Positions 1-64,000 of a stretch of 64,000 bases of DNA are shown here, one piece after another. The stretch covers positions 2,170,001-2,234,000 of the forward strand of contig OZ176058.1 of NCBI GenBank assembly GCA_964247055.1, written 5' to 3'. The first letter of the stretch is position 1. The number at the start of each line of letters is the position of its first letter. Source of the stretch: Paragordius varius. Taxonomy: Eukaryota; Animalia; Nematomorpha. The notes beneath the pieces were generated by a model. That model did no database searches. It saw only the letters and a list, made by a program, of their open reading frames with translations, and was not told the DNA's origin. Position numbers and translations under genes: made by a program.

Positions 1-330
1 TTTTAATGTTCCCTATATAAACTATTTAATTATTAATGTAATGTATAGAATTGAATGTGTTAGTTATATAAATAAATATATATATATATCTATAATTCAC
101 ACTTTGTCATTTAATTAGTTATAATTAAATTAATCTTAAAAAACTATGGTTGTCTTTTAGAAAATATTTGTCTTTATATTTTTACGTTTTGTCCTCACGT
201 ATAATTTCGATTTTTATTGTAATTTTTATTACTGTTGTTTATTGGTTAGTAATTTTCAATATTCATTTTAATGTGGTTGCTTATTAAAAAAAAATATTAA
301 TTTTTTTGTACGCGTTTTCTTTTATTATTA

Positions 331-477
331 CAGTAAAATTGAAATTATACTATGGACAAAACATAAAAATATAAAGACAAATGTTTTTTTAAAAAGACAA
401 CCATATTTTTTTAAAACCTTAAACCTTTCTATATAAGCTTTTTACTTATTATTTAATATATAGAATGGATTGTTAGT

Positions 478-510
<33 letters not shown>

Positions 511-630
511 CACAATTTGTCATTTAATTAGTTATAATTAAATTAATCTTAAAAACTATGGTTGTCCTTTTGAAAAATATTTGTCTTTATATTTTTACCT
601 TTTGTCTTTATGTAATTTCAATTTTTACTG
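331..630. mobile_element. MITE family B (TA-CAGT..ACTG-TA, Tc1/mariner-pogo type), ~300 bp
   Basis: Long TIRs CAGTAAAATTGAAATTATAC..GGACAAAAC.TAAAAATATAAAGACAAAT..AAAAGACAACCATA, flanked by TA. Partial copies lie on either side (about 40-221 and 660-800). Confidence 0.75.
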
Positions 631-949
631 TATTTTTAATTACTATTGATATATATATATATATATAACACACTTTGTCATTTCAAAACAAAGAGAGTTG
701 TATTTAAAAAAATCAACATTTAAAAAGTATGGTTGTCTTTTGGGAAAAAAATATTTGTCTTTATATTTTTACGTTTTGTCCTCACGTATAATTTCGATTT
801 TTATTTATTATTAATGATTCCGAAATCAGCTGTTTTTATTAAGATAGTTTTTAAATATTTAATTATTTAATCATTAATTTTTTTACATTTAATTATTGTA
901 TATAAAAAATTACAAAAACTGTTTGTGAAAAAAAATATTTTTATTTTTT

Positions 950-1671
950 TTAAGTTTTTTGAGTAAAATCAAAATATATTAATCTATGTTTTAGGTTCAT
1001 TACCAAATAATAATATTATTAATATTAATCAAAGATCAGCTGTTTTCTTAACTTAAATATTTAAATATATTTTTAATTTTTTAAATATAATTATTAAATT
1101 TTATGAAAATTTTTCTTAAAATTTTATATTTCTTTTAAATCAAAATATATAAATCTATGATTTAGGCTCATTACCAAAGAATATTAATATCAATCCAAGA
1201 TCAGCTGTTTTCTTATTTTAAATTAAAAATATTTTAATTTTTTTTCAAATTAATTTATTAATTTTTGAAAAAGGGATTTAAATATTTTTACATTTTTTTT
1301 AAAATATATAAATTTATGTTTTAGGCTCATTACCAAACAATATTAATATCAATCCAAGATCAGCTATTTTATCACTTTAAATATTTTAAATATATTTTTA
1401 ATTTTTTAAATATAATTATTAAATTTTATGAAAATTTTTCTTAAAATTTAATATTTTTTTATTCTTTTTTGAGTAAAATCAAAATATATAAATCTATGTT
1501 TTAGGTTCATTACCAAACTATATTAATATCAATCCAAGATCAGCTGTTTTATTACTTTAAATATTATTTTAAATTTTTTATAAAAAAATAATCAATTATA
1601 AAAAAAGTATTTTAAATATTTGTTTTACATTTTTTTTGAGTAAAATCAAAATATATAAATATATGTTTTAG
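950..1671 (+). repeat. Four tandem truncated copies of the first HMGXB4-like acceptor and exon start
   Basis: aatctatgttttagg(t/c)tcattaccaaa..aatattaatatcaatccaagatcagctgtt at about 985, 1155, 1315 and 1495, ahead of the functional copy at 1660-1716. Confidence 0.8.
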
Positions 1672-1688
1672 GTTCATTACCAAACAAT

Positions 1689-1864
1689 ATGATTAATATC
1701 AATCCAAGATCAGCTGTTCCAGTCTCACTTTCCTTGGTTAGGTCATCAGGTGATTTTTCAGGCGGCGGTGGTGGGCCTCAAAATACCCTTTTTCTGGCCC
1801 GGGGTAGGGACCCTAACTTAAATCGCCCCCAATTATTAAATAGTAATTTTATAAATATATATAT

Positions 1865-1895
<31 letters not shown>

Positions 1896-1963
1896 TTAAA
1901 TATTATATATATTTATAAATATATATTTTTATATATAAATATATATAATCATTTAAAAAATTT

Positions 1964-1998
<35 letters not shown>

Positions 1999-2449
1999 TC
2001 AATAAATTTATCTATTAAAACTTATTTATATATATTTATATATATATATATTTCTATAAATTAAATAAATTCATTTAAAAATTCAAAAAAAAATTCTAAA
2101 CATAATACATATATACCTACAATTCAAAATTTTATATATATTTACTGTTCAAATTCACTCTTAAACAATTCAAATTCACCCTCGAACAATTCAAATTTAC
2201 CTAAAAATAAATTATGTGTTTTCGAACTAATAAACTCATCATTAATAAGTGAAATATATTCTTATGGCATAGTTTATTATTTTTCAGTTTTTTAAACAAA
2301 AGTTTAATTTTTTTAAAATATATAAAATTATAGGTAATATTTAATCTTAAAAAACATATAATTTATTTTAAGGTAAATTTGAATTGTTCAAGGGAATCGT
2401 AAATGATATATGTATATTTTTGATAATAATTTTTATTTTTAATATATTT

Positions 2450-2488
<39 letters not shown>

Positions 2489-5400
2489 AAATTTATATAT
2501 TTTTTATATGTAAGATAATAAAAAAATTATTAAAAATTAATAATAGTTTATAAATTATGTTTTATTTTTTTATCAAAAATATATTTTTAATTTTATTAAA
2601 AAAAATATTTTTTTTAGGACCCCAAATGCAGAATATTGGAATGCCGCCTCAAAGGTATTATTAATTTATATTTTTTTTATTTAAATAATTATAAATTATT
2701 TTTTTTATTTTTTAATTAAAAAAATTAAATTTTATCACATTAATTTTAAATTATTTTTTTGAATTTTCTTTTAATTATATAATGTTTTTTTTATTTAAAT
2801 AATTATAAATTTTAATTTTTTAAATTATATAATATTTTTTATTTAAATAATTATAAATTTAATTTTTTGAAATAAATATATATAAATTTCAATTTTTTTT
2901 AAAATATATAATGTTTTTATTTGGATATATATAAAATTTTTTAAATTATATTATATTTTTTTAAATAATTATAAATTTTAAATTTTTATAAATTATATAA
3001 TATTTCTTATTTAAATAATTATAAATTTTTTTGAATTTTTTTTATATTATATCATGTTTTTTATTTATATGATTATAAATTTTATATTTTAGAATATTTT
3101 TTAAATTGATTATAAATTATTTTTTTTTATTTTTTTTATTATATTAATTAAAAATTAATTTTTTTTTAGATTAATTTTGCAATCATCGCAAAATACGGGT
3201 TTTAGACCAACTGGTACAGGTAAGTAATTTTTTTTAAAAAATTATTTTTATAAAAATATATAATATATATAAATTTTGATTTTATGCAATTTATTTTATT
3301 TAACTAAAATTATAGAGAAATAATTAATTATTTTTAGATTCAAATATTTTGATATTTTGATATTTTTTTTGAAAAATTAATTTAAATAATTATTTTTTTT
3401 GTTAAAATAAATAAAACCAATTATTTTTTTTGATGAATATGATCCATAGAGCTCTTGTTTTTTTTTCATTCTTTAACAAATCTATTTTTACGAAAAAAAT
3501 TATAAATTTTTGATAAAATAAAGGAAACATGACTGTATATATATAAAAACTTGGTTGCTTAAAAAGAAAATGTCAAAAAATATTTAAAAATTTATATATT
3601 TATTAATAAATTATTTTTTTGCAAAACAAAATAGATAATTTTGACAATTTTTTTACTTTAATAACTTTAAAAAATTTTTTTATTATATTTTAATATTTTT
3701 TATTTTTGAATAATTATTGAAATTGTCAAAATAAAATTCTTAAAGCTATAAATATCAAGGAGTTCTTCTTGAATTGCCGAAAAAATATTAAAAAATTTAT
3801 TTATTCATGAATTATAAATTTTTGCAAAACAAAATTGATAATTTTAACAATTTTTTATTTAATAACTTAAAAATTTTTTATATATTTTAATATTTTTTAT
3901 TTTTGAATAATTATTGAAATTGCCAAAAAAAACAAAATTCACACCCTTGAAGTTGTTGAAAAAATATTTAAAAATCATATTTATATATTATTAATGAATT
4001 TTTTGCAAAAAATAGATTATTTTAACTATTTATTATTTGAAACTTTAAAAAAAAATTAATTTTATTTTTTATTCAAATAATTTTTTTTTAAATAATAATT
4101 ATTAAAATCCCAAAAAAAACAAATTTTGCAAAGTTATAAATATCAAGAAGGCCCCTTTGAAAAGTTGTGGAAAAAATATTTAAAAAATTTTTTAAATAAA
4201 AAATTTTTCAAAATAGATAATTTTAACAATTTTTTATTTAAATATTTTTAAAAAAATTTAATTTAAATGTATTTTTAATATTTTTTATTTTTGAATAATA
4301 ATTGAAATTGCGAAAAAAACACAATTTGCAAAGCTATATATATTAAGGAAGCCATTTTGAAAATTTGCTGAAAAAATATTTAAAATTTATATATTTATTT
4401 ATAAATGATAAAAAATTTTTCAAAATAGATTATTTTAACAATTTTTTTTTTGATACTTTAAAAAAATTTAAATATATTATAATATTTTTTATTTTTGAAT
4501 AATTATTGAAATTGCCAAAAAAACAAAATTTGCAAAGCTATGAATAATAAGAAGGTCTACTTGAAATTTATATAATTATTAATAAAAAAAATTTTTCCAA
4601 AAAAAATAATTTTAACAATTTTTTCTTTGATAACTTTAAAAAAATTAAAATATATTTTTTATTTTTTTAAAAAATAATTATTGAAATTGCCAAAAAAACA
4701 ATATTCCTAAAGCTATAAATATTAAGAAGGCCTTTTTGGAAAGTTGTTGAAAAAATATTTAAAAATTATTTAAAATATAATTTTTTTGCAAAACAAAATA
4801 GATAATTTTAACAATTTTCATTTGATAAATTTAAAAAAATTAAATATATTTTAATTTTTTTATTTTTTTTATAATTATTGAAATTGTCAAAAAAAACAAA
4901 ATTCGTAAAGCTATATATATTAAGGATGGGTCCCCTTGAAGTTGTTGAAGAAATATTTAAATATTATATTTATTTATAAATAATAATTTTTTTGCAAAAA
5001 CTTAGATAATTTTATCAATCTTTTATTTTATAACTTTAAAAAAATTTAAATATTTTAAATATATTTAATATTTTTGAATAATTATTGAAAATTGCCAAAA
5101 AAAACAAAATTCGCAAAGCTATAAATATTATGGAGGGGTCCCCTTGAAGTTGTTGAAAAAATATTTAAAAATTATATTTATTTATATTTTTTTGCAAAAT
5201 AAATAATTTTAACATTTTATTTGATAACTTAAAAAAAATTAAATATATTTTAATATTTTTACATTTTTTTATATTTTTTTGAAAATTATTTTTTAATAAT
5301 AGGAGGTATTCCATTTAATTTTTTTATTTATAATTTATATTTATATTAATATTAGCTTATTAAATTATATTTAAAAAGAATATTTTTTTCTAAAAAAGAA

Positions 5401-8400
5401 TATTTTTTTCTAATTAATAAATACCATTTAATTATTTTTATATTAGCTTATTAAATTATATTTATTAATAAAAATTTTTCAAAATATAGATTATTTTAAC
5501 AATTTTTTATTTGATAACTTTAAAAAAAATTAAAATATATTTTAATATTTATTATTTTTGAATAATTATTGGAATTGTCAAAAACAAAATTTGCAAAGAT
5601 TATATTAAGGAGGCCCCCTTGAACTTGTTAAAAAAATATTTAAACTTATATTTATTTATATTTTTTGAAAAAAAAATAATTTTAACAATTTTTTCTTTGA
5701 TAACTTTAAAAAAATTTTTTTTTTAATATTTTTTTATTTTTGAATAAATATTGAAATTGCCAAAAAAACAAAATTTGCAAAGCTATAAATATCAAGAAGG
5801 CCCCCTTGAAGTACCGAAAAAAATTTATATATTAATTAATAAATTATTTTTTTGCAAAAAAAACAGATTATTTTAACAATTTTTTATTTGATAACTCTAA
5901 AAAAATTAAAATATATTATAATATTTTTTATTTTTGAATAATTATTGAACAAAAAAAATTGAAAAGCTATAAATATTAGGCAAGGCCCCCTTGAATTACC
6001 GAAATTTTTTTAAATAATAATTTTTTGCAAAAATAATATAATTTTATTGCAAAAATAGATTATTTGAACAATCTTTTATTTGATAACTTTAAAAAATTTA
6101 AATATATTTAATATTTTTGAATAATCATTGAAATTGCCAAAAAAAACAAAATTCGTAAAGCTATAAATATTAATGGAAAATATTTAAAAATTTATATATT
6201 TATTTAAAAAAATATAATATTTTTTTAATTATATTTTTTATTATTTTTAAAAAATAATTATTTTTTAATATAATAGGAGGTATTCCATTAAGTCGAATAA
6301 TTAATAATACGAATGAAAATAAAAATGTTGGAAATTTTGCGCCATCTTTGCACAATTTGACCCATACGCAGGAAATTAGAGGTTTGATTTTAAATTTATT
6401 TAAATTATTTTTTTATTTTATATTATTTTCTATTTTTACAATTACATTATATATATATATATATATATCTTAAATATTAATAATTTTTAAAAAAAATATA
6501 TTTTTATATAAAATATCCAATAATATTAATACTAAGTATTTAATATAATAAAAAAATTATTTTTAAATAATTTTAAATGTACAATTTATAAATTTTAATA
6601 AAAAATTTAAATTAAAATCATAATTTTTTATATTTTATATAAATTTAATAAAAAAATTTTTATAATTAATTAATAATATATATAAAAATATTTTTTAATA
6701 TTATATAAATTTAAATAATTTTTTTTATAATTAATTAATTGGTATTATATATAAAATTCAATTATATTTTTTTTAATTAATTATTTTATTAATTAATATA
6801 TTTTTACTAATATATATAATTTAATTAATTATTTTTATTTAATTAAAGTTTTTGAGTCAAATCTAAATTTCAATTTTAATTTAATAAAAAATTAATTTAT
6901 TTTTTTGGAATTTTAGGAATTGATTTAGTTGGACATATGATGGCTAATAAACCCAATGAAAATGTAAATTTTTTTACTTATATATAATTTTAAAAAAAAT
7001 TTTTTTTGTAAAATTATATAATTTTACATATTTTTTAGAAAATATAAATAAAAATTATATGTATTTTATAAAAAAACGTTCTTTTTTCAATTCTATTTGG
7101 AATTTTTTTTCCAACTTTTGCAAAATATTTTTAAAACTTAATTTATATTTTTATTAATTTTAAAAATATATATATATGTATCAAAACTTATTTTAATTTT
7201 TAATTAATTTTAAAATAATGGATTTCTTTTTTTAAAATGCATCCATTTTTTGGGGGAAAAGAAAATTATTCAATAAGTTAGTAGTTAGTTCTTTCAAATG
7301 CAAACAAATTTTATCAATATATATACTTTTTTGATTTTTTTGATATTATTAAATATTTGACTTCTGCAAGGAATTCTATTTATAAAAAGAATTTTTTTAT
7401 CTGATTATTTTAATACAAATCAGCTGTTTCGTGGCGGCGCCGGCGCGCCAAATTTTACTTCTGCAAGGATAAAAGAGCGGAAATTTGGCGCGGATTTTAA
7501 AATAATATTTTTCCAATTTTCTTTTATTCTAAATTTTGATCAGCTGTCTTGCGGACCTCAAAATTTTACTTCTGCAAGGAATTCTTCATAAAACTGAATT
7601 TTTTTATCAGATCAATTAATATACGGAAGATTTAATATAAAACACATATATAATTATTTTAATAGAAATCAGCTGTTTCTCGTGTTCGTATAAGCGATTA
7701 AATTAATTAATAAATAAATTTTCATATATTATTAATTTTCAAAAACTTTTTATTTTCTAAATTTTGATCAGCTGTCTCGCGTACCTCAATATTTTAGTTT
7801 TGCAAGGAATTCTATTTAAAACTGAATTTTTTAACTCATCAGTTAATTATAAATATATATATATTTTAAACGGAATAATTAATATAAAATACATATATAA
7901 TTATTTTAATAGAAATCAGCTGTTTTCTATGTCATTTTAAGCGAGGAATTTGGCGGGAATTTTTTAAATAAATTTTTAAAATCATCAAATTATAACATTT
8001 ATTTCCAACAACTTTTTTATTTTCTAAATTTTGATCTGTCTCGCGGACCTCAAAATTTCAGTTTTGTAAGGAATTCTATGTAAAATAATTATTTTAATAT
8101 TAATAAGCTGTTTCTCGTGTCCGTATAAGCGAGGAATTCGGCGCGAATCTTTCAAATTATCAAAATTCTAATAACTTTTTTATTCTAACAGCTGTCTCGC
8201 GGTGGCGCCAGCGCGCCAAATTTTAGTTGTGCAAGGAATGCTTTTATGATGGCGGGAATCTTCTAAATAAACAAATTTTTTTTTTAAAAAATGTAGAATT
8301 GTAAAAAAATCCTAATAAAATTTTTTATAATATTTCCAACACTTTTAAATAAATCAATAAAATGATCAAATTATAATATTTATTTCCAACACTTTTTTAT

Positions 8401-9547
8401 TCTAAATTTTGATCAGCTGTCTCGGACTGGCATCGGCGCGCCAAATTTTAGTTCTGCAAGAAACCATTTTATGATGGCGGGAAAAATTAAAACAACATTT
8501 GCGGCGACAACAGCTGATGATGAAAAAACCCTAAAAGAAATGGAAAAGAGTATTGAAGCCTTACCCAACTCTGAACAGGAAGAAAAAATTTTGAAAGATC
8601 GGAAAGTAAAAAATAAAAAAAAATTAAAAAAAATTAATTTTTATTAAAAAATTTTTATAAATAATTTTTTATATGTAATTTAAATTTTGGGTTTAAATAT
8701 GAAATATTTAAAAAAAAATGATTTGTTTTTGTTCTTTAATATAAAATTGGTTTTAATATTTAAAAAATTTTTTAAATGATTTGTTTTTGAAATTTTAAAA
8801 TTTGAAAGATCGGAAAGTAAAAAAAAATATTAAAAAATTTAAAAAAATTAAATATTTATTTAAAAAAATATTTTATAAATAATATAACTTATTTTGGGTT
8901 TTTAAATATGAAACAATTATTTTTTTTGTTTTTAATTAATAAAAGTTAAATTTTGGGTTTTTTAAAAAAAATTATTATTAAAAAAATATTTTTATAAATA
9001 ATTTATTATTTAAAAAAATATTGAATTGAAAATTTTTTTGGTTTTTGATTAATATAAGTTAATTGGGTTTTTTTATATTTGAAAATTTTTTTAAAAAAAT
9101 TATTTGTTTTTGAAATTTTAAAATTTAGAAAGATTGAAAAGTGAAAATGTTTAAAAAAATATTAAATATTTTTTATAAAAAATTTTTAAGAAATATATAT
9201 ATATATATATTTTAAGATATTTTTAATTTTTTTTGGATTATTAAAATAAGTTAAATTTTGGGTTATTAATTAATATTTTAAAAAAATGATTTGTTTTTAA
9301 AATTTTAAAAATCGAAAACTAAAAAATTGTTTAATAATTAAATTTTTATTAAAAAAAATTATTTTATATAAAAAAATATGAATTGAATTTTTTTTCGTTC
9401 TTGAATAATATAAATTAAATTTTGGATTTTTTAAATATTTAATATTTAAAAAACAAATCACCCAACTCTGAACAAGAAGAAAAAATTTTGAAAGATCGGA
9501 AAGTAAAAAAATTGTTTAAAAATATTTAAAAAATTAACTATTTTTTT

Positions 9548-9587
<40 letters not shown>

Positions 9588-12500
9588 TTTACAATTCAAA
9601 TTCACCCTCTTTGAACAATTTAAATTCACCCTAAAAATTAATTATGTGTGTCTTCGAACTAATATAACTCAACTTATTTATATAAATATATCTTTATGGC
9701 AACATAATTTATTATTTTTTCAGTATTATTTTGATTAAAAACGAAATTTCATATTTTATAAAAATATATATATAAATTAAGTTTATTTTTGATCTTACAA
9801 ACACATATAATTTATTTGAGGGTGCGAATTGTTTAAGGGTGAATTTGAAGTAAATGGTATATATATAAGAAATTATAGTAGTTTAAATGGATATTTTAAT
9901 ATTTTTTTCTTTCTAAATTTTTTTAAATGATAAAAATAAGTATAAATTGTTTCTTATTTTTTTTAATATAAAAATAAAAAAAAATAATTTATTTATTAAA
10001 CTTTTTTTATATAAATAATTTTAATGTATTATTATTTTTCAATAAAATTATTTAGATATAGTGGGATTTTTTAATTTTTTTTGTATAAAATTGTTTCAAG
10101 TTAATCTTTTCGTTAAATTTTTTTAATTTTATTTTATTTTACTATATGTTTGTAAAAAGTAGTTATATATTTTTGATATTTAATTTTTTATTAAAAAATT
10201 TATTAATTATATTTTAAATATAAATATTAATAAATAATTTTTTTTATATATTTATTTTAGGGTAAAAAATTAAATAAATTTATTTTAATTAAATTTTTTA
10301 ATTTGTTATTTAAATATATTATTTTAAGGGAAATTAAATAATTTTGATTTTAAATAAATTTTTTAAAATTTTTTTTTAAATAATTTAACATTTTAAGGGT
10401 ATAAAAATTGAATTTTTTAAAATTAATTAATCCAATTTTTTAAATATTAATAAATAAATTTTGATTATAAATAACAAAATTTTTTATTTTTTATTGATCC
10501 TGATTATAAACTAAAAAATAATAAATTTTTATGTTATATTAATTTTTTAAATGTTTTTTTTTAATATTTTATTTTAAGGGTAAAAAAAATAATTTTGATT
10601 TTATAATTAATTAATTAAATTTTTTAATTATTTTATTATTTTAAGGGTAATATAATTAAATAATTTTAAAATTAATTAATTAAATTTTTTTGAATATCAA
10701 AATTAATAAAGAATTTTATTTAAAAAATTAAAATTTTTAATTTTTTATTAAATAAGGGTAAAAAAATTTAATAATTTTAAATAAATTTTTTGATTTTTAA
10801 ATATAAATATTTTCATTTTAAACATTTTATTATTTTAGGGTAAAATTAATTTTGATTTAAAATTAATTAATTAAATTAGCTAAATATAAATATTAATAAA
10901 TGATTTTTTAAATTAATTTTTTTTAATTTTTTTTTCAAATATTTTATTTTAAGGGTAAAAAAACTAATAAATTTTGATTTCAAATATATGCGTTAAATTT
11001 TTTTTTAAATTTTATCTTAAATAAATTTTATATTTTAAGGTAAAATTAAATTTTGATTTTAAATTTAATAAATTAAATTTTTTATATTAAAATTAATAAA
11101 TTTTAATTTTAAATATAAAAATTTTAAATATTTTATTTTAAGGGTAAATAAACTAAATATTTTTGATATAAATTTTTTATTTTTAAAAATTTCAAAATTA
11201 ATTAATCAAATTTGTTAAATATGAATATTAATGCATAATTTTATTTTAAGGGTAAAAAAAATAATTTTAATTTTAAAAGTAATCAATTTGTTAAATTTTT
11301 TATTTTTTTAAAATTATTTATTTTAAGGGTAAAAAAAACTAAGATTTTATATTTTTTTTAAATCAAAATTTTTAATTTTTTTCAGATATTTTATTTTAAT
11401 ATAAATATTAATATAATTTTATTTGAAATAATTTTTTTTAATGTTTTATTTTAAATAAATTTTTTAAATATTTTATTTTAATTAAATTTTTTAAATTATT
11501 TTTTTTAAATAAATTTTATAATTTTTAGGGTAAAAAAACTAAAAAAATTACGGCTTATACCTTGTGGAGTCAACATCACAGAAAAAATGTTCCAGCTGGT
11601 TTAGGTAATTTTTTTAAAAAAAATTAAATTAATTTTATTTTTTTTTAAATTTTATAATTTTTTTAGAAATATTTTTTAATTTAAAGGATATATATATATA
11701 TATATATATATACATAAATATATATTTTGAAAATATAATAATTTTAAAAATTAAATATACATATTTATTAATTTTAAAAAATATAATTATATTTTTATAA
11801 TTTGAATATTTTTATAATTTGAAGAATTTTAATTAATTTAATATTTTTTATTAAATAAATATATTTTTTCGTACATTTTAATATATTTGAATAATTTTAA
11901 TATATTATAAAAAAATGATTCTGATTTTTTATTCTATAAAAAATTTTATAATATTTAAAAATTAAAATATATAATTTAAAAATTAATTTTTTTATTTAAC
12001 TTATAATTTTTTTATATTTTTATTTATTTTATGTATATTTAAAAATTAATATTTGTAATGTTTTATATTATAAAAAATAATTTATATTTTTCGTTTTTTA
12101 ATTATCAATAAAATTAATTTAGTATCTATTATTTTTAAAATAATAAATTTATACATAAAAATATAAAAAAAAATTTTTTTATTTTTAAATAATTTAATAT
12201 ATTTTTTTTAATTATTTTTAAATATTTTAATATTTTAATATTTTTTAGATTTTGGGCAAATTAGTAAAGTGTTATCCGAGGGTTGGTCAAATACAGATCC
12301 TAAAGAAAAAATGGTATTTAAAATAATTTTTTTTATTTAAAAAATATTAATAAATAATAATATTTTTTATTTAAAAAATATTAATAAATAATAATTTTTT
12401 ATATATTAAATTTATTATTTTTAATAAATATAATTTATTTTTTTAAATAATATTTTTTATTTTTTGAGAAAAAGATAAGATATAAGCAATTATATATAAT

Positions 12501-15500
12501 TGCTTATATATTCAATTTATGATTAATTATTTTTATAAGAAAAATGTTAAAAGTTATTTGATTATTTCTTAAATTGTTAAAAAAATTATTATTTTAAAAA
12601 AATTGTACAAATTTACATTAATATAAAAATTTAAAATAAATTTATATTTATTTTTTTTATAAAAATAAAAGAATTTAAAATAAATTATTATTTTTAATAA
12701 ATTATATTTTTTGAGGTTTTGGAAAATAAAAGATAAGATAAGAGCAATTATATATAATTGCTTATATATTTAATTTATACTTTATTAATTTTATTAATTT
12801 TGAATTTTATTATTTAAAAAAAATATTTATATAAAAAAAATATCTATTTTTTTAATAAAATATAAAATTTGAAATAAATAAATAATTTTTTATAAAATAC
12901 TTTTTATATAAAAAAGTAAATGTATATTTATTTCATATTTTAAATTTTAATTAAATATGTATTTTTTTAATTTATTAAAAAATTTAAAATAAATAGATAA
13001 TTATATTTATTAAAATCAAAAAATTTAAAATAAATTCATATTTAATAAAAAAATTTTTATATAAAAAAGTAAATATATATTTATTTCCAATTTATTAAAA
13101 ATTTTTAATTAATATGTATTTAATAAAATAATATTTTAAAATAATAAATATTTATTATTAAAAAAATATTTTTAAGTAATTTTAATTAATTAACTAAAAT
13201 ATTATTTAAGTAAAATAATATTAAATTAAATATATATTTATTTCATATTTTATAAAAATAAAAAAATTTATATTAAGTAAATAATTATTTTTATATTTTA
13301 TAAAAATTTTAATTAAATATGAGCTTCTCTAATAAAATAAAAAATTTAAATCTAATAATAATTTTTAATAAAATTAAAAAATTTCAAAAAAATATTCACT
13401 ATTTTTTTTAAAAAATTTAAGAAAAAATGTTTTTTTAATATAATTAAAAATAATTATTTTAAAAAAAATTATATTTATTTTTAATAAAATAAAAAAATTT
13501 TAATAATTTAAAAATTTTTTTTAAAAAAATTATTTTTATTTATAGGTTTGGAAAAGGAAAGCTAAAATAATGACAGATAAATTACAAGCGTCATACAGGG
13601 AAGAAGAGCTGTTGCTGGGTTTGGAAGATGGCAGTTTAACATCTTCAAAAAGTATATAGTTTTTAATTTTTTTATTTAATTTTTATATAATTAATATATT
13701 TAATAAAAAAATATAATTTATTAAATTTTTTGTATTAAAAATAAATGATTTTATTTGACAAAAACTTTGTCAAAAAGTATATTTTTTTTAATTTTTTTAT
13801 TTATATTAAATGTAAAGAATATAATTTATTTTTATTTGTTTAAATAATAAATTTTTATTTATTAAATACAAAACTTTGTCAAAAAATATATTTTTTTAAT
13901 TTTTTTTTTATATTTTTATTTATATTACATATATTTTTTGAATTTATTTTTATTTGTTTTATTTAAAAAACAAAACTTGTCAAAAAGTATATTATTTTTC
14001 TTATTTTTATTTATATTAAGATATTTAATATATTTTTATTTGTTGGAAAAGTAATTTATTAATTATTAAATACTTTGTATGTGTGAATTTTTTTTATATT
14101 ATTAAATAATTTAAAAAAAAATTATTTTATTTTTAAAAAAAACTATCAATTATTAACAAAAAAAAACTTTGTCAGAAAATGTAATTATTTAAATTTTTTT
14201 TTATATTTCATTTATAATTAATATATATAATAAAAAAATATATTTTATTTTTATTTTTTGTATAAAAATTAAATTGTTTAACAAATGTCAAAAAGTGTGA
14301 TTATTTTTTTTATATTATTCATATTATTAAATAATTTAATTAAAAAAATTTACCATTTTTTATGTTTATAAGGAATAGCTTTTTTGTTTTACGAACTCAC
14401 AGCAGTTTAAATTATATTTTTTATTTTATTAATTTATTAAAAAATAAAAAAAATTAGAAAAGAAAAAAGGCGCCCTCACCGGCAATCCCAGCCAGCTGGA
14501 AGCGGAATTCCTTAAAGAACAAACTCGCTTAATTAATGCGCTCTCTCTGGCTGCTTATGAAAGCGAGGACGAGGATATTAATGTAAGAAAAAATTATTTT
14601 TTATAAAATTTAAAATAATATTTTTGAAAATTTATTAAATTTTTAAAATAATTTATGAGAATTTATTAAAAAAATATATTATTTATAAAAAAATTTTTTT
14701 TTTCGAAATATTTTAAAAATAAAATAATTTTTTGAAGAATCATTTTATATAATTTTTTTATACTATAACACATTTAATTATATATATTTTATGATAATTT
14801 TCTTTTAAAAAATTTAAAAAAAAATATTTTTTTGAAAATTTAAATTATACCAATTTTTGAAATCTTGTTTTTAGAAAATAATTATAAAAAATATCATATA
14901 TATATTTATTTTCATAATATTTTATAATAAAATATTTTTTTTAAATATTTAAAATTTGGTTATTTTTTTAAAATACATTGTGTTTAGAAAATAATTCTAA
15001 GACATATAAATAAAATAAATTTTATTAAGATAGTTTTAATATTATTTTTATTTTTTTATAAATTAAAATAATTTTTTTTATTTTTTAAATTTTATAATTT
15101 TTTCCAAATATTTTAAAAAAAATTATATAATTTAGTTCAAATTAATATTTAAAAATTAATTATTAATTAAAAAATTTAAATAGATAAAATTATAGATACA
15201 CCGCTCATCTCAAATTATTTTATCTGAATTTATTGTTGAATATTTTTTGAATATTATATTATAATAAAGTTTTTATTTTGGAATGAATAATTTTAATATT
15301 TTCAAAAATTAATTGGGAAAATTTATACTTTCGAATAACTTTCATTTTTTCCATTTTTTTATATATCCAATCAGCTGTTCTTTAAATAATATATATATAT
15401 TAGTATATAAAACTTACAATTTTTTAAAAAAAAACTTAAACTTGAATAATTTTTAGATTAGCGGTGTATAAAAGATCTAATATATGGAACAGCTCATTTA

Positions 15501-17486
15501 AGAATAAATATTTTTTTTATTCAAATCAGCTGTTTTCGCAATATTATTTATTTTATTATTATTATTTGGATAAAATTATAGAATATAATTACTTAAATAT
15601 ATTAATATATCCTAAAAAAATTTAATTAATTTTAATGATTTTTATATTAGCGGTACTAATAAGTAGAAAACAACACATTGCAAACTATGTTTAATGTTTT
15701 TTTAATTTAATTATTTCAAATCAGCTGTTTTTACAAAATTTGTATCAATATAAATTATATCAAAATATTATAATTTTAGAGTATTTTGACATTTAAAAAA
15801 TTTTAATATTTAAATATATTTTTAAAATTTAAATATGTTTAAATAATTTTCATGATAATTTAGATTAGCGGTATTGAACCAAACAATATCACCTGTTTTT
15901 ACAATATTTTCATTTATATGAAAAAAAATTATTTCAGAATGTGATAATATATATTTTAAATTTAGTATATATATAATTTAAATATTTTAATATATATATA
16001 TGTATATAATTGAAATAATTTTAAATTTAAATATATTTGTAAAAAATATAAAAATATTCAATTAAATAATTTATTTTAAAAAACTATTTTTATTATTACA
16101 TATCCGCTGTAATTTTCATTAATTTTAAAAAATATATTAAAAAAATTAATAAAATATAATAATTTTAAAATATTTTATAAAATTAATAATTTAAAAAAAT
16201 TAAATATTTTTGAAATAAATAATTTTTATTACAAATCCGCTGTTTTTACAAAATTTTAAATAATCTAAAAAATTATTTCAGAGTAATATTAAATTTTTAA
16301 AATATTTATATTAATAAAATATGTAATTTAAATATTTTTAAATATATCTTGTTTGATAATTTTAAATAAAAAATTTAACCATTATTGTTTTTACAATACT
16401 TTTATTAAAATAAATAATATATTTAAAAAAAATAATTCAGAATATGAATAATTTTAGATTAATAATTTAAATATATATATATATATATAAATGATAAATA
16501 TTTTTGAAATAATATTTTTTAGATAGCGGTATAGAACCAATCAATGGGGCAGCTCAGCTCAAACTATTTTTATTATTTTTTAAATACAAATCAGCTGTTT
16601 ATACAATATTTTTTTTAATTTAAAAAAATATATCACAATCTAATATTTTATAGTATTTTTATAAAATTTAAATATTAAATAATATCATGATTATATAGAT
16701 CGGTATATTTTACAAAATTTTCAAAATATGATAATTTTATATGATAATTTAAAAAAATAAATTTTTTAAAATATATAATTTTGATATTTTAAAAAATTTT
16801 TAATTAAGTTTATAATTTAAATAATTTTGATATATTTTATAATATTTTAAAATATTTTTTTTTAGATTAGCGGTATAGAACCAATTAATGGGGCAGCCCA
16901 CCTTAAACTATTGGGTGAATGCTTGTTAAATCTTTCAGATCGACTTATGAATCATAGTGTAAGATTATTTTTTATTTATAAAATTTAAAATTTTATTTAA
17001 TTTTTTATTTTCTAATAATAATTTTTAATATTAATTAATAAACTTTAAAAAAAGCTTTTTTAGTTGAAATTTATAAAAATTAGGAATATATATATATTAA
17101 ATTTCAAATTTGCCCTTGAACAATTTAAATTCACCCTTGAACAATTCAAATTCACCCTTGAACAATTCAAATTCACCCCTAAAATATTTTCGGGTAATAT
17201 AACTCAATTTTTATTTTTTTATAATAATTTATAATATTAATTAATAAACTTTAAAAAAAGTTTTTTTAGTTGAAATTTATAAAAGTTAGAAATAAATATA
17301 TATATATATATATATATATTTGTATATAAACCCCTGAACAATTTTTCATATAAAAATGTGTTTTCGGATAATATAACTCAATTAATATGATATATAAATA
17401 TTAATTTTTTAATTAATAATAATTTATAATATTGATAAATAAACTTTTAAAAAAAGTTTTTTTTTTGAAATTTATAAAAATTAGGA

Positions 17487-17519
<33 letters not shown>

Positions 17520-19599
17520 AATTACAATATAAATTTGCCCTTAAACTATTCAAATTCACCTCGAAAATAAATTATGTGTTTTTGGGTAACTCTCCATTAA
17601 TATAAAATATAAATATTAATTTTTTATTTTTTATTAATTATATTACTTTAAAATAGTTTTTAGTTAATTTTTAAAAGTTGGGGATATATATATATATATA
17701 TATAAATTACAATTAAAATTCACCCTCATTTAAATTCACCCTTAAAATAAATTATGTGTGTTCGGGTAATATAACTCTCCTTTGATAGAAAATATAAATA
17801 TTAATTTTTTATTTTATAATTTATCATATTAATTAATAAACTTTAAAAAAAAGCTCTTTTAGTTGAAATTTATAAAAGTAAGGAATATATATTTATATGA
17901 ATTACAATTTAAATTCACCCTTAAACAATTCAAATCACCCTAAAAATAAATTTGGCTAATATAACTCACCATTAATATAAAATATATATAAATGGCATTA
18001 TTTTTTCAGTATTATATATTAATTTCAAACAAAATTTTATTTTTAAAATATATATAAAAATAAAAGTAATTTTTAATCTTAAAAAATACAGAATTTAAAT
18101 TATTAGTGGGTAAATTTGATATTTCAATGGATAAATTTGAATTTTCAAGAGTGAATTTGAATTGTAATTCCTATATATATATATATGATTATTGAATCTT
18201 TCAGTGTAAAACATTTTAAAATTTTTATAAACATTAATTAACAATTTTTTCCAAAAAATACTTATTTTTGCTTAATCTAATTGTATCTAATTTGTGAAGG
18301 GTAACACAATGTATAATTACCTTAATAAATTGTAACTTATCTTTATATAGAATAATTGCAAATTACTAAAACCACATAAATTTTAATGTTTTTTTATATG
18401 AAATATTTATAAAAAAAGAATTAAATTCTTTTATCCATCAACTCTCATGAATTATTTTAAAATTTATCCTTTCAAGTATATATTTAGTGTACTGCTGAGT
18501 TTAGAAAACACAATTTTTATAATTATAACTATACCATTTACAATTCAAATTCATCCTTGAACAATTCAAATTCACCCTCAAAAAAAATTATATGTTTTTT
18601 AAGATGAAAAATTACCTATATATTTTTTATAATTTTATAAAATAAAATTTGTTTTAAATTAAAATACTGAATTAAACTATGCCATAAAGATATATTTCAT
18701 ATTTATAATGAGTTGTTATATTAGTTCGAAAACACATAATTTGTTTAGGGTGAATTTGAATTGTTCAAGGGTGAATTTTAATTGTTCGAGGGTTAATTTG
18801 AACTGTAAATGGATTTTAAAATCATCTATTTATTTGATAGACAATGACAATATTTATTGATGGGTTTATAAAATCAGCTGTTGAAAATCAGCTGTTTTTC
18901 ATTATATTCATTTTTATTTTTAGGGTCAAATAGCTGTACAGGGGAGTTTATCCGTTCTGTTAGATTCTCTCATATGTTCGCTGGGGCCGCTCATATGTTT
19001 AACTGAAGCATTTCCCGGGCTACGGACCCTGAAACATGTGACGGAGTATGGGAAAGAGGGCGCATATATCATCCCAGATCAGACTTCTCAACTACAGTAA
19101 ATATATGCTATTGAAATATATATATCTTTTATATTTTCATTTGCTTAAAAAAATGTAATTTATAGTCTCTATTTAATTTGTATTTATCCAATTTAATTTT
19201 CATTGTTTATCATTATTTCACCCAATTTAACAATTATTGTTAGAAAATACTAATTCCAAATTTTTTTATTACCATTTAAATATTCATAAAATCAAGGAAG
19301 TTTTGAAAATATATTTGGTTCTTTTTGTTAAAATTAATATTTGTCTTTTAGATTTTTTACCTTTTAATTTTTATTATTTCTAATGTCAATTTATTTAATT
19401 TATTAGTATAAAGCAAGAACAGGTAGATGATGTAGAAATTAAAAAAGAAATGACCTCAGAACAAATGGCGATAGAAAAATCAGCTGATATGGAGAATCTA
19501 ACTCGTGAAATAATATCAGCTGACGCGGCTTACCAAGCTCGGTCGAAACAATATGCCCGAATTTTGGATCACATAGCTTTTATAATGCCGGGCCTTTGA
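1689..19599 (+). CDS. HMGXB4: HMG box-containing protein 4-like, 13 exons, ~470 aa from ATG 1689 (true start may lie upstream)
   Basis: Manual join 1689(exon starts 1672)-1842, 2618-2654, 3170-3219, 6277-6381, 6917-6963, 8417-8605, 11529-11604, 12249-12313, 13546-13651, 14458-14582, 16866-16958, 18924-19096, 19407-19599. All introns are GT-AG and phases chain without a stop (1413 nt). HMG box [52 protein letters not shown] spans 11529-13651. The C-terminal block [57 protein letters not shown] matches the characteristic HMGXB4 C-terminus (recalled vertebrate ..[44 protein letters not shown]). Confidence 0.88.
2142..2407. mobile_element. MITE family A (subterminal 21-bp repeats), degenerate copy in HMGXB4-like intron 1
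   Basis: ttcaaattcactcttaaacaattcaaattcaccc..ataaattatgtgttttcgaactaa..aaggtaaatttgaattgttcaaggg..gtaaatgata. Confidence 0.65.
3560..6200 (+). repeat. Degenerate ~190-bp tandem array (about 12 copies) filling HMGXB4-like intron 3
   Basis: Unit core ttgaataattattgaaattgccaaaaaaacaaaatttgcaaagctataaatatcaagaaggcccccttgaagttgttgaaaaaatattt. Confidence 0.8.
9586..9857. mobile_element. MITE family A copy next to a (TA)n tract
   Basis: CATTTACAATTCAAATTCACCC..GGGTGAATTTGAAGTAAATGG-TA. Confidence 0.72.
10250..11528 (+). repeat. About 12 tandem acceptor-like units (tttta(a)gggtaaaaaa) before the HMG-box exon at 11529
   Basis: Copies near 10257, 10325, 10392, 10573, 10640, 10753, 10875, 10950, 11036, 11138, 11246 and 11323. 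Confidence 0.75.
17085..18812. mobile_element. Cluster of MITE-A left ends and two full copies (about 17899-18170 and 18534-18812) in HMGXB4-like intron 11
   Basis: Repeated aattcacccttgaacaattc left arms, each followed by ttcgggtaatataactc and duplicated flanking sequence. Complete CCATTTAC..GTAAATGG copy at 18534-18812. Confidence 0.65.
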
Positions 19600-19817
19600 A
19601 AGGAAAAAAAAACTTTTACAAATTTTTAATGATTTTAATCTCCCCATACAATTTAAATTTTATTTTTGATTCTTTTATATTGTGTAGTGTTTGATATGTC
19701 AAATAAATTTTGTAAATAGTTATCTAAAACTGAATGTTTCAATGAGGTTTTCAACATAAAATATTTTGAAAATATTCTATATATTTTAAGTTGAGTATAG
19801 TATATATTGAGATTAAG

Positions 19818-19971
19818 GATAAAAAAAATCTTAAAAATGGCGATAGAAAAATCAGCTGATCTGGAGAATCTAACTCGTGAAATAATGACAGCTGACGCGG
19901 CTTACCAGGCTCGGTCGAAACAATATGCCCGAATTTTGGATCACATAGCTTTTATAATGCCGGGCCTTTGA
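19818..19971 (+). other. Tandem duplicate of the HMGXB4-like terminal exon (possible alternative last exon)
   Basis: Near-identical copy of 19467-19599 about 370 bp downstream, stop codon retained. It is preceded by AAG at 19815-19817, giving an in-phase exon (Q)[50 protein letters not shown]. Confidence 0.7.
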
Positions 19972-20772
19972 GAAAGAAAAAAAAACTGTTTTTTACAGAT
20001 TTTTATTAATTTGAAACTCCCCAAACAATTTAAAATTTTAATTTTAGAGATTCTTTTATATTTTTGATTAAATGTCAAATAAATTTTGTAAATAGTTATG
20101 TAAAACTATATGTTTCATAAAAATGAGGTTTTCGACCCGCAAAATCATTTGTTTTGAACAATTGACTTGGTTTAAATTAAATAGCACAAGAAGCATTTTA
20201 TTTAAGATGTGATTTATATTATTATAATGATAGAGGCTTATATTCTCCACGTACGAATAATAATTTTTTAATATTCACGAGTCTATAACTGTATAAATAT
20301 ATAATCGTTATAAAACATATTAGTATGCATTTTATAGAGTTTTAATTACTCTTTCAAATGATATATTTTCAAAGAAAAATATTTTTGGTAAAGAGAGCGT
20401 ATAATTAAAACAATCATATTACAGTAATTTTTAGAAATAAATACTGTTAATTTTTTTTACTATATGTGTGTGGCATATTTTATTGCCTTTTGAGTTTGCC
20501 TCTGTAGTGTTTCAATAATTACAGGTACATATATATTTAAATGTACATACATGTCCCTTTTCGGTACACATATATATGAGAGATATAATAAACATTGCAA
20601 TATGTTCCCCCTTCTCGCTACATATCTTATTAGAGAACTATTAACATTGCATATGTGTTACACATATTTTGATAATTAATTTTTTAACTTTGTGATATAT
20701 AATTTTATTTTTTTATATGAAAATCACCTAAATGTAAACTAAAATAATTCGTGATAATAAAAATTAAATATA

Positions 20773-20946
20773 AAGTAGCGTATGGAGTAAAAGATTGTTA
20801 GTGCAAAATAGAATAAAAAAATGTTTTTGTCAAAAAAAACCGGGGGACATTATACATATGTGTATATACAACTAGGATTGTTTTTTTTTTAAAAAAAACA
20901 CTTTTTTATTCTATTTTGCACTAACAATCTTTTACTCCATACGCTA

Positions 20947-20949
<3 letters not shown>
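20773..20949. mobile_element. MITE family C, 177 bp, with near-perfect ~45-bp TIRs
   Basis: tagcgtatggagtaaaagattgttagtgcaaaatagaataaaaaa (20776-20820) is the exact reverse complement of the arm at about 20902-20946. The right end reads ..CTACTG-TA; both ends are flanked by TA. Confidence 0.8.
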
Positions 20950-20980
<31 letters not shown>

Positions 20981-20985
20981 GAAAT

Positions 20986-21094
20986 CGATATGTGAAAACC
21001 CCAAGTCAAGTCAAATAGTTGTGTCGTACTGATGAGTACTAACAAGCATGAAACTAGTCTGCGATTACTATTGACGAAAGAGTTTCACATATCG
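20986..21094 (+). ncRNA. Minimal type I hammerhead ribozyme motif inside an extended hairpin
   Basis: Core CTGATGA 21029-21035; stem II G-TAC-TAACAA-GCA-T 21036-21049; GAAAC-TA-GTC 21050-21059. Stem I gtcgta (21023-28)/tgcgat (21060-65), extended by gtcaaatagt/actattgac and a 12-bp outer stem cgatatgtgaaa/tttcacatatcg. Stem II has a G-U closing pair and an A-C mismatch. Confidence 0.75.
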
Positions 21095-21324
21095 TTTATA
21101 ATTTCTATTTAATTTTCTATTTTCATTATATACTGATTTTACAAATGTTATTACAAATATAATCAATCCGTCATTTACCATAAAAATTATTACATTTTAA
21201 TCAATGTGTGGACATTGATAAAACACATTCATATATCAGTTGTTTAACACTTCGATTCAAATTGGGGTAGTTAGGTTTAAAATAATAAATTTCAATAATT
21301 TTGAGTAACACTGGAGTTTTATAT

Positions 21325-21840
21325 CGGCTGTAGTTTTTGCTTTTTTAATCTTATTTGTAAGGCAATTGGAAATTACTGCTAGTACAATAAAATTTACTCT
21401 CTGTTGCTCTTTTCTTATGAAGATTAGGAAAAAGTGGAAAACTATCAGAACATTTTAGTGTCAAAAAATAAGAATTTCTTAACCTTCTTATGTTGCCTTT
21501 TGTCATTATTCAATGTCATACACTGAATGTTAAGGGTTGGATAGTCTCTGCTAGAGCGATGGATTTATCATTTGCGATAGATGAGAATGGATATTAATCT
21601 AATTGAAATCTGGAGCAGTTTCTGATTTCTTTTTGTCTTTGAAAAAATATGTGTGATGATATCTTTAGAAATTCCTGTTTTTTGTCATTATAAATTCTTC
21701 TGATATCCACTTTCTTCCAATCTTCATAACAAAGAACAACTAAAATAGCGTAAGAGATGATCAACATAAAAAAAATTTATTCTACTAACAGTAATTTCCA
21801 GTTGCTTTACAAAGATGACCAAAAAATCAAAACGCATTCA
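21325..21840. mobile_element. Foldback/MITE-like element with long degenerate inverted arms
   Basis: gcaattggaaattactgctagtacaataaa..ttatgaagattaggaaaaagtggaa (21361-21440) is mirrored by ..ccactttcttccaatcttcataac..ttattctactaacagtaatttccagttgc (21707-21806). Boundaries approximate. Confidence 0.55.
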
Positions 21841-22734
21841 AGTTTATTATTATATTTTAAAAAATTATAAAACATTATAAACAAATTATATATTTTATCT
21901 ACTGGATGACTTTTCTACTCAATTTATGGACTCGAAGCTAGTTGAATTGTGAATTTACCATTTTAAATTTGCTATTTTTAATCTGAATTTTTTCTTAATG
22001 GCTCATTTTCTCTTTGAATACTGCAGTTCATTTTTTGTTTTCTTAATCTGCTTAATCTTAATATAGCTCGCAGACTAAATTTTTTGTTTCGCTAACATTA
22101 TTTATCTTATATACCGTAACTCGAGTATTGAATTTACCATTTGCACATTCAAAAGTTTCTTTAGACACTTCAAGTTGGTACTTGAATACTTCAAGTTGGT
22201 CCTTGAACTTTTTATACTAGGATTTAACCATAATTTTGCATGTAGTTATTAATTTTATTAAAATAATTCTTGATTTATTAAAATTCATTTATAATTAATA
22301 TTCCAGTTTAAAAACCAATTTTTTTGGAACTAAATTTTCCCGATTCAACAGTATTATTCAATTATAAATGATTAAAATAATCCAGAAAATTATATTTTTT
22401 AAATAACAATTAAAATCTTATTATAATTAATATTATATAAGAACTAACAGAGATATACAGTTTCTAAATGATTAAATGTTGATGATATTGATATCAGAGT
22501 TTGGTGTAATAAACAGAGAACACAGGTAAGAAAATACTTTTAGAGAACTGACATTAATTAACAAAACGACAAGAATAAAAAAAACAATAATTTGTTAATT
22601 TAAAAATAAATCAATCAACATAAATTGAAAGTCTAAGATCCATATTTAGGCTCTCTAGTGGTAATCATAACACATTATTATGATGATTAGTGGGAATATT
22701 TTTGGATCTATATATAAGAAATCAGCGGTGATTT

Positions 22735-23030
22735 TTAATTCATTTGGAACAACATCTCCAAAACGACTGAATTAATCTGTTTGAAACTTTTTTTTATCGA
22801 TCGAAATACGGGGCGGATATAAGTTTGAAACAAAACGGAAAACAGAAAATATGGCGAATTTAATGTATCCATCCAATGTGCAAATAATGCTCACAAAAAT
22901 AAGTTTTATCAAGCAATCACACAATCGTTTGCAGATAAAAACCAAGTTTACCATCATCCCTCAGGCCTTAAAAAGTGTCAGACAAACTTTTCAGTCGTTT
23001 TGGATGTTGTTCCAAATAGAAACGAGTTAC
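22735..23030. mobile_element. MITE-like element, ~300 bp
   Basis: tttggaacaacatctccaaaacgactgaa (about 22743-22771) is inverted at ttcagtcgttttggatgttgttccaaa (about 22990-23016). Ends approximate. Confidence 0.6.
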
Positions 23031-23101
23031 CCCCATTGATTTTATATTTTTTAATCCATACAGAAACTTGCAACTATTTCCTCCACAGATATTGACTGAT
23101 A

Positions 23102-23532
23102 CAGTAAAAACTGTAATTATACTACGGACAAAATGTAAAAATATAAAGGCAAATGTTTTTGCTCTAAAAGACAACCACCATACTTTTTTATACCTTAATA
23201 TATCGCCTAAAAATATATAATAATTGGCTGTTTGTTACTAATTTCCGATTCTATATTATACTTTGTAGTAGAAATTGAAATTATGATTTTAAAAGTATGA
23301 CGTTATCTTTTAAAAAAAACATTTGTCTTTATATTTTTACGTTTGTCCGTAGTTTATTTTAATAATTGGCAAAGTGTGAAATATAGAAAAATGACTAATC
23401 AATTCTATATTTTACATTTGTAAGTAAATAGCCTGTATTAGAAAAATTAAGGTTTATAAAAGTATGGTTGTCTTTTAGAAAAATTTGTCTTTACAATTTT
23501 ACGTTTTGTCCGTATAATTATAATTTTTACTG
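23102..23532. mobile_element. MITE family B, rearranged copy
   Basis: TA-CAGTAAAAACTGTAATTATAC.. and ..GTATAATTATAATTTTTACTG-TA ends, with an extra internal arm. Confidence 0.65.
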
Positions 23533-25128
23533 TAATAAAGATTACTCACAAAACTTTCATGAAATGAATAGTGCAATGATATTACCGGAAAGGGTAAACA
23601 AGAGTTTTCGACTTCCTATTTATTATTGATTCTTTAAAATAATAAATTATTAACATTTTTTATCATTCTTGTTTTTTTATTAATGTTTTTCGATAATATA
23701 TTTCGTCATTAATTTAGTATTTTATTGAATTTTAAGCATATGATTGTAAAAAAATTTGAAGACTTGAGCATTTTTTTTAAAATGTTTTTGGCGCTAATAA
23801 TTGAATCGTGATAAATTCCTTTGAAAAAGATACGGCTAAATTATTTTTATAAACCAATCGATATTATAGACAAAATATTTTCTTAAATAACTGTTAAATA
23901 TTTTTAAGATAACGCTATTTTTTATTAAAATTCTATTAAAATCTAATACTACGGAATAAATTAGAATTTTCTTGATCTAGGTCTAAAGCACTCTTGGAGT
24001 TTCGAGTTTCTGGGCTAGTCAGGGTTTGGAGTTTGTTCAATTTCTTAAAGACAAAAAATGTGCATTTTTAAAATTTTTACATATTGTAAATTAATTTATG
24101 TATTAGTTGTTTGAGTATTTTAATAAAACTACAAAAATTTGTTTTTAAAAACCACTTGAATTTTTTGAACATGTTTTTTGAGTTTGATAACGGTTTTTTT
24201 AATAAAAATAAAGTATTTAGTATTAATTTTTATCTATTAATATTTTATAGATTCCGAAAATACCAATCAAAACTATCCAAAATACAATCAAAACATTAAC
24301 TCAAAAGCCATATTCGAATTAACAAGCTAGAAAAAAGAATCAAATATTATTTCAAATATTCAATGTCTGACCGAAAATCATTAATATCTCAATCATTATT
24401 TTTATATATAGAATTAAATAAATTAGCATCTTTTATACCAAGTTTTTGATGGAAAAAAATTTAAAAATATCATTTAATATATATAGAAGATAAAAAAAAT
24501 TAAAAATTATTCAAAGTCCAAAATTTTATTTTGAACGCAACCAAGTAATTAGTTGTTACCAGATCGAGACAAAGGCTTGTTCTATGGAGGTATATTTCTA
24601 AGGTAGGCATTTTGAAATTGTCGGATTATAAATATGGCATCTATTGTCCCACCCTTGTTTTTGGAAAATCCAAATGGCAAATCTATATGCTGAGGTGAGT
24701 ACAGATTCTGTCAATTAACCGATTTTCAGCGATTTTAAAACCATGTTCTAAAACGTGCATAAGATAAAAGTTGGAAATGTTAAAACGGTTTCCTTAGCCT
24801 TTATAAATTAGGATATCGTAAAGCTTTTTAGCCAATCAATCACTTGAAATAATGAAATCTATATCTATCGTGTTTGCAAGATTCTTAAAGTAATTAATAA
24901 ATAAATTGTCATTTTAGGTTTTAAAAACTAAACGCTGCCATATATTTTTTTAGATTTCTTAAACAAAATTCAATTTCATCATCAGTAAAGGGTAATAAAG
25001 GGTGGAGGCTTGTGATTTCTATAGGTATTTTTGGTTTAACAAAAAGCATTGAAAAAGTTATTTTTGGCATCGTGGGAGGTCTAACTATTATCAGTTAACT
25101 GCATACCAGTTGTTTAGGTTTTAATATA

Positions 25129-25485
25129 CCATTTACAGAAATTCACCCTTAAACAATTCAAACTCACCCTTGAACAATTCAAATTCACCTTCGAACAATT
25201 CAAATTCACCCTAAAATAAATTAAGTGTTTTTTAAGATTAAATATTACCTATTTTTTTTTATATTTTTTAAAAAAGAAATTTTGTATGTAATCAAAATAA
25301 TACTTAAAAAATAATAAACTTTGCAATAAAAAATATTTAATTTTAATGATAAGTAATATTAGACCGAAAGTTCATAATTTATTTTAGGGTGAATTTGAAT
25401 TGTTCAAGGGTGAATTTGAATTGTTCCAGGGTGAATTTGAATTGTTCAAGGGTGAATTTGAATTGAAGGGTTGAATTGTAAATGG
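25129..25485. mobile_element. MITE family A, complete copy with TA flanks
   Basis: TA-CCATTTAC..GTAAATGG-TA, with 3-4 copies of the 21-bp unit TTGAACAATTCAAATTCACCC in each arm in inverted orientation. Confidence 0.8.
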
Positions 25486-27029
25486 TATAATATAATATAT
25501 TTATCCTGTTTTACCCATTTATATGCAGATTAAAAAGTATAAGCTTTTTCTAATTCATTTCCCTTTTCTTCACCCATTTTTCTTATTGATTCTTTGATCG
25601 TTTTACGGCGTTTGAATATAATTTCTTTCGGAGACGGCGCATTTCTCTTTCTACCATTTTTTGAAGGTCACTCAAGATACTTTTTAATCTTAGTTTTTAG
25701 TCTTTTATATTATTACAAATAGCCTGCCCTTTGTATAAAAAAAACCCTCCGAAATATATCTTTTAAGGCGATCTGATCGGTTAATTTTTCATTTAAATTG
25801 TTAAAAAGTTCAACCTTAAATAAAAAAAATCTAAAAATTTAATTAGATGGTCTTCTAGTAAAAAGTATTCATAAATAGTGAAGAGATGATCGTAAATTTT
25901 TAATAAGATAGATATTAAAATGTATTTTAATATTCATAATTTTACATTTTTTGTTAAAACGCTTTTTTTCATTGGCAAACTCTGATTTATGCACTCAGGA
26001 TGATTTAAATTTTTAGTTTTACCCTTTTTATATAAAAATTAATATTCCAATTTACGATTTTATTTTTTATATCTCAAAAACATTTTAAAATAAAATTTCA
26101 AAATTAAGTATAAAAGATATAAAAATTTACGATAAAAAACATTTTTACAGCTAAAACGTGAAAACATAAAGACAATTATTTTTTTATAACCATACTTTTC
26201 ATACCTTAGTTTTTCCGATATAGATATTTATACAATTGTACAATACTAATTGTGATACTAATATACTTCTTAGTTTTATACTTTTCAATTTAAATCAGTG
26301 GTTTAGATCTATAAAAATCAAGTCTGTTTTTTTGGAAAAATATATCAGTGATTATTTTAGGTTTTGACTGCATAAAATATTACTGTAAATTCAATCTATA
26401 AGCACAAACTCCCCCTTTCTATTCTCAATTTTTATAGTTATATAGATGGCGTTTCAAATACTTTGCTTCAATATTTTATAAAATTTTTGTTATTTTATTA
26501 TAATAAAAGTTATTAAGACACAAATAAGGAAATAATATAGTATTAAAATGGTATACTTTAAAAAATTTGGTTTTATATTCTAGTGTTGATAAAAAAAATT
26601 TTTGTTTCTATGATTGCAAAACTCGGGCATTCCGTTTTTCTATGTATTATTCTTAAATTTTTTTCCTAAAATATAAATTAAAAATGAATTTTATACCAGA
26701 TTTAGGGATATTTCTTTAACCACCGTATTAAAATATTAGTAATTTAAATTAAATTAAATTTACAGTAAGAAATAACTGTGTACATATTTAAATTTTGTTT
26801 TAGGAATAAAGTTGTAAATTGTTTACACGCTCAATTATATTATATATTATATAATTGGGATTAAATAGTTTATATATGAAAATATTGAGTTATATCATTG
26901 TTTTTTTTAAAAAAAAATATTTTAGTTTTTTTCATTTTATATCTGTTTAACTTTAATAATTTTTAATGTAAAATGGGTCAGGGGTAAGAATTAAAGAAAG
27001 ACATATATATATAATACATACTATTTTTA

Positions 27030-27303
27030 CAGCAAAAATTGAAATAATGGGGACAAAACGTGAAAATATAAAGACGAATATTTTTTTCTAAAGACAACCA
27101 TATTTTTTAAGTTTTGATTTTTTTTAAATATAACTCATTGTTTTAAACTACAAAATATAAGATAGAAATGTAAATTGGTAACACAATCAATCATGTATTT
27201 TACGATTGTAGCTTTATTTATATAAAAAATTAAGGCTTTAAAATGTATGGATGTCTTTTGAAAATAAATATTTATCTTTATAGGTATAATTTCAATTTTA
27301 CTG
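27030..27303. mobile_element. MITE family B copy
   Basis: TA-CAGCAAAAATTGAAATAAT..ATAATTTCAATTTTACTG-TA. Confidence 0.7.
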
Positions 27304-27606
27304 TAAAGTAATTTAAAATTGATGTTTTTGGGTTATTAGTTATAATTACAAGTGTAATATGGTTGATTATAATAGAAAGTAAATTTTTTATTGGACAAAA
27401 CCATATACTTATAAACCTATATAACTCCCACATAAACTTTTTATATTAATTTTGTATAACATGATTTAATATATTTGTTTAGCTACATTCAAAATCAAGA
27501 TATAAAAGTAACTGTCGAATAATTAAAAATTGTCTTTTATGTCTGCATAATTTAAATTTTTACTCAATATAATTAGTTTTTAGAAAGAAAATATAATACA
27601 TAATGT

Positions 27607-27870
27607 ACCATTTACAGTTCAATTACCCTTAAACAATTCGAATTCCCCCCAAAATAAATTATGTATTTTTTGAGATTAATACCTATATCTTTATTTTGAA
27701 AAAAAATGTATGTAATTAAATAAGAAAAAATAATAAACTATGCCATAAGAATGAATATATTTAATTTCAATGATAAGTTATATTAGACCGAAATTTCATA
27801 ATTTATTTTTAGGGTGAATCGAATTGTTGAATTGTTCAAGGAGGGATTAGAATTGTTCAAGGGTGAATTA
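27607..27870. mobile_element. MITE family A copy
   Basis: taccatttacagttcaattacccttaaacaattc..tagggtgaatcgaattg..gttcaagggtgaatt. Confidence 0.65.
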
Positions 27871-27997
27871 AAAATATATATATAAATACTCCAAATTGTT
27901 GGCTCTAGTGATGTCAAAGTAAGATAGTTCCATTATAAGGCATAAGCCTTATAAGGATATTTCAGGTTTAAATTTTATCGAGGATGTCAGTGTTTTA

Positions 27998-28128
27998 CAG
28001 TAAAAACTGAAATTATACTATAGACAAAAGGTAAAAATATAAAGACAAAATTTGTTGCTAACAACCATACTTTTAAAATTTTGATTTAATTCAATATAAT
28101 TCATTGTTTTAAATGGCAAAGTGTAAAT

Positions 28129-28164
<36 letters not shown>

Positions 28165-28277
28165 ATATACATCAATTCTTCATTTTAAAATTGTAACTAA
28201 ATAGATTATATGGGAAAAATTAAGGTTTTAAAAAGTATGATTGTTCTTTTTGTCCATATAATTTTGATTTTTACTCG
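27998..28277. mobile_element. MITE family B copy with an internal (TA)n tract
   Basis: TA-CAGTAAAAACTGAAATTATAC.. left arm and a degenerate right arm ..tgtccatataattttgatttttactcg. Confidence 0.6.
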
Positions 28278-28474
28278 AAAATTTTCTTTTCAATTTATTT
28301 GTAACAATTTTTTCCAGCCCACCACGTTTCAAAGTCATTGATATATATCTTAGATCACCTTTCTTTATTGTCAAACTCTCTGAAAAATCATAGATTTGAC
28401 TAATTTGATATTGATTCGAGCAAAGTTGACTAGGTTCAAGAAAACGTGGCAGATATAGCGAACCTACCCTTAAA

Positions 28475-28760
28475 TTTAAGCTAATAAATGTTAATTAAAA
28501 TTCATGCTTTATAGACCTTAGAAAAAAGTGTTTTTTTGGTTACCATAATAATGCCTAAAATTTTAAGCTAACAAATGTTAATTAAAATTCTTGCTTTAGT
28601 GTAGACATTAGTCTAAAAAAGTCGTTTTATATTATTGTTGCCATAGTGATTAAAACTTTAAGTGCTAATATATGTTACTTAAACTGCTTTATTTAGACAT
28701 TAGGGTAAAAAAAGTGTTTTTATTTTGTTGTTACCATAGTGATGCCTAAAACTTTAAGGG
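28475..28760. repeat. Three degenerate tandem copies of a ~90-bp unit
   Basis: Recurring ..tagacattag..aaaaaagtg..ttaccatagtgatgcctaaaactttaag.. Confidence 0.55.
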
Positions 28761-28830
28761 TAAGAATTGGTTTTAAAATTAAAGGGAGATGATATTGTAA
28801 AAATTAAAAGAAAAGTTTTATTAAAGATAA

Positions 28831-28874
<44 letters not shown>

Positions 28875-29647
28875 TCTTTTAAACCCTAATTTTTTAAGAA
28901 TTTCGAAATATTGAGAGTGTTACCGATATATATCTTTACTTATTTTACAATATGAAGCAATGATTTATATTTGAAAATATCAATGTTTAATTTATATGAT
29001 CTTTTTAAGAAATTGTCTTAATTTTAAAAATTTAATATTTACTGTTTTAGTTTAAATATAAATTTGTTATTGCCAGAGTAATGCCTAAAATTTAGATTTA
29101 ATATTTAACTGATTTAATTTACAGTACCATATGGTTAAATATAATAAATGGTTAAAATTTAAAATTTTTCCCATGTTATAAGGTTACACTTGTTCATTTT
29201 ATTTAGGACAAAGTTATCATTATAACATACTCTACTGTATGGCATATAATCAAAAATATTTTTTTAAAACCATATTATCTTATGGTTTTTTTGGAAACCT
29301 ATTTTGCAGTAAATATGTTATTCTGCCAAAAAAATTAAAAAGACACCAAAACAGGATTTAAGTTTAAAAAATTTATTACTTTTTTGATATTACCATTTTA
29401 TATTTGTTATATAAATATAAAACTTTTTAAATTTTTTACCATTTTTTATAAAAAAAGCGAAATTCTAAAAATGTTTGGAAAATTTTTCGATTCCCTGTTC
29501 CTTTTATCAATGCTCTTACTTATGTGCTTTATGCCATTGTATCATACGAATGGTAATTTTAATATTAAAACTTTGTAAAAAAAAATTTTAAACATTTTGA
29601 TCAAAAATTAGAAATTTAAAAAATTGGTTTCACATTAATTTTCAGTA

Positions 29648-30254
29648 CAGTAAAAATTAGAATCCTACGTACAAAATGTAAGAACTAAAAACTAAAGTTT
29701 TTTCCAAAACAAACCATACTTTTTAAAGAAACCTTAATTTCAATAACTAATCGTGGGTTGCAAAATAGAGATGAAATTGATAAAACACCTATTTATAATT
29801 CCAATATTGTATTTATTATAGAGTTTATGTAAGAAAAATCATTAAAAATATGGCTTATGACAAAAAGATATTTTTCTTTTAGATTTTACGTTTTATCCGT
29901 ATAATTCCAATTTTCACTGTTATATTTTGGAATTAAAAATGAAATATGTTATATAGATTAAATTAAAAATATACAGTAAAAATTAAAATTATACGGTAAA
30001 AACGTATAAATATAAAGTCAAATTTTTCTAAATGAAAATGGATACTGTTTATATTTTGATTTTTTTGAATATAACTCCTAGTATTAATTGAATTGTAAAT
30101 TATAAAATAGAGATATAATTTGAATCAATTATTTATTTGACAATTGCTATTAAATGATTTTTATAAGATAAATCAAGGTTTTAAAAAGTATGTTTGTCTT
30201 TTGAAAAAAAAATATCTTTTTTTACTTTTGTCCGTATGATTTCAATTTTTACTG
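29648..30254. mobile_element. Two adjacent MITE-B copies (29648-29919 and 29974-30254)
   Basis: Both start TA-CAGTAAAAATT and end ..CCGTAT(A/G)ATT.CAATTTT.ACTG. Confidence 0.72.
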
Positions 30255-30335
30255 TAAATTTTCTTTAGAAACTATATTTTTTAAATTTTATTTTGTTAAA
30301 TATAATTTTAATTTTACTGTACATATGTGTTTTAG

Positions 30336-30425
30336 AATGTCCACCAAACCATACGCCAGTTGTGTTAACAAAAAAGCAATGTTCTGGAGAGGGGTGTACT
30401 TACATTTTTTGTGCCCCACATGCTG
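30336..30425 (+). other. Candidate isolated Cys-rich coding exon (phase 1-1, 90 nt)
   Basis: ttttag|AA TGT CCA..GCT G|gttaaa encodes (E)CPPNHTPVVLTKKQCSGEGCTYIFCAPHA(G). It forms a local GC island. Confidence 0.35.
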
Positions 30426-30696
30426 GTTAAATAACGCTTAAATTTAAGCCAAAAAATTTATAAAAAATTTAATTTATGTCCAGATTATTGACACTCTTGG
30501 AAATTCATATGTGATCTAAAAAAATATTTAAATAAATTTATTGATGATTATTCGAAAAATATATGGTTTGTGAACATTAAATATCATTTAAATATCGCAA
30601 GAAACTTTATATTCTCACCAGATATGGTACAATGCGTTTCAATAGAATATGATTTTACTTAATAATATGCGATTTTACCATTTTTTGACGGTTTAA

Positions 30697-31239
30697 CACT
30701 TGGATACAACTCATTCATTTTAGTCCTTTGATTCAATTTGCGATAGTTAAAAACCCCAGGCTTATTTGAAATTGAATTCTTTAAAAAACATGGAAGGAAT
30801 CGAAGGCAAAATTTTGCACATATATAACATTAATAAACCGTAATATATAAAAATTTTATTGAAAAATACATGATATTACTTATTTTAAGCTAAAACCGAA
30901 AGGTAAAAATTTGTTTAACGTGACATGTGTGCAATGGTAAAAATGAAAAATACTGCAAAATAACCCGCTGTTTCTATTTCTATCAATGTTAGAGGTAATT
31001 TAAATAAAAAATTAGCTTTAAATTTACCCTAAAAATTACATGAAGACTTTGCAAATATATTGCAAAATAAAAATGGCGTCGAAGTAGTTTGACATGTAAC
31101 TTTTTTTAAAAAAAAATTTTATTTAGATATTTTGTCATATTTAAATAAATTTTATTAGGATAGAAGCATATATTTAAATCGGGACCGTTTCCTCAAATTT
31201 AGACTGAGGTATTTAGATACCCCTATTTGAATCGAAGTG
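30697..31239. mobile_element. piggyBac-type MITE (TTAA-CAC..GTG-TTAA), 543 bp
   Basis: TTAA|CACTTGGATAC.. and ..GAGGTATTTAGATACCCCTATTTGAATCGAAGTG|TTAA. Internal sequence is shared with 38784-39298 and, inverted, with 51720-52237. Confidence 0.7.
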
Positions 31240-32566
31240 TTAAGCACCTATTTGGATATGTCTATACCCCAATTCGATTTTAAATTTAACTCTCTTGAAA
31301 TAATCTCCAATATGGGGCCATATTTTGATGTTTTTTTGCAATTAGGCTAACTAAAAAAATTTTCATAAATATGTAAAATTGGTAAAAAATCTTCTATCAA
31401 CTTTTTTCCTTCAAAATATGTATCCTGAGATTAATTATAATTGAATTTAAATTTATAATAAAAATAATCATTTTTATACCATTTTATTTGACTCAAAGTT
31501 TTCCTTATTGGTATCAATTTTCCTTAATATTTGACGCCCCATTACCTTTTGGGGTAATTTTATACCTGAATTAAACCTTTTACACTCATTATAAATTTTT
31601 TTAAAATCGGTAAAGCAAAATGCAAATGAATGAGTTTAAAAAGCTTTCAGCCTATATATTACTAGCAAAAAATAATTAATTTTGATTTTCAGCTGTTCGT
31701 TTCCACCCTGTTTTGGATGACATTACATGAGCACAATGTTTGACAAATAAATTTTATTAGAATATCGTTTCAAATTGTATTTACAAAATTGATTGTTGAA
31801 TAAAACTTTTTCCCATATGTAAACTGGGCTATAAAGGTGAAAACGTATCATTAGATAGTGGATATGACAAAACTGTTAAATTTAATTATTATATTTAAAG
31901 TGATATACTCTTTATGTATATAATATCAAAATTTTATTATGGACCAAAAATCTAAAAAGTATTACCTGCAAAAAAGTTAAAACGAAATAAATGTGTGTAG
32001 GCAATTTTTTAATTACAAATATTGTTTCGTTTTATTTTATTTACCTTTGGGTCATGCTAAACTGGAAACATATTTAACAAAGAGTAGTAACAAGGGTACT
32101 AAGTATTATTAGCCATTAATTAATATGGAAAGACAATTAAATTACTCCTTAATTTATACATTTACAATTATTTAAAGTATATATGGATCATTTGTATAAT
32201 ATTGGTTATCACATCGTCAATTTTTTAAGTAAGGTTAAACTAACAAAACCTAGTATCTGTGATTAACGAATTACATAAAAGCTTGTAACCAATTTAAAGG
32301 TTGATTATACTATCCTAGCATACCAGCAAAGTAAATTCCTAAAAGCTTAGCTATAATATAGCTTTCAAAATAAAAGATTGAGTATGAAATTTATTAAAAA
32401 AATTTATCTTAATTATACTTATATCGCCATAAATTTCTCTAAAGCTTTAATAAATATATAAATATTAGAATAGTTATTAAAAGTTTAATTATATGAAACC
32501 CAATATATAGATATATATTTTGGTAAAAAGCGTTATTTTATAATTGTAACATCTGTATCACATAAT

Positions 32567-33134
32567 ATGGCTAAAAAAGTCGTCAAAAAAATTCGCACGC
32601 CTAAAAAGGCATCCAAAAAAACTAGCTCAATACAAATCATTGACACTTCCTCCGATACGCAAAGAGGTGTAATATATGTTGGACATTTACCTTTTGGATT
32701 TTTTGAACAAGAAATTCGCTCATACTTTGATCAATTTGGAAAAGTTACGAAAGTTCGCGTGGCCAGGAGTATTAAGGTATTTATTTAAAAATAATTGATA
32801 GTCCGGACGAGATAAAGGTTATGCTTTTGTAGAATTTGAAGATGAACAAGTTGCTAAAGTCGCAGCTGAAACCATGAATAATTATATTATGTTTGACAAA
32901 ATTTTGAAGTGTCACCTAATGCCAACCGATAAAATTCACCCTAAATTATTTGTCGGACATAATAGATCATTTAAGGTCAGACCTAAATACCTAAACATTA
33001 AAAATGCGCATAATAAACCCAAAACTATTGCACAAATTGAGAAAAATAAATTGCGATCATTGCAGAAACTCAAAAAAACTAACAAATCCCTATCCAATCT
33101 TGGTTTTGCATATGATTTTGAAATAATCCAATAA
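32567..33134 (+). CDS. NIFK: NIFK/Nop15-like nucleolar RRM protein, 180 aa, one 25-nt intron
   Basis: join(32567-32776,32802-33134). Intron gtatttatttaaaaataattgatag joins ..RVARSIK to [40 protein letters not shown] in frame. RNP2 [14 protein letters not shown] and RNP1 KGYAFVEF with the NIFK/Nop15-type continuation. Confidence 0.9.
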
Positions 33135-33663
33135 ATATATATATTATTCCATCTCTTAATTATAATATCCAATCAAAGAAACTTTAGAATTTATTTACAT
33201 ATATAGCGCTACTTAATTAATATTTTGATTAAAATTTTTTAAAGCTTATGTTTACTTACATATTGGCTCAAAAAACTAATGATATACTTCACCCGAGATT
33301 GTACTCTTGAACTTTTCGGATTCACCCCTTATTTCAATTCACTCTAAAATAAAATTATTTTTTAGGCTAATATATTCATTATTGATATAAAATATATTTC
33401 GTGGAATAGTTGAATTTATTTTATACTGTTAACGGAATTTTATATTTTCAAATTATAGGATATTTTTTCATATTTAATAACACAATTTATTTCAAGGTGA
33501 TTTTGAAATATTTAAGGGGCGAGTTAAAATTTAAAAGATTTATAGATGATTCCTGATTTTTAGCTTAAAAAATGGCGGCAATTAGATTAAAATAAGAATT
33601 TTATTAAAATTTTGTAATTAAAAACTTTTTAATCATCAAACAACACGCAAAAAACTTTTATTA

Positions 33664-33950
33664 CAGAACTGAAATTATACGGACAAACGTAAAAATATAA
33701 ATACAAATATTTTTATCTAAAAGACAACCATACTTTTTAAAACCTTATTTTTTTCATATAGGCCATATAGTTACAATTGTAAAATATAGAATTGATTGTG
33801 TTAGTAATAAATATTCTTTTTCATACTTTGTCACTTAAAACAATGAGTTATAATTTGAATAAATCAAGATTTAAAAAGTATGGCTGTCTTTTGGAAAAAA
33901 ATATTGTTTTTATATTTTTACGTTTTATCCGTATAATTTCAGTTTTACTG
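33664..33950. mobile_element. MITE family B, complete copy
   Basis: TA-CAG..CTG-TA, ~95-bp TIRs and the conserved internal core (tagttacaattgtaaaatatagaattgattgtgttagt..cacttaaaacaatgagttat). Confidence 0.8.
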
Positions 33951-34569
33951 TAAAAACAATGTTTTTTAGCTTATATTTTTTATATATTGTTTTGGGTAGT
34001 AAGAAGAATGTAGAGATGTATATTGGTAACAAAATTTATTTTTTTCAAAGACAACCATATTTTTTACCTTAATTTTTCCTATAAAATTCATTTCAATTAC
34101 AATCATAAAATACGTATTGTTTTACCAATATACATCTCTATTATGTAGTTTGCAATTTATAACAATGAATTATATTCTAAAATCAAGATTTATAAAGTAT
34201 GGTTGCAGAAAAAGATATTTGTCTTTATATTTTAACATTTTGCCCGTATAATTTCAATTTTTGTGTATATATTGGTAACACAATTTATATTTACAGCTAA
34301 AATTATTTAAGTTATACGAAAACACTCGGATCAAAAAATTCATTTTTTAAAAAATTAATCTAATATTTACGTTTTGTCTTTATATTTAGTTATCAAATTT
34401 TTGTTTTCAAAATCTTTAAACTTGTCCACAATTAGTGGTTTCGGACTGAAATCACAATTTATTTGAATAAAACATTTTTAAAAATCTGCTATTGCATCCT
34501 CTATATATTCAACAAAATTTTAGACGTTTTTGACAAACTAATTTTATTATGAATTTATGTATATTATCT

Positions 34570-34807
34570 ACCATTTACAATTTAACTTTACCCTAAAAAT
34601 AATTTATGTGTTTTCGAGCTAATATAACTCATTATTAATATAAAATATATCTTTATAGCTATGTTTATTTATTTTTCAGTATATTTTAATTTTAAGACAA
34701 ATTTTCATTTTATAAAAATATAATAATATAGGTAGTTTTTGATTTTAAAAAACACATAATGTATTGAGTGGATTTGAATTTTTTCGACGGTGAATTGATT
34801 TTAAATG

Positions 34808-34808
<1 letters not shown>
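34570..34808. mobile_element. MITE family A copy followed by (TA)n
   Basis: ctaccatttacaatttaactttaccctaaaaataatttatgtgttttcgagctaa..ggtgaattgattttaaatga. Confidence 0.6.
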
Positions 34809-34854
<46 letters not shown>

Positions 34855-36712
34855 GTGCACGATTTTAAACTTATAGTTTTGCTAATTCCAATTTTTGGAG
34901 ACTACTCACCAGTTGTCTAAACATGAAAGAAATTGGTGGTGACGTTTAAGGAAAAAAAACTAAAAACTGATTGTGAGCATAGCGCTACTTTTCAAAATTT
35001 TTATAAATTTTGGTTATCTGTGAATCAAAATGGCAAAAACTTTGCAAATCAATTAAAAACTACATATAGCTGCTTGTGTTTTAGTTAAACGCAAAAATCC
35101 GATGTTAAATAGCTACAACAAAACATAAAAATATAAATTAAGCATCAGTTCTTTTTGAAATAGATTTGAACATTAGTGTCTTTTTATATCGACAAAGTGT
35201 GCTCGGTTTTTGAGGCGGACAAATAAAATCCAAGCATTTTAATTAAATTTTTTAGCAAAATACCATAGTATCTACGCTTTTTTTAAATCTGTAAAAACTA
35301 AAATCATGGTGTTATTTAAATGAGAAGCATTTATTTTTTGCTTTTTATCTCAATCCCTAAAATTCCCATATTAAACGCCCCAAATATAACATTCTACGGA
35401 ATTTTATTAAATACTTTTAATTATATTTCCAAATTTAAAATTTTTACAATTTTGACGCTTTACTTAATAAATTTGGAAAGAAGCATATAAGAGATGTAAT
35501 TTACCATAATCTTTTGATTGTAAGTTTGGTAATTAAATTATAAATAAAAATTTCGAAACTTAAACACCAAGGCTGACTCTTAAAAATCAAATATATTATT
35601 TCCATTTTATGTGTAATCTTTTAAAATATGTCTTCTTTTACAATTTGCCTATACAATTTCTTAAATTTTATTAATTGGTTTATCGCACTATTTAAAATGA
35701 TTTTAAGAATAGTTTCGATTTAAGGATGCCACCTCATATCCCTATATCCAATTTTATTCACGTATAAAATTTAAACTATAAATAACTAATAAAGTGGGGT
35801 TTTTATGGTATAAACAAACATATCATATTCTTAACTAATTAAACGGAAGCCAAAAAATTTTAACTATAAATATTTCCGTATTTATATTACCTTAAAAATA
35901 TAATTCTAAATATTTTATATGAAAAATGAAATTAGGTAAATAATAGTTAAAAAATAATATATGTTCCACTAATCATATTATTTTTTCTTATACCAATAGC
36001 ATACCCTTTACAACCAATATTATTGATAGTAAAATTACAGGTAATAAAAAAGGTATGATTGGAATGTTAAAAATTTTACTGTATTTATTAAAATTTGCAC
36101 CTGCGAACTCTCTAAAACAAGCTTCAATAAAAATATTTATTTATTACTAATAAAATAAAACGTTACCTCTTAAAAAATCAATAAAAAAATCTTTTAGAAA
36201 ATATAAATAGTAAAATATTTATTGGGTAAAGGATATAATAAGACTAGATACCTTTAATTTATTTTCACATTTTTTCACATGTTGTTTCATTGTAATATAA
36301 ATATATATTAAAATTATATATTATGAAAAATGTAAAAATTGAAATTATACAGACAAAATGTAAAAATTAACAGAAAAATATTTTTTAAATGCTTTCAACA
36401 TGTACAATTTTAAATTATATATTTGGTGTAATACCAAATTATACATATCTATTTTTTGACCAAACGATATTTTCATAAAAATCACAATTTAAAACATATG
36501 GTTGCGTTTAGGAAAAAATATTTTTCTTTGATTATTACGTTTTGTCCGTATAATTTAAATTATAACTGTAAAAATGAAAAATCACATAGTGTGTGAGAAA
36601 TAGGTGTAAAATAATTAAATCAGATAAAATTATGTTGATTAGATCAATTCGAATATAAATATTTCCCTTATATAATTATATAAATATATTTTTGTAATAA
36701 TTTTTAAAATGC

Positions 36713-37683
36713 CTAAAATTTGGTTAATTCTTGAATTTCCCGTACCACCCTTTTCCATTCGCTATCAATGTCTTCTTTTTTATCGAATATATCATTATTT
36801 AAAGTAAAAGTTTGACTTGTCGTATACGTTGTTTTTTGAGGTGAATTCATATTTTTTGTAAACTTTTCTGGTTGTGTTACAAAAGTTGATGATATTGAAT
36901 CTATACGAGACGCTACGGAAAAAGGTGAAGTGTTTTTGGCGCTGTGCACGTGATCGCACGTCACGAGGTCTGAATCGAAATCATTTGTGGTTTGATTTGT
37001 TAGATTATGGTTTAAAGGTGTAGAAGTTTTTATTGGTTGTGAAGGAGTATTATCTTGTACGAAATATTTGCTTTTGTTTTTACTTGAACGCAATAAATGT
37101 GGTGATATCATAGGGAGAGGAGATTTAACCATAATATTTTGGGGTGTGTGGTTGTTTTGTTCATGGACTTTCAGTATCTTTATGAAAATAAAATGTAATT
37201 TAAATCAAATCATACAGACAAATTGTTTAAACCAAAAGACAATATTTTTTGAAAAAGCAACCATATTTTTTAAATCAAACTTATCGTTTTGGGTTGAGAA
37301 ACCAAACATATAGATACAAAAGTAAGTATCGCTATTTTTTTTAAAAAAAATTGTCTTCTTTTGATTTTATGTTCTGTATAAATAAAGCCTACCGTTTTTT
37401 GCAAACTTTAAATATATTTTAAAAATAAAAATTAATAATAATTTATATAAAACTTTAATATTTTGCAATAGAGAGGAAAATATATTTATTTATTTTATAG
37501 CCAGGGTTGAGTTTTATCCACTTAAAAATTTTAACCGTCTGCTCATATAAAATGAGATTAAAAAGAGAAGCATAAACAAAACAATAAATTGTTGAAAAGA
37601 GAGATTTACTTTTGTTAAATTTAGAATAAATTTATCATTTGGGTTTTGAAAATTGGAATGAGTTGTAAATTGGCAATGCTCAG

Positions 37684-37736
<53 letters not shown>

Positions 37737-40700
37737 TGAAATTGCCTTATGGAAAAATAAGGTTTAAAAAGTAGGGTTGTCTTTTCAAAATAAAATAGCT
37801 TTTAGTTTTAACGTTTTGCCTATATTTCAATTTTTACTGTATAAGCACACCACAGTCTCAATCATGATGTCTTTATAACTAGTCAGACTCTAATTTTACA
37901 CACTTAAATATTCGAAAATGTTTTTAACCAATTTAAAAAAAACCATAATGAAATTAATCTGTTCTCAAAAAATAAATCCGGATAAACTTTTTCTATTATA
38001 AACCCAGTCGAATAAAAATTCAAAAAAACTAACAAATTCTTATTCTAGAATCAAAAAATATAAAATTAAAAAATTTAACAATTAGATTAAACCCAAAAGA
38101 AATAAAAAAATTTCTTATAAAGTCAAACCAAATTAGGCCCTCCTTGACCGCCACCATTATGAGAGAAGGGTGATCGATATTTTGATGCCGAAAGATTGAT
38201 ATCATAACTCCTTCGACTGGCTCGCCAAATTTCAGGTTCTTGGAAAAAATTATTAGTAATAGTTATCGGAGGAAGTTTATTTTTATGAATCCTGGCTGAA
38301 ATTGAATAAAAATCATTTTTATAGTTATTAAAATTGGGGTGTTGGTATTGTTGTTGATTAAATTGTTGAGATTGCCTCATCAAACAATCAAAACTTCCTC
38401 GTCGCGGGTAATTAACGTATCGTAAGCTATTGACTTCATTTTTTATAATAAGGTTGTTGTTATTTGGATTGCCATACAATCGACTAAAAAAGATATAAAA
38501 ATAATATTGATAATCAGAGAGAAGTATACAGTAGACCCCCTCAAAATGGATTTATTTTCAAATTTAAATTATTCCATGCTAATATAAGTGACTAATTTTC
38601 ATGTCAAATTTCTTTAAAGTTAACCGCAAAGCTACTAAAATGTTTAATCAAAAAGTATTTACAAACTTTTTATTAACTATAAAAGTGATTACAGCAATGT
38701 GGGCTATTATTAAACATTTCGGAATCTTAATTGGCTAAAAAATTGAAAAATAGCAAATACATATCAAGACATATTTTAATTAACACTTGGATACAACACA
38801 TTAATTTTTGTTCTTCGATTCAAATTGGGGTAATTAGATACCCCAGGCTTGTTATAAAAATACTTCAAAAAAAGTGGAAGGAATTGAAACCTTGGCAAAA
38901 CTTTACGCTTATACATTAATGAACCGAAATATAATAAATTCATTCAAAAATACTCTTATTCAGAAGTAAAACTCAAAGGTAAAAAACAATCAACATGGCA
39001 TGTGTGCGTAAGCTAAATGCAAAAATTATGCAAAATATACATACCTATTTATCTGCTTTTATCAATGTTAAATGTGATTTAAATAAACTGTTGTTAAATA
39101 AAAATGGCGTTTAAGTAGTTTGGTACGGAACGTTTATTTTTTCCAAAACATTTATTTAGATATTTTGGCCTATTTATACAATTTTAATTAGGGTAGAAAA
39201 CATAAATTTTTAAAAAAAACGTTTCTTTCAGTATAGGTTGAAAATATCACTTTGAATATTGTCTGGGGTATTTAGATAACCCAATATAATCGAAGTTTTT
39301 AATATCAAACGGCCACTAATAGCTCTCCTTATTGTGTATTTCTATATTTCCCGAAATTATATAAAATTTAGTTTATGAACAAATATATTGATGGAAAATT
39401 AAAATTTTAAAAATTTTTGTTAGTTTAATAATTAAATTGTTAAATTTCCAGTATATTAAAATTTCAGAACATGCGCTCTGAATTAGTATTTAAATATTAA
39501 AACTTTTTGTTTATAAAACAAATCAAAATTCTTAAAACTTAATTTTTTTAATAAAATAATCGATGGTTTTGGGTTGCGAAACAATGAAAAGAGATATTAA
39601 TTGGTACACTCAATTTAGACAATTTCATAACTGTAATCTTTTAGCATTTATAGATAGTTTAGAAAGGTATGATTGTCTTTTGAAAAAATTGTAAATTTCA
39701 TGTTATGTCCCAAATTTTAATATTTATTTAATATACAAGATTGAGATTAATAAAGAATTAATATTAAAAAAGTTTGTTATTATAATAATAAATTTAAAAA
39801 ATGTGCAAAACAAGATAAATACTGAAAAATGTGCAAAACATGATAAAAAATTAAAATGATTGACATTGAATAATTCGTTTCATAGAAAGCTTGAGAAATT
39901 AATTAAGCAAAATCATTGGTTTTAAATAAATTTTTAGTTATTAAATAATATATAAAAAAAATATTAAATGCGAAAAATTTTGCCTAGAACTTAAAAACGC
40001 TTTAAAATAGCACAAATTACGTCGAAACTATTATAAAGAGAAAGTGTAGAAACACAAACTAAATCATCTGGGAAATGAAGGTTTGAAAAAGCATGATTGT
40101 TTCTTTTTTAGATTTTGTCTGTATATTATCAAGTTTTACTGTATTTATTAAAAATACCTTAGTCTTTGCAAAAAAATATAAGATTTTAAAGTTATAAGCT
40201 AACTTCATTTGTTGCCCTTTTTCATGTAATAATCTGAATCTAGCCAAATTCCAAATTTTTAAGTTTTGTTTTGCAAGTACAAAAAACGATTTTTACCAAA
40301 ACCAAAAGTTAAAAACTCTTTTCTAAATTAATAGTTAAATTCAAACTTTCAGGGCTAACCTTATTTGTTGCTTATTCTATGTATAATCATCCGAATCGAA
40401 CCAAAAATATTTTTAAATATCTTATCTGTTATACAGAGAGTGCAAAAATTGAAATCTACAAAAAGTTTTTTTCAATTTAAAATTTTTAATATCCAAGTTA
40501 AGTTTGTGCCATTTTCAAGTTAAATGTAAAATAACCAGACATCTTTGCAACAACTAACCAAAATTCAAATTTAATAAATAGTTTTATTTCAAAGGCTTTT
40601 CAATTTTTAACAACAATAAAGCTTTAAATGTTAATCTTTTTGCTATTTTTTGCAAAATTATGTTTTTAGCTTCAAGATTAAAAGTTTAACATTAAAAATC

Positions 40701-43219
40701 TAACCTCATTTGTTGCGTTAACTCTTGTGCCATGGTTATTTCTCGGTCTTCAGGCGTCGTGGGCGGTTGTTTTAACAGCTGATCTGGTAGGGCCCAACCG
40801 CCCGTTTTCCAAGCAACGGGGTCTCCTTTAGCTAAATCCTCTAAGGCTTCTAACAGAGATTTTCGAACTTTTGTTTTAGCTCCTTTTTTATTCCTGCGTT
40901 TTCGGTTACTGTGACTTTTGGAATATGAGCTAGATATCAATAGTACACAGTAAAATATGTAAAATTATACGCAGACGAATTAAAAATATAAAAACATTTA
41001 TTTTTTTCAAAAGATAACTAGCCATATACTTTTTCGAACGCAAAATTCTTAATTTTCGCTGTATAACACATTGTAATTCATTTAATAACTATTGTTAAAT
41101 ATACAATTTACAATTAGAATTTACCCTCAAACAATTGCAATTTACCCTCGAACAATTCAAATTCACCCCCGAACAATTCAAATTCACCTACGAACAATTT
41201 AAATTCACCCTAAAAATAAATTATGTGTTTTCGCGCTAATATAACTGATTATTAATATGTATTACATCTGTATATTTTAGTTTTTTATTTTGTCCGTATT
41301 ATTTTAATTTTGAACAAATTATTTCATTTGTTAAAATGGGAAAATATAGGTAATTGTTAATTTTAAAACACAAAATTTATTTTTATGGTGGACTCGAATT
41401 GTTCGAGGGTCTGAATTCGAGTTGTTCAAGGGTGGATTTAAATGGTAAATCGTGGTAATTAATAACAAGACATTAATATATACTACATTAATAATTAAAT
41501 TGTTAAATAAAATTAATATATTATTGATTGTGTGTTAACCAATTTACATAACTATATCATACACCTCCATTATATAATAATGAGAGTTGTTCATAAAAAT
41601 CAAAAACCATTTACGATTCGAAATCACCCTCAAATAAATTAAATGTTTATTAAGATTAAAAATTACCTATATTTAAAAAAAAATTTTGTTTTAAATTAAA
41701 ATAATACTGGAAAATAATTAACATGCCATAAAGATATATTTTATATTATTATTATGTTATATTAGTAAAACACATAATTTATTTTTAGGGTAAATTTAAA
41801 CTGTAAATGGTATATATAAACGAGTCATTTGTAAAAAACATCTGTCTTTATGTTTTTACGTATTTTTTGTGCATATAATTTTAATTTTTACTGTATGTTA
41901 TTTGCATCATTTGTTGTACTATTATAATCGTCAATCAAAATTTCCGAATTTAAACTTTGATGTCCTCTGTTTTTTAGCTTAGTAGCGCAATTCGAATTTC
42001 TAGAATTTTCTGTTAAGCCACCCCCAAGAGTAGTGGAGGATACAGTTCCTTGGGCTGAGGTAATACTTTCTTCGCACATGGAAAAAGTGGAATTTATGGT
42101 ATCGCCTTTATTTGAATTGTCGCAATTATTATTAGTAATTGAATTGGAATATGAACAATAGTAAGTGCTATCATTACCATTGCAATTGGAATTCGTATTG
42201 GAATCATTTTTGATTAAAGAGGTTATATTTAAGTTTTTGGATAAATTAGATGTATGTACAGCCGTGTTTTGTGGTGGTGAATATAAATATTCTTTAGGGG
42301 TGGTTTTAGTAGATCGGCTCTGCCCAAAAGGCAAAGAAGGCGTTAAAGTTCCCGTCAATTTCGGCGAACTAATAAGATATGTTGAGTTTGCTTGGTTATT
42401 TTCAAGCGAATGTTTAGCTGAATTCTGGCTAATGAGCTGACTAGGTTTCAACAAAATCTCTTGTTGATTATTTTCAGTTGTAACTGTCCTATTAGTTTTT
42501 GAATGTGGCCTTAAACTATTTCTACTATTTCGACTATTTCGATCTCTACTGTTACGCTTCAAGTTAACAGCTGATGAAGGGAGTGGAGATGGCGCATATT
42601 TCTCCACCATATCTTGATCGGGCGATGAAAGTTCACCCAAATAACCCTGATTGCAGGCACCCTGGGTACAATTGTTAAATTTTGTGGTTTGGGTTATTTT
42701 TTGCCCTCTTTTTGACTGGTGATGATTTTGAACAAAATTCTTAGAATCCTGAGAACTCTGAGAATTGATTTCAAAATTTGGTCGCCTAAAACTATTATTT
42801 CTAGCAGAAGATGGTAACCTTGGTATAATGGAAACAGTTAAGGGTACACCATTATTATTGTTGCTTTTTGCATCATGATGAGAATATTCTAAATGTTTAT
42901 TTTTATAACAACGAGCTCGACATCGATAAATAACCCAAAATATAAGGGCACCTAAAACAAAAAGTATAATGAAACATGTCCCAACTACCGTAATCCAAAA
43001 TAGTGTTAATACATATCTTTCCCTTTCATCTATCGATTGATTATTACCCAAAATAAAATTTTCTTTCAACATGAAATTTCCTTGAGTAGTATTATTAGTA
43101 GTTGAAATTTTAACTGTAGAATTTAACGGAGCAGCAGGGTTGGTTTTTTTATTGAGTTTGGTAGAAATTATACGTAAGACAAGATCTTGGAATGATAATC
43201 GGTTTTTTTGTTGAGTCAT
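36713..43219 (-). CDS. Orphan single-pass membrane protein, 4 exons, ~790 aa, long Ser/Asn/Thr-rich cytoplasmic tail
   Basis: complement join 43219-41892, 40929-40705, 38483-38129, 37177-36713. Links four ORF-track ORFs through GT-AG introns of phases 2, 2 and 0 with no stop (2373 nt). One hydrophobic segment VLTLFWITVVGTCFIILFVLGALIFWVIY followed by RCRARCYKNK. Ends ..VVREIQELTKF*. No recognised domain. Confidence 0.7.
38784..39298. mobile_element. piggyBac-type MITE in intron 2 of the membrane-protein gene
   Basis: TTAA|CACTTGGATACAACAC..TTCGATTCAAATTGGGGTAATTAGATACCCCAG and ..CTGGGGTATTTAGATAACCCAATATAATCGAAG..TTAA. Confidence 0.68.
40948..41893. mobile_element. MITE-B carrying two nested MITE-A copies; occupies nearly all of intron 1 of the membrane-protein gene
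   Basis: CAGTAAAATATGTAAAATTATACGCAGACG at 40948 and ..GCATATAATTTTAATTTTTACTG at 41893. MITE-A copies at about 41085-41448 and 41607-41810. Confidence 0.75.
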
Positions 43220-43574
43220 GCGGGGGTTATTAAAAATTTACATTTTCTGATCATACATTATTTGACTATCTTTTTGATGCTGAAAATTTTGTTGAGTATA
43301 CATCTTTCTTGAATAATTTTATAAAGAATATTCATATTTCTTCTGCATTTACGAATTTTTGAACATTTTGAATTCATTTCTATGTATTAACAAGAAAAAT
43401 TTATAATTAAATATTATAGGTGCAAAAAAAGGTGCAAAAAGATTTACAAATACGTGATATAAAATATATAAACTTTATTTTAATATTTTAGAAAATACTA
43501 TAACCTGATAAAATTTATTTCAAAAAGTAATAGGCAAAAAAATGACCTAAAGCCATTTTACTTTATATTTTTTA

Positions 43575-44020
43575 ATGCTTTTTTGAGAGACGACACAACA
43601 AATGATAATAAGAGTAAAAATGTTTATGGGACATATTTAAAATTAAATATAAAATCAAAAAATATTTTTATATTAAATTTAAAAATATAATTCAAATTAA
43701 ATATAATTTTATTGTAAAAATTGATATATTACAGATAAAGGGTAAAAATTAAGCGTAAAATATTATTATAAATAAAGGACATACATAATTTAAATCAACT
43801 TTTTGAAAGACGACACAACAAATGAAAATAATAAAAAAATGTTTATGGGACATATTTAAAATTAAAGATAAAATCAAAAAAGTCGAAAAAATTGAAATAA
43901 AATAATTTTAATTAATTTATAAATTTATGGTAAAAATTGTTATTATACAGATAAGTGGTAAAAATTAAGCGAAAAATAATATTATAAATAAAGGACAAAC
44001 ATAATTTAAATCAAGATTTT
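43575..44020. repeat. Tandem duplication, ~225-bp period, two copies
   Basis: gacgacacaacaaatga..atgtttatgggacatatttaaaattaaa..acagataa..ggtaaaaattaagcg..ataaaggaca.acataatttaaatcaa occurs twice. Confidence 0.7.
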
Positions 44021-45564
44021 TCAAATATCACTCTTTGCTTTGGGTTGCAGAACAAGGAATTTATATATATTTCAAACTTGTAATAAATAGAGTTTATTTA
44101 AATAAATCATAGTTTAAAATAGTATGATTGCCTTTAAACTTACATTTTGTCTGTATAATTAAATTTAGAAAAATTTTTTATAAAAAAATCTGTTAATTAA
44201 AATATTTTTGAACCTGTTAATACCTGTATGTAAGGATATCATTGAGCGAATTTCGAATTTTGTGATAGAAGTTATATTCGGATATTTGAGATTTCAAATA
44301 TTAAAAATTTTAAATTTAGAATGAATATAAAGGCATATTAAAAATACATTTTCGCCGCGCGGATTAAATATAGAGTAAAATAAATTTATATCAGATCATC
44401 ATTGTAAAAATTTTAATTAAACCTTAAAAAATTTGTATTACGTTTTTAAATCAAACATATTATAATATAAAATGATAAATAAATGTTAGTTTTGGCTATA
44501 AAGGTAAAAAAAAATTTTTTGCGTCTTAAAGTAAATAAATAAACACAATATAATGAAATAAAATGAAAAGGTTACTTGCTTAGCCTTTTTGCTTTGCTAT
44601 TAGCTAAATTTGTATAGATATAAAAAATTTAGCTTACTCCCCCCTTGTATTTTTGCCTCCCCCCTCCCCTTATATGTATGTAGCTCTTGTGTTACACCTG
44701 TATTTGTTGTATTTTTTATTTCATTCAGTTCGTTTATTTGCTTTTTGTTTTATTACGCGAATAGATACCTAATTTTTTTGCATACATTTTTAGTTAAACC
44801 TTTTGTATTTTTTATATTTGAACAAAAAAATAAAATTTGAACATTGTTTATTATATGATGTAATTTAAAATAATCATTTATCTTACCTGAATATTATTTT
44901 TTAAAATTATATTTAAAGGGCCAATAATATAAAGAATTTCACAAAATCCATTTGATTTTAATTTAATTTTTCCAAATTTTTGGGTAGTTATACAAACTTT
45001 AAAGACAAATATTTTTTTCAAAAGACAACCAACCATACTTTTGATTTTTTCAAACATAACTTAATGTTTTAAACTGCAATGTATGAAATAGAGATATAAA
45101 TCATTTATATATTTAAATATAGAATTTTAGGTAAAAAAAGTATGGTATGTCTTTTAATATAGTTGTATTTTCGTTTTTGAATTTGGTCTATAATTTTGCT
45201 TTAAACAATGTATTAACTGCCTAAAATACAGTAATAACTGGAATTAATCAATTTTTTTAAAACCATACCTTAAACCTTAAATTTTCCTGTACAAAATTAT
45301 TTAAATACGATTTTATGATACATAATTGATTGTGTTACCAATTTACATCCCTATATTATAGTTTGCAGTTTAAAGCTACGCGTTATATTTCAAAAAAATA
45401 AGTTTTCAAAAGTGCAGCGGTCTATTTAAAAAAACTATTTGCCTTTATATTTTTACGTGTTCTGTCTATATATTTTCAATTTCTACTCGATAAATTAACC
45501 AACAATAGCGGTTATTTAATTGAAAAAATATATGACTAATACCCAAGTATATATTTACCATTAT

Positions 45565-45842
45565 ACCATTACAATTAAATCACCCTTGAACAATTCAAAT
45601 TCTAATTATGTGTTTTCGGGATAATATAACTCATCGATAGGAAATATATTTTTACGACATAGTTTATTATTCTTTGAGCATTTTATTAATCCTGAATTTC
45701 ATATTTTAAAATATTATAAAATAAAAGTAATTTTTAATCTAAAAACACACTTTTAGGGTGAATTTGAATGGTTCAATGGATAATTTGAATTGTTCAAGGG
45801 TAAATTTTAAGTTTTCAAGGGTCAATTTAAATTCTAAATGGA
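45565..45842. mobile_element. MITE family A copy followed by (TA)n
   Basis: taccattacaattaaatcacccttgaacaattc..tagggtgaatttgaatggttcaa..ttctaaatgg. Confidence 0.62.
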
Positions 45843-45862
45843 ATATATATATATATATATAT

Positions 45863-46041
45863 TATGCATTTGCTTATTTGACACTATAGTAGGGCAATTT
45901 GCAATCGTCACAGTAGTGTATGGAAAAAACTACAAAATGTTGAATAAAGAATTTATTCCTTTCTTTTTTCCATACACTCCTGTCCAGGGTGTTGCGAATT
46001 GTCATACTATAGTGTGAAATAAGCGACTATTAAAATGCATA
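45863..46041. mobile_element. Small MITE-like inverted-repeat element, ~180 bp
   Basis: cttatttgacactatagtagggcaatttgcaa..gtagtgtatggaaaaaa is mirrored by ttttttccatacactcc..ttgcgaattgtcatactatagtgtgaaataag. Confidence 0.6.
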
Positions 46042-46481
46042 CTGATTAAACACAATCTAACCATAAAAACGCTACTATACAATAGTGTATGATATAATAT
46101 ATTATTAGTCCATAACTAAATTAAGTAAAAGTATGGATAAAACATTGGGAAAAAGTCTTTTATTACAACCAATTGTTGGTTGTAACCGTTCGTCACTGTA
46201 AAGTGAACCAACATTTTTGCATTAATTTTTAAGGGCCCCATATATTATTTATTGAAAAATATTCTTTATAAAAGATAAGCTTTAATACTTACAGTTAGGA
46301 AAATATTAAATTAAAAATGTTTTTAGTTTTTTTTCTTCAAACATTGTTAGATTTATAAAAGAAAAAATAATGAAATGCAAATTTTAAAATCTCACATACA
46401 AATTATAAATAAAAGTTAAATGGTTTTTAAAAATACAGCCATATACATTTTTAGACCATCTTTCTTCTACATAATTTAAAT

Positions 46482-46945
46482 CAGTGGTTTCTAGCGTAGA
46501 AAAATCTGGGGGGGGGGGGGGGGGGGGTGAAATCTGTAAAATTAAGTTAAAAAATAAAACTCGAAACAAATTGATGGTTAATGAGGATCTCAGGTACAAA
46601 TAATCAAGATTAGTCTTCAATATGGGAAAAATTTAACAATTTCAGATTCATGGATCTATTTTTGTAATATATATTTTATGAGTGGGTAACGACGAGGGTT
46701 TGTAATGTAAATAATGTTAAAATCGTCGTAAAATAACGTAAAAATAAAATATAATGTATGAATTCTCAACGCCATAGATATCATCAGGAGATTAGTTAAG
46801 AAAAATATATATAATAATATAAGATAATAGAAATTAAATTTTATAGTTGTAAATTTGTTTTTTAGAGGGGGGGGTGGGGCACAAAAATAGTTTTTTAAGT
46901 TCGTGGGGCGTGTTAACAAAAAACGGTTGGGAACTAATATGAAAA
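46482..46945. mobile_element. Degenerate hAT (Charlie-like) MITE with G tracts
   Basis: Left CAGTGGTTTC.. followed by G20 (46508-46527). Right ..GGGGGGGTGGGGC..AAACGGTTGGGAAC resembles the reverse complement of the hAT end CAGTGGTTCCCAACC. No 8-bp TSD confirmed. Confidence 0.45.
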
Positions 46946-47874
46946 TGGTTACAAATCAATATGTGTAAAACTTGCTTTTTACAGTAAAAATTAAAATTAT
47001 ACGGACAAAACTTAAAAATATAAAGACAAATATTTTTTTCTAAAAGACAACCATACTTTTTTAAACCTTAATTTTTTTTAATACAAGCTATTTAGTTACA
47101 ATTGTTAATTATAGAATTGATTGTGTTAGTTATATATATCTCTATTTCACACTTTGCCATTTAAAACAATGAGTTATATTGAAATAAATCATGATTTAAA
47201 ATGACATATCATTTCGGGTCGCGAAATATGGAAGAAAGGTGACAAATTATATTGACAATCATTTACAGTAAAAATTGTAATTATACGGACAAAACGTTTT
47301 AAAATTTAAAGACAAATTAATATTATTATGTGAGTTATGATTGAATTAGTTTATTAATGTGAATTTTAGATTCCCACAAATAATCTTTGTCAAACGTAAA
47401 AAATTAAATAATATAAACTAAAAAGTAAGGTATAAATTGAATATTAAATTAGAAATGAAATTAAGACTGGTTTTTTCACTAGGCAACCATACTTTTTAAG
47501 TTTGATTTCATATGACTGATGGTTTCAAAATGCAAAGTATATAATAAAGACTTTATACTGGTGACAAAATGCATTATGGATTTTACGATTGTAATTGAAT
47601 GATTTTTATGATAAAAGTATGGGGTTGTCATTTGAAAAAATATTTGCCTTTATATTCTAACTTTTTGTCCGTATAATAAATGTAATTTTTATATTTCATA
47701 GATGTAAAAATCTTTAGAGTGACGATCCCGTGGGCAATTTCATTATTAATTAATTTTTCCATTGAATAATTTCTTAGAAATACATATATATTATGAGGAA
47801 TATATTTAATAATTAATATGGTTTGCTAACATAGAGTTTTAAAAATAGCTTTGGTTGTTAGGACATAATATATA

Positions 47875-48422
47875 CCATTTACACTTCAAATTTACCCTCG
47901 AACAATTCAAATTTATCCTAAAATAAATTATGTATTTTTTAAAGTTAGAAATAAACTATATTTTTTTAATATTTAAAAAAGGAAATTTTGTTTAAAATTA
48001 TATTAGACAATAAAAAATAATATATGCCATAAGGGCATATTTAATATTAATGATAAGTTACAGTAAAAATTAAAATTATACGGACAAAATATAAAATTTT
48101 TTTTTCAACAGACAACCATACTAAACCTTAATTTATCAAAAAACAACCACAATCATAACTTACAAATTGATTGGGTTACTAATTTATATTTTTAAATTAT
48201 ACTTTGTAGTTTAAAACAATGATTTATATTCAAAAAATTAAAGGTTTAAAAAGTATGGTTGTCTTTTAGAAAAAAATATTTGTCTTCATATTTTCACGTT
48301 TTGTCCGTATAATTACTATTTTTACTGTATATTAGCCCGAAAATTGTTTTATTTTTAGGGTGAATTACAATTTGTTCAAGGGTGATTTTAATTATTCAAG
48401 GGTGAATTTGAATGATTAATGG
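47875..48422. mobile_element. MITE-A interrupted by a MITE-B (48061-48327) with a clean TA duplication
   Basis: The MITE-A sequence gataagtTAtattag(a/c)cgaaa seen in intact copies (e.g. about 27772-27793) is split here as aagtTA[CAGT..ACTG]TAtattagcccgaaa. Confidence 0.8.
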
Positions 48423-48709
48423 TATATATAAAGATAGAAAAAAGTTTTAAGACACCGATGGTAACAAATGGATTATATTGGTCTATACATTTGTGACATT
48501 ATGAGAAATAAATTTTAATACAAATATATAAGGAATCAAAATTTTAGTTTTAAAACTTTCAGTCAAAAAATTCAATCTAATTTAAAGAAGAATATACAAT
48601 AAATAATTTTTTTCCAAAAAAGGTTGAATTTTTATTTTTTTACAATTTTTTACAATTTTTAGCTTCCACCCACCCCCCATCTTTTTAATCATTTTTTTAA
48701 TTTTTTTTC

Positions 48710-49085
48710 AACTATTTATATTTGATGTGTGGCAAAAACTCATATTTGTCTAGAAAACATTGATAAAAGCATACTTTGCTCGAATGTTTAGTCAAAAGAA
48801 AGGACCGATTAATTTTTAGATAATACGGAAATGAAAACCGCTATCTATCTCGACCTAGATATAGGGTATATCTTACGGTGGAGCATAAACTTATAATAAA
48901 TTATTTTTTTAACTATTTATATTTGGTGTGTGGCAAAAACTTAAATTTGTCTTGAAAAAAATTGATAAAAGCAATACTTTTGAATGCTTAGTCAGAAGAA
49001 AAGACAACCCAATTTCTAGAAAATACGGAAATCCAGCCTCTTGACCCTAGATATAGGGCATATCTTACGGTAGAAGATAATTATA
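48710..49085. repeat. Tandem duplication, ~200-bp period, two copies
   Basis: aactatttatatttg.tgtgtggcaaaaact..ttgataaaagca..aatacggaaat..gacc.tagatataggg.atatcttacggt.ga occurs twice. Confidence 0.7.
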
Positions 49086-50464
49086 GTCATATATTATTTA
49101 TCCTAACCTCGGTATAGAAGTGAGCAAGAATATTTATACGGATTTATATAAAATGGCAGTTTTTGCCACTTGTTTATGTGTAAAGATCTTTTTCCACATT
49201 GAAATATATTTTATCTGATACGAGTAGGCAGAATGCCCATTGGTTTATTATGTATATGCTATAATTTTTGTTAAATTAAATACAAAATAATAAATTCAAT
49301 TATATTGTTAATTTTTGATTAGTTAAACCAGTAGTATAAAAAAATGAAACGAGCAAAGAATTGTAGAACGAGGAGACTATTATTTTGACGAAAGCAAAAG
49401 GAATTGGAATCTATTTTTTGACAAAAATCAATAGAACCGGAACCGAAATTATAATCAAAAAACTGATACCAGAACATATGTATTTGATATATTTAAATCA
49501 CTTGAGAACTTTGATTAAAATATTGTTCTTTCTACATATTTAAAAAATGTGTTTTTTACATAAATTGACCCCAATTCAAAAGAAAACGAACTCTATAAAA
49601 TTAAAAAGTGAAATGTTCAGATAATTGAATATAATTTTTTTTAAATATCTGAAGCGTTTATATATTGTTTCCATAATGCTTCAAAAAGCCATAAAGTACG
49701 TCTTAATAAAATTTTGATGAAAATTAAATTTTTGATAAGAATATGCATTTTTTAGAACTATTTTTGTTTAATATAAAAAATTTAGAATATATTTGAAATT
49801 TATATTGCGTAATCTCAGTATTTATGCGTTTATCATAATATTTTTTGAAATATTTTTTTAAATTTATATATGTAGTTTATGAATTTTAGTAATTTAGGAA
49901 AGCTTCCAACTTTGACCAAAAATATTTATTTTAAAAAATGAGCGCAAATTTTGCCATTTTTTTGTTATGGAAAACTTACCACAAAAGTTAAATGACTCGC
50001 AGTGACGTACCGAAAAAACTACAAACCTTGTAACCTAAACACCATAGATAAGACAGCACAGTCATATAATAAATTTATTAAATTTATATATTTATATGAT
50101 ACTAAATTTATTCATTTTTAAATACATAAATATTCAAATAAATTCTATAATATGGAAATCGAAATTATATATAAAAATAATGTTTTTGTTGTATAATTGA
50201 ATTGATCTTATGATCGAACAATAATAATTTAAAAAATAATTGTAAATCTAGGCGAATTTTACGATACAATTTTAACAGAATTATAATGCAATTTATTTAA
50301 TAAAATATTAAGTATATGAAGATTATATCACTTGGAACGGGAAAAGGCAAATAAGAGAAAAAATAACTTTTATGTAAAAAATTTTCTGGTACCTAAATTC
50401 TGAAAAATCTCATTTTAAAATTCTTATTATTTTTGCATAACTATAATTTAATTTAAAAAAATTA

Positions 50465-50541
50465 TTTAGGTGCCCCTAAATAACGGCGCCCGAGACATGA
50501 TGCACCCCCTTGCCCCCCCCCCCCCCCCTCGGTACGCCCTT
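50465..50541 (-). mobile_element. Solitary GC-rich hAT-type terminus
   Basis: Reverse complement reads CAAGGGCGTACCGAGGGGG(G)nCAAGGGGGTGCATCATGTCTCGGGCGCC, the common CAGGGGCGTA-type MITE end. No partner end was found. Confidence 0.45.
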
Positions 50542-50603
50542 GATGACTCTGTAAGGGCCAAAACCAAAAGCACCATGATAATTCAACATCTTTATATCAC
50601 AAT

Positions 50604-51617
50604 GGGTGGGGTGATAAAAAAGTCGCACTTGACTTGTAAGCCAAGCCTGGCAAGTTGAGCAAGATTACTTAAGCCAGCAATTGTACACTTGAAGATCGGT
50701 GATAAAAAACACTTTAGTCAAGTCTTTTGCTTTTGAATGTAACAGTTTTTTGCCACCCAATTCGAATTTTATGGAAACTTTTTTGATCATTTTCAGCCAA
50801 AATTTAAGAAATAAGGCACAAAAAGATAAGCAATTAATACAATATGCATTTAGTGAAGTTTTTCGAACTCACTGTCACGTATCTTATTTAATATTATAGA
50901 GCTTTTTTAATATTGAGCCTGGTAATAATTTTTAGATCGACCATTCGCCCTTGAAACACTTTCCAAACCACACTACTTATTTTGTTTGAAGTCCATTTGC
51001 AAATATAATGGGAAGATGTTCATACAATATAACATATTATTATTTTTAATTGATTATCATCAACATTACATTCGAAATTAATTTATGATGAAATAAATTC
51101 TATACATTAGTTATTAGAGAAGTAACCTTTAGCTTTTAATAAGAAGAGAAATTTTATAAGATTAATATTTAATTAGTTTTAGAAATTTTCGAGAAATAAA
51201 CTTTTTTACTTTCACGAAATAGATATATTTGGCATATATTTTTAAGCCATGATTAGCAGAATTTTTCAAAAATTTAACCACTATTTTATCCACCCAATGA
51301 ATAGAATAATTAACCAAAATTTATCAAATTAACGATTTATAGCATTAACAAAGGTTTAAATTACATATAAAATTTAAATTTTATACATAAATAGTTTCCA
51401 AAATTGTTTCTATATTTTTAAATCTGTCAAGTGTGCCCTGCACCACACTTGCAAAATCCATAAGTTTTAGTTGATCATATGATTTTTTATCACCTCCGAA
51501 TCAAGTTTTCTTGCTTGACTTAAGTCGTGTAATGTTAAATTTTTTTTATCACATGAAAGCAAGCATGACTTGAAAAACTTGCAAGTCAAATCAAAAAATT
51601 TTTTTATTACCCCACCC
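50604..51617. mobile_element. 1014-bp TIR element with GGG termini and a 3-bp AAT target-site duplication (PIF/Harbinger-related)
   Basis: AAT|GGGTGGGGTGATAAAAAA..CTTGACTTGTAAG and CTTGCAAGTCAAA..TTTTTTATTACCCCACCC|AAT. Second inverted pair ggtgataaaaaa/ttttttatcacc. No intact ORF inside. Confidence 0.65.
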
Positions 51618-51719
51618 AATTAGGTTATTTTTTGTTGACATTGTGTAAGCGAAGAGAGTGTATAGTGCAGTAAAATTTTGTCCAAAATTATTGTTAAAAT
51701 ATTGAAAAATAATGTTTAA

Positions 51720-52237
51720 CACCTAAATTCAATTTAGACTATCTTAATACCCCAGACATTTATTAAATTGATAAAAAACTACTGAAAGAAACGTCTCTAA
51801 TTTAAATTTATGTTTCTATCGTAATAAAAATAAATAAGCTGAAATATGTGAATAAAATTTAGTTTAAAAAATTATTCCGTACTTGGAGGCCGTTTTAATT
51901 TTACCAAATATCATGTTTACTTTTTTTAAGCTTTAAATTATAATTTTATATAAAAATCACATTTAATATTAAAATAAGCAAAAAAGTGTATGGAATTATA
52001 TTTGCATTTAGCTTATGCACACATGTCATGTGACATTTTTACTTTTGGGTTTAACCTCTGGATAAATATTATCAAGGATTTTCGATTGGTTCTCTATTAC
52101 TCGGTTCCTTAATGTTATATAAGTGCAACCTTTTGCCATGGCTTAAATTTAGTTCATATTTTAAATATTTAATTTTAGCCTGCGGTATTTAACTGCTCTA
52201 ATTTAAATCGAAGGACTAAAATGTGTTTTATCCAAGT
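51720..52237. mobile_element. piggyBac-type MITE, inverted relative to the other two copies
   Basis: TTAA|CACCTAAATTCAA..AATACCCCAGAC left end. Internal gcttatgcacacatgtcatg and aaatcgaaggactaaaatgtg..atccaag are reverse complements of motifs in 30697-31239 and 38784-39298. Confidence 0.6.
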
Positions 52238-52913
52238 TTTATTTCAAATATTTATTGTTATACTTAAGAAAAGTTGAAATTATTCAGAAAAAATGTAAAA
52301 CCTAAAATAAAAACACAGAATACTCTTTTCTTGATTATTAGAATATTACCATTTTGCTTGCAAAATCTATTCATATAAAATTAATTATAGAATATGTCAA
52401 AAAATTATTTTATTATATTTAAAACCCAAAATTACATGATTTGGCTAAACTCAACGATTAATTTTGATCAATTACCATAAAAATACTTTCAAGTATGCTC
52501 GCCAAAAAATCTCACACATTTTTTTATAAATTTTAACTGATTTTAAATGCTTTTTTACTTAACACATTTAATCTCACTAATACAGGTTGAACACAAACGG
52601 AATATACCTAAATAAAATGATATTTTTTTGAACTAAACTAATTCCAATTTTTAATATGGGCGCCAAAATGGTTTATATTTTTTATTATATTATTCTGAGT
52701 TTGGTAGTTGTATTTGTGTTCTGCTTACCATATCATCGCTAAAACACTCATTTTAGGGGATTCATACACAGATAGAATCAGTGAAAACGCTCATTGCAGA
52801 CGAATTTTAAAGTAAAATTAGTTTAAAATCATAGTTTTTATTATTTGTGTCTGCTTGGTGTCCTTTAGTAGTTAAGAAACACATATTGCATGGACTTAAA
52901 GTAACAACCACAA

Positions 52914-55900
52914 ATGAAAAATATAATTGATCAAAAAAGCCTTAAGGAATGTTATGTTTTGTTGGAAAAACTAGATTTACAAACTATATCAGCGTACACT
53001 TCGAAAGAAACCAATCAGGAAAAATTTCGTACCAAATTTCGACCTATTCGCTTTAAAGCTAAAAAGTTAGATCCGGAATACGTTACGATTCAAGATGAAT
53101 ATTGGACTGAAAATGAGTTATCAGTAGATAATTCTCTAAAATACGAGGATGATGGCGATTCTCAAGACGATTCGACATATGGAATTAATGGTCCCATGTA
53201 TTCCCTATCTTCAGAATATTATGATGGTGATCAAATAGATTATGATAATCTAGACCAAAATGTCCCCTCATCTCAACCCTTAATTTGCGTCGGTTGTTCT
53301 GCGGTATTTGACTCCAAACGCCAATTGGCCGAACATGTTTTAGCTCAAAATGGGGCTTGCAATTACGAGAGCTACGTAACAAAACCCAATTCAAATTCTG
53401 AAATTCATAATCATCACCAGCAAGTTAGTTTGATTGCGGATAATGCCCACATTTGTCCGTTTTGTAATGTAAATCACCAAAATTTGGAAACGATAGCTGA
53501 AACGTTGTCCCATGATTTAGTCTACTTTAGTGATAAGGACTCCCTCGCTTGTCACATCTGGACCATCCATAAGAATGAAATCAAAGTTCAACAACTCTCA
53601 AACACTGCAAATTCAACTTTAAACACTTCTGCTGTCACCGCAGACGACCCAAATTATTCATCGTCTGCCGCTTTTGCCAACACAAATCAAGGGACGCATT
53701 ATGTTACACTTTCGGATGGACAATCCTTTTATCTCCCTGACACTACTATACAACCATGGACAAATATTGGTTATTTTCTTTTCTTTTGAGAAAGATTTTT
53801 GTGTTGTTACACTTTTATCCAGCCGGAATTAAATTTATATAGGGTTGGTTTCGGGGTTCATGATATATCATGACTCTGAATATAAAAATTTGTTAAATAT
53901 TTCTGATAGTTAAAATTGATGGATTTAAGGAATATTAGTTGCTTTTTTATAATTATAATTAATTTGAATTCGTCGCATCTCAATGAACATGTATAAAACT
54001 TGGTGTTTTGGGTTATAATTGACTAAACTTTTGTACCAGCCGCCTATAAATTAATTTTTAATTATATTTAACTTAAATGCTTGAATTAGACAACATCAAA
54101 TTTTAGTTTTAAATAATAAGTCGATTATATAATAAAATTTATTATTAATTTTAACCACTTTGCTAAAAATTGATGTATATTACTTTTTCTACAATGTTAC
54201 CTAAGTTAAACTATAGTAATTTCATTCATTGATTAAATACATAATTTATTTTTAAACAGGTATGTTTCTTCCATTGTTACCGAGGACAACGCTGCACAAC
54301 TAATAATATTTCGCTCGTTTTTTAATAAAATTTATTTATTTTACATATTATCATCAATATTTCGTCCCAAATTTTTATTATAATTTTTAACTATATCTAT
54401 ATTTATTTTAAATTATTTGTTTACATATAGGTACAGAATATGTTTCTTCGGCTGTCACCGGGGGCAACGCCGCAACTAATAATATTTCACTTGTTTTCAA
54501 ATGTCCAGCTACGGGGTGTGAAAATCTTTTTACAAGCGCACAAACCGCTAAAAATCATGCCCTAAGCGTACATTCTCCCGCCGAATTCGCCCAGCTGTCC
54601 GCTAAAATTGATTTAGCCGAACAAACTATAAAGGCTAACTCCACGGCTCTCATGCACCTACAAAGTTTTTTTTGTTTTATTTTTAGTTTATTTTCATAAG
54701 TTTTTTGTTTGAAAGTTTTGTAAAGTTTTCATCTTTAAAGAAATTATCGGAAAAAAATAACGTAAGGAAACGTTGTCTGAAAAATTAACAGGTGAAAAAG
54801 TTTAAATGAAATTAATAATTAAGTTTAAAGAGTTAGTGTCGAAAAAGTAGTTATTATAGTTTTTTTGAAAAATATTTAGCATATCTAAAATATTGTTTAG
54901 GTTTTTAAGTTGTCTTTTATTGTAAATTTTGGTTTTTTATGGTGTTTTTACACTATAGAGTATTTTTTTATTAAATAAGTTTGGAAATCATAAGATTTTT
55001 TTGACAAGTCTTTAGAGTTTATGGCTTAATTAATCCAACTGTTCTCTAGAATGGGTCTAGCAGATCAAACTATAAAGGCTAACTCAACGGTCTTGTATCT
55101 ACAAAGTTTTTTTTACTTTTTTAAAGATTTGAAAAAAAAAATACTTCAAAGTTTTTAAATTTAGTTTGGAAAGTTATAATATGGTATTTTAACTATAGAT
55201 AATATATATAATTTTTTTTCAAAATGAACGTTTTTTATGTGCAAATCAAGAGATTTCGATAAATAATTTTACTTAACATGGTTCTTATACCTATTTCCTT
55301 TTAATTATTTTAGCTTCTTCAAACCATAATATGATGTCAGATGTTGGGCCCGCCCCAGGGAACGAAGAAATCGTTCTTTCCGCGTCGTCTGCAAGCGCTT
55401 CTGCTCATGGCGGCGGCCATTTTGTCCGTCGGACCTCACCCAAAAAGGATCATCAGCATCATATGAATTCCTCTTTCTTAGCAGATGGGGGAGAACAGCC
55501 ACCACACCTTACTTGCTCACATTGTGACGCAACTTTCCTGTCACGTAGTAGTTTGCGGGCCCACGTGACCAGTGCACATGATCATCAGCTGGGTGGAATG
55601 GGCCAATCAGAATGTTCTTCCTCCTGGGTCTGGTCATGTGACATTTGTTCTCGAACTTTCCATAAACGGAGTCACTTGAACCGCCATCTCGCATCAGCTG
55701 TTCATGCCGACGTTCTAACTTACCGGTGTGATCTGTGCGGTATGAGATTTGATACACCCACATCTCTTGAAGATCATTTAGTCGACTTTTTTTATCACAA
55801 GGTATGGTTTTGTAAAAATTTTATAAAATCGGTTTAATTTTGATTTAAATTATGTGTGAATTATTATTATTTTATCTTTTTTTATCAGGTATGGTTTTTT

Positions 55901-57065
55901 AGATTTTAGATTCTTGCGAAATTTTGGGTTTTTAATTAAAAATTAATTTATAATTATATAATTTTATAAAAAATTATTTAAATTTTATATATTATCATAA
56001 AAAGTATAAATTGTGTCATAATTAATTTGGATTAGATTAGTTTTGAAGTTTTGGCCACAAGGTATCTAATATTTATTCGATAATCTTTTTTACCACAAGA
56101 TATAGCGCATCTTCTAAGTTAAATATTTTATGATCTTTTTCAAATTTAATAAATAATTAAATATGAAAAAAATTATCATTTTTAAGTATTTCAATATTTA
56201 TTGCAGCCAAGAATTGATTCTGGCAAAATTTTTTTTAATTGTACATTTTTATTTGTTAAAAAGAGCCCAATGGTATTAACCATGTCATATCAAAAAATAA
56301 AAGAAACGATTATAATATGACAATTTTTTTCACTTTATTAATGTTTAAAAGTCCCCCAAAACGTTTCTTAAATTCTTGAACCTTATTTAGTCTACCCCCT
56401 TTTCTTACCACATGGTAGATGGCTATTTATGCCTTCAAAATATTTCTACAGCCCCCAGCCCTGCGTGAAATTATACCATTTACAGTTCAAATTTACCCTT
56501 AAACAATTCAAATTCACCCTCGAACAATTCAAATTCACCCTAAAAATAAATTATGTGTTTTTTAAACATTTTAAAAATTACCTTTATTTTTTTATATTTT
56601 TAAAAAATGAAATATTGTTTAAAATTAATATAATACTGAAAAACTAATAAACTCTATGTCGTAAAAATATATTTCATATTAATGATGAGTTATATTAGTG
56701 CCCAAAAACACATAAATTATTTTCAGGGTGAATTTGAATTGTTCGAGGGTGAATTTGAACCGAATTTTCAGCAATTTGATGTTTAAAACGAGCAAAAAAA
56801 GTTTTTTTTATTAAATCGATTGTAGGAGAGAAAGTTTTACAGTTTTATTAAAACTCAAATTAAAATGAATGCGCACTCTTTTTTTTGGATGCGGGGGGCG
56901 GTATTTGGCCAAGTCATTTGTGTAGGAAATACTCCTGATAGACATATTTTTTTAAAAATTTTATTAAAAAAAATGTTGGGATCTCACTTGTGAAGCAGTT
57001 TTAACTATAAATTCAAAGTTTGATTTTATATTATTATTATTTCTGAGATAAATTTAACAATTATA

Positions 57066-57110
<45 letters not shown>

Positions 57111-60100
57111 AAAACTGAAATTTACGAACAAAACGTAAAAATATAAAGACAAATATTTTTTTCTAAAAGACCACCATACTTTTTTAATTTAGATTTATAT
57201 CAATATAACTCATTATTTTAAATGGCAAAGTGTGAAATGGAGATATATATCACTAACACAATCAATTCTATATTTTACAATTGCAACTGATTAACTTTTT
57301 AAAAAATATGGTTATCTTTGTTTACCACAAGGGGGAGAATTTTTTCCAAATTAAACTTTTTTTCCATATCTAGTTTGTTTGTTTTAATTAGAAAAATATA
57401 AAATTTTAATATTAATTGCATTGATCTCAATTGTATAAAAGTTATAAATTTTTGTATTATTTCTTTCCCTTGACGTTCATTTACTCGACTTTAAATAACT
57501 AATTAATAATTTTTGAAGAATATTGTGTGGGTTTTTACCAGTAGTATATCATCAAATAAAGAAGACATTCTAATTTTTCATTAAATTACATGATTAGTTA
57601 TTATGAAATTTTATATTAAAATAAGTTATATTACGTAAACACATAATAATTTATTTTTAGGATTAAATTGTTTAAGGGTGAGTTTGAAATGTTCAAGGGG
57701 GAATTTAAATTGTTCAAGGGTGGTTTGAAATATCTAAAGGGTGAATTTGAATTGTTTAAGGGTGAATTTGAATTGTTCAAGGGTGAATTTGAATTGTTCA
57801 AGGGTGAATTTGAATTGTTTGAGGGTGATTTTTAATTGTTATTTGAATTGTAAATGGTATAACAATAAGTCAGTTATAAATATATATATATATATATATG
57901 TAAATTACCAATTTTATATTGAAAAAAAAACATATTTGTATCATTATTATATACCTTTAAATTTTATTCCCATAATATTTTAATTTCTATTTTTGACTGT
58001 AAAAGCATTACCAATATACATCCTCCCTATTTCATAAATGATTCACTTATAGAGTATATATGTGAAAAACCAATTTTATATTGAAAAAAAAAATGTTTGT
58101 CTTTATATATCTTTCCAATTTTATTGTTTGAGGGTGAATTTGAATTGTAAATGGTATATCAATACATCAGTTCTATATATATATATATACCAATTTTATC
58201 TTGAAAAAAATGTTTGTCTTTATTATATATCTTAAAATTTTATTCTATATTTTCCAATTTTAATTACTATTTTTGACTGTAAAAGCATTACCAATATACA
58301 TCCTCCCTATTTCATAAATGATTCACTTATAGAGTATATATATATAAACCAATTTTATATTGGAAAAAAATGTTTTTATATACCTTTAAATTTTATTCTA
58401 TATTTATTATGTGAGGGTGATTTGAATCTATGATATAACAATACATCAGTTGTATATATGTAAATACCAGTTTTATATTGAAAAAAAAAACGTTTTTCTT
58501 TATATATTTTCCAATTTTATTCTATATTTTAATTGTTAAATGGTATAGCAATAAGTCAGTTCTATATATATATGTAACAACCAATTTTTTTTTTGAAAAA
58601 AATGTTTGTCTTTATATATCTATAATTTTAATTACTATGTAGGATCCTGACATATCAAGGCTACCCAAATACGTATGTTACATTTGCACCTTTCCACACA
58701 TCCTTAACCCGTGGGAGAAGGGACTTGATTTCATGCATCATCATTATGAACAAAAACAGAATTCCGCCGTCGCAGCTGATAAAAACTCAGCTGATCGCGA
58801 TGCCACCACGACGATCCACGAGGAAAGCGGAACAGGTGGAGGGGGAAATAAAATTACAGTTCTGTCTACAACGAATGGTGTTTATCTTACGGGTATAGCG
58901 GAAGTTGAAGCTACACCCCTACTAGCGGGAGGACCAGAAACAGCTGACGGAAGCGAAAATGTCATAAGGTTTGCACGCATTCACTCAAACATATGTTTTT
59001 CAACAGCTGTAACTTGATAATTATGTACGCTTGATTTTGGGTTTTTTGTGGTAGTTTGAGGAGAATTTTAGAATTCTTCTGATTTTTATGTACGTCATTT
59101 ACTGTTTAAAAAAGGCCAGTGTCAATGTTTTCTGTCTTTTCTAATTTAATACAGTTAGATTTAGGATTTGCTCCAGTTATTAGTATATACCCCCTAAAAA
59201 CAGCTGATAAAATGCGATTATAACATTTGTTTTGCAACAGATGTGTTTTCTCGGCGCATTTTTTTGATTAGAAAGTATAAATAGATTTTGGTTGGGTTTG
59301 ATTCAATTTAATTTAGTTGCATTAAAAATTAATTATATGGTTAAAAATGTTTTGATATATCATTAAAACTTTAAATTCACCCTTGAACAATTCAAGTTTA
59401 CCCTGAATATCAATTATTTATTTTTTAGCTACTAGAAATCCTCTTTAATATGAAATATATCTTTATGGCATAGTTAATATTTTTCAGTATTTTTATTTAA
59501 ACAAAATTTCATTTTTTGATAAAGTATAAAAAATATAAGTAATTATTTTACCTTAAAAAACACATAATTTATTTTAGGATGATTTTGAATCGTTCAAGGG
59601 TGAATTTGAATTGTTCAAGGATGAATTTGAAATTGTAAATGATATTTTATTTATTTAAGGATATGAATTTGAATTGTTGAAGGGTTAATTTGAATTGTTC
59701 AAGGGTGAATTTGAATTGTTCAAGGTTATCAATTTGAATTGTCAAATGGTATTTTATTTTTTTATTATTTCTAGCTTGGGGGAATTTGAAGTGTTTAAGG
59801 GTGAATTTGAATTGTTCAAGAATGGAATTTGAATTGTTCAAGGATATCAATTTAAATTGTTTAAGGGGGGTGAATTTGAATTGTTCAAGGGGGAATTTCA
59901 ATTGTTTAAGGTAAGGGTTAATTTAAATTGTTTAAGCGTGAATTTTAATTGTTTAAGGGTGAATATGAGTTTAAGGGTGAATATAAATGTTCGAGGGGGA
60001 ACTCCAATTGTTTAAGAGTGAGTTTGAATTGTTCAAGGGTGAATTTGAATTGTTTAAGGGTAAATTTTAATCGTTCAAGGGTGAATTTGAATTGTTCAAG

Positions 60101-63023
60101 AAATTTGCATTGTTTAAGGGTGAATTTAAATTTGTAAATGGTATTTTATTTATTTTTTACTATTTTCTAGCTTGGGGGAATTAAATTCTGAAAATTCATT
60201 AAATAATAATGCGAATTCAGCCTTATATAGTCACGATGAAGCCATAGCTCAAATGGAATTAGGATCTACTAAAGAAACATCAACAAAAGTTTTTTTTATA
60301 ATTTTTTTTAAAAAATTCAAAAAATTAAAAAAAATTATTAAAAAGTTTATAAAGTTTTTAATAATAAAGTTTTTAAAGATTAATATTTTTATATCTTAAA
60401 AAGATATGTATCTCTTGAAAATTGCATAGTTCTCATATGAATTTGGGTATTATAGAAAAATTCATTTTAAACTTAAAAGCATTTAAAGTTATTATATTAT
60501 TTGATTCTGTTTTCAATAAAGTTAAAAAATATATAGATTATTTTAATGATAATTATTATTTTTATTAAAATTATTGTTTTTTAAAAATTGAATAGTTGTC
60601 ATATAAATTTAAGTGTTAAAGAAAATTTTTGATTTTTAAACACATTTGAAAGGGATTTTTTTTAACAATTTCTGATTCTGTTTTCAAAAAAATTAAATTA
60701 TTTAAGTCAAAACAAAAAAAATTATAATTAAAGTTAAAACAAAATAAATAATATTTTTAAAGATTAATATTTTTATATCTTGAAAAGAAATGTTTCTAAA
60801 AAATTGCATAGTTCTCATACGAATTTGGGTATTAAAGAAATTTTTTTATTTTAAAACTTATAAAAAGTTTTTTTTTAATTTTTGATTTTAAGGTTTTTTT
60901 AAGCGAAATCCAAAAAAAATAAAATTTCAAAAAAATAAAAATTATTTAAAGCTAAAACAAAAAAAATAATTTTATATAAATGTTATTATTTTATTAAAAT
61001 TTAAAAGAAAAATGCTTTATAGCTTTCATACGAATTTGGGTATTAAATAAGATTTTTTATTTTTATAACACAATTAAAAGGGATTTCAATTTTTCATTCT
61101 GTTTTCAAAAAAATAAAATTATTTAAAGTCAAAACCAAAAAATATATAATTTTTTTAAGGAATTTTTATTAAAATTGAAAAGAAAAATGTTTTATAGCTT
61201 TCATAAAAATTTTGGCATTAAAAAAAATTTTTTATTTTAAAACTTATAAAAAAAGGTTTTATTATATAAATTTTTGTTTAAGGTTTAAGCGAAATCCAAA
61301 AAAATTAAAATATATTAACAATTAAATGGTTTAAGTTGTTAGAATTGTCAAATTAATAATAAACTTTTACGAAGATTGTTTCTTTATTTAATGCCAAAAA
61401 TTATTTTTTTTTATTTTTTTTAAAAACACACATTTTATTAGAAAAAGACAAGTTTATGACTTTTTTAAATAATTTTAACAAGTTATTTGGTTTTTCGATT
61501 TTCTAATATTATTTATTTATATGGTTTTATTTAGCAATATTGGGTTTAATTATGAAAATAATTAAAAAAAATATTTTTTTTAATTATATTTTTTGATAAT
61601 AATTATTTGGGTTTTCCATTTTATTAAACTTTTTTGGTATTTTAATTTATATGATATTTTTTAAATTATTAATTAATTAACTCTTTAGTATTTAAAATAA
61701 ATTAGTTTTATTTAAGTTTTTTAAGTTTTAGTAAAATCTAAAAATTTTTAGTTTTCATTTTGAATAATATATATTTTACTAAAATATCCAGATATTTATA
61801 TTGATTTTTACAATACATAAATGTAATTTGATTTTAAAATGATATAATTCGATTTTTTTGAAATAATTTTTTTTATAAAATTTTTAAAAATAATTTTAAA
61901 TATTAAAATATTTTATTTATTTTTTTAATATTTTACATTATATTTTGAAAACGACATTAAAATAATATAATTTAAATATTTTAATTTAAATATAATTCGT
62001 TTTTAAAATGATTTTTTAAAAAATATTATTTTATTTTTTTTATAATTTTCAATATTAAAATATTTTATTTATTTTTCATAATTGTTTATTTATATTTATA
62101 TATTTTTGAAAACGACATTAAAATAATATTCATTTTTGATATTTTTAGAAAATTTTAAAAACCATTAATTTATTTAAAAAATATTATTTTTTTATAATTT
62201 TCACTATTAATATATTTTATTTTTTTATAATTATATACATTATTTTTAAAACGACATTAAAATAATATAATTTGATTAATTATTTAAATTTATTTTAATT
62301 TTTTACTTTATATTTAAACTTTAAAATTTTAAAAAATATTTTTTTTTATAATTTTCAATATTAAAATATTTTATTTATTTTTTTAATATTTTACATTATA
62401 TTAATATAGATTTAATTCGTTTTTGAAATATTATTTTATAAACTTTAAAAAATATTATTTTTTTTATTTTTTATTTATAATTTTCAATATTAATATATTT
62501 TATTTAATTTTCATAATTTTTTACTATTTTTAAAAAAGACTCTAAAAATTTAATTTAAATATAATTCGTTTTTGAAATATTATTTTATAAACTTTAAAAA
62601 ATATTATTTTTTTTATTTTCTTTATAATTTTTATAAAATTTTCAATATTAAAATATTTTATTAATTTTTTTTTATTTTTTACATTATTTATAAAACGACA
62701 TTAAAATAATTAATTTAATTTAATTAAATTATTTAATAAATTTTAAAAAATATTCAGTTTTTTAAAACGACATTATAATAATATAATTTTCAATATTAAA
62801 ATATTTTATTAATTTTTTTTTTTACTATTTTGAAATATAATTTAATTATTTTTAAAAAATTTAAATTAATTTTAATTTTTATTTACCTTTAGATTTTAAT
62901 ATCACAATCAGGTGATCAGCATTCAAAACCAAGTGAAGAACAACCCGAAAATATTTTTATACCTGAAAAAGATATAATGTGGCAACTTATTGAGTTTTTA
63001 TACGCGGCCCGCATGGAAAAAAT
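52914..63023 (+). CDS. Multi-exon C2H2 zinc-finger protein (at least 6 exons, 3' end probably outside the window)
   Basis: join 52914-53769, 54431-54664, 55314-55801, 58643-58968, 60171-60288, 62893-63023. GT-AG introns with phases 1,1,0,2,0 chain in frame. Fingers include FKCPATGCENLFTSAQTAKNHALSVH, CSHCDATFLSRSSLRAHVTSAH, CDICSRTFHKRSHLNRHLASAVH and CDLCGMRFDTPTSLEDH. The last exon ends either at a phase-2 donor (AT|GTAAAA) or at ATG TAA (63027). Confidence 0.78.
56476..56760. mobile_element. MITE family A copy in zinc-finger intron 3
   Basis: TA-CCATTTACAGTTCAAATTTACCC..AGGGTGAATTTGAATTGTTCGAGGGTGAATTTGAAC. Confidence 0.68.
57645..58620. repeat. MITE-A right arm with expanded 21-bp array, followed by tandem duplications of that end plus flank
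   Basis: About 8 copies of AGGGTGAATTTGAATTGTTCA (57665-57850). Then repeated ccaattttatattgaaaaaaa..tgtttgtctttatat and ttgactgtaaaagcattaccaatatacatcctccctatttcataaatg units. Confidence 0.65.
59370..60142. repeat. MITE-A plus long 21-bp tandem array immediately upstream of zinc-finger exon 5
   Basis: Many degenerate (AGGGTGAATTTGAATTGTTCA)n units. They generate the spurious ORFs with RVNLNCS / LEQFKFT heptads. Confidence 0.72.
60380..62880 (+). repeat. Degenerate intronic tandem arrays in zinc-finger intron 5
   Basis: catagttctcata.gaatttgggtatta recurs about 4 times (60426-61220). aaaacgacattaaaataat recurs about 5 times (61950-62780). Confidence 0.65.
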
Positions 63024-63204
63024 GTAAAATTAATTTATAAAATTTAAAAAATTTATAAATTTTTTTTAAGAAATTAAACTTTTAAAATGTTTTTATATAA
63101 AAATAAACTTTTAAAAAGTTTTTAATATTAAAATTATCGAAAAATACAAAAAAAGGTTATTAAAATAATTTTAAAATTAAAAAAAATTTACTCACTTTTT
63201 TAAA

Positions 63205-64000
63205 ATAAAAGCTGACCCGAAAAAGATATAATGTGGCAACTTATTGAGTTTTTATACGCGGCCCGCATGGAAAAAATGTAATTTTTTCATAAAATTTAAA
63301 TTTTTTTATTTTTTAATTTTAGAAATTAAACTTTTAAAATGTTTTTAATAGTTAAATTTTTGAAAAATATTAGGATTATTAAAAATGGTAAAAAAAGTGT
63401 TTTAAGTAATAAAATTATCGAAAAATACAAAAAAAGGTTATTAAAATAATTTTAAAATTAAAAAAAATATACGCACTTTTTTAAAATAAAAGCTAAAATA
63501 TAGCAGTAAAAGGCACATATTTGTTAATTAAAAATGAAAATATTTTTATACCCGAAAAAGATATAATGTGGCAACTCATTGAGTTTTTATACGCGGCCCG
63601 CATGGAAAAAATGTAAAATTTTTATAATTAAAAATTATTAAAATTATTTTTTTATTTTTTTAAGAAATTAAACTTTTAAAATGTTTTTAATAATTTAATA
63701 TTTTGAAAAATATAAAAACAAGGTTTTTTACGCCTTTTAATATTGAATTTTTATACGCGGCCCGCATGGAAAAAATGTAAAATTTTAATTAAAATTTAAA
63801 AATTATTTTAATTTAAAATTTATGAAAATTTTTTATTTTTTTAAGAAATTATTCTTTTTTAAAGATACATAAAAATGGTAAAAATTCTTTTTAATAGTAA
63901 AATTTTAAAAAATATAAAAAAGCAATATTAAAATAATTTTAAGATTAAAAAAATATACGCACTTTTTTAAAGCTAAAATATATCAGTAAAAGGCACATAT
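63205..64000 (+). repeat. Three near-perfect copies of the 3' end of zinc-finger exon 6 including its donor/stop
   Basis: (ccgaaaaagatataatgtggcaact.attgag)tttttatacgcggcccgcatggaaaaaatgtaa at about 63217, 63551 and 63750. Confidence 0.85.

Follow-up and report, generated by a model that had tools for sequence, protein, structure and literature searches.

The question raised by this locus is how a gene may live on after a transposon has entered one of its coding exons. The gene lies in the window analysed here (the whole stretch of 64,000 nucleotides from Paragordius varius) and encodes a membrane protein. It is already known that exonic DNA transposons are removed from RNA and that MITE-like introners make introns. 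The origin of new spliceosomal introns in animals is still argued; for algae, fungi and protists, there is good documentation of introns made by transposons. A sequence-only reading of the window had proposed that the end of a MITE supplies the splice donor that keeps the membrane-protein ORF intact. Our analysis indicates that the MITE is very probably cut from the RNA as a new intron starting at the transposon's own end, and we consider it fairly probable that the element, MITE-B, was inserted into a coding exon and is removed as a spliceosomal intron from the GT of its terminal inverted repeat (TIR).

On the minus strand, an ORF of 443 aa (43219..41888) ends with ..GCA AAT AAC ATA/CAG TAA (slashes mark element or exon boundaries), and coding sequence resumes past the far end of the element, as the sequence-only reading had stated. 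MITE-B begins exactly at a codon boundary of this ORF, whose stop codon comes from the element, and the CAG (41893-41891) is the opening triplet of the TIR CAGTAAAAATTAAAATTATATGCAC. The copy is of the Tc1/mariner type and occupies 40948-41893 on the minus strand, that is 946 nt including nested copies, with a core of ∼370 nt. Its TIRs (CAGTAAAAATTAAAATTATATGCA / CAGTAAAATATGTAAAATTATACGCA) match at 23 of 26 positions at their tips and are ∼70% identical over 75 nt; the far TIR ends with ..TTTTACTG at 40948. The upstream copy of the TA target-site duplication (41894-41895, minus strand) supplies the second and third bases of the ATA codon. At the far side, a TG (40947-40946) precedes the downstream copy of the TA (40945-40944, minus strand), which is the TG-TA flank already pointed out as a caveat. 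This extra TG, which separates the far TIR from the TA, is absent from all other MITE-B copies inspected.

The MITE-B terminus (CAGTAAAAATT...) is present in many copies within the window. These were counted by TIR pattern scans; a permissive blastn search against the window drowned in AT-rich noise. When up to 3 mismatches were allowed, a 25-mer of the TIR matched 5 times in the window and never in 100 shuffles, so that MITE-B is indeed a real repeat. A looser pattern scan found ∼25 termini in the 64 kb, with a TA before nearly all of them, and the other copies are 240-540 nt long, have no ORF and are, almost all of them, flanked by TA. The CAGT-tipped TIRs, the paired termini and the TA flanks indicate that the family is a Tc1/mariner-type MITE. 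An autonomous element with a DDE/D transposase was not found within the 64-kb window. A stretch of 73 open codons ahead of the terminus at 28276 was dropped, as the one frame translated was not open.

The two further MITEs seen inside MITE-B belong to a second family, MITE-A, distinguished by arms of 21-nt unit arrays. The first nested copy (41607-41810, minus strand, with termini CCATTTAC...GTAAATGG) resembles copies at 18539-18781 and 56524-56742. The second (41102-41455, minus strand) is TA-flanked, has a right arm consisting of a 21-nt unit array (41110-41214) and resembles 25153-25504 and 56469-56759. The core of MITE-B is only 63-82% identical to the other copies in the window, which indicates that the insertion is old.

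In DNA runs X1 and X5, contigs identical to the window cover the far MITE junction (40833-41168), so that an assembly artefact cannot account for the insertion. The runs X5 and X6, which carry other organism labels, hold the same locus at low depth in contigs identical to the window and are thus not independent species. In X1, the window haplotype has a word depth of ∼155, and a second form, 4-5% diverged, has a depth of ∼230-270. The alignment of one contig of this second form runs through the far MITE end and shows no more than small deletions there, at 40940, 40942 and 40948. Judged from the tabulated differences and indels, from which the presence of the MITE in it is deduced, the second form appears to carry the MITE end and to keep TGATATCTAG. 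It may be a haplotype or allele, or a paralogue. None of the read contigs examined has an empty site.

The membrane-protein gene consists of four exons on the minus strand. Exon 1 (43219..41892, with its ATG at 43219 and its last base at 41892 in the proposed model) encodes a transmembrane helix near aa 70-100. Exon 2 (40929-40705; donor AG/GTTAGA) fits in phase and encodes a basic stretch and the conserved motif KSLLEALEDLAKGD..ALP..LLKQPPTTP. The chaining of two more exons in phase, claimed from the letters alone, was confirmed: exon 3 (38483-38129) has the acceptor TTTTTTAG/T, a candidate donor TTG/GTTTGA and a phase that fits exon 2, and exon 4, the last one (37177-36713), has the phase 0 acceptor CATAAAG/ATA and ends with ..DIDSEWKRVVREIQELTKF and a stop codon. 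With exon 2 as its only query, an exhaustive HMMER search found a single real relative, a protein of 841 aa (P0001) from Gordionus sp. m RMFG-2023 (Nematomorpha, Parachordodidae). The exons of the window were then compared with P0001 one at a time. Exon 1 is colinear with aa 15-444 (E 8e-14) in an alignment that covers the N-terminus, the transmembrane helix and the block ILIDDY / ILDDFY. Exon 2 is 57% identical to aa 476-526 and shares KSLLEALEDLAKGD..ALP..LLxQPPTTP, and the ORF 37132..36713 of exon 4 matches aa 731-840 (E 3e-08) with DIDxEWxRVVREIQEL in common. The colinearity of exons 1, 2 and 4 with one Gordionus protein, together with the phases, which chain, indicates that the four exons form one gene.

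The product is predicted to be a mostly disordered single-pass membrane protein. A Pfam scan of exons 1-3 gave no domain above threshold, and a word-index protein search with exon 1 gave no match. The same search with P0001 retrieved P0001 itself only; as P0001 was the only relative found in the protein searches, Gordionus constitutes a single outgroup. In the ESM Atlas, P0001 led to uncharacterised arthropod clusters only (0.92, 168 shared features), and its model is disordered (pLDDT 0.39).

The sequence-only reading had named an orthologue as the place to look for an intron older than the MITE. We placed P0001 by tblastn on a 15-kb locus of Gordionus (L001, from GCA_954871325.2), which encodes the protein in three blocks (aa 1-401, 402-764 and 765-841). 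Residues 400-764 are encoded by one unbroken stretch (L001 7595-8689), and the region homologous to the junction between exons 1 and 2 (aa 445-475) falls inside this block. Thus, Gordionus, as the single outgroup, has no intron at the homologous position, and the proposal withstands the refutation that the sequence-only reading had set for it. None of the five intron positions coincides between the two genes, which points to a fast intron turnover, by which Gordionus could have lost an intron here. The Gordionus introns examined contain no TIRs, and the 15-kb locus contains no MITE-B terminus.

The proposed intron (40930..41891, minus strand) is 962 nt long, runs from a GT at 41891-41890 to an AG at 40931-40930 and is of phase 2. 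The AG sits 18 nt beyond the far TIR and in phase with the TIR GT, as had been claimed, and removal of GT(41891)...AG(40930) reads ..NDANNI-H-SYSKSH... This AG is the first one after the 88-nt AG-free, T-rich tract of the far TIR, the previous AG being at 41018. Between the element and the acceptor lies the former exon sequence CTATTGATATCTAG (40930..40943, minus strand), now the 3' end of the intron including its AG; with the MITE taken out, this sequence encodes LLISS in frame. Indeed, excision of 40944-41893 (the MITE, the TG and one TA) gives ..AAC ATA CTA TTG ATA TCT AGC TCA.., that is ..NI LLISS SYSK.., a frame that is open and is the same as that of exon 2. The continuous ..ANNI-LLISS-SYSK.. 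frame was therefore correctly described, and so was the cost of 4 residues, LLISS being replaced by H in the proposed junction model.

We enumerated every GT or GC donor over the final 260 nt of exon 1, along with each AG acceptor nearby. Seven GT donors occur within the last 230 nt of the exon. Only three of the donors enumerated match the frame of the first AG (40930), namely the TIR donor ACA/GTAAAAAT (41891), a GT at 42077 and a GC at 41978, of which the last two would remove the conserved ILIDDY block. The TIR donor and the first AG are thus the only in-frame canonical GT-AG pair that keeps ILIDDY. We estimate that the two frame coincidences alone would be expected by chance in ∼7% of cases (1/3 x 0.63 x 1/3). 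The TIR donor is off-consensus (CA at -2/-1 and AA at +5/+6) and buried in the predicted TIR stem; other donors are equally weak (GTTAGA, GTTTGA, GTATTT and, in Gordionus, GTTATT). Apart from its last 18 nt, the proposed intron consists of transposon copies only, and its read depth is 10^3-10^6 versus ∼400 in the exons. The predicted fold of the intron RNA pairs both ends (-243.5 kcal/mol, z -11), with the MITE-B termini paired over ∼25 bp in both the MFE and the centroid folds. Against the model, the sense strand of the proposed intron contains 5 AATAAA and 3 ATTAAA.

We infer a splice junction 41892^40929, and with it the removal of the element at the RNA level via the spliceosome. In the sequence of events that we propose, MITE-B, a non-autonomous element with a TA target and CAGT termini, would have entered a TA inside a continuous coding exon, in a poorly conserved linker between two conserved blocks, and would have brought an immediate stop codon (CAG TAA). 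The gene would survive because the spliceosome removes MITE-B as an intron. The donor would be the GT in the first four bases of the TIR (..ATA CA/GTAAAAAT), and the acceptor the first AG past the AG-free far TIR, 18 nt into the old exon (..TGATATCTAG/C), the two being probably juxtaposed by pairing of the TIRs. The message would be 12 nt shorter on balance, with 14 nt of the old exon lost and 2 nt of the transposon kept, so that one residue (H) would stand in place of five (LLISS). Two MITEs of another family would later have been inserted inside the new intron. The claim that the insertion was turned into an intron thus stands as far as the intronless Gordionus gene, the selection on the downstream exons (see below) and the unique GT-AG pair carry it; the use of the TIR donor and the removal by the spliceosome are its inferred part.

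The MITE may also be removed from the mRNA by SOS splicing and not by the spliceosome, possibly as a first rescue that preceded a spliceosomal route. In 1996, Rushforth and Anderson reportedly observed the removal of exonic Tc1 insertions from C. elegans pre-mRNA. SOS splicing, an excision triggered by ITR pairing that is RTCB-dependent and spliceosome-independent, acts on Tc1, Tc3 and Tc4 in C. elegans exons, and a mariner reporter is excised in human cells (PMC12779559). Exonic Tc1 is excised at 90-100%, with imprecise and mostly non-GU-AG junctions, and function is rescued only for insertions in poorly conserved regions (PMC12779559). The process depends on AKAP17A, CAAP1 and RTCB (PMC12779559; Zhao et al. 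2025). MITE-B falls in the substrate class of SOS splicing, as an exonic Tc1/mariner-type element whose ends are predicted to pair over ∼25 bp; moreover, it lies in a poorly conserved region, where SOS rescue has been reported (PMC12779559), and nematomorphs are close to nematodes. However, with an in-frame canonical GT-AG pair and an AG-free tract at hand, the ordinary spliceosome would suffice, decay has left the TIRs only ∼70% identical over 75 nt and the two nested MITEs add competing hairpins. In addition, SOS splicing is called imprecise, and such alleles tend to be purged (PMC12779559).

The C. elegans Tc1 alleles resemble the MITE-B case in their superfamily (TA target, CAGT termini), in the insertion into a coding exon with stop codons, in the removal, proposed for MITE-B, at or near the inverted repeats with a small indel and in being tolerated in a poorly conserved part of the protein. 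They differ from it in that they arose recently, as laboratory or strain alleles, and in that their junctions are heterogeneous and mostly non-GU-AG, whereas MITE-B is an old, decayed MITE that two diverged haplotypes appear to share and that would offer a clean, in-frame GT-AG option. SOS splicing predicts heterogeneous, mostly non-GU-AG junctions near the TIR ends, only some of them in frame. Sequence alone cannot choose between spliceosomal and SOS removal; we regard the latter as unlikely.

Alternatively, the gene may be broken, the protein being truncated at residue 444, or the locus being a decaying duplicate, with exons 2-4 as untranslated relics. The stop codon lies immediately inside the MITE, and the gene was not found in the small possible-RNA assemblies under the same species label. 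Among the runs listed as holding the stretch, none is on record as RNA. In a possible RNA run (X7), one contig of 1313 nt matches only 40822-40864 (43 nt) at 88%, and its flanks read ..RKSLLEALEDLAKGDISAMSGYKLP, which identifies a different homologue. This contig supports exon 2 as coding and is silent on the junction; the homologue of the motif expressed in this run might be the functional paralogue of a broken gene. The comparison with the second form argues against relics. Exons 2 and 3 together show 18 differences to it, and 11 of the 12 listed ones are synonymous (5 of 5 in exon 2, 6 of 7 in exon 3), whereas mostly non-synonymous changes are expected under neutrality; exon 3 also has a 6-nt in-frame deletion in the second form. 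In exon 1, 9 of the 14 listed differences are synonymous, and all coding indels of the second form are multiples of three. Four of the five changes in exon 2 lie upstream of its only ATG, which indicates that this exon is translated as a continuation from upstream. Since mostly synonymous differences separate copies that appear to share the MITE end, the downstream exons appear to have been constrained since the insertion, and since exons past a stop codon apparently older than the split are still constrained, the MITE would have to leave the message. Finally, exons 2-4 keep open frames, conserved motifs and phase-compatible splice sites, and these features persist despite the age of the insertion, which has gained two nested MITEs and lost 20-35% of family identity. 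A broken gene is therefore, in our view, quite improbable.

That the MITE merely landed in a pre-existing (micro-)intron is very improbable: micro-introns are real in this window (a 25-nt GT..AG intron at 32777-32801 of a NIFK-like gene restores its RRM) and MITEs fill other introns of the membrane-protein gene, but excision of the MITE leaves no GT after the conserved end of exon 1 and before the AG, the phase of the closest donors further upstream (41919 and 41955) does not fit the acceptor, the leftover sequence stays open and in frame, Gordionus lacks an intron at this place, and the candidate of a micro-intron invaded by a MITE was rejected on phase and on the missing GT.

Spliceosomal removal of MITE-B as a new intron, the reading that we favour, has counterparts in several known systems. 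Maize Ds and dSpm elements are said, after Wessler et al. in 1987, to be spliced from exons. Like MITE-B, they are exonic DNA transposons with donors in their termini and cryptic host acceptors, and a few codons are changed; unlike it, they belong to the plant hAT and CACTA superfamilies and are mutant alleles rather than a fixed gene structure. Among animals, the tunicate Fritillaria borealis has MITE-derived, non-canonical introns whose TIRs pair (PMC11282704). It resembles our case in being an animal with MITE-derived introns in which TIR pairing brings the intron ends together. However, the non-canonical ends require an adapted spliceosome in F. borealis, whereas a canonical GT-AG pair is available for MITE-B.

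Introners, MITE-like elements that create introns, are known from Micromonas, Aureococcus, dinoflagellates and others (PMC9860276, PMC11282704, PMC12130899). In the survey of Gozashti, they occur in only two animal groups (PMC9860276), and some families add or remove a small number of codons (PMC9860276). MITE-B is like them in being a non-autonomous DNA transposon with TIRs and a target-site duplication, in bringing one splice site of its own and taking the other from the host and in its absence from the gene of a relative. However, introner families form many near-identical introns in unrelated genes, whereas a long ORF adjoins only 1 of the ∼25 MITE-B termini within the window. Moreover, the proposed acceptor of MITE-B is an AG that happens to lie 18 nt inside the exon and is not part of the target-site duplication. 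The likeness to introners that had been drawn from the sequence therefore holds for the intron missing from the relative, but not for the 12-nt net loss and the single terminus with an adjoining long ORF. The MITE-B donor lies in the TIR and the acceptor is a chance host AG; since an insertion at TAG would add 1 nt, neutrality does not seem to be a built-in property of the element. The case has the look of an opportunistic rescue and not of a specialised introner, and a working introner system in Nematomorpha, formed by MITE-B and sister MITE families, seems doubtful to us, if somewhat conceivable.

At this locus, the footprint of the event is still readable, with the target-site duplication, the TIR donor, the in-frame leftover of the old exon and a relative without the intron, and the age of the insertion shows that the gene survived it. 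The locus is a natural counterpart of the laboratory Tc1 alleles behind the discovery of SOS splicing, the authors of which ask whether such a rescue protects genes over evolutionary time (PMC12779559). The significance of the finding would grow sharply if the pattern were genome-wide or if SOS splicing were involved. If the introner reading were true, a Tc1/mariner TIR (CA/GTAAAA) would mark the start of dozens of introns across the genome that are recent and lineage-specific, and horsehair worms would be a new, non-marine lineage of animals that gain introns through transposons. In that case, insertions might be tided over their first generations by SOS splicing, before canonical sites replace it, and the two processes would thereby be linked.

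The membrane-protein gene of the window (36713-43219, minus strand) harbours within its intron 3 a further copy of MITE-B, the TA-flanked Tc1/mariner-type family, located at about 37190-37839 on the minus strand and reading TA/CAGTAAAAATTGAAATATAGG at 37839. The acceptor of exon 4 (CATAAAG/ at 37178) lies only about 15 nt downstream of the degenerate far end of this copy. We also noted that it has the same orientation as the MITE-B copy forming the proposed MITE intron, and that the geometry at the intron 3 acceptor, a MITE-B far end and then AG, is that of the MITE intron's 3' end.

In the NIFK-like RRM gene (32567-33134), two ORFs are linked in phase 0 by a GT..AG micro-intron of 25 nt (GTATTTATTTAAAAATAATTGATAG, 32777-32801, plus strand), and the RRM core (..RSIK/..) is regained once these nucleotides are taken out. 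Its acceptor, TTGATAG, is similar to TGATATCTAG, the proposed acceptor of the MITE intron. At 41110-41214, 57741-57983 and 59647-59952, arrayed 21-nt units (ACAATTCAAATTCACCCYCGA) make up MITE arms, which vary in length; at several sites of the window, such arrays give rise to spurious ORFs with LEQFKFT repeats.

In the DNA read run X1, over 38050-43350, the whole membrane-protein gene is present in two forms that differ by 4-5% and are unequal in word depth (about 155 versus 230-270). The differences include 15 gap letters in 42146-42392, a multiple of three, and a 6-nt deletion at 38264. The two forms may be allelic, stem from pooled individuals or reflect a recent duplication. Moreover, X7, a presumed RNA run bearing the same species label, yielded a 1313-nt contig matching 40822-40864, which codes for another version of the KSLLEALEDLAKGD motif, one that resembles Gordionus more closely and has flanks richer in GC. 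This contig is either an expressed paralogue, or the species label spans more than one species.

The introns of the membrane-protein gene fall after about amino acids 450, 540 and 725 of its 841-aa Gordionus homologue P0001; according to the depth table, the ends of the two introns other than the MITE intron are single-copy DNA and not transposon termini. The Gordionus gene (locus L001, 6001-9169) is interrupted between amino acids 401 and 402 and between 764 and 765. No intron position is shared between the two genes, which points to a fast intron turnover in nematomorph genes.
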